From Eledone cirrhosa (Eukaryota), in NCBI GenBank assembly GCA_964016885.1, contig OZ024747.1, forward strand, positions 57,598,001 through 57,662,000: a DNA stretch of 64,000 nucleotides, in the 5' to 3' direction. Shown here piece by piece: positions 1 through 64,000 of this stretch (positions within the stretch are counted from its first letter, which is position 1; every line of letters begins with the position of its first letter). Below the pieces are notes generated by a model. It saw only the letters and a program-made list of their open reading frames with translations, searched no databases and had not been told where the DNA came from. A program made the translations under genes and the position numbers.

Positions 1-445
1 ATAGCAAAAAGAATAGCAACAGCAACAACAACTACTGTGGCATGCATGTTACATCCGTTGGCTCCGACGATGAATGTCCTAATTTTCCGAACATCATAAC
101 AGTGACATTCTCTTGCTCTTGACTGAATATTCCACATACACGTATACATTTAACGTAGTTCTCAGGGAGATTCAGTGAGACACAAACTGTGACCCTTTAA
201 ATTACAGGTACACCTCACGTATAGTAGCTGAGTAGTATCTTGTTCAATGACACAACGCACCGGTGGAAATAGAACTCACGATCTTATGATCAGAACTGAA
301 CAAGCTATCCACCAAGCCACGTACATTAACGAAACGCTTTCACGATAATGGTTTCTACATTTGGCAGAAGGCCAGCAGTTTGAAAGAAAGTAAACGATAA
401 ATGAAGGAATACAGTAAGGGGACACACTTAAACAATTGTTTATAT

Positions 446-879
446 CAGGCGTGTGTCTGAGTGGTTAGAGAATTGGATTCGCAAGCGTAAGGTTGTGAGT
501 TCGATTCCTGGACCAGGCGATGCGTTATGTCCTTGAGCAAGACACTTTATTTCACGTTGCTCCTTCTACCTGGAGTTGCGACCGATAGATAGTATTAGCA
601 AATGGAAAGACCAACGGAAACATTGTTCCCTCGGTCCGATTTGACGAAAGTCGATCGTTCCTTTATATCAGACAAACTGAGGGTCCAACCGAGGGCCACA
701 CGGGTCACATATGTGTTGTCTGAGGGCCACACACGACAATTAACTGCGCATATAACAATTTATTTTTTAATTTTTATATTACGAGGATAAAACATGCCCG
801 CGCTGTACACACATTTGTGTGGGTCGGTGTGCTTGCAAAGGGCTGCATGCGACCCACGGGCTGCAGTTTGACATGCCTG
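446..879. mobile_element. hAT (Charlie-like) non-autonomous MITE, left TIR interrupted by a SINE
   Basis: Starts CAGGCGTGT and ends CAGTTTGACATGCCTG. 8-bp TSD GTTTATAT at 438-445 and 880-887. GC-rich subterminal GGGCTGCATGCGACCCACGGGCTGC. Confidence 0.7.
450..662 (+). mobile_element. tRNA-derived SINE, family 2
   Basis: A-box-like TCTGAGTGG, B-box GAGTTCGATTCC, body TGTCCTTGAGCAAGACACTTTATTTCACGTTGCTCC. Near-identical inverted copy at 34381-34597; diverged copy at about 62885-63095. Confidence 0.8.
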
Positions 880-1599
880 GTTTATATAACAGTTTCTGAT
901 TTTGGTACAAGGCGAACAATTTGAAGGAAAGGAGAATGTCGACTAAATCGATCACAGTGAGTTAATGGTACTTTATTTTATAGACCCCGTAAGGATGAAA
1001 GACAAAGCTAACTTGAGCGCGATTTGAACTCAGATCGCAAAGGGCCATGACTGCATGCTGAAACTCTTACATAATAATAATTCAAAGAATCATCACAAAT
1101 AACACCCACTAGCAAAAATCAAAACTACAACTTCTACCGTCACAATAACGACAACAAGAACAATAGCATAGGCTGAAAATACACAATTACAACAAGAACC
1201 ACAACAACAATAGAAGCAGCAGCCGTGGCAGTGACAATCACTGACAATACTTAAAATGATGAACGCGTTTGATTTGAAAATGTATAACATATTTGTGTGT
1301 AATTTTTCTAGATATATATCGTTGTTCAGGGCGAAATAGCAAGTGTTTACTTCGCTGGTAAAAACATCTAAATGAGCAACAACATGCAACCGTGCGATAA
1401 TTTCTAATCTATCATTGTTACTTTATAGTGTCGTGCCGTCATATTACATGGCATATTATACGATATCTAACATCACTTAAAGCTGTTTATATCTCACTAA
1501 TGGTGGAGAAGGATATATGAGTTTCAATATGTGTATGTTTGTTTAAGTGTGTGTAAATATATATGTAATTATTTCTAAATTCATACATATAATCATATG

Positions 1600-2210
<611 letters not shown>

Positions 2211-2814
2211 CATAATAAATATATGTATATATCGTTAGAGAAAATGATGTATAACAGAGTCGACACCGTCTATATGATAACAACTATAACAACAATAACA
2301 GCAACAAAGACGACGATAATGGTAGTGATGAGGAGGAGAGTAAGTGCAATAACAAGAAAAATGTAGAAACCAAAGGTAAAAACAACGTATTGTTAATAGT
2401 TATCTTATAATAGATGATCTATGGAGACACGCAGAGAATTTTCTTGTTTGCCAAGAAAGAAATACTCATAAAAACATATGTGTGTATATGACAGTCGTTC
2501 TGTGTGAATGTGTATCTTACTGAGTAATTGTGTTGGTGAATATGAGTGTCTTTGAGGTTAGGGTATTCAGCATCATTTCTAAAGTAGTCGTTTCGATTCC
2601 CGAATGTGTGTTGTGTCCATGAATAAGACACTTTATTTTACGTTGCTCCAATCCGCCCAACTGGAAAATATAAATAAATTATACTTAACATTCAAAGGTT
2701 CGGCCGTGTTGCTTTGAATATCACTGAAAATTACATTAGAGGTAGACGTACAAGCTGTACCGTAGGTCGAACAACTAGAGCATTCTTCGTTGGAATTGGC
2801 GGAGATCCAATACA

Positions 2815-3420
2815 GCATGTTTGATATTCCCTGGTTACGCGTTCTTTGTTCCAAATACCATCATAGGATATATCCTCATCTATCCCTAAGTATCTGTAGC
2901 AGTCTTCGTCGGATATCGGTGAAATGTTGCTAGATTGATTTGTAGTGATTCCTCTCTTTACAATCGTATATGAACATTTATCCTGGCCAAACTTCATTTC
3001 AATACCTTCCGAAAACTGCTAAACCAGGTCAAGGGTTTTCTTCATTCCATATATATTCTTCGCATAGTTTCAGGTAATCTACAAAGATGATATGGGTTAA
3101 GTTGGTATTCTTACTGTTTCAAGGAACTGCTTGTGTATTGCTGTCGTTTGTTGATGGTTACTATGGCTGCTAGAACGTCTAGTAACATGGTGACCTGTAG
3201 TATGTGTTGTTCATTGCATGTTCGATTTGGGAGACTTACATGAATAATGTTCATGTTATTTTTACGTTCAACAAACCTTGCTTGTTGGCGCAATTGTTTG
3301 GTTGTGAAGTGATATAGTTCTGGATGTATTTTGTCCAAGTATAACTTCATTCTATTTATATAGCCATCAGAGGGATCTTTTTTTGTCATTTTTTTAACAA
3401 TTAAATTAATCATTATTAAA
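2815..3420 (-). mobile_element. Decayed R4/Dong-like non-LTR retrotransposon fragments
   Basis: Minus-strand peptides THIIFVDYLKL (degenerate RT motif C), MKFGQDKC and YRYLGIDE, plus N-terminal-type GYINRMK...HPE...KQLRQQARF. Frameshifted. Confidence 0.6.
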
Positions 3421-4870
3421 TTCGTAACTCCAAGAAAAACCCTATTTATAATGTCGGTTCCTTCTGTAACTACAACTGAAAAATTATTTACCTTTCACGT
3501 TGTTGGTTTTCTACGGTTCTCCACGAATGTTGTTGATTTCATCCATTCTGCTTGTAGCAAATCCTTGTAAACTGAATTTAGTATTTAGTCAGATATCTCT
3601 ACGTCTTCCAATAAAAGGTATCTACAGTAAGAATACTTAGAAGTATATCCAGTTATTCAACATAGCTTATAGTTGCGACTTTACTGTCAGAGATATATTC
3701 AACTTAAATTTAATGAATAGTCTTCCACACTTTATGCGCGTTGATGTTTCTATACGTATCACATTTACACATACGTAAGTATGCATGTATGTATGTAGGT
3801 AGGTAGCTATATACGTTGGCTTGTATGAATGTATGCATGGGTGTTTGTATATATATATATCTATTTATATATATATACGTTTGCATGTGTGTGTTTATAA
3901 ATGTATGTATATATGTCTGTATGTACAAACACACACACAGACACACACACACACGTATGTATGTATGTATGTATGTACGGGAGTAGATGAAGAGGAGAGG
4001 TTAAAGATAAGATTCTAATTGATTGGTGATTTTACATCATAGAAAGCAGATAATCTCTGACAGGAATAGATGAAAAATCATGACATAATCTACTTTAGAT
4101 CTTGTCACTGTTTGATGGTCGACAATACGTAAAGAATCTGATAATGTTTCTTCCAAGCTTGCACACAATAGCCGCTTGTAAGACACAAACACGTTATCAT
4201 CTGTCATAGGCAATTTGCATAGCGCCTTAGAGAACTTTGTGTATTTACAGCAAAATGACAACTCAAAGCTGTTTCTATTTCTACTTGAAGGGACTTCAAT
4301 AACGATTGCTACTTTAGGAACAAGGCCAAACATTTTGTGGAGAGGTGAAAGTCGATTAAATCGAACCCAGTACTTGACAGATATTTTATTTTATCAATCT
4401 TGGAATGAAAAGTTCACGTCGGTGGGATATGTCTGCAAAACGCACGGAGCAGTAAAAATTATACTTCGAAAATATTTTTCCTGTGCACTAACGATTCAAC
4501 CATTCCACTGCTCTTAAGATATTTGAAAAATACTATATTGTTGTTATTTTAGTTGTTTTCTACATTTTTGAATACAGTAAACCAGATTGGGAAAGTTTAC
4601 TCATCACATAGTTTCATACCGCCACTTAGTTCGTGAATGTCTTAAGCCACATACACTTTATTTCAAGTAGTTTAGCCACGTCTCCGATTTAAGGATACAT
4701 TCTTTCTACCAATAGTCCCGGAGGCCCTCAAGGGGTTATTTACATTTCATCTTCCTTTTTGAATAAACAATATATATATATATAGTGTGTGTGTCCTTGT
4801 CTAATGACCTTGTGAAAAGCAAGTGAAACTCCAAAGGGACAAGTCTCAAAATGAATATGTCTGTAAATAA

Positions 4871-4905
<35 letters not shown>

Positions 4906-4976
4906 TGTATGTATGTATGTATGTATGTATGTATGTATGTATGTATAAATGGCTTCTACAGGACTAGAACTGTTTC

Positions 4977-5052
<76 letters not shown>

Positions 5053-5059
<7 letters not shown>

Positions 5060-5210
5060 TAAACTAACAGATTAAAGTTTAAGCCAAGATACGCTGCTTT
5101 CACCCTTAACGGGATCTTCTGAAACTCTACGGTTCTTATATATTTGATATATATTTATCCTTAGCGAGCCCTCTTTGGATTTTAGTCTTCAAATTTATTA
5201 TTATTACTAT
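5053..5210. mobile_element. PLE-end family B, copy with inverted 5' half
   Basis: Homologous to 16813-16974. Segment 5053-5124 is inverted relative to 5125-5210. Flanked by (TA)n. Confidence 0.7.
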
Positions 5211-5454
5211 ATAAATATATATATACATCGTAGATCCTGATAGACTGATGCTCTTGATATGTTGATGTTGCATTTGAACTGCTGTAAATTAATGTCCGCA
5301 GGAAAGAGAAAATATAAGAAAAACACAAAAAGGATGATTTCTCGCTAGATTATAGGAAGATGAGGGACTGAGAACATGGCATTTGTAGTGTTGTTGAGGT
5401 TTTCTATTGTCTCTTGTCCAAGATTAAAGATATTGAAAAAAATCATTAAAAATG

Positions 5455-5598
5455 TTCATTTAGTCCAGAATTAGCCGTCGAAACAGCTTGAGCTCAGCCG
5501 TCGGGGTCCTACTCGTTCCTATTACCCACTCTACTACCCTAAGTATTGAGTACTTTGGTGCGTTATGGTCCATCTGGTTCCTTACCACATTTCCTTCG

Positions 5599-5600
<2 letters not shown>
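5455..5600 (+). mobile_element. Short (TA)n-tailed element family A (putative PLE-end derivative)
   Basis: About 145 bp, TTCATTTAGTCCAG...TTCCTTCGTT followed by (TA)n. Five loci in the window. Confidence 0.75.
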
Positions 5601-5658
<58 letters not shown>

Positions 5659-5865
5659 TTAGGCGCGTGTTTTTATATTTTTGTATGTATATTCAGCCCG
5701 AATGTAGAGTTAACTCTATAAGCAAGTTACCAAATGCAGAATATAACACACACTACATCTTGAAGTATTGTATACTTGCTTTTGTATCTGTAAGTGTTGT
5801 TCCTACGAACAAACACCCACTAACCACACACACATCTATATACATATTTCCATAAATGTATGACT

Positions 5866-5962
<97 letters not shown>

Positions 5963-6149
5963 CTCTCCACTGCATATTAAATTATTTGCACGCGAACACG
6001 GTGAATAAAATGGTAGGCGCCAGTTCTTACATGCACATTATAATAGAAATCTTTGTCTTGAATATATATATATATATACATATATACAAATATATATATA
6101 TACATATATACAAATATATACATATATACAAATATATATATATATATAT

Positions 6150-6217
<68 letters not shown>

Positions 6218-6444
6218 ATACATACATATATATATATATGTATAAACTGAGAGATAAAGATAGATGGACAGAGAAAGGCAAAGCTGTAAGAGGAGAGGGA
6301 GAGTTTTAGCTTATATTATATACACCACTTATAATATATACACCATTGATAATATATACGCTACTTAAATAGTTTATGCAACTGTATCCCTAAATACACA
6401 TTACTGTTAGAATAATATCTTAGCCAATTCTAAAAGTATATAAT

Positions 6445-6562
<118 letters not shown>

Positions 6563-6607
6563 GTATATATATATAAATATATATATATATACATATACAT
6601 ATATATG

Positions 6608-6650
<43 letters not shown>

Positions 6651-6652
6651 GT

Positions 6653-6683
<31 letters not shown>

Positions 6684-6830
6684 AACATACACGCACATTC
6701 ATACATGGATATATCTATTTATTTATATAACTAATATATATATATATATATATATTGTGTGTGTGTTGAGTCATTTATATGAATACATATATGCGTGTAT
6801 GTATCTACATACATATATATTTATATATAA

Positions 6831-6870
<40 letters not shown>

Positions 6871-7193
6871 ATATGAAACACGCAAATAAATCGTTTAAGG
6901 CATGATATAATTGTATCTTATCATGTCTTGAATGCAATGAAATGCAATACTATGCCACCGCCTTAATGAACTTTACCTCATGCATACACAGGTAGAAATT
7001 CAAATAGATACGCCATTCTCTATTTCAATTCTTGAAAGGTTTCTATATATTTAATAGATCCAATCAACTTTCTAGTTTGCTTTAAATCCTCACTACACAA
7101 TCATATCAAAAGCAATTCCACAGTCATACATTTATATTCTATAACACTATCATTGTCTATGAACTTTGTATATATATATATATATATATATAT

Positions 7194-7393
7194 AGCAAAG
7201 GAAATTTGGTAAGGAACCAGATGGACCATAACGCACCAGAGTACTCAATACCTAGGGTAGTAGAGTGGGAAATAGGAAAAAAGTATGACCCCAGCGGCAG
7301 ATCTCAAGCCGTTTCGACGGCTATTTCTGGACATAGTCCAGAAATACATGTCGAAACGGCTTGAGCTCTGCCGTCGGGGTCATACATTTTCCT
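7194..7393. mobile_element. Family A fold-back copy
   Basis: Long arm on minus 7194-7342, short arm on plus 7344-7393, (TA)n on both sides. Confidence 0.75.
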
Positions 7394-7453
7394 ATATATA
7401 TATATATATATATATATACAAACTCATATATATATATATATATATACATACAT

Positions 7454-7494
<41 letters not shown>

Positions 7495-7911
7495 CATACA
7501 AACACCGGACCTTGTTACCCGGAGATTTACCCATTTGCATTGTTGAGGCTTCCAAACGACTTAAATATATATATACATACAAACATATATATATATATAT
7601 ATACACACTCACACATACATATACACACACACACATATATATATTCTGTGTGGTCATATAGAATTCATTTTGTTAATGTCGGGTTTTTCCGAATGCTTGT
7701 AAAATGAACGAGTGTTGTTGTTGATGATGCATAAATGATTTTATCATTTCACAAGAAAACAAATTTATCCTTCGCCAAGGAAAAATAGTAATCATACATG
7801 AACACATTCCTAAGAGGATTTATATATTTATGGAAACTATTCATTGTAATCTTTGAAACAAACACACACACATACACACACACGCGCGCACACACACACA
7901 CACGCGCATAC

Positions 7912-7948
<37 letters not shown>

Positions 7949-8297
7949 CACACACACATATATATGAATGCATACACACACATTTATATATATATATATA
8001 TATGAACACATACACACACATTTATATATATATATATGTTATATATATATTATATATATTATATATGAATTATATTATATATATATTATATATATATATA
8101 TTATATATATATATATTATATATATATTATATATGAATTATATTATATATATATATATTATATATATATTATATATGAATTATATTATATATATATATAT
8201 ATTATATATATTATAAATGAATTATATTATATATATATTATATATATATATATTATATATATATATATAATATATACATATTATATATATATTATAG

Positions 8298-8488
8298 GGC
8301 GGTGAATTGGCAGTATCGGTAGAGGGTTGGATGCCATGCTTTGATGCATAGAGTTACGGCCCTTGCCATTCTGAGTTCAAATCCCGCCGAGGTTAACTTT
8401 GCCTTTCATCCTTACGGGGTCGATAAAATAAAGTACCAGTAATGCACTGGGTAATTGCTGGCCTTGTGCCAAAAGTAGAAACAATTAT
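8298..8488 (+). mobile_element. tRNA-derived SINE family 1, full length
   Basis: A-box TGGCAGTATCGG, B-box GAGTTCAAATCC, body GCCTTTCATCCTTACGGGGTCGATAAAATAAAGTACCAG, tail GAAACAATTAT. More than 15 copies in the window. Confidence 0.9.
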
Positions 8489-8602
8489 ATATATATTATA
8501 TATGAATTATATTATATATATATTATATATATATATTATATATATATTATATATGAATTATATTATATATATATTATATATGAATGCATACACACACGTT
8601 TG

Positions 8603-8648
<46 letters not shown>

Positions 8649-9192
8649 CTATATAATAGAGTGAATAATAACATAGGAAACCAGCAATCGAGAAGATGGA
8701 AGATTGCGAATATTAGTTTAATGCTCAAATGTGAGGAAATGTCAGTATCTAACATTTTACGCTATCCATTTCCTTGGCGGATAGTGAAAGGAAAATGTAT
8801 GTTTATATATATATATATATATATATACATATACATACATATATACTTATATACATACATATATACATATATATATATACATATATGCATGTATATACAT
8901 ACGTATACACACACACACAATATATATATATATTTATTTTATATGTTTATTTTTCCTTTCCTTCTTCCTTTTCCAGCCTCACTTTCATATAGATTATATT
9001 TTTGTTTTTAAAATCCAATGTCAATAAATACACCAGGATTTTTTCAAGGTGATGATCGAAAGCAAAATTTGTTTGCTTTCAAGAAACCACTGGTAAATGA
9101 AATAATTGCCTTATGTTGTTTATTACATAACTATTAAGCTCTGTAACCTACATAGAGCACTCTTTTTTCCTGGACCTTTCCAATGGAATTAC

Positions 9193-9253
<61 letters not shown>

Positions 9254-9397
9254 TTATATTAGTATGTATTAAATTAATAATGAAAATAAAAACAACAGTC
9301 AAATTATTTTACCTATTCATATTGCTTTACGATTGTTTCGGATTACATTGTATTCTATCTACGGTACGGATCCTACCACCAACTGTAGGCCACACTG

Positions 9398-9451
<54 letters not shown>

Positions 9452-10865
9452 TTGTATATATATATATATATATCATGATGTTTGGGTTTTAGGCATTCAC
9501 GCAAACTTTTTCACTTCAAAGTTCAATTCTATTTTCAATGAAATTACAACGGAATTTCTGTTATAATTATTCATCTTCCAAATTGTTACATGGTAAGAAT
9601 GACAACCAAATGTTTGAGAGAAAGTGAGAGAGACCGAGGAAGAAAGGGGGTTGGAAAATAGGAAGAGAGGGTGAGATATGTTTATTCTTAATTAGGAATG
9701 GGTAGCAAATCGCATGTTTGTATTTATTTTTTAACAAAATACTTATAATTATGAACTTAGCTCTCCATATCTCGGTGGTTTGCGAACTCTAAATCGTGAT
9801 CCGCTTTTCAAAGCTGTAGTTGCGTATTTCTCTGTGGTGAGATAGAAGACTACACTGTCCTCAATTATGATTAAAATAGAGGAAAAGACGTTTAATTTTC
9901 AATTCGGTTTTAGGAGTTCGTAAAAAGACAAATGTTGACATATGTTTTTGTATTCATTCATAAATCCACTCCGCTTTGGCTGAATATTGTACTATTTCGG
10001 TACGGATATGTCTTTACGGACTTATTCAGACAACCACTCCTATCTTAGTTGCTATATCCTCAAAGTTTCAGCGGTTGCATCCTCTGCCTTTCTCCATAAG
10101 CCTGTCTTAATCGGAACCTAATGCTTTGTTCAAACCATTAACATAAATTGTTTGTATTCTCTCTGTCCCCGAGATACAAACGTTTGTGTTTTTAATAACT
10201 TTGAATTTCAAGTAGGAACGTCCCTAGGAGAAAGAACGGTTAAAAGCACATATGCCTGGCTCAGAAAACTTCCAGTATTTACATCAGAGATATGAACACC
10301 ATATGGGAGCTTTTAATTAAGAATGAAATAACATTAAGCGAAAGACGATGAAACTATTAAGTTTAATGCTGCTAATTTCTATAAGGCAATTATCCTACGG
10401 GTGATAGCATAATCTTTATATTTGATTAAGTGTGTTAGTATACCATGTGAGACTTAGTTCAACGTGTGTCTATATATAATCACGTTTGGGCTAGTAACTC
10501 CACAAATAATTATTATGAACGTAACTTAGTACGGATAACATTTTAAGTAAAATGTACACGTATATTGACTCGTACGTATAATAGTTTATTCGTTTGAGGG
10601 AGGAGTCACACGCCTTGCTAAAAATACAGCCCAAACCCATTTAAATTACATTCAACGGTCTTTAAAAGGGGGGCAAAGGATAAAAGGCTGTTTCAAAAAA
10701 ATATCATTGTGTTACATATATATAAATATATTTAACCATTTGGAGTACACCTTTAAATGGATTCCTGCATGCTGTGTCAACTCTAATAACGCATTGAGCT
10801 TAACAAGCCTTACAAAAATAAATAGTGAATTATTCCACTCTTTTCCTATCTATCTGTATGTGTAA

Positions 10866-10897
<32 letters not shown>

Positions 10898-10989
10898 ATA
10901 TATATACACGTATATATAAAACATGAGAAGAAAGAAGAATACTGCGTGGCTGCACATGGGTTACATATGATAAAATTAGTCCTTCGTCA

Positions 10990-11053
<64 letters not shown>

Positions 11054-11149
11054 TATATACTCACATATACACACACATAAACATACATATATACACATAT
11101 ATGTGTGCGTGTGTATAGCTAATAAAGCGAGGGTGAGATAGATAGATAT

Positions 11150-11211
<62 letters not shown>

Positions 11212-11576
11212 TGATAGATAGATAGATTGCCTAGTGACGTTTTCTTTCGTACTTTCCCTTTCGGTGATGTTATCAAGTATTCAAGGGGAATAATGATGTT
11301 TTCCTGCAAAGTCCAGATAACTACTTAAGGAACGAAGGCGGAGGAGAAAAGAGAATACAACACAGTTTGATAACTTCCACTAGTGTTTCTCCCCCTATTA
11401 TATCAAATTATTCATGCAGGTATCGCTCCCAAGCTGACGTGCTGTTTTGAAGCATAAATCAAAAGATGTGATTTATTTCAGTCTCCAGGCAAAACGTAAG
11501 CATCAGAGACTGAGAGCCGAGGTATATTCGTATGCATAACAGACTTGCAGTGCTGGAACAGAAGTCACTCACAGGT

Positions 11577-11758
<182 letters not shown>

Positions 11759-11823
11759 GCGCACACCCATATATATACACACACGCACACATAGATACAC
11801 GCGCACACGCGTATATATATACA

Positions 11824-11997
<174 letters not shown>

Positions 11998-12641
11998 TAT
12001 ATGCACACACATGATCACACTCACGCATACACTATCACGTACACCCACACATGTATGTATGTATGTATGTATGTATGTATGTATGTATGTATGTATGTAT
12101 GTATGTATGTTTGTATAATTGCATATAACAAGCAAACATTAATATTTATGGACGCTTCAGTGCTTGCCGAAAGCAGTTTTTAGAAATATATGGCAAAAAT
12201 ACATACGCAAATACATGTTAATAGATACACGCACACAAACGTATGCACATGAAAAAAAACACACACACACACAAAGAAACAAACACATACACAAACAAAC
12301 ATATATATATATGAATATATATATATATATGGTACATATATATGTACATATATGTATATATACATGTATATATATATGTGTATATATATGTGTATATATG
12401 TATATATATATGTATATATATGTATATATGTATATATGTATATATGTATATATGTATGTATATATATATGTGTATATATATATATATGTGTATATATGTG
12501 TATATATATATGTATAGATATGTATATATGTATGCGTGTGTGTGTGTGTGTTTTGTGTGCGTGTATACACAGAAATATATGTTTATGTATGTGCTTGTTT
12601 CTTTGTTTTTTTCTTGTGCGTGTATCTGTGTATCTACTAGC

Positions 12642-12691
<50 letters not shown>

Positions 12692-12693
<2 letters not shown>

Positions 12694-12962
12694 CGGAGGA
12701 GTTGTGGTAAGGAACCAGATGGACCATAACGTACCAGAGTACTCAATACTTAGCGTAGTAGAGTGGGTAATAGGAGAGAGTATGACCCCGACGACAGAGC
12801 TCAAGCCGTTTCGGCGGCTATTTAGTGCAGAAATAGCCGTCGAAACGGCCTGAGCTCTGCCGTCGGGGTCATACTTGTTCCTATTACCCACTCTACTACA
12901 CTAAGTATTGAGTACTTTGGTGCGTTATGGTCCATCTGGTTCCTTACCACAATTCCTTCGTT
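12692..12962. mobile_element. Family A fold-back with two arms both reaching the 3' terminus
   Basis: About 135-bp inverted arms meeting near 12823, roughly 10 mismatches, (TA)n on both flanks. Confidence 0.8.
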
Positions 12963-13205
12963 ATATATATATATATATATATATAACGTACATATATGTT
13001 CACACGTAATTTTTATTTTGCATATGGATTCATTTTATGTTTGATATGATTCCATAATGGAGTTACGTTAAAATTGTAAACACACATATTTTAGCTAGTA
13101 CATTTTTTCGTTGGGGACCATTCGGTGCCATAACTTGGCAAATTTATATCTACCCTACGAATGATGCACTTGGTATACAAGCAAAAGTTAATGCATTCGA
13201 AACGT

Positions 13206-13624
13206 AATTGTTTCTACTTCAGGCACAAGGCTAGCAAATTACCCAGTACATTACTGGTACTTTATTTTATCGACCCCCGCAAGGATGAAAGGCAAAGTTA
13301 ACCTCGGCGGGATTTGAACTCAGACTGTAAAGGGATGTAACTATGCTAGAAAGCATGGCGTCCAACCCTCTACCGATACTGCCAATAACCGCCCTATATA
13401 TAATAATAATAATAATAATGGTTTCTTATATAGGCACAAGGCCAGCAATTTTGGGGGAAGGGAAAGTCGATTAAATCGATCCTAGTGCTTGACTGGTATT
13501 TTATTTTATCGACCCCGTAAGGATGAAAGGCAAATTTAACCTCGGCGGGATTTGAACTCAGACTGTAAAGGGACGTAACTATGCTAGAAAGCATGGCGTC
13601 CAACCCTCTACCGTTACTGCCAAT
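13206..13624 (-). mobile_element. Two tandem SINE family 1 copies (13206-13394, 13418-13624)
   Basis: Reverse complement of the 8298-8488 sequence, separated by (AAT)n. Confidence 0.85.
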
Positions 13625-13658
13625 TGATACATAATATCCATATATCTGTATTACATAC

Positions 13659-13740
13659 GAACATGACTCGAAACTGACTTGAACATGACTTGAAACTGAC
13701 TTGAACATGACTTGAAACTGACTTGAACATGACTTGAAAC
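13659..13740. repeat. 22-bp tandem repeat (GAACATGACTTGAAACTGACTT) x about 3.7
   Basis: Read directly; no spacers. Confidence 0.85.
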
Positions 13741-14387
13741 GGTGTTTATTTGAAGCTTAATTCTAGTGGAGCAACTTTAGTGAAATTTGGAACTTATTTA
13801 TTTTTCCCTCTCATCTTGGTTTGTACAAATATGTACTTTTTAAAATTTCTTATTGCTGTAGTCCGGATATGTTTTTATGTAAAGAAATCTTGGACATAAT
13901 ATATCATACAGAAAATATTTATATTAGTCGAAACTCAAATTAACTAGGAAATAGTTTATCTTTGAAATGTATGGTGTTATATCGATAGCAGGCGGTCTTC
14001 TGATGAAACTCCTTATCTTGCAAACGCCTTCTCCATTCTGTCCGCCGGGGCTGTGGGTGGGCCCCATCGCCTACCAATACATTAGTTAAATACCATTCTT
14101 TCATCGATGTTCAATGGTATAACTGAAGTCGTAGACTAAAATTCTAACTAGGAAACCGAATGATTCTCGGCTTCAGAGTTAAGAATGAAGTAAAATCCAA
14201 TGATAGAGCTGGGCCATCGAAATATGTATAGTGTTCTCACGGAATTAAAATTCTAAAGTAAATTGTCCATTCTGTTGTTGTTGTTTTAATGTATATTTTG
14301 CAAGGCATGTATTTGGTTTGGGCTAAATATTAGTATTAAAATAAAAGTCATGTTCACTCCACCAGTTAGAAATGTTATGTGAAGCCA

Positions 14388-14797
14388 GATGTTTTCGTGA
14401 GAGGGAAAAGACCTGAGGTAATGGAGAGCTTTGTGTATCTCGGAAGTACACTTAGTAGAGATGGTACTCTTGATGCAGAAATATATCACAGGATTGCGAA
14501 AGCGAGTTTGGTCAAATCGGTTTATCACAAAAAACACAAAAGTCTCTGTGTAAGAGGCCTGTGTTCTTGCCATATGGATACAAAACGTGGACAACGTACA
14601 AGCATCATATCAGGCAGTTGGAAAAATGTCATCAGCATTGTGTACAACGCATCTTGAACATCAAGTGGTCCTCTTACACACCGGATACTGACGTCCTTGA
14701 AAAAGCGGGTAGCAACAATATTGTAGGGGGATTATTATGAACCAGATGCGTTGGGCTGGTCATGTGATCAGGAGAGAATAGGGAAGGCTGCCTGAAA
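14388..14797 (+). mobile_element. RTE-clade LINE RT C-terminal fragment (pseudogenised)
   Basis: VMESFVYLGSTLSRDGTLDAEIYHRIAKAS, then after frameshifts TWTTYKHHIRQLEKCHQHCVQRILNIKW and QMRWAGHVIR. Confidence 0.85.
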
Positions 14798-15534
14798 TAA
14801 ATTACTTTACTCGTGAACAGAAATCGCCGCACGGTTCAAGACCCGAACCCACATCCTTATGACCGTGACTCCAGCAAATTAACCATAAGGTGACCCACCT
14901 TCATATTTTATTAACAACCGTAGTAATTCCACGTGCAATGTTAGAAATCTGATAATTGAGTGTTTGCACGCACGTGTGTGTATGTTAGGATTTAAGATTT
15001 TGAGATATTTCTAATATGTTCTTGAAATGTTCTTCGGTTATTTGAATAGGATACGATTAATTATGCATTTTATTTCATTTAATTAAGAATGTAAAACTAG
15101 CGATGTGTAATTACATAATCGTAATTAAAGTTCCATAAACATAAAAGGTTAGAAGTGTTGTAATTATGAAATATATATATTTAATGAACATGCAGGAAAT
15201 GAAATATATATATCCGGTAATTTTTAGCGCTACTGCCTCACCAAATACTTAGATTAAATTTGTTTTTAACTCATAACAGTCAATCTTACCTGTATTTCAA
15301 GTTTAGCTGTATAATGTAACCTTTCATAAGAAGATATTTTGAGTGAGATTTGTAAACGATATCAACCTATAAAGTTACTATCATCTACATTGCTCATATA
15401 CTTTAAAACTTGTGACTTGTCAATCTGTTAAATGCATTAATTTCCATGTTTACTAGACGGGCCTTTACATTGTTATTCTACAGGCCATAAATAGCAGGCA
15501 GATTTTACCTGAAATCACTTACTACCATCTAGGA

Positions 15535-15852
15535 CAGAGGTTCTTAAACTTTTTGGGCCACCGCTCCCCCCACGGCCACGTAAACCCTATTTCCAGAGAG
15601 ACCTGCCTACACGCAAATTGTAAAATATATATAATAAATAAAATCGTTAATTTATATATAATAAATAATATATTATATAATATGTATAAATAAATATTGT
15701 ATATTTTTTATTTTACTATATTTATATATAATATGTATCATTTGATATTTAATATACCATTATATCATCTCTAACCCACCCATCCGCACCGCCCCTGGAC
15801 CTTCGGAACGCCCCTCCCCGCTGGGGGATAGCGTCCACTTTGAGAAATTTTG
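15535..15852. mobile_element. Old hAT-type MITE
   Basis: Ends CAGAGGTTCTTAAAC / CTTTGAGAAATTTTG. Imperfect 8-bp TSD ATCTAGGA / ATCTACGT. Confidence 0.5.
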
Positions 15853-16398
15853 ATCTACGTTAAAGAAGGATGGAGTCATTATATATACACTAAGATGAGG
15901 CATTCACAGCTGGAATATACCTTTGATCATAGATATGCTCGACGAGGACATACTTGGCGCTAAAGTAAAAAGCAGCAACAATAATATCAGATTGGAGAAA
16001 GTTAATTAAAACTTTAAAACATTTTGCCTCAGTCTCTGTTGGGGAAGTATATACTAGTAGTTATTTAATTATTATCGTACCGGCCAGCAAGGGTGAATAT
16101 CTCATATAATAAATATTAATAATTCAGAAACCTTCATAGTTGTCTTCCTTGCGTCGTCGACCCTACGAATAGATAGACGAATCAGGAACGAAAATAAGTA
16201 CCTGACTGTTGGCGTATACATCTAATGGTAGAAATTCGAATTCCAATAGTAATGACTACGTTAGTCATATTAGTAACGCCTACTACATCTTATTCACAAC
16301 ACATATCAGCATGACTTCGTCCTGAAGATGAAACTAAGAAGGTTGACAATTATTAATAATGGATTTAGAAACATTACAGTGATAAACAAGCTGTAAGA

Positions 16399-17116
16399 AT
16401 CTTATACAAAAATATGAAAAACTAAAAAAGAAAACAATGATTAATTATTTAAAAAATACAAAATAACACACTCGCATATTCTATAGAACATGTCTAGAAG
16501 AGTTGTTGCTCTCGCACATATACAAATTCGTTTGAGTGCGCGTGTGTGTGTATACACACACACACACATATATATATATGAAATAAAGTGTCTGGTGGAC
16601 ACTGTGACCAGGAAGAGCATAAATCAAGGTAGTACTCTTTGCATGATGAAACTCAGAGTGGGTGTGTTGAAGAGGGAAAATACCGACCGTGAGGCTTACA
16701 GTTTCTGGTTGGTTCATCAAGCTTTTTCTAAGGGTACCCATGAAAATGCTGAAATCGGAGGGCTTGCAGTAGAAATCCTATCTCTTCAGTATATATATAT
16801 ATATATATATATATAGTAATAATAATAAGTTTGAAGACTAAAATCCAAAGAGGGCTCGATAAGGATAAATATATATCAAATATATAAGAACCGTAGAGCA
16901 AATATTTATTAAAATAACAGATTAAAGTTTAAGCAAAGAATCGTTGCTTTCACCCTTAACGGGATCTTCTGAAACACACGCACCCAAACGAATTTGTATA
17001 TGTGCGAGAGAAACAACTCTTTTAGACATGTTCTATAGAATATACCAGTGTGTTATTTTGTATTTTTTAAATAATTAATAATTGTTTTCTTTTTTAGTTT
17101 TTCATATTTTTGTATA

Positions 17117-17120
<4 letters not shown>
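16399..17120. repeat. Inverted repeat, about 147-bp arms (16399-16546 / 16974-17120) with about 430-bp spacer
   Basis: Arm sequences are reverse complements with about 7 substitutions. Confidence 0.85.
16813..16974 (-). mobile_element. PLE-end family B, colinear copy with partial hammerhead-like motif
   Basis: Minus strand begins TTT CAGAAGA T CCC GTTAA GGG T GAAA and ends TTATTATTAC-(TA)n. Stem I is not evident. Confidence 0.65.
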
Positions 17121-17204
<84 letters not shown>

Positions 17205-17206
<2 letters not shown>

Positions 17207-17689
17207 GATAACAAGTTATCGTTTTAGGCAATCCAGTTAGAGGTTATGAGTACTCTGGACTATGGATAGTTTTAACGTACAGCGTTGTTTGACTCAATAA
17301 GTGGTTTCCTTAGTTAGGTAGCGAGTTTGCGAGAATTCTCATACAGGTTATTCTTGAAATAATAATAGTGAAAGAGTGAAGTATAACATGGTCGGCTGTA
17401 CAAAAGGGTTTTATTTACAGTATTAACAATTGTTTCATTGATCAGGTGAGTCTAAAGGCCGCTGATCACTCGAAATTGCGTCACTCGACCTTAAATACAA
17501 TGTGCGTCTCTGATCAAATCATCGGAATACAATGATTTGATCAGAGACACGCACTTTATTTAAGGTCGAGTGACGCAATTTCGAATGATCAGCGGCCTTT
17601 AGCCTTACCTGATCAATGAAACAATTGTTAATACTGTAAATAAAACCCTTTTGTACAGCCGACCATGTTATTCTTCTCTCTTTCACTTT
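17205..17689 (-). mobile_element. Solo PLE 3' end (fold-back), diverged relative of the 55-58 kb element
   Basis: Hairpin 17368-17687 with about 155-bp arms. Tail 17205-17367 on minus aligns by eye with 57895-58068 (TTGAGTCAAA, CGTTAA, CATAAC, TTGTTA..CC-(TA)n). Confidence 0.8.
17420..17530 (-). ncRNA. Type-I hammerhead ribozyme variant with long stem II
   Basis: GTATT CCGATGA T TTGATCAG [64 nt] CTGATCAA T GAAA C AATT G TT AATAC. All three stems pair. Confidence 0.7.
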
Positions 17690-17763
17690 ATATATATATA
17701 TTTTTTCTTTTTCGAATTAACCAGTGTTAAATAAACATCATCGCCATTAAATATTGATACTAA

Positions 17764-17847
<84 letters not shown>

Positions 17848-20800
17848 TTATATAAAGAACTTCGTTTTCAAATATAGCGACAATCAAGAGCGATGATGAT
17901 AGTTGTTGATTCAATACTGGTTAATTCGTTTTCCGTGATATTGTCAATTTGAAATAAACAATTAAAACTCATCAGTATGTGATGTAATCTCTAGCAGAAA
18001 TAATGGTAGTGGAATCTGACTATTGCTTTAGTCAGAACCTAGTAACAATCAGTAATAGAGTTGATGCTGTTTTAGTTTGTTCTGTTTAATATTGTAACTT
18101 CCCACCGGGTTTTCTCTTGTCGTTAGCGTTAAAATAAATATTGTCTGAATTTGATGAGAGTCCCCCGAAAGATTATTTTGAATGAGCTACAGAGAACACT
18201 ATGTTCATACAGCATATTGCTAAATTTTATTGGACTGAAAATATGGATTATGCTATGTAATAATGGGTTATGTCATGTAATTTTAATTAGCATGACTGTC
18301 CGTAATCCAAGTTCAAATCTCGGCTTTATCTTTCATTATTTCAGTGTCGATGAATAAAGAATGATTCCAATACTGGGATCGATTCTCTTCTCTGTTATTC
18401 TGCTTATTTTCCATATTTCTCCATCCCCTCTCTCTTCTCGGTGGAGAAAATCAACTGTGATCAAACCAAGTGAGAGATAGCTCTATTATGTTCAAATGTC
18501 CAAGTAATTCCGTATCTCACTGTGGATCCCCAATGTTTCCACCAGGAGGCAAGAGCCTATTAAACTTGGGTTAATGAAAAACATTAAAAATAATTTGACA
18601 TAAATTTCTAGGGCGGAATCTGTTTGGAATCTCATAGGATATGTGTGTGTTGTGTGTTATTTACGGATGGAAGCATCACTGGCTTAAAATAAGTCTTATG
18701 GTATTTGCTTGAGGTTATAAATGAATAATTTAATAAGTCTTGAGGTTTTAAAGGAATAATTTATAAACATAGCCGCTCCATTGAAATAAACATGAGCCAG
18801 GTAAAAATTGGAACAACATTTGTGTAGTGGAAGCTTGTGACTATTTGATTCCATTGCGATTTATTTTACTGTGGATATAACCACTGAAGTGTACCAGTAC
18901 TTGCATGTGTGATTACATAACATGTGTAGGAAAGTTGTTTATATGATTGTTCGAATGTAGAACAAAATGCCTTGCGGTATTTATTCCAGCTTCTTTACAT
19001 TCTATCTTTCCGAGCGATAAAGTTTACTCTATGGCTGTGGATTTGCAGAATTTTAAGCTCATCAGACGTAATGCTTTGCAGTAGAATTCCTGGTGCCTTA
19101 TATGTCGAGTTTCTGGCTTGTAGAGTCACACCATCGGTTGCTTTAACGCCTTAATTTCGTCTGTGAGGTAGATTTAATGTCGTAAGCATTCAATACAAAT
19201 TTGTTTTGAGAATATCTTCCTTCCTTCCTTCCTTTCACAATTTTCAGAGGACCTGGAAGAATAAATAGGCCACGAGAGCCTCCATCACCTGCCTGTCCAG
19301 ACAGTAATAAAATAATAATAAAAGTACAGAATCTAGAGAGCTGTGAGATTTGTAGCATCAGTGTAATTTATGTAACTATGGCAATGAGAGAAACTGTAGC
19401 ATATCTTTAAGTTTCGGAATTAAAACTATTTACAAACGTGTATTTCCTGGCATAATTAGAGTAACAAGGTGTAATTTAAATATATGTAATTATACATGTA
19501 TAAATCTATAATTAAACATAAATAATGTGAGGTTTATAAAATTGGAGGCATAATTATACATAGTAATGTAAAGTATACACTGGAGTGAATAAAACGTAAT
19601 TAAAATAAACTTAATTAACAGTACTTAAGCCACAGTTAGGAAGCATAAAGCTATTTATGATGTTCATGTTATTTGTTGCTAATGATTGGGATGTAAATAT
19701 TTGTTACTCGATATTCTTCTTCTACGACATCGAATGATATTGATACTAGGGAGGGATACATTAGGGGAGTGTGTGTGTGTGGGGTGAGGGATGGGGGCAA
19801 TATTTTTGTTGTTGGCTTCATCGTCCATTAAAATAGGCGGACATAGCTTCACCACCGAATAGCTACAAGGATTAGGTCAATTCGGTTCAATTCCACTGCT
19901 TGGCACAGTGAGCAAATGTCATTTACAGTCGTGTGGGATTAACAGTGCCTTTTGAATGAAATGAGGTAGACCGCAACTCTTTGTAAAACCGCGGGATGGA
20001 TTATCCCTATAATTCTAATGGTAACAACTCTCATACAGTGTCACGCTGAAACTCACTCAAACAACCAGAGACTTGGCTTCCATGCTTGCAACAGAATGGA
20101 CTTCACTAAATATAGCCAACGGTTTGGTAGTTGTGCGAACATATTTGACGAATTAAGTCTTTCGTCCAAATAACCCACACAACGATCTTAAACAAGGCAT
20201 TTCTTCCGATGTGCTACCAATTTTGCCTATCAATAAACATGGATTGGTATGTTTTTATAGTCCCCAAAGGATAAAAGGCAAATTTGATCTCAGTGGGTTT
20301 TGAATTCAGAGCGCAGAACGCCTGAGCAAGTACCACGAGTTATATTATTATTATTTTTAACTTTGTAAACATGTTTATTTTCAATATAGAAATAATAAAA
20401 GAAGGGGAAACAAAAGGAAAGAAAGAATAGGTAAATATATTAAAAAATATGGAAAAAAATGAGAGAAATAAAGAAAAGATCGGGAGGGGATGGCAAGAGC
20501 TCTGGTGTCGCAGAAAAGAGGGGAAGGTTGAAGGGGTGGGTGGTGGTGATTGGGCTTTGGGCCTAGGGCAAGAGAGCAAAAGTGCTGCGCCCCGCTGACA
20601 AGACGGCAACACGATCTAAACAATTCTACCTATCCTCTAATTTGAACATGTAGTTGAATCCGTCTGGGAAGTTAAAGATGGATCGATCACAGCTGGAACG
20701 CGTTTGAAGCTAAGTGAGCTCCATTAACAACTAAAAAAAACAACTACAGCAACGACAACCTCAGTAACTACAACAACCACAACAACAACAACGACGACGA

Positions 20801-21440
20801 CGACAAAAGCAACAGCTGAACGACAGTTCCTTTTGTTACTTATCTTAATCCCTTTTAACAATTGAGATAAACATCATAAAATCTAATTTCATATTCCTAT
20901 GAATATGAACCCTTGTGATTAAGCATGAAATCAGCCAATTTTTTTTCTCACACTCCTACTGATCTCTCCTAGCAGAAATATATTATTCTAAGGGAAAAGT
21001 TCAGTGAAACTTATCTAAATCAGCAACTAGATTGTGTAAGTCTTTGTACTTGGAAGAGAGATTTGCAGTCTTTTAATTCGAATGGAAGACGCTAGCGTAA
21101 GATGCCAACAATGGAAGTATAACGACATAACACACCTTCTCTTTGAAGACTGCAAGCCAATAACAGAGAATTGCTGCTCAAAGTCTTCTAACTCTCAAAG
21201 GCCAATCATCAAATTTAATCTCATTCATTCCGATTTTATGACTTTTCTGAATTGTCCGATCGCTTTGATGCGTCATGCATACACATACAAATACACACAC
21301 ACAAACACACACATGCTCACACAAATAGCCTCATACACACACGCAGACACGCAAACAGACTCATACCCAAACACACACGCACACAACACCCTAATACACA
21401 CACATACATACATGTATATATAATGATGTATGTGTGTGCG

Positions 21441-21480
<40 letters not shown>

Positions 21481-21617
21481 TAAACACCTACGCACCCATA
21501 TCTACCTCTATCCCTATCTATCTACACAAAATACACAAACACAAGCACACAACCATGAATACATACATATATGCACAATACACACACACACACACATACA
21601 CACACACATATATATAT

Positions 21618-21682
<65 letters not shown>

Positions 21683-22089
21683 GTGATAAATAGATAGATA
21701 TTTACAAATGTATACACACACTTTATATATATATAAATGTCTGTGTGTGTGAGTATGTATTTGTGACTGTGTGTGTGTGTATGTATATGTGTATGAATGT
21801 AAATGGGTGTGAATAGGCCTTATATTTGATTTTGTGTATATGAGTGTGTAAGTGTAGGCTTTTTGTGTGGCGCTACGTAGCCACGTTTATGCATGCATAT
21901 ATATATATATGCATATGCATACGTAACGGATTTCGTTTTCTGCCTAAAGCTTGAACTGTAGGTCAGAAGTGAATATAATTTGACTGCAGCTTCGCAACCA
22001 ATGCTACCACGGTTAAAGGAAATTAAATCATGAATATTCTACATATATTCAGTTGATAGAATGTTGGTAGTGTCACAGAGACTGTTGCA

Positions 22090-22177
22090 TCATTAACTGT
22101 GTCTGTATGTATCTGTTACTTGCATACAAAAGTATATGTTATCAAACAGATACTCTTACATACATACACACACATGA

Positions 22178-22212
<35 letters not shown>

Positions 22213-22312
22213 CACGCACACATACACTCACATTTAACTCTCTATGTATCTGTTACTTGCATACACATGTATATGTTATCAAACAGATACTCTTACATAC
22301 ATCAACACAAAT

Positions 22313-22348
<36 letters not shown>

Positions 22349-22709
22349 GCACACACGCACACATACACTCACATTTAACTCTCTATGTATCTGTTACTTG
22401 CATACACATGTATATGTTATCAAACAGATACTCTTACATACATCAACACACATGAACACACACACACGCACACATACACACACACACATACATGCACACA
22501 TACACTCACATTTAACTCTCTATGTGTTTGTGACTTGCATACAAAAGTATATGTTATCACACACATACTCTTACATACATACACACACATGAACACACAC
22601 ACACACACACGTACACACACGCACACACACGCACACACACATACACTCACATTTAACTCTGTGTCTGTTACTTGCATACACATGTATATGTTATCACACA
22701 CATACTCTT

Positions 22710-22748
<39 letters not shown>

Positions 22749-23490
22749 TACACTCACATTTAACTCTCTATGTGTCTGTTACTTGCATACACATGTATAT
22801 GTTATCACACACATACTCTTACATACACACACATACACACACATGAACACACACACATACACACACACACACACATACACTCACATTTAACTCTGTATGT
22901 GTCTGTTACTTGCATACACATGTATATGTTATCAAACACATACTCTTACATACATACACACACATGAACACACACACACACACACACACACACGCACGCA
23001 CGCACACACTACACACACATGCATGCATACACGCACACATACACATACACATCTCATTATGTATGTGTCTTTTACTTGCACACAAATGTATACGTTATCA
23101 TACACACACACTTACACATATACATACACACATGCATACGCTACACACATACACACACATGCACACACTACACATACACATACACACACAGGCATGCACA
23201 CACGCACATCTAACACTGTATGTGTCTTTTACTTGCATACAAATGAATACATTATCAAACACACATGCACACACTCACATACATACTACACATACACACA
23301 CACACACAGGCATGCACACACGCTCACATACACACAGCATCAACTCTGCGGCGATAACTTACATACAGATGCATAGGTTAACAGACACACAGTCACGGAA
23401 AGCTACGCACACGCTTATATACACATGCACACATACATACACATCATTAACTCTGTGTGTGTCATTTACTTGCATACAGATGTATACGTT
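22090..23490 (+). repeat. Minisatellite: about 70-bp core (CATTTAACTCTCTATGTATCTGTTACTTGCATACACATGTATATGTTATC...) plus variable (CA)n linker, about 10 units
   Basis: Core recurs near 22090, 22231, 22372, 22509, 22650, 22757, 22884 and, more diverged, near 23055, 23208, 23444. Confidence 0.9.
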
Positions 23491-23541
23491 AATAAGCACA
23501 AACTCACTCTCTCACGCACACAGTCACACACACATACACAC

Positions 23542-24130
23542 AGATTCCAGCATAGCTGTGTGTGTGTGTGTGTGTGTATGTATGAGTCTGTGTATGTGTG
23601 AGTGTGTGTATGTGTGAGTGTGTGTATGTGTGAGAGTGTGTGTGAGAGTGTGTGTGTGTGAGTGCGCGCGTGTGCGTGTGAGTGTGTGAGTGTGTGTGTG
23701 TATATGTGTATGTGTGTGAGTATGTGTGAGTGTATGTGAGTGCACACACTACATACTACACACACAGGCATGCACACACGCACACACACACACACACACA
23801 CACATCATTAACTCTGTATGTGCATACGTTAACAAACACACACTCACACACACGTACTCAGACGCACACTCACACACACATACACACTCACAGACTTAGA
23901 CACTCACACACATACACACACACACATACACTCACATACACTCACATACACTCACACACACTCACACACATACACATATACACACACACACACACACTCA
24001 CACGCACACGCGCACACTCACACACACACACTCTCACACACACTCTCACACATACACACACTCACACATACACACACTCACACATACACAGACTCATACA
24101 TACACACACACACACAGCTATGCTGGAATC
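23542..24130. repeat. Inverted duplication of CA-rich sequence (about 23542-23740 / 23935-24130)
   Basis: Unique anchors GATTCCAGCATAGCTG / CAGCTATGCTGGAATC. Confidence 0.8.
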
Positions 24131-24211
24131 TTGTTTTTATTTTACGTGCAGGTGTAGGTATCATAAATGTGTTTTATAATAAACACCGCACTTCTATATG
24201 AACCTGCTTTT

Positions 24212-25156
24212 TACTTTCCTACTTTTGACACAGGCCAGCAACTACACCAGTGCATTACGGGTACTAAGGATCAAAGGCAAAGTTAACCTCGGCGGGATTT
24301 CAACTCAGAACACAAAGGGCCATAACTCTATGCTGCAGAGCATGGTGTCTGACGTACTACTGATACTGCCAATCCACACCCATTTGCATATAAATAATTG
24401 TTTCTACTTTTGGCACAAGGCCAGCAATTACCCAGTGTATTACTGGTACTTTATTTTATCGACCCCGTAAGGATGAAAGGCAAAGTTAACCTCGGCGGGA
24501 TTTGAACTCAGAATGGCAAGGGCCGTAACCGTAACTCTATGCGTCAAAGCATGGCGTCCGACCCTCTACCGATACTGCCAATCCACCGCCATTTGCATAT
24601 AAATAATAGGCGCGATTAACACAAACACCGGCACCTATATTTGTATCTCACATTGGAAAGAAGAGCTTCGCTTCTTCTTTCTGGTTAAAACGGCAATCAA
24701 TAAACGAAGTTTGGAGTCTATTAATTTTTTCATGAAACATATACACCTGTTCGGGACATAAAAGAACTAAACTCCGACTGTCACTGCTTCCGTCTCTCCC
24801 GCTCTCCTCATCTCTCACTATTAGGTCCCTCATTTATATTGCATGTCCAATTATGTGTCACAAATATGAACATTAATAAATACACACTGCTGTTGTGCTG
24901 AATGTCCCCTTTACTTGAAAACAAATGCATACTTCACGAAAAAATGCGACACGTGTAACAAACGTATGAATCTATATAAATGTTTCTACTTTTGGCACAA
25001 GGCCAGCAATTATTCCAATACATCACTGGTACTTTATTTTATCGACCTCGTAAGGATGAAAGGCAAAGTTAACTTCGGCGGATTTGAACTCAGAACGCAA
25101 AGGGCCATAACTATGCTGCAAAACATGGCGTCCGAGCCTCTACTGATACTGCCAAT
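24212..25156 (-). mobile_element. Three SINE family 1 copies (about 24212-24381, 24394-24590, 24978-25156)
   Basis: Match to family 1. 18-bp TSD CATTTGCATATAAATAAT at 24381-24398 and 24590-24607. Confidence 0.85.
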
Positions 25157-25251
25157 ATAATATCACAAATGCAGGTGTCACAATATAAATATGTACTTTA
25201 CAAACACATACCATTTGTATGTTGTATACTAAAGTATATATCACAAGAGAG

Positions 25252-25548
25252 GGCGCGTACCTTTGTGGTTGGGGTATTCGGTTCACAATCGTAAGGTTGT
25301 GAGATCGATTGAGGAAGACATTTTATTTCACATTGTTCCTGTCCACTGAGCTGGCAAAAATGAGTTGCACCTGTAATTCGAAGGGCCAGCCTTGTCCCAT
25401 TATGTGTCACGCTGAATCTTCCGGAGAACTACGTTAAGGGTACACGTGTCTGTGGAATACTCAGTCACTTGCTCGTTAATTTCACGAGCAGGCTGTTCCG
25501 CTGATCAGATTAACTGAAATACTCATCGTCATAACCGATGGAGTGCCA
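25252..25548 (+). mobile_element. tRNA-derived SINE, family 2 head with an alternative body (relatives near 36760-37020, 37320-37570, 62230-62340 and 60-320)
   Basis: Shared TTTATTTCAC..TTG, GGCCAGCCTTGTC, GCTGAATCT.CC.GAGAACTACGTTAA. Confidence 0.7.
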
Positions 25549-26139
25549 GAGGGGAAGAATGTGTCACATATAGAATAATTAATAGACACACTTCAGTTTG
25601 TATCTAACTTGATATTGAATTCTAATTTAGGCCTCAGGCCAATAATTTGAAGATGGGGAGGGGGAAATTCAATTGTATCCGCCCCTACATGAATAGTACT
25701 TTATTTTATCAACCCCGGAAGGATAAAATGTAAACATAGAATGTAATAAGCCGTAACTGAGTGCTGCAGAGTATTTTGTCGAGTGATTTACCGATTCTGA
25801 CAATTCCCTGTACTTTACAGATTAAATACAGATGCATATAATAAAAAAAAGACAATTGTTCACCAAACAGAGCAAAAACATACCCCTCCTTTATGTTACA
25901 TAAAACCCATACGGCAGAAAGACACATATTTAAGTCATGTGGTATTTTTTTCGGCTCATTAAGTACAACAATGACATATGTACTTGGGGGTTATTTCATC
26001 GACAGGGGACCACAAAATGCCGATTATATATCTTTTAAATATGAAGAGGAGACTACGAAGTAGAGTAAGTGATTTAGCTCAATGTAGTATCCTTTTTATT
26101 AAACCTGGTCCTCTATAACATTAATAATGATTTATACTA

Positions 26140-26575
26140 TCAGAACAAGGCCAGAAATTTAGGCGAGGGAAATCGATTAAATGAGTACATTACTGGTGCT
26201 TTATTTCATCGACCCCGTCAGGAGGAAAGTCAAAGTTAACTTCGACAGGTTTTGAACTCAGATCGTAAAAGGGCGTAACCCTATGCCATAAAGCATATTG
26301 TCCGACGCTCTACCGATACTGCCGATCCACCGCTATGGTAATAATTGTTTCTACTTTTGGACCAAGGCCAGCAATTACCTCAGTGCATTACTGGTGCTTT
26401 ATTTTATCGACCTCACAAGGATGAAAGGCAAAGGTAACTTCGGAACTCAGAACATAAAGGGCCGCAACTCGATGCTGTAAAGCATTGTGTCTGACGCTCT
26501 ATCGATACTGCCAATAGAAATAATAACTGTTTCTACTTTAGGCAATTACCCAGTACATTACTGGTACTTTATTTT
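26140..26575 (-). mobile_element. Cluster of three SINE family 1 copies or fragments
   Basis: Match to family 1. Confidence 0.8.
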
Positions 26576-27414
26576 AGAAATAATAACACGAAGGATAAAC
26601 AATAGAAGCCAGCAGATCAAACTTGATATGAAAGGAAGAAAGGCATATTATGATTATATCAAATCCATTATCATATTCATTAATTTCAATTTAGACTCAA
26701 CAGAATTTTAATTCTCAGCAACTAAATTGATATTCATTGTTACTTTAATATATTTTACTTTAGATTCATTAAAATTGAGATCGTTTAATGACTGAGATTT
26801 TAGACGTCTTTTAATTATTACTTTTTTTGTTTTGTTTGCATTCAATCTCAATTATATTGTTTAATTAATCATGGTTTAGATTGAGGAATCTTTAAATTCA
26901 GAGTCGTTTGGAACCTTTTAGCTTAAGTACAGTGAAAATTGCTTTAATATTTAGTCACACGGTTGATTGAAATAACTGATAAATCATTCATCGCATATTT
27001 TTGTCATCGCATATGGTCAGAGATAAAATGTTCTTATTGTTTTTACCATGTCTCCATTTAATTCTTAAAGAAGAAATTAGAGGGTTTTAACACACACATT
27101 ATTCGTCTGAGTATGGTACAATAGATTGTAAGGATTCAGTTATTGGTGAAATTGTGGTGTTGAAAAGGGAAGGGATGATACTCAATCTGTTGCTCAATAG
27201 TTACTTCCCTGATAACTCAGTTTTCATGGAAGAAGAGTTTCATACTAATCCAGTGAAGTAAAGATTACCCTCTCTCACCTTGTAGCTGTTATTTAGCTCC
27301 AGGTCAAATATGGCTGAGTAGGCATATGATCAAGGAAATTTCCGAATGAATATTGTATTAAACTGTACACACATGTACAAACAAAGGCACAAACATACCT
27401 TGTCTCTCTCTTTC

Positions 27415-27535
<121 letters not shown>

Positions 27536-28127
27536 TTTATTGGTGTGTAGCATATAGTTATTATTGGTTCACCAGTTCGAGCACTACAAATGAGTTATCA
27601 ATTCCAGAGGCAAGCTCGATCGCAACCGATCGTACCTTGAGCTAAAAGATAGCGAAATGCGCGTCACTTATGTATAAACATAACGATGTTATATTGATAC
27701 ATTGTTCCTACTCTTTATTATTAATTTTCTGTATATATATATATATATTAATGCATTTGGAACCCGCTCGCCGGCTGAGAACAAAATACCTGTTGATGAA
27801 ATGGCAGCCTTGTTCGATCGTTATACCAAAAGCTTACAATGAAAGCAGGCAGCATAATTGATATAGATGTCACAGAAATCTCCCACTGGATTATACCATC
27901 AATCTCCAGGTAAACTCTTTTGTTAACCTGTTTAGCTTGCTTCGTTTTTTTGGCTCCAGTGGCTGATAACTTCATGACCGCTGTTTTCAGTTTGTCTGGC
28001 CTCTATAACATATGTTAATTGCTCTGGTTTTCTTTTAGTCCATTGAGCGCTTGCCGCATATCTCGAAAATTGCGTTTCGCTTTGTTTTTGACAAATTATA
28101 TTTGTATATATATATATATATATTGTG

Positions 28128-28174
<47 letters not shown>

Positions 28175-28176
<2 letters not shown>

Positions 28177-28375
28177 CGAAGGAAATGTGGTAAGGAACCA
28201 GGTGGACCATAACGCACCAAAGTACTCAATACTTAGGGTAGTAGAGTGGGTAATAGGAACCAGTAAGACCCCGACGGCTGAGCTCAAGCCGTTTGGACGG
28301 CTAATTCTGAATGACGGCTAGTCCAGAATTAGCCGTCGAAACGGCTTGAGCTCAGCCGTCGGGGTCTTACTGGTT

Positions 28376-28380
<5 letters not shown>
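28175..28380. mobile_element. Family A fold-back copy
   Basis: Long arm on minus 28175-28309, short arm on plus 28310-28380, (TA)n on both sides. Confidence 0.8.
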
Positions 28381-28447
<67 letters not shown>

Positions 28448-29580
28448 ATATATATATATATATTATGTATGCGTGTGTATGATTAAATGTTTTGTTGAGT
28501 TTTGATATTTAGTTATATTGTGTTGTCTGTGCTTTCCATTAAATCACGTGTCACCTCCCATTTCACCCATTCTCAACTTCACTCACTACTATTTTCATGC
28601 GCCTACTGTTACACTCACACACACACACACACGCGCTCTTTCTCTCTCTCTCTCTCTCTCTGGTTTTTGACAATCTCCTATTCCCACAGTGTCTCGTTTG
28701 TGGGTCAGCACATAAAAGCTCACAGGGAATTATTGTATGTACACACTAGATATACTTTACTAATCAGAAGCTCGGCGTTTGTTTTTCAGCATTCATCATG
28801 ATTATTTGAATTATATTATAGCATCGTTTATAATTAAAATTGTATTTCTAATTTACTGCAATTTAAGTTTGTTTCAAATGTTAATGTATTTCATTCTATT
28901 TCCTAATACTTTTTTTCTCTATTTTGTAATATATTATTTTATTGTGGCTTGGTTTTTAAAATTTTGTCTTGTCTGTTTTAATGACGTTGAATTAAGAAAT
29001 ATCTTATCAAATTGAATAGAGCTCATCTCATCTACAGTATACCATTTAAATTTATTAAACTTCATGATTAAATATGTTTTAATTTCTTTTCAGTCTCGAT
29101 TTCTAGTTTGATACATTGACGAATTGCTATCTGAATATAACAATTTTTTTTTCGACCTCAATTAATATTTATTATGTATGTAAAAGTATATCGTAGAAAC
29201 AGCGGCATTTATAGGTCTTTCAGATGCATTAGAAAACATTTCTGGGAATAGATACGAGGGGAAAGAGGCAAAAAGGGTTTTACTTCTTCCAATAACATTA
29301 TTAAAACCTACACCAAATCACAAACCAAAGTCCTAAAGGAATCACCACACTAGTCATCATCTACAACAATCGTAACAACACCAGTACCATTACCGTAACA
29401 TATCTAAAATTCTCAAGTCCAGAAGTAAAGCTCAAGTGAAGTAGCATCATTGAGTCTCAAAGCACATCTATGCTCACACTAAGGATGAAAGACATGCTAA
29501 CCTTTGCCATCAATAACGCACACAAAGCTTCTCTAAATCACAACACTTATTCAGATCATTTTATTCAGCCATTATATTCA

Positions 29581-29975
29581 GGGCGGAGGATTGGCAGTAT
29601 CGGTGGAAGGTCGGACGCCATGTTTTCCAGCATAGTTACGTCCCTTTACGATCTGAGTTCAAATCCCGCCGAGGTTGACTTTGCCTTTCATCCTTACGGT
29701 GTCGATAAAATAAAGTACCAGTAATGCACTGGGTAATTGCTGGCCTTGTGCCTAAAGTAGAAACAATTATATTCAGCCATTGAAGGCGGGGGATTGGCAG
29801 TATCGGTAGAGGGTCGGACGCCATGCTTTGACGCAAAGATTTACGGCCCTTTCCATTCTGATTTCAAATCCCGCCGAGGTTCACTTTACCTTTCATCCTT
29901 ACGGGGTCGATAAAATAAAGTACCAGTAATACACTGGGTATTTGCTGGCCTTGTGCTAAAAGTAGAAACAATTAT
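29581..29975 (+). mobile_element. Tandem SINE family 1 dimer
   Basis: Two full copies. TATTCAGCCAT occurs at 29562, 29770 and 29975. Confidence 0.9.
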
Positions 29976-30201
29976 ATTCAGCCATCAAATTTCTCTCAAA
30001 CAGGAACAATACATGATGGTTACTATAACAGCAGCATCAACCGCAACAACACTTCCATCGCCATCACTAACACCACCGAATCCAACACAACCACCATCAG
30101 CACCAACAACAAAAGAAAACAAGATATACTATTTTAACTACTATAGCATACCATACCATTATATGTACGCGCGCGCGCGTGTGTGTGTGTTTGTCTGTAA
30201 G

Positions 30202-30245
<44 letters not shown>

Positions 30246-30257
30246 TATATATATATA

Positions 30258-30362
30258 TAATTGTTTCTACGTTTGGCACAAGGCCAGCAATTACCCAGTG
30301 CATTACTGGTACTTTATTTTATCGACCCCGTAAGGAAGAAAGGCAAAGTCAACCTCGGCGGG

Positions 30363-30400
<38 letters not shown>

Positions 30401-30592
30401 GTGAGTGTGTGTGTGTTTGTGTGTATCCCTATATATATATATGTGTGTATCCCTATATATATATATGTAAATATAAATTGTTTCTACTTTAGGCACAAGG
30501 CCAGTAATTATATCAGTGTATTACTGGTACTTTATTTTATCGATCCCGTAATGGTGAAAGGCAAAGTGAACCTCGCCGGCATTTGATCTCAG
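30258..30592 (-). mobile_element. Two 5'-truncated SINE family 1 copies (30258-30363, 30475-30592)
   Basis: Match to the 3' half of family 1. Confidence 0.8.
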
Positions 30593-30604
30593 ACCATCAA
30601 TACC

Positions 30605-30638
<34 letters not shown>

Positions 30639-30645
30639 GTGTGTA

Positions 30646-30700
<55 letters not shown>

Positions 30701-30949
30701 ATGTGTGTGTGTGCCTGCATACACGCCTTCACACATATATGGATTTACATAGATGTATGCATATACACACATATATATATATATTCACTGCCATTTAAGA
30801 ATAATAAAATATACAGTATATAATATAATTAGAATCACTATAGAATGTAATATATTCAACAAAACATTTAACTACTTTTTCTAGTAACACCTAGTTTTGA
30901 TATAGAACATTCCGCAACATTCCTTATTGTAAAATACAACCCTGTCCTT

Positions 30950-32020
30950 GCACATATATAAACACCTCTCTCTTATAACTATATACACCTCCCCATACAC
31001 AATTATACACTTCTCTCTTACATTTATATACACCTCTCTCTTACATATATATACACCCCTCTTATTACATTTATATACACTTCTCTCTTACAACTATATA
31101 CACCTCTCCATACACGTATATACACCTCTCCTTTACATATATATATATATACACCTAACCATACACCTTTACACACATCCCCATACATATATATATACAC
31201 CTACCTATACACATATATGCACCTCCCCATACATATATATATACAACTACCCATACACCTTTACACACCTCCCCATATATATATATACACCTACCCATAC
31301 ACATATATACACCTCCCCATACATATATATATATACACCTCCCTATACACCTATATACACCTCTCCCTTACATATCTATACACCTATATACAACTCTCAC
31401 TTACATACACCTATATACACATGTGTAATCCAATCAAGAACACCATGTAGGTTTTAATTAAATAATGTCTCATTTATTCCATTATTATAACTTTCATTTG
31501 CATTTGTTATAAAACATTTTACATAGTTTTCTGTATTTTAGTCACTTTTTAATTTTCAAATGTTACATCATGACATATTTGATAACGTTCCCACACGTTT
31601 CATTCCTCCCTCCATATGTACCTTCCTTCCTCCCTCCCCACCTACCTACCAACCTCCCTACCTATCTACCTACATACTCACCTACCTATCTACCTCCCTA
31701 CCTACCAACCTCTCTACCTACGTACCTACCTACCTATTTACCTACCTACACACTTACCTATCTATCTACATACACACCTATCTACCTCCCTAGCTATCTA
31801 CATAAATACATATATGCATGCATACATACATAGATACCCCCAAAACCTGCCTACTTACCTATCTATCTACCTACCTACCTACTTACTTTCATACATACCT
31901 CTCTACCAATCTACGTACTTACCTACCTATCTACTTATCTACATATCTACATGTATTCATGCATACATACATATATACATTAAAACATATATACCTCTAT
32001 ACATAGCTACGTACCTACCT
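30950..32020. repeat. Low-complexity tandem arrays: TATACACCTC-like (30950-31420) and (CCTA)n (31620-32020)
   Basis: Read directly. Confidence 0.85.
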
Positions 32021-32129
32021 ACATGATGACTGCAAACTCTGTTGAGATTATTGCAATTGCTTGTCAGATTCAGATGTGTGACGCTCGGATATGGATTTTC
32101 AAGCCTGCTAGAGACTTGTACTCCTTCGT

Positions 32130-32400
32130 ACAGTGACGACAACTATGGATCTCCCTGGCCCGGGGCCTTGCATCAGTTTGCTTGTGAACCCTCACAATAC
32201 CGTGGATCAATAGTTCACTGGTTCTCTTTGAATATGGCTGCGACTGTGGCTCTTAAGACCAGATTTGCTCAAGCAAATCTTTCCACACTCAGGGCACTTC
32301 AATTCAATGGAGACACCGATCGTTTCGAGAGATACCCCAGGGCATTGCTTACGCACATCTCGTTTGATCTTCTCGTGCTCTATACGTCCACTTTCTCGAA
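32130..32400 (-). mobile_element. RTE-like LINE 3' end with C-terminal C2H2 finger
   Basis: LKCPECGKICLSKSGLKSHSRSH preceded by basic EKIKRDVRKQ; no upstream open frame. Confidence 0.65.
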
Positions 32401-33277
32401 AATTGCTGGCCTTGTGCCAACTTTTCAAAGAATCGTTTAACATTGTGTTGAGAGAAAGGAGGAGAGGGGGGGGGGGGCACGAATAAGAACAGTACTATTG
32501 ATGAAAGGGAAAGAATCAATAGCTGAATATCATGTTAAACAGTCGATTTGAAGGACATATTAAAGTATATTCCAGTTCCTGAAGAGATTTACGTTTTCCA
32601 GTATTATGTGTTTGATATTATAACCACTACTTCAACACTTACATCAATACCACATGTAAACAATATTACATTTTGATCACCCAAACTCCAAACGGACACA
32701 CCCATACCCACGGGCACACTTATGCCAACGGACACACACACACATACGCACACACACACATGCACACATATCACACCTCCCCTACTCCTTCGTCTTTTAC
32801 TTATTTCCTCTCTTGTTCACACACACACTAACACACACACATACACACACGCACGCACGCACACACATTACACCGCCCCTACCATTTCATCTTGCACTTA
32901 TTTCCTCTCTTCTCTTATTGTCTCTTATAGATGAATGCATCTATTGCATCTATTTTACATTTAGAAACAACAACAGTTTACGATAAAGCATTTATTTTCT
33001 AAGTTTCGTCACACTCTAAGATTACTTAGCTACTTGTCTTCCTCATATAAATGTATTTCTCTTTTGTTCAACTAAACAACACAACACTTGGGCGACTCTA
33101 GACCCAACAACAAACTTCTTTACGTTTCCTTCATTTCCTCATCTGTATTATTGTATACAAATACAGAATGTATTAAACATTGCACATGCACACACGCACA
33201 CTCACGTACACCCACGCACACTCACGCACACTCGCGCACACTCACGCATGTATATACGAATACATAAACACACACAG

Positions 33278-33327
<50 letters not shown>

Positions 33328-33481
33328 ACACACATACACACACGATTATATATATGTATATGCATATATATGTTGTGTATATATATATATAGATATCACT
33401 CGCGCTCTCTCTCCTCTCCTTCACCCTCTACCACCTTCTCTCTAACCTCTCTCTTCTTCTCTCTCCTCTCTCTCCTTCTCT

Positions 33482-33539
<58 letters not shown>

Positions 33540-33810
33540 GCTAAAACTAAACAAATCTAATACAGAAGGGAACATTTTAGCCTTGCTTACATCACAATCG
33601 TTTTTGAAGCACGAAATTACATATGGTTACCAATCACCGGATGTTTCTACACAAATCAATAATATAACTCCTCACCAACAACAACACCAATAACATTTAT
33701 TGAAATAACAATATAAAGCAATCGTTGTTTGAGAAGATTCAAATATTTTGAGCCCCCCCTCCCCCCGTCAGACATTAATGTTATACACACACATGCACAC
33801 AAACATACAC

Positions 33811-33851
<41 letters not shown>

Positions 33852-33890
33852 ATATTAAACAAATGGAAGCTATATTTATAAAACCATATT

Positions 33891-33956
33891 TATTTTATTA
33901 TACATATTTCAGGGATACCATATTAAAAATATGGCATGCCTTCGTCAGATAAAATA
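33891..33956 (-). ncRNA. Type-I hammerhead ribozyme (family D, mirror copy)
   Basis: Reverse-complement copy of 33982-34047, with stem I TATTTTAT/ATAAAATA fully Watson-Crick. Confidence 0.8.
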
Positions 33957-33981
33957 CAATATATAAACTGTTTATATATTG

Positions 33982-34047
33982 TATTTTATCTGACGAAGGC
34001 ATGCCATATTTTTAATATGGTATCCCTGAAATATGTATAATGAAATA
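33982..34047 (+). ncRNA. Type-I hammerhead ribozyme (family D)
   Basis: TATTTTAT CTGACGA AGGCATGCCATATT TTT AATATGGTATCCCT GAAA TATGTA TA ATGAAATA. Confidence 0.85.
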
Positions 34048-34380
34048 AATATGGTTTTATAAATATAGTTTCCATTTGTTTAATATCGTATATCTACTCC
34101 AAAAACTTGTCGAGTGCTTTATATCAGTTATAAAATATTTACTTGTTACAACAATTTTAAATAAAACTTTTGCATATATATATATATGTACTAAGGAGTC
34201 CGGGATCTGACGGCTGAGCTCTTACCGGTTCAAAAGCTAGTTCAAGACTCAAACGGAATCCCTCCTCATTTATATACATATATACATATATATATGCGTG
34301 TGTATGCATGCGCGCGTGTGTGTGTGTGCACGCGTGTGTATGCGTGCGTGTGTGTTTATATATAGTTATACATACATATA

Positions 34381-34597
34381 TAAGGAACGATCGACTTTCG
34401 TCCAATCGGACCGAGGGAACAATGTTTCCGTTGGTCTTTCCAATTGCTAATACTATCTATCGGTCGCAACTCCAGGTAGAAGGAGCAACGTGAAATAAAG
34501 TGTCTTGCTCAAGGACATAACGCATCGCCTGGTCCAGGAATCGAACTCACAACCTTACGATTGCGAATCCAATTCTCTAACCACTCAGCCACACGTC
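34381..34597 (-). mobile_element. SINE family 2 copy
   Basis: Reverse complement of 450-662. Confidence 0.85.
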
Positions 34598-34844
34598 TTC
34601 ACTATATATATATATATATATATGTATATTTAATAAAGTTAATACGAAGCATTTTTAGATATTTAATAAATGAGTAACTTTCAAAAAGCCGGTACAATGC
34701 AGTAGAAATATTCAAAGGGCAAAGGATGACAAATAAAATAAAACAATTAATGTTTACCCCGTGTACGTGTGTATGAGGGAGGTGCACAGTAATTATTGTA
34801 ATAATTATAGTACTAATTTGAAAGCAACCATCGCTATTGTTTCT

Positions 34845-34975
34845 ACTCTGAGAGTTCCTTAAACTCTGACGAAGAGAATTTTAAGTCCCGAAATATTAGG
34901 ACAAAAAAAAAAAAAAAAAATATCAACAAAAAACCCCAAAGAATAAAACAACAAAGATAAGCAGGTAACTAAAGT
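34845..34975 (+). mobile_element. Old PLE-end with degenerate hammerhead (homologue at 44755-44850)
   Basis: CT CTGACGA A GAGA..TCCC GAAA TA TT AG versus CT CTGTCGA A GGGA..TCC GAAA ATA TT AG. Shared CTCTGAGAG upstream and CAGGTAACTAA downstream. Confidence 0.5.
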
Positions 34976-35055
34976 GTTCGTTACCTTCATCTTAGCGCCC
35001 ACTTTGAATTGTTTTGCCTTATTATATATATCAGTCTTTAATACTATCTATGAAA

Positions 35056-35245
35056 TAATTGTTTCTACGTTAGGCACAAGACCAGCAATTACCCAGTGTA
35101 TTACTGGTACTTTATTTTATCGACCCCGTAAGGATGAAAGGCAAAGTTAACCTCGGCGGGATTTGAACTCAGAATGGCAAGGGCCGTAACTCTATGCGCA
35201 AAAGCATGGCATCCGACACTCTACCAATACTGCCAATCCACCGCC
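35056..35245 (-). mobile_element. SINE family 1, full length, with 16-bp TSD
   Basis: CTATCTATGAAATAAT at 35044-35059 and 35245-35260. Confidence 0.9.
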
Positions 35246-37858
35246 TATCTATGAAATAATGAATGTTAAGCAATGACATAGCTGCCTGTGTTTTATCGTC
35301 CATTTTGGTGCCCTATTCCTAAACCACTGTCACGTTCTTTATCCCTTAATTATTAGTATAGTTGTGGTGGTGCAGTCATAAGCGTTTTAAACCTGTTGGA
35401 ACCAATCTCAGCCGTTTTCTTCCAAAGATTTAGTGAGTTAGAGTGGAAACGAGAGGGTGAAAATGTTTGGGAAATTAATATAGTGAAAGATCAACCCCAA
35501 CAATGAACTTTTCCTTTCCAAAATCAGGAAAGGAAAATTGACCTCCGCAGGATTTGAACTCAGATCACAGAAAGTCAGAATGAATACAGCAAATCATGGG
35601 GCTGTGAAAACTCTGCCACTTCACCTCCTATTCGGCATACATATAACATAGTAGAAAAGCATGATTCAATCATTAGTACACCGGTGTAGATTTCCTAAGG
35701 TATTAAATACTATACAGTTTGACATGGACTTTTATCGTCCCTTCTCTCAAAAATCAATAAAATAACTAGTGATAATAAACTGCAGACGACCTAACCGAAT
35801 TCACAACTTTCATTCTTATGGAAGAAGCTTTGCGTCTAGGCGAACAAATTCAATATTAATTTGATAACTTTGCTTCACCGCCACAGATTTTCACGGAGGA
35901 GTCACAAAGTCGATTGAATTAACACTGGCGCAGATTTTATCGGCCACAGGGGAAGATGAAATTTAATAATTAAATCCGTAAAAATTTGAACCTTGAATTT
36001 AGTAGGCTATAACTAAATATTGCATGTTATTTAACCTGGCTATCTACTGCTTTTATCAACTGAAGCACCTTCCGGAAATACAGCGTTATTGAATATAAAA
36101 TTATCAACCAAATCTGACGTGCTTGCCGAATAAAACTCGTAAAAAATTTTCTACGGACATTTTGGACAGCGGACATTATTGAATCAATCAAAACCGTGTT
36201 TACTGCTGAACACCTGCGTTTATTTGATGCAGACTGACTTTTAATTAAATTGCCTGGCAAGAAATCGATATAGACTTGCATGTTGTATGTAGACAGATAT
36301 TTTCATTGTCAGGAAACCACCGTTTGTAAAACTTTTAAATTAGTCTGTGTGAAAGCATGTCTGCTTTTAGTAACCAAAGTACATAGTTTCTCATGTATTA
36401 TATCTTTCAGTTCGATTGAGACAAAGACGTTCATCTTTAATATGATCAAATAAAACCAAAAATAAATAAAAAAGAACATAACATAGAAAATAGTAGTAGA
36501 GAGCGGGATCGTTGGGGCGACAAATAAAATATCTAGTGGCATTTAGCTATGTCTTCTCATGTTCGGAATGTTAATCCAAATAACCCCAACAACCCCACAT
36601 TGAGATGTAACATTCCCCACCTCCGGGAAAAACAATTGTGGCCTTCTGCCAAATTTCGAAATAGTTTTATTAAAAATAAATATGGAGTCGCATATCAGAA
36701 AAAGTAAGGCGAAACACAGGACGCATTGCAATAAATAAATCTGTATTCTTGTGTGTGAAGGCACGTGTGTTACTGATTAAGGTGTTCGGTTCAGGATTGT
36801 TAGTTCGATTTCAGCTGGCGTGTTGTGTCTTTGAGCAAGACACTTTATTTCAGGTTAGTTCAGTCCACTCGGCTGCAAATAATGAAATGTATCTGTATAT
36901 CGAAGGGTCTACTTAGTCGCACATTGTCTCACGCCGAATCTCCCTGACATTTACGTTAAAGGGCAGGTGTTTCTGGAATGTTCAGCCACTTCAATGGTAA
37001 TTTCATAAGCAGGCTGTCCCGTTGTGTAAAACTCATGTTTGGAGTTGCTGTTGCCGGTGTTGATGTTTATTTTGTTTCTGGTGTTTTTGTTAGCTGATTC
37101 CAGGTAAATCTTCATTGAACTAACCTATGTTCAGAAATACCCCAGCCTCATCGATACGGTCAAGTGCAGAGTGTCTAGATCTAACTTATAAAATTGGCTT
37201 TTCCTTGTTTAAGAAGGCCGGCGTTTGATTTTAATGGTTATCTGGGTGTTATTTCTAGCGTGGCTTTGTGGTTAGTTTTTTAATTACGATTGTAAACTAG
37301 AAAGGTTGAAAGCTGCAGAAAGTGGTGCGTTGATCAAAGCATTTTATTTCACACGCTGCCCGTACACTTAACTGACAAAAAATGATTTGTAGATATAAAT
37401 CGAGGTGTAAGCCTTGTCACACATTGTGTCATGCTGAATCTCCCTGAGATCTACGTTAAGAATGCACGTGCCTGTAAAATACTCAGCCGTTTACATGTTA
37501 ATTTTTCAAACAGGCAGTTCCATTGATAGAATCAACTAGAACACACATCATCGCAAGTGACGGAGATCCAGTAACTACACCATTTCTATCGGGTGTAACT
37601 ATTACTTTGGGATTCTCTCCATTGTTCGAAGAAATGTTGAGTTCAACTTTACCACGACTTAACCTAACCTTCCTCTGGTGTAGATAATTAAAGCAACACC
37701 CAAGTTTATTGATCTATTGAAACAATTGATCTCCTTCTCATCCCAATAGATTTGTAATGCTATGACAATCTAAAATATTGATATTGACAAAAATGACAGT
37801 GAATTGGCCACTATGAATGAATACTAGATTAAATAAGTTACAATATTTAATCTCATAT

Positions 37859-38142
37859 CCAGGATTGGATTTAAACCTTGGTGGGCTCGGGACACTTCAG
37901 GTTTGAACGGTCCCTAACACACAAAAAATAGAATACACGGTAAACCCCCCCCCCCCAGACTCCCACAAATTTACATATCAAAGTTAGCTCAGTGCAAGTA
38001 AATGGATTTGGTTGAAACGTTACACATACAATTATTAAATTAAAAAAATGTTAACTATCTTAAAACTGAAAAGCCCAGCTGAGGGCACAAATAAATTGCT
38101 ACGGCCATCGCACGCACCCCAGCCACCCAATGAAAGGGACCG
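37859..38142 (+). mobile_element. Old MITE, hAT/Tip100-like ends (homologue at 62571-62865)
   Basis: Shared AGG.TTGGATTTA, CACTTCAGGTTTG, TTTACATATCAAAGTTAGCT and CAGCTGAGGGCA. The 62.8-kb copy ends AATACGGCCCT. Confidence 0.55.
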
Positions 38143-38323
38143 GTGGAAAATGTTTATACCTATGGTTGTTGTATTCATATCTCGTCAGCGTAGGATAAAA
38201 ATTTCATCCATATAAATGCAATTAAACTGATTACCAGTAATACACTTGGGTCCATTTAAAACTAAAAAAATATTGGATCTAACGTCTATATATAACATTA
38301 GTTTTATTATTTTGTAACGCTTA

Positions 38324-38500
38324 GCGGTGGATTGGCAGTATCTGTAGAGGGTCGGACGCCATGCTTTGCAGCAAAGAGTTACTTCTCTTTACGGACTGAG
38401 TTCAAATCCCGCCGAGGTTAACTTTGCCTTTCATCCTTACGGGTACCAGTAATACACTGGGATAATTGCTGGCCTTGTGCTAAAAAGTAGAAACAATTAT
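38324..38500 (+). mobile_element. SINE family 1 with internal deletion
   Basis: Match to family 1; flanking ATTATTTTGTAAC is duplicated. Confidence 0.85.
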
Positions 38501-38757
38501 TTTGTAACACTTAATTTCTCTCCCCTTTAGAAACATTCATTCACTCGGGTATAGATTTATTTGGAATCTACACACATCATAAAAGAATTTTAGAGAATCG
38601 GTTTATGTTTTACTATATAGTCACACTCAATTATTTCAACAAACCATTAATCACATTTAATATCAGCCTATAATTAATATCTTATACAGACTTTACACAG
38701 AAGAACTAACAAACAATTACGATATATATGTGTGTCTGTCATTTTCACTCTTTATTA

Positions 38758-39270
38758 TTGGCCTAGTGGTAAGGGTGTTGGACTTACGATTGTAATGTCG
38801 TGGGTTCGATTCCTAGATTGGGTTTCGTGTTTTTTTCTTCAACAAAATACTTCATTTGTCGTGGGTTCGATTCCTGGGCGGGGTTGCGTGTTGTGTTCTA
38901 GAGCAAAACACTTCATTTCACGTTGCTCCAGTATACGCAGCTGAAAATGAGTACCATCAATAACTGGGGGTTTAAGCCTGTGATGGACTGGCGTCCTGTT
39001 AAGTGTGTGTGTGTGTGGCGGGGGACTTGTACTCTCAGTCACTCCACGCCATGAAACAGAGATAAGCTCCGGCCTAACGAGCCTTCTGGCTTACAAAGTT
39101 TGGACTTGGACTCAACTGAGAATGAGTACCAGCAAAAGCTGGGAGTTTAAACCTGTGATGGAATGGCGTCCTCTCCAGGGAGTGTCTTGTACTCTAAGTC
39201 ACTTCACACCACAGAAACCTGGATAAGCACCGGCATGATGGGTCTCCGGGCTTGAGACAGACTTTAGACG
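38758..39270 (+). mobile_element. tRNA-derived SINE with internally duplicated head and tail
   Basis: TGGCCTAGTGG A-box. GTCGTGGGTTCGATTCCT occurs twice, and AATGAGTACCA...CCTGTGATGGA.TGGCGTCCT occurs twice. Confidence 0.65.
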
Positions 39271-40118
39271 TTTTATTTAGACAAAATCGATTCCTATGAA
39301 GAACATGGTCATAGCTGTGTGTTAGAGAAGTTCATTTCACAATCCTATGGATTTCGATTCAGTCTTATTACACGCCATTTTAAGAAACGAGCTTCAGGTT
39401 GAGCAGAGTCTTCGAGTTGGAAATATTCGACAGAAATTAGAGACAATGGTTGTGAAACGTGGCCCTTGCAATGCCATGAGAAATCCTCTACAGCGAACTC
39501 AGCACATGGCCGCTCGATGCCACGCTACAAAAATCGATTAAAACAGATGATGGAGAGCACGAACATCGATCCTATGTCCTGGGAAAAACGCGCAGAAAAC
39601 AGAACACACGTAGTATGATCTTGTCAAGATCAGTGCAGATCAGTGTGAAGAAATTCGCCGGAGAATTGAAGAGGATAGGTGGCTGCGACAAAAAAATTCA
39701 CTAAGTTCCTCGAAGGCCTCTACCCATCGTCAGCTGTGAGCTGTGTGAACAATATGATTTACAAAAACTTGCCTTACCAGTGGACAGAGACAATGTTATG
39801 AATGGGAAAATTGAAAAGAAGGAAACATTTATTTATATAGTTTAGCAAACAGAACTCTAATGAGCTTTTGATTCCAGAGTCAGGCCCGGTAGATAATTAT
39901 CGTGCGTTTCAACTGAATAAACTTAATGAAAATTTCACACCTCGTCCACGCTTAATATCAATATGTATATATATTATTCAGTTGATGAAAGTCAGTTGAT
40001 AAAAAAATCTGCTGATTTTCTTTTCGTAAGCAGACGTGAAGCACTCAACGTTTGTATACCTTAGGATTTTCTCTGAAAGTATCACCCGGTGTTTTATTAT
40101 AATAAATAAGTGAGATGA

Positions 40119-40420
40119 TTTTATTCGTGCATCTTTTTATTATCTAATTCCGTTATACGTATTTCAAAAATGCAAGGGTGGTTATATAATAACCAGCTAT
40201 CATGTTTTCTTCAGATGAATTCAGTAGTCATGTGAGTATTGGGTAGTGATATTAACACCACCTTAAACCAATAACATATCAATCGATAGGCAAACACATC
40301 TCAATTCATCTGAAGAAAACATGCTATGTGGTTATTACAAATAACAGCACTTACATCTTTAAAATACGTATAATGGAATTAGATAGTAAAATGAAGATGT
40401 ATGAATAAAACCGTGTCCCT
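40119..40420. mobile_element. Old fold-back PLE end, family E, with a hammerhead in each arm (40146-40221 minus; 40303-40380 plus, G12 mutated)
   Basis: Minus strand: AATTCAT CTGAAGA AAACATG...CATTTTT GAAA TACGTA TA ACGGAATT. Confidence 0.7.
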
Positions 40421-40425
40421 TATAT

Positions 40426-40490
<65 letters not shown>

Positions 40491-40504
40491 AAAGTTCTAT
40501 TTAA

Positions 40505-40725
40505 AGTTGTTGGGATACAACAAGTAAATATTTTTATAACTGATATAAAGCACTCGACATATTTTTGGAGTAGATATACGATATTAATAAATGGAAACTA
40601 TATTTATAAAACCATATTTATTTCATTATACATATTTCAGGGATACCACATTAAATTATGGTATGCCTTCATCAGACAAAATACAATATATGACAGTTTT
40701 ACAAATAGGTTTGACGTACCCTTTA
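40505..40725 (-). mobile_element. PLE-end family D with hammerhead at 40619-40683
   Basis: TATTTTGT CTGATGA AGGCATACCATAATTTAATGTGGTATCCCT GAAA TATGTA TA ATGAAATA. Confidence 0.8.
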
Positions 40726-40755
40726 AAATACAACCATTACTTTTGGAGGCTGTCT

Positions 40756-40818
<63 letters not shown>

Positions 40819-41520
40819 GGGGGGGGGGGGGGTGTATGTGGGTGTGTGATTGTATGTATGTGCAAACGTGCTTATGTTTGCGTTTGAGTCGACGTCTGTA
40901 TTTATATCATGTAAGATAGTGGTCTGGCAAGAATGAAACCAATAAAATAAGTACCAGGCTTGAATAATATGTACTTGATCCAATATGGTCGACTGAATCA
41001 AGACGCTAACCCAGTATGGCAGCAAGTTATTGATTGATAGGCGTAAAATTGTAAAAGAGAATATGATATAATAATTGTTTCTACTTTTGGCACAAGGCCA
41101 GCAATTACACAGTGCATTACTGGTACTTTATTGTATCGACCCCAATAATGGTTTCTGATATAGGTATAACCAGCAATTTAAGGAGAGAGGAAGTCGATTA
41201 AATCGATCCCAATGTGTTACTGGTACTTTATTATATCGACCCTGTAATGTACAAAGTCACAGTTAACCTCGGCGACATTTGAACACAAAAATATTATATA
41301 ACAAAACTGTATTATATTATAATTATGCTGTATGTTAATAGGAAATAATCATCGAATTTTGAGTGTATGAACTCACATCGCTAATGTTCACATCTTAATG
41401 GTTGTACCACAAGACAACACACTCTTCATGATCGTTAACTACTATCAACTCTTTCTGTTTTTCCCAGGCCACGTAAATTTGTCTGTCTCCTATATTTATC
41501 TTTGTATAATACACACACAA

Positions 41521-41564
<44 letters not shown>

Positions 41565-41739
41565 GCGTATATATGTTAATATATTCATATAGATAATTGA
41601 GTTAAAAAATGAGATAAAATAGTGTACGTATAAATTACTTTACTAATATACATACCAACACGTTCACCCTCGTATATAAACATAAGTGTACATATGTATA
41701 GATGTTGTAACCTCTGTGTGTGTGTGTATATATATATAT

Positions 41740-41829
41740 ATGTATATGTATATGTGTGTGTGTGTAGGTAAGTATGTTGGTGTATATATATATATATATA
41801 CATGTGTGTGTGTAGGTAAGTATGTTGGC

Positions 41830-41871
<42 letters not shown>

Positions 41872-42062
41872 GTGTGTGTGTAGGTAAGTATGTTGGTGTA
41901 CATATATATATGTATATACATGTATGTGTGTTTAGGTAAGTATGTTGGTGTACATATATATATACGTATGTACATGTGTGTGTGTGTAGGTAAGTATGTT
42001 GGTGTACATATATATATGTATATACATGTGTGCGTGTAGGTAGGTATGTTGGTGTACATACA
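41740..42062. repeat. Tandem repeat of about 55-65 bp (GTGTAGGTAAGTATGTTGGTGTACA plus (TA)n), about 6 units
   Basis: Read directly. Confidence 0.85.
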
Positions 42063-42771
42063 TAATGTATATATATATATTATGTCTGTGTGTGTATGTA
42101 TATATAAATCTATGTATCTATATATATTTGTTTGTTTGCATAATATCACACTATTCTAGATAGATATTTTTGAGATATTATAATTTGTGATTTTCCTCTT
42201 GGGGCGATAGTTTTATTTTTATTTTTACATACGCAAAAGACGTTAGATAAAGTCTTAAAGTTAGTGACATTATCAGTGATAAACTTGTGAATTTGAGCGG
42301 AAGTCTGATATGATCACTTGGTTTAGCCTTCTTTGAATAGTCAATTATTTTGCTTTATATTTTTTTTTGTTTCTTAACTAGATTTGTCTTATCTCCATTT
42401 GTTGATGTCCGTGTTGCTTGTTATTGACAGCGAATTTCTTTATGAAATTATTTGTGTTATTTTTATATATTTTTGAAAATATAATTTATTTTGAATGACT
42501 AAGTGTATTGATAGGATGGGGGACTCTACACGGAAACAAAATATATACATCTGTTTATAAATATAAATTTAGCGAGAATCGCATTTCGGCGGGCAGAAAT
42601 TAGCGAAACGCAACTTCCATATTGTGCAGACAAGCGCTCCATGGATATGAAGATACCAGAGTTATAAACATAAGTTAAAATGGTCATACACGCCGAGACG
42701 ATGGTTAATAAGCCATTAACCACCATAGCCAAAAAAGCGAACAAGCTAAACGGGTCAAACAAACTGAGATA

Positions 42772-42841
<70 letters not shown>

Positions 42842-42932
42842 GTGTGTGTGTTGTGTGTTTTATATGCATATGTGCCTACTACATACAATATTTTCAGATC
42901 TATCTTCCTATCTACATACATACATACATGCA

Positions 42933-43265
42933 GACGAGGATGGGCTCGAAAGTTGAGAGGCTGATTATGAAGGAATGATGCTAGGGCTGTGAAATCTAGC
43001 ATGCATTAATTTCAACTCTTCATATTAACAACTGTATTGTTTCTTTCCATATAAATTGACATCTGACTGTTCAAAGAAGACTAAAAACGTAACTAGTAGC
43101 ATCCTCTCTTAAGAATGGACAAATATGGCATGGTGGTGTTATCAAGTACCTGCAGAAAAAGGGTTTAATCCCAAGGACATTAATACTGATATAGTTGCTA
43201 CATGAGGGTATGACGCTCCAGCTTTATCAATATGGCAACAGTGATTAGGAGAATTTAGGAGAAAA
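42933..43265 (+). mobile_element. Mariner transposon 5' fragment (left end plus decayed transposase N-terminus)
   Basis: Left end ACGAGG...CGAAAGTT. From ATG 43115, with frameshifts: MDK..HGGVIKYLQKKGL.PKDINTDIVAT*GYDAPALS...GEFRR. Confidence 0.75.
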
Positions 43266-44374
43266 ATATTGATCGTGTTCACCATATGGTGAACACTAAC
43301 AACTCTGGTGCCTTAAAGCCCAGATTTGAAATATGTACCGGCTGATTAAAGCGTAGTAAGGGGCTTTTATTATCTCTTCTTACTTCGTAGTTACTGTAAC
43401 TGGATCACACATAGTTCATCAAAAGATAAACGCATTCTTTGACAAAATATTGTAAACGTGCGGCACACAAAAAACACGAAACCAACGGCGTTGAAACATT
43501 TATGGAACTAAAACAAGTTATCTCCATACACAATAATCTGGAATGAAATAAAAAGGATTTAAGTAAATGCAAAACAAAGTGAAGTTATGAACAAATATAT
43601 ATACGTTTATTTATTTATATAAAATCTATTGAATGGTTGAACATGAACGCTGCATGATATCTAATTATGATATTTGTCTTCTCATAACGACCACTAATTC
43701 TGCTCTACACAGAGTATTCCTGTGTGCTTTCTCTTAATTATTCTATTATTATTGATACGTATATATTTCATAGGATTTTAGACTATTGGATACGTAATGT
43801 CAGGTTGAGATTTCTACACGAAACGTAGTACTATTTTTCATTACCCTGTATATATGTGAATGTGTGCGTGCGTATCTGTCTACCCGTGTAAGCGTGATCA
43901 TGTGCTTACGTGAGTGTGATTATGTCTGTGTGTGTGTGTGTGTGTGTATGTATTTTTGTGCATCTGTATTCTTATGTAAGTGTGGAAATATGTGCGCGAA
44001 CGTGTGGATGTCTGCTTATGTATGTATACATCAGTGATTGAAATGAAGTTTAGACCATTCAACTTTAACAGTATCGTCATGATAGCAACGCCATGCTGTG
44101 TATTATAAAGACACTGTTGCTCGGAAGCATACATCTACGTAAAGGCATATGAGTAGGTTTGTAATTTCTGTTTCAGCATTGAATATTCTTGAAGGAAATA
44201 TTAAAATAATGCAGTAGCATGCGATTTCAATTGTTGTTTTTGTACAATTAATTGGAGATGGAGAAACATAGTAAGACATATGAAAAGGGAGAAGAAACAC
44301 ATGGATAAGTCGATGCAAAACTGCAGTTGTTGGTGTATAACTCAGGTCAACAATGATTCTACTTCTTCTTCACC

Positions 44375-44635
44375 CATTTATTCCAGAGAGGGTCGTGTGG
44401 GCAGTGTCCTCAAACACTCATTCCAGCGGGTCTTGTCAGAAGCAAACGTCCCCCAATGATCTGACCGGATCCCCAAGTGAGACCAGCAAAGTTCATGGAT
44501 ATTATCCAGCCATCTTGCTCAGGGTCTACCCCTGGGTCTCCTGCCAGCTGGTTTTGCTCGAAAAATCTGTCCAAGGATTCTTTCCTGAGATATTCTACCC
44601 ACATTTCCATAGCATCGGAGCTGGGATGACTCACT
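44375..44635 (-). mobile_element. RTE-like LINE 3' end (homologue at 48815-49055, plus)
   Basis: Minus frame RPRGRPRARWLDNIHELCWSHLGI, ending in a GAAGAAG tail. Confidence 0.7.
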
Positions 44636-45378
44636 GATTGATTAGGTAAAACAAATAAAAAATCACCCCCCAATGTAAAACAATATATTGAAAGCGGTTT
44701 ATAAATTTCAAATTTCAATCTAATTTCAAAGAGAAGACCGGAACTTTTCTTTTCTCTGAGAGCTCTCTCTACTCTGTCGAAGGGAATGTTAAGTCCGAAA
44801 ATATTAGGTCGAAAAAAAAAAAATACAACAAATATTACCAGGTAACTAACCTTTTGTGACATTCATCTTACCATCCATCTTGCATTGTTTAGCCTTATTA
44901 CATATATCACTTTCCACATTAATATATCCGAATCTATTCCAGCCATATCCAGTTCTTATTTTAAATATTTGCCACTGCAATATCAAATTTGTACTTTCTT
45001 ATTTAACAACAATGTGTATAAAATGTATGAAGACTGGTCTGCAAACTTTAGGTGGTACAGCTATGATGTAATCATTCCTTGTTTGGCTAACTCAACTAGT
45101 GCAGGTCTGAAGAACCAATTATTCCACACTTATTGGGCCGTATTAACTCATCCCTAGAATATTCGGTGTTCAAGTATTTAGGGCCTTCATTGGTCTGTCA
45201 AAAATTCATCTCAATAGAAGAACAAATTACAGGCCTCCTGGGACCTGCGACCTAGTCAGCTGCATAGTGCCTTGCTGACAGATAGATCATAAATGTTTAT
45301 CAAGTTCTCATTGAGTCCAGTGTGATGTTTCTAATGTTCTCATGCGACTCATTACCAAAGAGGGTAAATATGCCAATA

Positions 45379-45454
<76 letters not shown>

Positions 45455-45642
45455 CATCTGCGTGTCCTTCTCTCTCAGTATGTATATGTGTGTGCATGTT
45501 TATACACACACACACATCTATATATTTGTGTGTAATAGTGAGAAGTGTTTTGTTATAATGAAAATAACTGAAGCCACACAATATAAAATTACATACACAC
45601 AGTCACACGCGCATACAAACACACACACACACACACACACAT

Positions 45643-45689
<47 letters not shown>

Positions 45690-46831
45690 CAAATCACGTA
45701 ATTTAATGGTATTTCGTATTATACTTTTAGTACTGCAGACGACATATTTGTAGAAGATGATGTCGAAAATCTTCAAATATAAGTAGCCATTTCTATGAAA
45801 TTGTTAAGATTTTTTCAACTTGAAATATCACGACATTATATAAAATTATAATTTATATGAAAATATATAGTTTTACATGGCTTCCGTTTACTCCTTATGT
45901 ATGTATGTATATGTATATGTATATATGCATATATCTGTGTGTGTATGTGCTTGAATGTGTCTGTATGTATATGTATACGTATGTATGTGTGTATAGAGAC
46001 ATACCTAGTTGCATACACATAGACGACGAGAGGCGACTTAATAAAGTAACCGTTATATATATATATACATCTAAAGTATGTAAAGAAAGCAAGATATAGT
46101 AAGAGCGGGTGGTGGGATGGATGGGGAAAGTAAGAGATATACAGTGCAGGAGCGCACGAGGAATATACGTTTGTAAAGTGTACTTAAAATACAGTTAATG
46201 TCTATGACAAAAAATAAAAGAAACAACGAACTTGTAGAATTATCTTTGAAAGCAGCGATGCCATTTACCATTAACCATTTACCAATTGTTTGAAATGTAT
46301 GTCAGTTTATCTCTAGATTACTTTATAACCGAGTATATGTGGACGTTCTCTAATATCTCATATTGTTTTGCTATTTGTGTAAGGGCGAGTATCTAGTAAT
46401 TAAGTTGAGTGATATATCTAAGCTATTATGATATATATGCTTCACTCGTTCACACGCACTGACACATTGAAAGCAAACACACACCTACACACACATACAC
46501 ACTTACAAACACACACATATAAACACACGCACATAGACGCATTGAGAGTCAATAATACTCAAGTACGGACGTACGAACGTAAGTACTCACATACGCTGTT
46601 AGAGATATGCACATATTCATTCAGATTTAAACATTCATAACCTCATATATACAAATCTACGCACTTCTTTTACATCGTCACACACATCTGCATACTCATA
46701 TTTGTGTACATGTGTACATATATGTTTATAGTTAAATATTTAAATGAAACTATATTTAAATATCTAAACACATTAATCTCTATGTACTATATATGTGGTT
46801 GTATGAATATACGCACACATACACAAACACA

Positions 46832-46902
<71 letters not shown>

Positions 46903-46933
46903 ACACCTCTCTACATATATATATTTATTTATT

Positions 46934-46967
<34 letters not shown>

Positions 46968-46968
46968 A

Positions 46969-47007
<39 letters not shown>

Positions 47008-47060
47008 AATAAATATATATATATACAAATAAATAGATATATATATACAAATAAATATAT

Positions 47061-47091
<31 letters not shown>

Positions 47092-47116
47092 CAGACATAT
47101 ATATACATGTATATAT

Positions 47117-47203
<87 letters not shown>

Positions 47204-47224
47204 CATATATATACATGTATATAT

Positions 47225-47284
<60 letters not shown>

Positions 47285-47300
47285 ATATAAACAAATATAT

Positions 47301-47635
47301 ATATGACCCTCCCAAAGCATAACAATATATTTATTTGTATATATATATATATATATATACAAATAAATATATTGTTATGCTTTGGGAGGGTCATATTGCC
47401 AGTAAGAAACACACGCACCAATTGCTTTCACTTCAACATGACCCTCCCAAAGCATAACAATATCGGTTTATCCCGCCGAGGTTGACTTTGCCTTTCATCC
47501 TTACGGGGTCGATAAAATAAAGTACCAGTAATGAACTGAGTTATTGCTGGCCTTGTGCCTAAAGTAGAAACAAAAATATCGGTTTAAACACACATTTTCA
47601 AATCTTGCTAAACAAATTCAGAAACCAAATAAATA
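47301..47635. mobile_element. PLE-end family C composite, interrupted by a truncated SINE (47470-47574)
   Basis: GACCCTCCCAAAGCATAACAATAT occurs three times in mixed orientation. SINE flanked by the duplication AATATCGGTTTA. Confidence 0.8.
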
Positions 47636-47674
<39 letters not shown>

Positions 47675-47725
47675 CTGCTCCAACAAGGGTATGTCAATAT
47701 TTATTTATAAAACTGCTCTATATTA

Positions 47726-47790
47726 TATTTTATCTGATGAAAGCACACCATAATTTAACTTGGTGTCCTTGAAATATGTATAATGAAATA
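47726..47790 (+). ncRNA. Type-I hammerhead ribozyme (family D, covariant copy)
   Basis: TATTTTAT CTGATGA AAGCACACCA TAATTTAACT TGGTGTCCTT GAAA TATGTA TA ATGAAATA. Confidence 0.85.
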
Positions 47791-47832
47791 AATATGGTTT
47801 TAGAAATATAGTTTCTATTTGTTTATATATCG

Positions 47833-47867
<35 letters not shown>

Positions 47868-48161
47868 CTATGGATGCTTTTTATCTTAATGGGTCTACCC
47901 TTGAAATTGTCTGCATTTTGAGATAGTTATTTTGTTTTCAGATAAATCAATTGGGTCACTACAATACTAATACAATACACATACAGACATATATCTACGC
48001 GCACCCACACATACACACGCACACGCACACGCATACATATACACATACACACACACACATATATATATTTATATTTCTTTGTGTAAAATGTTAATAGAAA
48101 TAACAATGCAAACGACATAGTACAGTGAAGAAATATATAACACTTGAAATAATGGGAAAAG

Positions 48162-48201
48162 TATCTGAATATTTCGGACACTACTCCTTCATCAGGAGAT
48201 A
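48162..48201 (-). ncRNA. Minimal hammerhead-like motif
   Basis: TATCTC CTGATGA A GGA GTAGTG TCC GAAA TAT TC AGATA. Stem I register is off by one. Confidence 0.55.
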
Positions 48202-49703
48202 GAACGGGAAATAGATGGAATGGGGAGATAGAGAGTAAGAAGAGGGAGTAATGGGGAAAAATGAGAAAAAGAAAAACACATATTTCTCAAGAGTGCTTGC
48301 TGTTTTCCTCCTTGTCCTCTCATATGTGGCATTTATAGTCCTTTCCACTTCTTTCCTTTAAAGCCAGATCTGCCTTTCTTTACCACTTTCCCTCCATTTT
48401 CACTACTTAATTTGTTTTTGTCTTTTTTTAAATATTTCCATCATTGTATAACTTTTGTTTTTAAAATATAGTTGACATAATATGTTTATACTTAACAGAT
48501 AACAAAATAAAATTGATTTCCATTTGCAATGCCGCCGCACAGGCCTTAATAGGAATCAATAAGAATAATTCATATTCATCGGGCTTGTAAAAGTTTCTTA
48601 TTTTATAAATGTCCTTAGAAATATGCACGTTCCTGAAAATGGCAAAATTTGAAATTAAAAATTTATCAATTCTAAGAACTCATGAGGACCCAATCCCGAG
48701 TTCCTGCTGGCGATTAGTGCTACAGTTGAGTTAACTTGAAGTGAAGTGCCTGTTGAAGGAGACAAGACACCGCCCAGTCAGTCCGGGAATCAAACTTATG
48801 ATTCTGAGACCAGGTTAGAATGTCTCAGGAAAGAATACCTGGACAGATTTTATGGGCAAAGCAAACCGGCATGAGACCCATGGGTCCACCCCGCGCAAAA
48901 TGGTTGGATAACATCCATGAGCATGGCTGGTCGCGCTTGGGATTCTAGTCGGATCAGTTGGAGACACTTGCTTCTGACAGGACCCGTTGAAAGGAGTGTT
49001 TGAGGATTGTGCCCCCACGACCCTCTCAGGAATAAGTAAGCGAAGAAGAAGATTCTGTGACCGACAGACTAACATGTAGACAGCTCCTCTTTATATAAAT
49101 CCTTGTTGACCTTGATTTATACACTACCAACAAAAGCAACAGCAAAACAACAAGAGTAAAATTACAACAGGTAGAAGTGAATCATTGTGCAATCTAATCA
49201 GGGTGATGCCATTCATAGGTTATTTGTATTGAAGCATCAAGTGGAATGTCGCAGTAAATAAACTGCGTGGAAGGACAAACAAACAAATTCCAAAACACAA
49301 ACAAAAGTAAACAACAACAACAATGAAGAAAACATAGAGAAATAAGAAAAATAATGCAAGAAAATTATGAATATGAATAAAAAAAAAATGTAAAAATAGG
49401 AATATTTTCACTAAGTGAGAAATTAGTTTTATTGACAGGCAGACAACAAGTAAAAATAGAAGCCATTAGCTTGGGAGAGATTTTAATGGTTTTTCATTAT
49501 AGAAAACAATACGTATGTGCTATATTTGCATCCTGGAGTTGGAAATGTTGGTGCCAAAGATAAATTCTTATTGACAGTCAGAGAAAATGTTACTGAAGAC
49601 ATGACATGTTGTAGACACCAGAGGGCAATGAGTTACGAAACGAAATATTTCCCATACAAACAGACATGCACACATATACACACAAACAAGAGGACGAACA
49701 CAC

Positions 49704-49747
<44 letters not shown>

Positions 49748-49929
49748 TTAATATATTTATATATACACAAGCACATACACACACACACACAAACACACAC
49801 ATATATACATACATACGTGTATGTATGAATGCTTATATATAAATCTATATGTATGTACACGTGTGCGTTTGTGCGTGAGTGAAATTTATCATGTACCTTC
49901 TACACTCAATGTAATGAATACCTTCTTTA

Positions 49930-50118
49930 TCTATATTATTATTGAAATGACTTCTACAGGACTAGAACCGTTTCATTCATAAAAGCAACAAGTGATGATT
50001 TCTTACGAATGAAACGGTTAGCAGTCATATCTATAATAAAATAAATATGCTTTTACACTACAACCGTATTGAATACCTTTTTATATGTTCACCTCGCCTG
50101 GTATACAACGGAAATCCA
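49930..50118. mobile_element. PLE-end family F, short fold-back with truncated hammerhead (fragment also at 4951-4978)
   Basis: 49992-50020 reads gTGATGA T TTC TTAC GAA T GAAA CGGT TA; inverted partner AACCGTTTCATTC at 49966-49978. Confidence 0.55.
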
Positions 50119-50125
50119 TATATAT

Positions 50126-50164
50126 ATGGATTGTCCCTTGTTTAAGCTTTCCTGTTATTTCTAA

Positions 50165-50216
<52 letters not shown>

Positions 50217-50255
50217 TTAGAAATAACAGGAAAGCTTAAACAAGGGACAATCCAT
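50126..50255. repeat. Perfect inverted repeat (about 45-bp arms) centred on (TA)n
   Basis: ATGGATTGTCCCTTGTTTAAGCTTTCCTGTTATTTCTAAATATAA and its reverse complement. Confidence 0.9.
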
Positions 50256-50639
50256 TCTTCAGTTGTCTGCTGGAGGTCATCGACATTTCAACCCATTAAA
50301 GACAAAGGTCTTCTGGAGACTTCTGGTGTCCTTGGTCCTAGGACCACCTCCTTGTTCACCAACATCGGCACGGAGTGGGCGGATGTGGGCCTCGCTCACC
50401 ATCCTCCGGGGAAACACCATCCCTATTCTGTCTGCCGGGGCTGCGGGTGGCCAGTGAGCGGAACCTCATTTGCTTGAGAGATGAGGTGAGTGAGAGAGAC
50501 GGAGGCAGTGACTATACCAGCATTGCTGAAGTATTTTGTAGAATAAAAAGTTAAATAATTTTTTTTCATTTCCTTATTCAACTGTTACTTTTTATATTTT
50601 GTGAATGTAACTTTTTCATCATCATCATCATCATCCGGC

Positions 50640-51040
50640 AGTCTCAGCCGAAATCGACTCAACAATTGATCTCGACGTGGCTCTATCGTTCATTGCCGCC
50701 GTCAAATCCTGGACCAAATTCAAGACCAGAATCTCTGGAGATGACATCGGGATACGAGAGCTTGCACCCCCTGTTATTATTGGTCAGCTTGCAACAAGAT
50801 GGATCGAGTTTGGCGCTCAAATCTTTCCAATCACACCAAAATCAGACTCTTCCAAAGTAACAAAAGCGCCTTGATGACACCTACACTCGCCTGCTTCAGC
50901 GCATTCAGAACATAAGCTGGCGACATCTGACTTTGAAAGAAACATATGCCGGCCTCCAACGCATATCTGTCATTGTATGTAAAAGGAGAGTCAGATTAGC
51001 TAGCCCCTGCCAACGTGACACCTATGAGGCTGTCTCCCCA
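50640..51040 (+). mobile_element. Decayed RTE-X-like LINE fragments
   Basis: LDDTYTRLLQRIQNISWRHLTLKETYAGLQRISVIVCKRRVRLASPCQR at about 50870-51020. Confidence 0.65.
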
Positions 51041-52032
51041 TTAGTAACTTTATAAGGACTCAGAAGGAAATACTTGTCAAACATAGATTCTGTATAATTC
51101 GAAACGATTCATTCTGTAAGAATTATAAGCAATTTTTGACTGTAATTTTGAAAACTTGACGCCGTAAACGGTGATATCATATTTCCACAAAAAATAATTT
51201 AAAAGAATAGAAAAAAAAGATTTCTCTTTGCTTCGGTGGCTTATTCACATCAAAACTACATTGATTTCTAAAATGGTTAGAAATCATATCTTAAGTAGAA
51301 CACTGATGAGTATATACACATACACACACACACTGTAACACATATACACACTTACACATACTTACACGCACACACAAACACAGACACATGCACATACATG
51401 CAATACATGCACAGATACACGATTACACACGCACTTAAACACACACTTATGCACATACACACATACTCATATTGACACACGCAGAGATACACTCAAACAC
51501 ATATTCACCTAGACACACAAACACACACGCAAATATATACACAGAGCAGACACACACACACTGACACTCACACACACATTAAACACGCGCGCACACACAC
51601 TCAAACAAACACATATATATATACACTCATATATATTTATATAAATATATACACATAAATATTGAATTATGCATATGTTTGTGCGTGTGGATACATACAT
51701 ATATACGCACATTAAATAAATCAATATATGCATACGTATATACGTGTATGCGTGTATGTATATGTGTGTTTATTTACGTGTGTCTATATATAAACAGAAT
51801 AGGTTTCATAGTAAATGGTATTAGTTGAAGTTATAAATAAAGTAACGTTGAATATAACATATCATTAGTTCATGGTGTAGTCAAACTAAGCACTCCAACC
51901 ACCTTAATATCCACTATCAGACCCTTAATATCCACTACCTCTCTCCCACACAGTCTCTACCTACATGCCTACCTATCTACATCTCTCTCTCTCTCTCTCT
52001 CTCTGTATATATATATATATATATATATATAC

Positions 52033-52080
<48 letters not shown>

Positions 52081-52132
52081 TAGATATAGACATATATAGA
52101 TGTATATATATATAGATGTATATATATAGATG

Positions 52133-52192
<60 letters not shown>

Positions 52193-52503
52193 TGTCTGCC
52201 TCTCTTTCTCTCTATCTATCACACACCTTTTTTGTATTTCGTTGTGTTTATCACAAGAGTTCATTAATTGGCTTCGAAGACGGGGATTCTGAAGTGGTCT
52301 GCTATTATATTTTAAATCGAGACACACAGGATTTGAATACACCCACATATATGTGTGTTTGTGTGTGGGTTCTGGCTGTGTATAAATATGCATACAGGAA
52401 TGTATTCACGTATATACACATATATAATCACTCAAACAGTTATATATATTTATGTACATGAACATATGTTTCTTTGTCTGCATACATATATGTCCTTGCC
52501 TAT

Positions 52504-52613
<110 letters not shown>

Positions 52614-52706
52614 CAATATATGTATCAATCCTTGTGACAATCACTTTCACCATATATGGAATTACCCCCTGAGAAGCTCGGATATTCATATACCAGGATA
52701 ACAATT

Positions 52707-52852
52707 TTCATTTAGTCCAGAATTAGCCGTCGAAACGGCTTGAGCTCAGCCGTCGGGGTCCTACTCGTTCCTATTACCCACTCTACTACCCTAAGTATTG
52801 AGTACTTTGGTGCTTTATGGTCCACCTCGTTCCTTACCACATTTCCTTCGTT
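52707..52852 (+). mobile_element. Family A copy
   Basis: Only a few substitutions relative to 5455-5600; followed by (TA)n. Confidence 0.8.
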
Positions 52853-53187
52853 ATATATATATATATATTGGTTTTTAGACATTTATATATGTACATATAT
52901 ATTTGCGTGTTTGTGTTTGTGCATGAGTGTGTGAGTATATATGATTATTGTTAACCGACAGCTAAAATTGTGTCTCGGTTTACCATGAGTGGAAGGTAAA
53001 CCAAGGTTATTTAAGTTATGAAGTATAGTCTATCAGCACCATAACCACAAATTTACATAATCTCTTTTACGACGCCAGATATCTACGAAGGCAAACAAAC
53101 GCTCATTATGAGGTACATAAACAACAATGATTATAGAGAAAACACTCACACACAGACACACACACACACATATATATATATTTATAT

Positions 53188-53230
<43 letters not shown>

Positions 53231-53513
53231 AACGCGAATATATATATATGTGTGCATGTATGTATAAATATACATACTACTGTACGTCTGTATACATATA
53301 TGTATGTACGTATACTTACATACATACTTACATTTAAGTAAGTGCCGTACTAAGAGTGAGAAATGAAATTTCGTTTCATTCTATTCCATTTATCGTTTTC
53401 GGTGCGCCCGGCCGACTAAACTCACTCGATATGCAAATTAGGCTGCTCAGCCGTTAATATGCAAAAGGAAAGTATATACTTTCAGACGTTCAACCATCTG
53501 GCAGGAAGGTATA

Positions 53514-53554
53514 CAATGCTGACGATAGCTAATAAGCTTGAAACTAGTACATCG
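53514..53554 (+). ncRNA. Minimal type-I hammerhead with U10.1-U11.1, inside a roughly 280-bp insert (53394-53677)
   Basis: CAATG CTGACGA T AGCT AATA AGCT T GAAA CTAG TA CATCG. Confidence 0.75.
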
Positions 53555-53850
53555 TTCCTGTGTCAGTGTTGAACAAAAAGGTGACGTGGTTGCCTAAATA
53601 CTGTACGGCGTAATTCGGGCTGTTTGTTTACAAACAAACCGAGCATTATAATAAATGTTCGGTAAACCGATACGTGCATATATATATGTGTGCATGTATG
53701 TATAAATATACATACGACTGTACGTCTGTATACATATATGTATGTACGTATACATACATACTTACATTTAAGTAACTGCCGTAATAAGAGTGAGAAATGA
53801 AATTTTGTTTCATTCTATTCCATTTATATATATATATATATATATATATT

Positions 53851-54213
53851 ATAAAGAAAAAAAGATGAAATCGAAAATGCAACTGGAGTCTTGTTTAAAA
53901 AATATATATATATTTATTTGGTTCCTTTACCGGTTTCGCAGTTCTTCTGCTTTTCAAGATAGAGTTGAGATGGAGGGTCTGTGGTTTTTCTCACATCTGA
54001 GAATGTGAGATGTGAGAAAAACCACAGACCCCCATCTCAACTCTACTTTTGAAAAGCAGAATAACTGTGAAACCGGTAAAGGAACCAAATAAATATATAT
54101 ATTTATTAGAAAATAAGACTGCAGTTGCATTTTCGATTTCATCTTTTTTTCTTTATACTTTCAATCGTGTAGGGCACCTCGGTTATTTTTGATTTTGTAA
54201 AAAAAACCTCACT

Positions 54214-54216
<3 letters not shown>
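53851..54216. mobile_element. Fold-back PLE end, family G (arms 53851-53998 / 54008-54157) plus tail
   Basis: About 148-bp inverted arms with (TA)n on both flanks. Confidence 0.85.
54046..54081 (+). ncRNA. Minimal hammerhead, U3-A8 core variant (mirror copy 53925-53960, minus)
   Basis: CTT TTGAAAA GCAG AATAA CTGT GAAA CCGG TA AAG; the mirror copy has GCAG/CTGC. Confidence 0.6.
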
Positions 54217-54293
<77 letters not shown>

Positions 54294-54297
<4 letters not shown>

Positions 54298-54726
54298 CGT
54301 TTCTGAATTTGTTTAGCAAGATTCTTTATCTGAAAATGTGTGTTGAAACCGATATTGTTATACTTTGGGAGGGTCATGTTGCCAATAAGAAACACACGCA
54401 CCAGTTGCTTTCACTTCAATTTATTATAAATTAAATTCATATTAGGAATTTATAAATTTCCGGTTGGTTCCACAACCAGACGATTGTTCATATATTGTCA
54501 AAGTTCTTTCGTCACACATTCTGTGACCTCTTCAGTGACTAGGGATTCTTTTCTTTGTTTTTGTGCCTCTCCTTTGACAATATATGAACAATCGTCTGGT
54601 TGTGGAACCAACCAACCAACCGGAAATTTATAAATTCCTAAATTTATGAATTTAATTTATAATAAATTGAAGTGAAACCAACTGGTGCGTGTGTTTCTTA
54701 TTGGCAACATGACCCTCCCTAAGTAT

Positions 54727-54734
<8 letters not shown>
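54294..54734. mobile_element. PLE-end family C fold-back
   Basis: Long arm on minus 54294-54576, short arm on plus 54572-54734, (TA)n on both sides. Confidence 0.85.
54497..54539 (-). ncRNA. Minimal hammerhead, family C
   Basis: GTCA CTGAAGA G GTCACA GAATG TGTGAC GAAA GAAC TT TGAC. Slightly mutated copy at about 61720-61762. Confidence 0.7.
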
Positions 54735-54792
<58 letters not shown>

Positions 54793-54823
54793 AGATCAAA
54801 AGATGGTTAAAGGAGTTCAATAT

Positions 54824-54892
54824 ATTTTATTATGCGCATTTCAAAAACAAACATCATCAAATAATAATATTTGTGTTTTCATCAGATAAAAC
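54824..54892 (-). ncRNA. Type-I hammerhead, family H, within a (TA)n-flanked insert (54790-54972)
   Basis: GTTTTAT CTGATGA AAACACAAATATTATTATTTGATGATGTTTGTTTTT GAAA TGCGCA TA ATAAAAT. Confidence 0.8.
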
Positions 54893-54970
54893 AGGAGAAC
54901 ATGATATGAAGGCTAAAAAAAACACTTGTTGATAGTGCAGTTTTATTGTACTACAATAAAACTCACCTCC

Positions 54971-55005
<35 letters not shown>

Positions 55006-55432
55006 CAGGAAAGGAGGTTTACATGGTTTGCTATACAAAAAAGTTTTTATTCACATAGCTTACATTTGTTTCACTGAACTGGTCTGTCTAGAGATCGCTA
55101 TCCGCCTAATTTTGCGTCATTCGATCGCCAATACAGAATTATAACCAGTCAGATCTTCGGAGCATGCGAGAATGAAGAAAATACACAGGCAAGAAAAGAA
55201 AAGAAAATATGGAGTAGTTATGGCATTCAATTAGAACAATAACAACAACAATTATTACAACAATGCTATCAATAAACTATTTAAGGAGACCCTGACATTA
55301 CTTAGGTGGGGGGTATATAATGTATCTAATGTTACGGCGTGAAAATCAGCTGTCATAAGGCAAAAAGTATCGTAGTGTGTATCAATTTTAAATTATAAAG
55401 ATAAGCTAGTATTTACAGTCTTTCTCTTCAAT

Positions 55433-55795
55433 AAAATACAAAATAGGGAGACGTGTAACTTCATACAATTTGATATAGACGACTATTATGCATCCATATC
55501 CCCAGCTACCCTAGATAAGGCGCTTATATTTGCCCAAAATAACTCTAATCTTACTCATGATGAAATTGAAATAATAATAGCGGCTAGAAGGACTATCGTA
55601 AAATTTGAAAATATCTACTGGGTAAGAAAGGATAGAATAAATAGCTTCGATATTACAATGGGATCAAATGATTCTGCGCAAATTACAGATATCGTGGGGC
55701 TATTCATAGCACACAACCTACATAAGGAATTCAGTAACCTCCAGGGAGGAATTTATAGGGACGACACGTTACTTATAGCTAGGATAAGAAGGTAA
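55433..55795 (+). pseudogene. PLE reverse transcriptase core fragment (absent from the ORF track)
   Basis: KIQNRETCNFIQFDIDDYYASIS (motif A), FDITMGSNDSAQITDIVG (motif B), GIYRDDTL (motif C). Then a deletion and frameshift near 55785 into DKKVNFLDVTLNL. Confidence 0.9.
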
Positions 55796-55806
55796 ACTTT
55801 CTAGAT

Positions 55807-56997
55807 GTGACTCTAAATCTAAATACTGGATTAATAGAACCTTTCCACAAAAATAATGAAAATCTTGCCTACATTAGTTACAACTCAAATCACCCCAAAT
55901 CCATAATTAAATCCATAGCACGTAGTATATCCCTCCGAATATCCCGCCTATCCTCAAACCTAGAAATCTTTAACGAGCATGCTGACTATTATAATGCAGC
56001 ATTAAGTAGGGCCGGTCATAAAGATAAACTACAGTATATAGTGAATAAGGACAACATAAACAATCCTAGTAATTTCTACTCCAACCGCTCACATAATAAT
56101 AGGAATAGCTTGACTAGACATAGGGTTAGACATGTAACACCTAGAGTAAACGGCCAAAACACTAATAACGTAAACCCAAGAAACAATAGAAGAAACAGAC
56201 AAAGAAAATACCTATGGTTCAACCCAATATTCAACTCCTCTATAAAAACTAGACTGCCCTCTACATTCTTTAAACTAATAGATAAACACTTCCCTATCTC
56301 GCATAGATATCACAAAATACTCAATAGATCTACTATTAAACTCTCTTTCTCAACAGCAGCTAACATAGAATCACACATACGTAAGATCAACCACAGAAAT
56401 ATCTCAAGTAAATCAATTGCACCTATACATAAGCACAAACTCATCACAACATCACAACCACAAGCGCATACAAACGCGCAGCAGCAAAACCCCATGGGGC
56501 ATATATCACAACCCACTTATAACAGGGTACTAAATAGGAATGTAAAAGCTGCACAAAATAGCGCCTCAAACTGCAACTGTCACCTCCCAGATAGGTGCCC
56601 ATTGGCGAACAGATGTCTCGATTCGAGCCTGGTGTACATGTGCACTGTCATCTCGGGTAACTCCACCTGGAATTACATAGGATCCACCGCGGGTTCTTTT
56701 AAGAAAAGATGGTATGTGCACAGGCACTCAATGAAAAATCGAGCACTTATGGGTTCCACCACTCTCGCCAGAAAAATATGGGAATTGAAGGACAGCAACG
56801 CTAGCTACACTATCAACTGGTCGAAGTTGTCGGCTGCTAAAACCTATAGTACAGGGATGTCCTATTGCGGGCTGTGTGATCTTGAGCTATTGTATATCCT
56901 TAGAAATGTTAAAAGGCTACTTAATAATAAGTTAGAAAGATCTATCTTCTGCAGACATAGAATAGCCACTAAATTCATAAGATTCAAACCTCCGTGA
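55807..56997 (+). CDS. C-terminal part of the PLE polyprotein: RT thumb, CxCx5C linker and GIY-YIG endonuclease (GTG is not the native start)
   Basis: SNHP, WFNP, KHFP, CNCHLPDRCPL, LVY..YIG, FKKRW..H, CGLC..E, LLN, CRH. 396 codons without a stop. Confidence 0.85.
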   Translation: MTLNLNTGLIEPFHKNNENLAYISYNSNHPKSIIKSIARSISLRISRLSSNLEIFNEHADYYNAALSRAGHKDKLQYIVNKDNINNPSNFYSNRSHNNRNSLTRHRVRHVTPRVNGQNTNNVNPRNNRRNRQRKYLWFNPIFNSSIKTRLPSTFFKLIDKHFPISHRYHKILNRSTIKLSFSTAANIESHIRKINHRNISSKSIAPIHKHKLITTSQPQAHTNAQQQNPMGHISQPTYNRVLNRNVKAAQNSASNCNCHLPDRCPLANRCLDSSLVYMCTVISGNSTWNYIGSTAGSFKKRWYVHRHSMKNRALMGSTTLARKIWELKDSNASYTINWSKLSAAKTYSTGMSYCGLCDLELLYILRNVKRLLNNKLERSIFCRHRIATKFIRFKPP

Positions 56998-57320
56998 ATC
57001 GAACCAACATAACATAGCTTTAAATTAGGATACCTACTACCCACAGAAATATATTCATTAAGTATACTATTTCCTTCACAAGTCTATACCACACAATTGT
57101 CTGTAAGTACCTCATCTACCAACAATCTTACTCCTTCTCAGCTGCTGCAATCATTTGATCCTAGATCCTAGTTTCTCTCATTTCACTACTACAACTTTAC
57201 CTTCTTTTTGCCATAACTACAATTAGCACGCTTTTCTCTTTGCATGTATGTATATTTTTGTACGAGTGTATATTGATGTGTATGTATGTGTCTATGTACA
57301 CATATATGTGTATATATATT

Positions 57321-57375
<55 letters not shown>

Positions 57376-57732
57376 ATAGATATATGCGTATATTAATTCG
57401 TTAACCTCTGTATTAACTCTACAACTATTGAGCTTTGACAGTGGTCCCACTCATGTATACTGTTGAAGATGAAGAGAAAGACTGTAAATACTAGCTTATC
57501 TTTATAATTTAAAATTGATACACACTACGATACTTTTTGCCTTATGACAGCTGATTTTCACGCCGTAACATTAGATACATTATATACCCCCCACCTAAGT
57601 AATGTCAGGGTCTCCTTAAATAGTTTATTGATAGCATTGTTGTAATAATTGTTGTTGTTATTGTTCTAATTGAATGCCATAACTACTCCATATTTTCTTT
57701 TCTTTTCTTGCCTGTGTATTTTCTTCATTCTC

Positions 57733-57847
57733 GCATGCTCCGAAGATCTGACTGGTTATAATTCTGTATTGGCGATCGAATGACGCAAAATTAGGCGGAT
57801 AGCGATCTCTAGACAGACCAGTTCAGTGAAACAAATGTAAGCTATGT
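57733..57847 (+). ncRNA. Hammerhead variant in the pLTR (mirror copy 55053-55167, minus)
   Basis: GCATGCT CCGAAGA T CTGACTGGT [60 nt] ACCAGTTCAG T GAAA C AAAT G TA AGCTATGT, followed by AATAAA at 57849. Confidence 0.72.
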
Positions 57848-58067
57848 GAATAAAAACTTTTTTGTATAGCAAACCATGTAAACCTTCTTTCCTGATTTAT
57901 TATTACTCCAAGTGTTTACAACATAGGAATTACAGCATACCCGCAGCATCACTATGAAAACGCCTTGTTGAGTCAAACCAAGCCAAGCGTTAATATCATC
58001 CACTACCTGGAATACCATAACTGGACTTCACCTAAGTGGACTGCATTTAACTATTATTTGTTAATCC

Positions 58068-58165
<98 letters not shown>

Positions 58166-58181
58166 ATAATCTCTCTCTCTC

Positions 58182-58225
<44 letters not shown>

Positions 58226-58419
58226 AGGAAGTTGTAGTTCACTTGAAGCATTGTGTAATGAGGTATAAACGTTTGTATTTGTAAAGCCAAAACAATGCAG
58301 GTATGGACATAGAATATAAATGCAAATGCAAAAGATATTGTTGACAATTAGTCTTTTACCTTAAATTTATTTAAATGTCCTTAATTTTCGAGATAATATC
58401 TCTTCTTCGGATATTATCA

Positions 58420-58990
58420 GAATTGACAGGATCCCTCACCCGAGATGAATTAGACCTCCTCAGCCTGGGTCCCAAGCTCATATTGAAACAGTGACTGGAC
58501 GACAAATTATGGCTCGACATAGAAACGAATTTCTGTCGGGCTGCCTACCAACTAAAATGGATATCGACTCCTCGGCAACAACACCACGGAATCTAACAAA
58601 CCCAGATTCCCGATATACCAACTAGATCGCCCACTCTGTCCACCGCCTGCCAACCGCGAGCTTGAAGAAAAACTCTCGAGTCTAAAACATTCCGTATTTA
58701 ACATCTTACGGAAACAGAAGAAGATAGCCCCAAACCTCTCCAGGACACAACAACTCGCCCTGAAGAACCTACGGAAGAGGGAACTTATATACTTACCATC
58801 CGACAAAGGTAAAGAGTTTTGCGTCATCTCTCAAGCCACACACAACAACCTAGCCTTTGAACACCTAAGCGACAGTGAACTATATACAGAGATCCCAGAC
58901 ATGACTGCAGCCCAGATCGAAAAACAGACCAACTCCATCTGGTTCGACATCTGTAGGAGAAGACAACTCCCAAATAAAGTTAAACTCATA
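58420..58990 (+). pseudogene. Second PLE family: N-terminal pre-RT ORF fragment
   Basis: LTRDELDLLSLGPK...IETNFCRAAYQLKW, then a stop/frameshift, then NLSRTQQLALKNLRKRELIYLPSDKGKEFCVI...HLSDSELY (PLE DKG motif). Confidence 0.8.
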
Positions 58991-61328
58991 ATACCCTCAC
59001 TTTTTTACTTGGAAAAGTTACAACTATGGTGTTATTTGGTGCTGTTTGGTCCAGCTGTTTGGCGGAAAGTTTGTTACCTACATACGACCGTCAGCTTTAT
59101 AGTATATATACATATATATATTTGTGTATATATACATATTTATATATGTATATATTTGTTTATATATACATATATTATTTATATATGTTTATATATGTAA
59201 TATATATATATGTGTGTTTGTGAATTGGTGGAAAAATATTTAACTTGTGGAATTTAAGAGTCGATTAGGCTCTGTGTTTATATTTTCAATATTGCTCCAC
59301 ACAATCAATATATATATTATTTGCCAGCCATTATATTTACCGAGATACTGTTCGTGTTATTGGCCTTATTGTATTACCTGTATGAAATATACCTGAATAT
59401 AATTCATTTCTTGTACGTTGTTTATTTCAGGAAAATATCCCGTGATAAATTATTTTAGCAGAAACTCTTTCAAAGCTTCTTATATATTTTTCGAAATACC
59501 ATATTGATGGAAATGAACAACATATACTTACTATACTGCATAATAAATGACAGATTATGAACGAAAGAAATATAAGAATATATACTGTAAAATTGAAAAC
59601 ATTTCTCTATTTCTGTTGTAATTCAATATGAAATAATTTTGTAATCATTTTGGAAGGCGCTATACTTCTAGCGTTTGTTTAATATTTTTGCTAATATAAA
59701 TTTCTTATAGAAAGCATTATTCGTTGTCACGCATGCAATTTTATATGAAATAAATAGTAAAATTTCATATTACTAGAGTATATATCGTAGAGGTCTTGTA
59801 CAGTCCACTACAAAAATAAGAAGCAATAGTGTGATCTTGACACGCTTTTCCGTTCACAATGAGAGTCTATATGTAAAAGGATAACCTTCACGACTGTCTA
59901 ATATATCTGATAAATTTTAATTAGCACATACAAATAGCGATGGAGAAAATATAGTGCCACCATCAATTATAGTATATCAAAAATTTTGCTGGTCCGTCAA
60001 GAATTTATCTAATAGAAGTAACTACCACGAATACCCCAAATATTCAAATAAGAATCCTTTCATTATTGTATATTTGATAATTTTTTTAAATGTTCGAGAA
60101 TGATGATTCACTTAATTATATAACTTAACTAATTTGCCTCTTTATTAACCTGTTGTGTGGAACATAACGTAACACAGGTTGTGATAGTAAGATTTGAAAA
60201 GAATATAAACATTTAAAAATAAACGGTTTTACATCATAATACCTGGTTCGTTACTAATCACTTTGGCATTAAACGGGTTAAATAGATTTCAGAGCGATTA
60301 ATTAAGATTTGGTTAAGCTGTTGCTGCAGAAACGTAACGATGCTTGAAAACATATTCCAGCTATTACAATATTTCTGTTCTTAGTGAAATTGTATAAACA
60401 AACAAACCACAGCTTTTACAAATCAAAGTGTATCTCAGACTTATTAAAAATTTTCTTACATTTAGGGACGGCTAAAATCTACAAATTTCTTCTATTGTAT
60501 ACTATAACATCAAAGACTGCTTATCAATGAGTCTTACGGTGACAGTAATATACTTATCACCTTAGGGTGAACAAGAGTGAGGGATGCAGAAAGTGTACTC
60601 CATGATGTAAATAAAAATTTCAATGATAAAAAATGAGAGTTAAGTTAGTGTTAGCATATTTCAGTTAGCCATTGTAACTTGTGAACATATATTCTTTACT
60701 ATTCCCTAATTTAATGTAAAAGCTGCTCGAAAACTGGCATTCCTAAACCTTGTTTGAATTTGCATAATTTAAGTGTGTTAAATGTAATCTCAAATGTAAA
60801 CATATATATACTTATATTGATATCACTAGCTCTTTAACTTTATATGTTCCTATAAATCTCAATATATTTCTGGAGATCATAACTACTTTTTAATGTTCAC
60901 ACATATCTTGTACAGAATAAGAATATTTAAATATGAATGAAACATGTATAGTTGAAATATCAACCACATATCATTTCCTAAACAAACAATAATCAACAGG
61001 GAATCTCAACAACGCTGTTGTCATTCTCTTAAATAATCAGGAAGTGAATACCATATAATGCATGATATGTCGTATGGGATTTCTCTCTATGTAAATATAT
61101 AAAGTGAAATCACCGGATATATATAGTGAAAGCAAATACAATACTATAATAAATATTGCATTATGGATATTTTACCTTTCTTTACCGAGACAATTCGTTC
61201 TTCTATCACGAGAATCTTCTCTATCTATTATATACAAAGCTTAGATAGACTCAATGGCGGTATGTTAATTCAATTCGCCGTCTACAATGTGACTTACTTC
61301 GTATTGCTTGAAATATGGGATTACTTAC

Positions 61329-61405
61329 AAAAGAACATATATCCAACGAGTTGTACAGTGGCAGTCTCCGATATATTCTGTTGGGTAGTGGCATTTGTAT
61401 GTGTG
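61329..61405 (-). other. Candidate 77-nt host exon
   Basis: Minus strand TTCTTTCCCTTTCGTCTGCAG| ... |GTAAGT in repeat-poor sequence. All three frames are open; no homology recognised. Confidence 0.25.
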
Positions 61406-61505
61406 CTGCAGACGAAAGGGAAAGAATTTCAATAAGAAAATGAGATCAAATTTCATGTGTTCGAAAGGAATATTCTCTCTCTTTATTTATATATATGTAT
61501 ATATA

Positions 61506-62080
61506 TATTTCGTTTCTGAATTTGTTTAGAACGATTCTTTATCTGAAAACGTGTGTTGAAACCGATATTGTTATGCTTTGGGAGGGTCATGTTGCCAATA
61601 AGAAACACACGCACCAGTTGTTTCACTTCAATTTATTATAAATTAAATTTATAAATTTGGGAATTTATAAATTTCCGGTTGGTTGGTTGGTTGCACAACC
61701 AGACGATTGTTCATATATTGTCAAAGTTCTTTTCTCACACATTCTGTGACCTCTTCAGTGACTGGGGATTCTTTTCTTTGCTTTTGTGCCTCTCCTTTGT
61801 TCTGTCCTACGCCATCTTGTTTTTGTTGTGTGCTTAGTTTGCGCATGTGTTACATCCGGGTGTCTGTGTGTGTTTATATTTGTTTATTTATTTGTTTATT
61901 TACATGTTACTGGTTGGTTGTTTGTTCTATGTGTGTGTGTGTTTTCATTTTGTCCTTAATTGTAAGTTGTGATGTTGCTATTCCATTCATGTTTTCTATT
62001 TAATTTTGGTTGGAGTTCATTTATGTTTATTGCCTCTGTGATTTGTGTTTCTTATTGGCAACATGACCCTCCAAAAGCAT

Positions 62081-62088
<8 letters not shown>
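61506..62088 (-). mobile_element. PLE-end family C, longest copy, with 45-bp terminal inverted arm (62044-62088)
   Basis: Colinear with 54294-54576 and extends about 250 bp further 5'; (TA)n flanks. Confidence 0.85.
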
Positions 62089-62144
<56 letters not shown>

Positions 62145-62160
62145 ATACTCTCTCTCTCTC

Positions 62161-62202
<42 letters not shown>

Positions 62203-63131
62203 CTTGACTTATAAATAATGAGGCGGTATCGATGGGACAGCCGATTCATGAAACTAACGATTTGTGTATTCCATAAACACGTGTAACGTGTTTCAGTATG
62301 ACACATTGTTTTACAAAGCTGGCCCTTTGTATTACAGGCCACGTCTACACAGTTTCTCCTTACAAGGCTGCCATTTCCCACTTAGATAATAACATAATGA
62401 CTATAAGAAAGGGATACATAATACACGGTATATGTCTAGATATATTATATTTCTTTTTGCTGATTTACCTCTCCCAGCCGACAGTGCAAAGCCATGCTGG
62501 AGCATAGTCATGATCAACACAATTTGAACGACCTTTCAATGCCTCAGCAACCGAAGCAGTAATAGAACTAAGGTTGGATTTAGGCCTTAGGGGTCGGGGG
62601 CACTTCAGGTTTGGGGGAGCCCCTTATACACAAAACATTAGAATAAACAGAATCCGCCCCCAATTTTACATATCAAAGTTAGCTTGGTGCAAGTAACTGG
62701 AATTAGAAATTTCCACATAGAGGTATTAAATACAAAACTATTAAACATCCTAAAACTAAAAGAAAAAACAGCTGAGGGCAGAAATAAGTTGCTACGCCGT
62801 CGCAGGTGCCAACAGCAGGGGTCCTGGGGCAATTGCCCCTATTACTCCCCATTTAATACGGCCCTCATTAGAACAACGAAGTAATGGAATAATTAGAGAG
62901 GTTAGAGAATTTTAATTGGAAAGTTGTAAGTTCGATTTCTGGAGCGGGCGATGCATTATGATCTTGCGCAAGGCACTTTATTTCACGTTGCTCTTTCTGC
63001 CAGAAGTTGCGACCGGTAGATAGTATCGGCAATGGAAAGATGAATGGAAACATTGTTTCGTTGTTTTGGTTTGACGAGTACCACCCCGTTCGATAAGCGA
63101 ATAACATCTGGGATCTAGTAAAAGGTATACC

Positions 63132-63316
63132 AATAATTGTTTCTACTTTTGGCACAAGGCCAGCAATTACCCAGTGCATTACTGGTACTTTATTTTATCG
63201 ACCCCGTAAGGATGAAAGGCAAAATTAACCTCGGCGGGATTTGAACTCAGATCGTAAAGGGACGTAACTATGCTGGAAAGCATGGCGTCCGACCTTCTAC
63301 CGATACTGCCAATCCA
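63132..63316 (-). mobile_element. SINE family 1 with 16-bp TSD
   Basis: AAGGTATAC(C/A)AATAAT at 63122-63137 and 63316-63331. Confidence 0.9.
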
Positions 63317-64000
63317 AGGTATACAAATAATGTGCTCGATGTTGAAATTCCAATGAGGCAAACTGCGATTTTCGTCATATTGCCAGCGAGGAGAATTGCC
63401 AGAAATGTTAGTGTATCGTGTGAGGTGCTTTGACATATTAACACTGGCTCTTGGCGTTTGAGTTCATATCCCATTGTTGCCTACGTGGTTGGTATATTTA
63501 ATCGGACATACACTTTATCAGCCGCACCTGACTCTTGCGTGGTTTGGTGCCTGTAGCGGAATCTATACTCTAGCAAGTATATGAACAATGTTTCCGGTTT
63601 GAGGATACATTCCTCACTCCACTCACTCACTCACTCACTCACTCACTCACTCACTCACTTACGCACTCACTCACTCGCTCACTCGTTCGATGCCCGCCGC
63701 CGCCGCCCGCCGCCGCCACCGCCTCAAAGGTCCTCATAGATAAAGGGACTTGGTTGAAGCCTCATCCTATTTTACTAGGCTGCAAAAAGGATGATATATA
63801 GTGTCTTAGAGGAAGAGTCTTGATTAACACAACTGTCCAACTTATTATTGCACAATAAGAATTGACTTAGGAGTAAGCAATAGTAACAGCAGCAATAACA
63901 ACATTAACAGTATTAGATATTGATTTAGTAGTAAACAACAGCAGCAACAACAGTAACAACAACAATATTAAGTGTTGGACATTGTCTTAAGAGTAAACAA

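Follow-up and report, generated by a model that had tools for sequence, protein, structure and literature searches.

The hammerhead ribozymes associated with Penelope-like elements (PLEs) are very common in animals, lack the peripheral contacts of the fast hammerheads, and are slow or dependent on protein (PMC4209133, PMC8557442, PMC11167929). As described for the pseudo-LTRs of these elements (PMC4209133), they have a type I topology with a long helix II and a palindromic helix III suited to dimers, lie between U-rich 5' and AU-rich 3' flanks, and are found mostly solo or as pairs on opposite strands. Within the same set, the motif from Drosophila willistoni combines a 6-nt palindrome with an AUA site, and that from Marsupenaeus japonicus has an A10.1-U11.1 pair without an extra base, whereas the min-HHR consensus (Cervera and de la Pena 2014, PMC4209133) places an extra base after A9 and follows it with G10.1-C11.1. 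The hammerheads of Hydra-clade PLEs, including Hydra-1_Obim of Octopus (Craig et al. 2021, PMC8557442), sit at the 3' end of elements that target (TA)n, commonly have cleavage triplets ending in A, and are accompanied by inverted truncated copies and tails. A diminished stem III, an association with PLEs, and cleavage as dimers are also reported for the variants of Lunse, Weinberg and Breaker 2017 (via PMC6765202). The hammerheads of non-LTR retrozymes (PMC7229834) are likewise of type I, and their amphibian versions have a weak palindromic helix III and are dimer dependent.

Here we describe three hammerhead families, D, E, and H, in a 64-kb stretch of DNA from Eledone cirrhosa (hereafter the window), which share these features of the pseudo-LTR motifs (most closely that of D. 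willistoni), the Hydra-clade motifs, and the Lunse motifs, dimer cleavage being in our case predicted and the association with PLEs probable, and which share with the retrozyme hammerheads their type I topology. Given their sequence, they are very probably dimeric type I hammerheads of the PLE type that depart from the min-HHR consensus where helix II begins, all seven copies lacking both the extra base and G10.1-C11.1, and that add a conserved C.Y mismatch at the fourth pair of helix II. Palindromic stem III, dimer cleavage, the AUA triplet, and A10.1-U11.1 are already in print for PLE hammerheads in the sources cited above; the mismatch is what sets the three families apart. Read by eye, none of the 56 motifs of Fig. 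S3 in PMC4209133 has C.C or C.U at pair 4, and two have another mismatch there; stem I is also shorter in those motifs than the 8 bp of families D and H. Unlike the present families, the Hydra-clade hammerheads mostly have a fully paired helix II whose foot carries U.U or an extra base, and their stem-III segment measures 7-8 nt as opposed to 6 nt; the C.Y design is absent from all 34 rows of File S2 in PMC8557442. The axolotl HHR_Amex2 offers a family-wide U.U mismatch, located at the base of helix II, and the 4-bp helix II, loop 1-loop 2 contacts, and head-to-tail arrays of 150-450-bp units typical of non-LTR retrozymes (PMC7229834) are absent here. In the parts of the literature that we consulted, including 10.64898/2026.07.22.740005 and PMC10085705, we found no conserved C.Y in the helix II of a PLE hammerhead and no cephalopod case; Lunse 2017 and Arkhipova 2017 (Terminon) may hold one. 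The idea that our motif is the missing Naiad hammerhead found no support, as three 13-nt motifs taken from D, E, and H are absent from the supplement of PMC8557442 (in which line breaks can hide a match) and the 3' ends of Naiad_Obim and Naiad_Ovul show, by eye, another arrangement. In these 3' ends (PMC8557442 supplement) the core boxes are permuted, with the second box first and possible helices around them; judging from these letters, what the authors listed as only half a core may be a hammerhead resembling type II/III.

The window is AT-rich, microsatellite-dense animal DNA with many short repeats, among which we recovered seven hammerhead copies at five loci. Copy D4 spans 47726-47790 on the plus strand and consists of a stem I 5' arm (47726-47733), the core (47734-47740, with C3 at 47734), stem II (47741-47770, with C10.4 at 47744 and C11.4 at 47767), the second core box (47771-47774), the stem-III segment (47775-47780), a predicted cleavage site after 47782, and the stem I 3' arm (47783-47790). 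Family D further includes D2 (33982-34047, plus strand; C3 at 33990, C10.4 at 34000, C11.4 at 34024), its inverted partner D1 (33891-33956, minus strand; C3 at 33948, C10.4 at 33938, C11.4 at 33914), and D3 (40619-40683, minus strand; C3 at 40675, C10.4 at 40665, C11.4 at 40642). Family E comprises E1 (40146-40222, minus strand; C3 at 40214, C10.4 at 40204, U11.4 at 40169) and its inverted partner E2 (40302-40380, plus strand; C3 at 40310, C10.4 at 40320, C11.4 at 40357), and family H a single copy (54823-54893, minus strand; C3 at 54885, C10.4 at 54875, U11.4 at 54846). D1 and D2 form a single inverted insertion and are 96% identical, and E1 and E2 form an inverted pair with 72% identity; hence, the seven copies amount to five loci in three families and not to seven independent samples. 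A covariance model built from the seven copies found no eighth in the window: among the 14 matches listed, the seven known copies scored 81-106 bits and the other seven at most 18.5 bits. A strict descriptor recovered five of the seven (E1 and E2 fail) and gave no match in any of 300 windows simulated with the local dinucleotide composition preserved, indicating that the copies are not due to chance. Rfam hammerhead models had no match at gathering score in the window, and no hammerhead family appeared among the 150 listed of 202 weak Rfam matches between 33800 and 58500. PLE hammerhead variants are poorly covered by the Rfam models, so this blank says little.

As judged from sequence, all copies of D, E, and H have the type I hammerhead fold, in which stem III is short and self-complementary and the cleavage site is AUA. 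The core boxes and the U16.1-H17 site are intact in six of the seven; the exception is E2, which is probably dead after the loss of G12 at 40361. In every copy, A10.1-U11.1 directly follows A9 and is succeeded by three pairs, the C.Y mismatch, and an A-U at pair 5, beyond which stem II continues for 2 to 7 or more pairs, and every copy has the 6-nt stem-III segment and the AUA triplet; the original observation of a mismatch and a design common to the three families is thereby borne out in 7/7 copies, and its coordinates and letters (e.g., D2 33997-34027 set against D4 47741-47770) were correct. The mismatch is C.C in five copies (D1-D4 and E2) and C.U in two (E1 and H), and it forms a 1x1 interruption within an otherwise compensated helix. 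In the alignment of the seven copies, all 42 cells of pairs 1-3 and 5-7 in stem II are paired, as against 0/7 for pair 4, and two-sided changes are seen at four of the six pairs neighboring it. Counting pair 4 as a pair, 91% of 112 cells are paired in the proposed register versus 33-54% in slid registers. None of 500 shuffles reached the observed percentage paired or the covariation score, and 21 of 500 reached the observed number of pairs with a two-sided change, in a control that is inflated by the relatedness of the copies and whose structure was drawn from the same seven sequences. The hammerhead identity and the covariation of stem II are, on these grounds, supported. In the particular comparison from D2 to D4 that had been put forward as compensatory, pair 2 (G-C to A-U) and pair 6 (U-A to C-G) do change on both sides, while the change at pair 7 (G.U to A-U) is one-sided and so compatible with pairing, not compensatory. 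Similarly, the statement that only N7 varies in the core holds for family D and fails for E2, in which G12 has become A. Stem I reaches 8 bp (in D and H) and stem II 9-12 bp; all changes in the 12 variable stem columns are transitions. Beyond the mere absence of pairing, the bases C10.4, A10.5, and U11.5 are themselves conserved, and in stem I A1.5, A1.6, and U1.7 are identical in 7/7 copies.

The stem-III segment had been described as self-complementary throughout, which applies to E and H as such and to family D only if two G.U pairs are counted. Its self-complementary center is present in all seven copies, being UG in the D copies of the window and CG in E and H, and UA in contigs of a sequencing run (X1) discussed below. 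In the monomer, stem III is computed to have 2 bp and to cost +2.9 kcal/mol in context, and the duplex of 6-8 bp between two copies is computed at -2.2 (D), -6.5 (E), and -10.5 (H) kcal/mol. A center that is always complementary would not be needed in a monomer loop and thus supports the dimer; cleavage as a dimer through the self-complementary stem III is, on this modeling, our likely prediction. The proposal of a dimer made originally is in this way supported by both centers and energies, for a design already published (PMC4209133, PMC6765202). The inverted pairs of the window lie on opposite strands and thus afford no dimer in cis: the window copies are truncated relics, and each inverted pair would be expected to form a long hairpin instead of an active dimer.

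The copies are found as relics of 150-350 bp inside (TA)n. D1 and D2 belong to one unit at 33842-34190 within (TA)n, in which an inverted short copy (33842-33964) stands head to head with a longer-tailed copy (33965-34190) whose tail is about 95 nt longer at the 3' end. The same two 3' termini, about 95 nt apart, recur elsewhere in the family: D4 lies in a remnant (47685-47840, plus strand) that ends at the short one, D3 in a remnant (40488-40752, minus strand) with the long 3' tail, and both remnants have (TA)n on both flanks. Copy H sits in a remnant of about 190 bp between two (TA)n runs. Upstream of the core, every copy is truncated within about 20-90 nt, with no ORF attached. Inverted 5'-truncated copies, an optional tail, and a preference for (TA)n are traits of PLEs (PMC8557442), in which the optional tail is 30-40 bp and hence shorter than that of family D; such tails have been explained by two start sites of reverse transcription (PMC11167929). 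It is this insertion anatomy, there being no ORF attached to the copies, that makes a PLE origin of the D, E, and H hammerheads highly probable, and their sequences suggest that they are most likely 3' pseudo-LTR remnants or nonautonomous PLE derivatives. We saw no head-to-tail tandem array of the non-LTR retrozyme kind, the copies being solo or inverted; none of the 150 listed of 171 tandem-repeat rows covers them. Pfam returned no family for six candidate ORFs. An 11-nt word common to the tails of D and E is a chance match (p 0.72). The tolerance of G.U pairs on the hammerhead strand implies that what is kept is the RNA of that strand and not a DNA hairpin.

The neighborhood of copy H contains a broken PLE (55000-57900, plus strand) with an RT fragment (55376-55795) and an ORF with thumb and GIY-YIG-type regions (55783-56997), bounded by inverted terminal repeats (55000-55400 and 57500-57900) that are 99.75% identical over 401 bp. 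By eye, the ORF region 55376-56997 is similar to Hydra-1_Obim from Octopus bimaculoides (PMC8557442 supplement); it falls into HTH_animal/GIY-YIG clusters at 0.95-0.96 (ESM Atlas) and matches no Pfam family. Copy H as a part of this element is rejected, as (TA)n separates them and the PLE has its own, different hammerhead: its terminal repeats carry, with C3 at -55160 and +57740, a design of the Hydra-clade kind described above, in which C replaces U4, U.U stands at the base of stem II, and stem II has a branched-looking insert of about 80 nt. Several unrelated hammerhead designs in fact occur within this one 64-kb window. A relative of the broken-PLE hammerhead with a long stem II lies in 17386-17701 (C3 at -17525); it too has C at position 4, the first 8 bp of its stem II are fully paired, and a second copy lies inverted nearby. 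An inverted-pair repeat family (54352-54734 and 61513-61799) carries a typical min-HHR (C3 at -54535), with the extra base after A9 and G10.1-C11.1. The start of a further PLE-like ORF is visible at 58350-59000, with a DKG motif at about 58800 (by eye), preceded near 58410 on the minus strand by a small hairpin that by eye looks like a minimal hammerhead whose position 4 is C, and hammerhead-like cores with weaker helices occur at 16322, 53519, and 54049. Apart from hammerheads, the window has a very abundant repeat of about 110 bp, at 47470-47579 and around 15 other places, which is presumably the 3' part of an octopus SINE.

Beyond the window, contigs from four runs were aligned on D3 (5915, 78, 2, and 17; total 6,012, two of the runs thus giving only 2 and 17). 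No RNA run is listed among those containing the sequence. Family D, as represented by 40492-40752, is extremely abundant in run X1 and is present too in runs labeled as three other organisms. Neither C10.4 nor C11.4 has a listed variant in any of the four runs. In X1, pairing-preserving variants are listed at 10.2/11.2 (9%/33%), 10.6/11.6 (3%/23%), and 1.3 (36%), the center of the palindrome changes from G to A in 45% of the depth, which makes the palindrome perfect, and the core has no variant at ≥2%. In the flanks, 10 of 124 sites vary at ≥2%, so two given sites would be invariant by chance about 85% of the time, and the invariance within family D is accordingly weak evidence. The pile-up is also weighted by depth and biased to near-identical contigs (3912/5915 at ≥95%), and it failed to list three variants present in D1/D2 (N7, 10.7, and 2.2). 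A change of 11.8 from G to A makes up 23% of the depth in X1 and 62% in X5, and no change of its partner is listed; it marks a D sublineage with an apparent C.A at pair 8, for which a partner change was possibly missed. Contig ends run loose into (TA)n at 40574 and 40581 (61 and 77 contigs), and coverage drops steeply some 20-30 nt upstream of the core, pointing to a short nonautonomous element or very frequent 5' truncation.

We also looked for the design in other DNA. With a loose pattern in viral contigs, 120 of an estimated ~2600 loci were covered and none of the 110 matches scored had all three helices; with a tighter pattern, 113 matches were scored at 5 viral and 108 metagenomic loci, of which two had a stem I of at least 4 bp and neither of these a sound stem II. 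The best match is a chance one that precedes a methyltransferase-like prokaryotic gene. Such collections hold little animal DNA, and their blank says nothing on the range of the design. The 2017 survey of Lunse and colleagues reportedly comprised about 150,000 hammerheads and may include the C.Y design.

Is the mismatch selected, as originally proposed? Between families, alignments of the flanks and the distal stem II score no higher than those of shuffled sequence (lowest p 0.057 in 18 comparisons); by contrast, the D3 and D4 flanks align at z 7.6-11. With unalignable flanks and four neighboring pairs replaced on both sides, the mismatch has outlived its surroundings. Pair 4 could be closed by a single transversion without a harmful intermediate, and a single transition would suffice to make C10.4 a U; neither change is found. 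From these patterns, selection on the C.Y mismatch at pair 4 appears probable: it has been kept across three families, yet these are only three, their stem changes are transitions only, and the within-family sample is of low power. On the same facts, one ancestor's C.C might simply have been tolerated in a long stem and inherited, as closing it requires a rare transversion. That all stem changes are transitions implies stems far from transversion saturation, which makes an unrepaired inherited mismatch possible, and the sole change seen at pair 4 is from C.C to C.U. Successful copies may carry another stem II mismatch, as the abundant D sublineage with its apparent C.A at pair 8 indicates, and the two exceptions among the 56 published PLE-type motifs (U.U and C.A, read by eye) show a tolerated mismatch at pair 4 itself. 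Against such an accident, many transversions and indels are needed to erase the similarity between families in flanks and distal stem II, and without selection C10.4 would be expected to have become U, the commonest change, in at least one lineage, whereas it is C in 7/7 copies with no variant listed in four runs; we regard this explanation as unlikely, if by no means negligible.

The best explanation, which we hold tentatively, is that these are dimer hammerheads, likely from the 3' pseudo-LTRs of three related PLE families, in which C.C/C.U is probably selected as a packing point between helix II and helix I. In the canonical type I hammerhead, helix II ends after 4 bp and loop 2 contacts U1.7 of stem I (PMC11875169). 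In D, E, and H both helices run past the height of that loop, leaving no loop available there, and the C.Y is the sole irregularity at this level; a pyrimidine-pyrimidine pair would narrow or kink helix II at pair 4, where it adjoins the invariant A-U and would face the invariant A1.5-A1.6-U1.7, and would let helices I and II dock. The canonical contact could not be copied as such, as its adenine lies on the 3' side of loop 2, on the other strand from that of A10.5, position 11.5 being U here, and U1.7 is paired. Invariance of A and U in an AU-rich stem is weak evidence for docking, and C.U in E1 or H may reflect decay after insertion. Alternatively, the mismatch and the adjoining A-U could be a feature recognized by the RT-endonuclease of the element, which would fold or license the ribozyme. 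The hammerhead of the Anolis Poseidon element cuts only with the protein of the element added (PMC11167929), PLE hammerheads are slow in vitro (PMC4209133), and a protein could account for base identity being kept at C10.4, A10.5, and U11.5. However, the protein-binding region in Anolis lies within the first 172 nt of the ORF and not at a stem II mismatch (PMC11167929), and D, E, and H have no known cognate protein, so that we consider such recognition improbable. Slightly more improbable is that any break at pair 4 would do, by weakening the 3 bp proximal to the core (with A10.1-U11.1) and keeping the ribozyme slow until a dimer or protein forms, thereby sparing the RNA template. The minimum-energy folds of D2, D3, D4, and H do mispair the core while keeping stems I and II, and uncleaved RNA is the main insertion substrate of the Anolis element (PMC11167929); yet an indifferent break should not be confined to C.C and C.U, with never U.C, U.U, or a purine mismatch. 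What the copies offer for the dedicated metal site suggested originally is the conservation of the mismatch and nothing more specific. The outer metal site of hammerheads is at A9/10.1, three pairs away from the mismatch, and C.C and C.U present different ligand faces, which makes a metal site at pair 4 very improbable. A role of C10.4 as the -1 base of a start-codon context, suggested by the Anolis element, whose ORF starts at stem II, was rejected: ATG occurs in only 4/7 copies, and pair 6 covaries through it.

Carried further, the packing of helix I against helix II raises the rather speculative possibility of a third docking mode, with neither a loop-loop contact nor a pseudoknot, in which helix I, of either the same molecule or its dimer partner, docks onto the C.Y in a continuous helix II; D, E, and H would then constitute a distinct and very abundant class of cephalopod PLE ribozymes, possibly fast-cutting in the absence of protein. 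Should the mismatch be neutral, they would be one more family of PLE hammerheads, in a lineage with few described. A conserved non-pair with natural variants on either side provides a cheap point-mutation test for a hidden tertiary or protein contact.

Follow-up and report, generated by a model that had tools for sequence, protein, structure and literature searches.

The 64-kb stretch of Eledone cirrhosa DNA analysed here (the window) holds two hammerhead motifs, A and B, whose stem II is extended by a long insert, and the question they raise is whether such ribozymes form a class of their own and what their long arm is for. A sequence-only reading had taken them for an unusual class marked by C4, a U·U opposition at 10.1/11.1 and an invariant TGACGCAA in the insert, and had proposed that the insert is either a structured RNA sub-domain or a bZIP site embedded in the ribozyme. 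We find all literal items of both motifs (stems, cores, inserts, TGACGCAA and their positions) in the sequence (Table 1), together with the AATAAA that had been placed within about 10 nt of the predicted cut and that follows it by 9 nt in both. The CUGANGA, GAAA and GUH core letters occur in a three-way topology within a pseudo-LTR (pLTR), with C in place of U4 in the two window families. The two motifs said to represent two diverged families are real, but they are homologous relatives: A and B align with 69% identity over 341 nt, which had been missed, and the endonucleases of their elements are ~67% identical, so that the letters common to A and B are largely shared ancestry. The words "invariant" and "class" are true of the two copies compared and untrue of the wider family.

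Motif A lies in an insertion spanning ~55000-58076 with (TA)n on both flanks, and motif B within a short insertion at about 17205-17689. A third hammerhead, identical to A but inverted, is found at 55160-55061, and B has a core-truncated inverted hammerhead of its own at about 17531-17651; the earlier reading had overlooked the third hammerhead as well as the inverted partial copy of B. Another PLE-like ORF fragment, with a DKG motif and no Pfam match, directly follows the motif A insertion at 58556-59200 (+).

Table 1. Features of the hammerhead motifs and their insertions in the 64-kb window
Feature	Position	Strand	Details
Type I hammerhead motif A, in 3' pLTR	57733..57847	+	cut predicted after 57839
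Motif A stem I	57733-57739 / 57840-57847	+	GCATGCT / AGCTATGT
Motif A core	57740-57746; 57828-57831	+	CCGAAGA; GAAA
Motif A 10.1/11.1 opposition	57747 / 57827	+	T vs T
Motif A stem II	57748-57756 / 57817-57826	+	
Long stem II arm	57748..57826	+	outer helix, variable 5' bulge, module 1, middle helix, module 2, apical helix, 8-nt loop
Motif A insert	57757-57816	+	60 nt
Module 1, 5' strand GTATT	57766..57770	+	3' partner TAGAC 57810-57814
Module 2, 5' strand GAAT (GAGT in most subfamilies)	57778..57781	+	3' partner TAGC 57800-57803
TGACGCAA in motif A	57781..57788	+	end of module 2 loop, 5' arm of apical helix (CGC/GCG), loop start
Motif A GAAAC-AAAT-GTA	57828-57839	+	
AATAAA of motif A	57849..57854	+	9 nt past predicted cut
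Downstream pLTR with two fixed 3' ends	57840..58076	+	+61 (57900) and +237 (~58069-58076), each joined to (TA)n
Inverted 5' pLTR copy of motif A insertion	55000..55430	-	99.8% identical; finishes at +61 site
RT / GIY-YIG coding region of motif A insertion	55431..56997	+	5'-truncated; open frame 55783-56997
Hammerhead motif B	17420..17530	-	core CCGATGA 17525-17519; cut predicted after 17425
Motif B insert	TGACGCAA at 17483-17476	-	64 nt
Motif B GAAAC-AATT-GTT	last letter 17425	-	AATAAA at same offset as in motif A
Inverted partial copy of B	17531..17689	+	lacks first core letters; finishes at short 3' site

Both motifs sit in pLTRs of related elements that, by their coding motifs, are Penelope-like elements (PLEs) of the Hydra clade, which supports their earlier identification as pLTR hammerheads of PLEs. 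At one locus (L049), the unit between two hammerheads is 3550 nt long and encodes a reverse transcriptase (RT; YRDD) with a C-terminal GIY-YIG in a single ORF, and many family A copies keep open frames of ~808 aa. Pfam gave no matches for five translations, and the element motifs were therefore read by eye; they include RWK, DKT, a CxCX5C linker, and CxxC and CxH around a conserved E and N. Family A is young, its top rows being 98-99% identical among the 64 rows listed, and the target is (TA)n in 40/40 of its terminal copies. In the available parts of Craig et al. 2021 (PMC8557442), RWK, DKT, CxCX5C, CxxC/CxH, a C-terminal GIY-YIG and (TA)n targets are marks of the Hydra clade, to which the elements are assigned by motifs read by eye. 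As far as that source goes, the elements also share with the clade their inverted 5' copies, a pLTR hammerhead and the U·U opposition (14/26 listed rows), and depart from it in the length of the unit (3550 nt, against generally <3 kb), in the tail between the two 3' ends (176 nt, against 30-40 bp) and in a loop that is ~60 nt long, structured and equipped with two modules, where published loops measure 3-10 nt (File S2); a size of <3 kb and a short-loop hammerhead are descriptive traits of the clade, not diagnostic ones.

Long arms are a large part of the hammerhead motifs in this genome and are of several types. In a search of 3.0 Gb, counting both strands and hence inverted pairs twice, a pattern combining the core with TGACGCAA gave 1534 matches and none in the control, so the motif is not a product of chance. 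A core with a 55-85 nt insert and AATAAA, TGACGCAA being optional, gave 7972 matches (control 16), inserts of 25-54 nt with a restricted loop III gave 2546 (control 83) and inserts of 86-116 nt gave 608 (control 24). Long-arm forms thereby total roughly 11,000 matches, against about 16,800 ordinary short forms with a 3-nt loop III (16788; control 838), and arms of 41-109 nt occur in this genome in many unrelated types. Rfam returned only microsatellite-driven or chance matches over the whole window and locally, and no hammerhead match at E up to 10 for 57650-58070. A metagenome scan with an arm-plus-core pattern produced 3 matches that we attribute to chance, all of them representing one bacterial coding stretch and none matching R1, a model that scores motif A at 123.5 bits and was itself built from motif A.

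Several other long-arm types were seen. A separate, abundant one has inserts of ~47-52 nt, a CATG loop III and its own internal loop (L034:437-504, L040, L045, L067). Families with 57-63 nt arms keep a GAGT/GAGC loop (L031-L038, L063-L070); many of their copies are very short, consisting of hammerhead and tail, often in inverted pairs, and L037 alone has an upstream Hydra-like RT (37.5%). Hammerheads with arms of 91-105 nt (L103, L105, L107, L109, L116-L119, L129) lack both of the internal-loop modules described below. At L044:1001-6592, tandem 5.5-kb repeats each contain a long-arm hammerhead, and their opposite strand encodes an unrelated, putatively CRE-like non-LTR RT/endonuclease.

The arm is predicted to fold as RNA, with covarying helices. 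Alignment A1 comprises 32 copies, picked by hand out of 15 subfamilies. Pairing holds for 90% of its 758 cells, compared with 29-43% when the controls are slid, and 0/500 shuffles attained its score for pairing or for covariation. Changes on both sides affect 3/3 apical pairs and 4/12 middle pairs, counts that are inflated because the rows are related: on a tree of the downstream region (14/32 rows, including 2 that are flank), 1-2 changes suffice for any one covarying pair of the arm. RNAalifold unaided recovers the core of the arm, with compensatory changes in 6/8 pairs; stem I and outer stem II, whose registers differ from one subfamily to another, were not recovered from A1. Folded alone, motif A gives the arm (z -2.5; 4/200 shuffles as good), and motif B folds no better than shuffles (z -0.6). 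The covariation in 32 copies and the RNAalifold result support the proposal of a structured RNA sub-domain with compensatory changes, the arm helices continuing to covary once the comparison is widened from two copies to 15 subfamilies.

The conserved core of the arm consists of two internal loops, not of TGACGCAA. Module 1 has the form NN-AUU/UAG-NN and module 2 the form GADU/YAGC, with their A residues 11 nt apart. Because a sequence-only alignment of distant families misaligned the 3' half, anchors were used for these families. With anchors only and no pairing constraint, the modules are present in 22/23 representatives, the module 2 anchor having fallen four letters early in four E rows. 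The closing pairs are complementary in 43/44 cases and of five types (GT/AC, GC/GC, AC/GT, AT/AT and GT/AT), a complementarity matched by 0/10,000 shuffles of rows that are not independent. The unpaired or mismatched module letters (57768, 57779, 57781, 57810 and 57812) are invariant in 15/15 subfamilies, whereas the 5' bulge and the apical loop drift among the same subfamilies. A pattern for the arm alone matched 9182 times, against 99 in the control; by eye, both closing pairs are complementary in 98 of the first 100 matches listed, and hammerhead context surrounds 30/30 of those examined. In an endonuclease tree that took in only the endonucleases of the Eledone genome and database relatives, the module carriers form one clade, set off by a 96/98 branch from the database relatives and from two other long-arm types; carrier endonucleases fall to ~43-50% identity, and carrier N115 lies on a very long branch. 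A strict module descriptor matches 16/52 long-arm clusters, although it also missed families that the anchors recovered. Shorter-armed families retain only a GAGT/GAGC-like module 2 loop, and several long-arm families carry neither module. Other structural readings were dropped: a pseudoknot of GTATT with AATAAA for lack of covariation, and SECIS, K-turn, loop E and pol III B-box readings on geometry or variation.

The letters that had suggested a new class proved variable. C4 is present in only 1904/7972 long-arm matches (24%) and in 14/32 aligned rows. At 10.1/11.1, the 32 rows have U·U in 17, A·A in 6, A·G in 3, U-A in 3, G·U in 2 and C·A in 1, the choice among U·U, A·A, G·U, A·G and U-A depending on the subfamily, and the G10.1-C11.1 pair of the PLE minimal type I hammerhead is absent from all 32. 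Both oddities are also already published and, like TGACGCAA, do not hold up as class markers. According to the accessible text of Perreault et al. 2011 (PMC3088659), U4C and U10.1-U11.1 are natural hammerhead variants, U4C lowering in vitro activity and U-U being the best-tolerated mismatch at 10.1/11.1; the substitutions here are identical but segregate among retroelement subfamilies and define no class. In the published Hydra table (PMC8557442 File S2), read by eye, U·U is the commonest form (14/26 rows) and U4 occurs in 26/26.

Other parts of the core differ between families as well. Loop III is palindromic in B (AATT) and in 43/69 cluster representatives, but not in A (AAAT), and its predicted self-duplex amounts to -0.7 kcal/mol in A against -6.4 in B. 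Family A, the youngest, thus unites C4, U·U and a non-palindromic loop III, yet has many copies with open frames that are 98-99% identical. AATAAA and ATTAAA are common poly(A) hexamers; an AWTAAA lies 9 nt past the cut in 30/30 loci chosen without it (22 AATAAA, 8 ATTAAA), and in family A the hexamer is ATTAAA for 98 of the first 100 matches listed. Among 30 loci selected by their arm, the 3' core is exact in 28 and both core halves in 18. Five combine an A9U core (CTGATGT) with an intact arm (L141, L143 and L163-L165, approximately three independent insertions), and two do so with an A6G core (CCGGTGA; L156, L160).

The 3' ends of the insertions bear on whether the predicted cut is made before integration. 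Among 52 family-A copies, 18 end at +61/64 and 22 at +234/237, the other 12 continuing into the ORF, so that 40/40 terminal copies end at one of two fixed sites past the predicted cut; in inverted pairs, one copy has the first kind of end and its partner the second. To copy the arm and the ORF, cDNA begun at +61 or +237 must cross the cut site. Probes gave counts of 668 upstream of the core, 811 on the core, 666 just before the cut and 742 just after it, which amounts to no large copy-number step across the cut (the last probe is degenerate, and subfamilies match probes unequally). Of 30 copies that are nearly full length, 12 continue through the hammerhead to its upstream side, and the start of 2 lies no more than 25 nt from the cut. 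Together, the fixed ends and the copies that run through the cut imply that integrated copies come mostly from uncleaved RNA. The two ends correspond to the two RT start sites of the anole Poseidon element PAc in the available account of Frangieh et al. 2024 (PMC11167929), the tail being longer here. The putative start sites (57900; 58069-58076) both finish in TAT/TATAT and so offer microhomology with the (TA)n target. At the other end, 22/81 copies have 5' ends within 30 nt upstream of the hammerhead, a count confounded by inverted junctions, (TA)n and subfamily divergence. An ATG lies at +380 from C3.

The reading that we favor, tentatively and with slightly more doubt than belief, is that of a weak, protein-gated ribozyme whose arm is a putative docking site for the element's RT-endonuclease. 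The arm would fold in vivo as predicted; the RT-endonuclease, possibly as a dimer, would bind the two modules, whose spacing is roughly one helical turn; once bound, the RT would be positioned on uncleaved RNA at its two start sites, 60-240 nt further downstream; and ribozyme cleavage would serve at another stage, for example in the trimming of tandem transcripts. Docking is suggested by the identity of the element, the covariation of the arm, the modules, the fixed ends and the copies that cross the cut, as well as by the A9U and A6G cores whose arm is intact, while the weakness of the ribozyme is suggested by C4, U·U and a non-palindromic loop III in the youngest, still-intact family. Protein gating has a precedent in the anole Poseidon element, whose hammerhead, as far as the available text describes it, needs protein in order to cleave, and whose main template is RNA that has not been processed (PMC11167929). 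The same element also speaks against docking, because its stem II begins at the ORF start and a 5' truncation to +20 still supports insertion, which places the binding site mostly outside stem II. Moreover, published Hydra loops of only 3-10 nt argue that such an arm is not generally required, and the shorter arms that keep only a module 2-like loop, the long arms that have neither module, and the relatedness of the rows with its 1-2 changes per covarying pair all count against docking. A stronger version, a dedicated RT-docking domain in which the two A·G loops bind an RT-endonuclease dimer, switch off cleavage during target-primed reverse transcription and set both starts, is unlikely.

The mostly intact cores, with a 3' half that is exact in nearly all arm-selected loci, fit selection for cleavage and hence also a doubtful but possible alternative, that the arm is a tertiary-contact or dimerisation module that engages stem I, the 3' flank or another ribozyme and needs no protein to rescue a weak core. 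Contacts between the periphery of stems I and II raise hammerhead activity and have been proposed to offset variant cores such as U4C, to follow the accessible text of PMC3088659, and here stem I is short and stem III only 2 bp. However, the modules start ~19 nt beyond the core on the 5' strand, far from a stem I of 5-7 bp; they show no covarying partner (where GTATT has become GCATT or ACATT, it is the 3' strand of the arm itself that has changed with it, not the downstream AWTAAA); and integrated copies bear little trace of cleavage. If the arm were instead a tolerated hairpin expansion, selected only for closing on itself so that the core can fold, and without a specific partner, the many unrelated arm types in the genome would be expected, and common descent would by itself leave many columns invariant at ~70% identity. 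This we consider quite unlikely, given module letters that stay fixed while the 5' bulge and apical loop drift and that persist at 43-50% protein identity while adjacent pairs swap. Binding of a host protein, for export, stability or cap-independent translation of the cleaved RNA, in place of the element's enzyme, would predict equal structural conservation, and in tandem transcripts the start codon does follow the arm at a distance of ~280-360 nt; but once the RNA is cleaved, the arm would stay with the upstream product and be separated from the ORF, and we judge this very unlikely.

That the stretch acts as DNA, with TGACGCAA serving as the bZIP site of a promoter internal to the pLTR, was the dual-use idea of the sequence-only reading and appears highly improbable. 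In its favor, TGACGCAA resembles a CRE/C-EBP site, and some copies begin just 5' of the hammerhead, as the probe counts of 668 upstream and 811 on the core indicate, although this step may reflect a better match of subfamily A2 to one probe. An internal promoter is held by the Drosophila Penelope pLTR, according to the accessible part of PMC2377424. Against it, TGACGCAA is exact in 16/32 rows, some of which were chosen by it, in 6/15 subfamilies and in 11/30 arm-selected loci, and its conservation ranks 39 of 73 eight-column windows, so that it does not stand out from neighbouring bases as had been supposed. In its place, the closest sister subfamily carries TAACGTGA, and other subfamilies carry TGGCACTG or TTATACTG along with a matching change in the partner strand; the RNA helix is kept through all replacements (CGC/GCG, CAC/GTG, TAC/GTA). 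A promoter that overlaps the arm may use letters other than TGACGCAA.

Set against known systems, the hammerhead is of a known kind, the PLE minimal type I of, by its motifs, the Hydra clade, and the long two-module arm is apparently new. It resembles the PLE hammerheads of Cervera and De la Pena 2014 (PMC4209133), in the part accessible, in its pLTR location, long helix II and short helix I, an extra base after A9, a tiny and often palindromic helix III, many variable families per genome and low expected activity; it differs in lacking a conserved G10.1-C11.1, in the non-palindromic loop III of family A and in a long structured extension where loop 2 is short. With anole PAc (PMC11167929, available text) it shares two RT starts downstream of the hammerhead, which give a tail at one end, and unprocessed RNA as template, here read from copies only; PAc belongs to a different clade, its hammerhead overlaps the ORF start and has no long arm, and its stem II is largely dispensable for insertion in vitro. 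The Selaginella PLE-X hammerheads (Craig 2021 File S2, available part) likewise have an enlarged loop 2, flagged as deviating from canonical; that loop is ~30-35 nt, half the length, and the elements are endonuclease-less and from a plant. We found no published report of a long structured stem II in Hydra PLEs in the parts of the literature accessible to us, and Lunse et al., Arkhipova et al. 2017 and the supplements of Cervera 2014 may describe long-loop variants.

A young family with intact frames, fixed ends and a mutable, covarying arm makes the role of a PLE hammerhead testable in vitro. Since long-arm forms escape Rfam here and exceed the short spacers of the core search in PMC8557442, to judge from its available parts, a large part of the hammerheads may go uncounted when such genomes are surveyed for ribozymes. 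If the arm were indeed a dedicated docking domain, it would be to a retroelement what the RNA domains that load telomerase RT are to that related enzyme, and the ribozyme would be a hammerhead naturally switched by protein.
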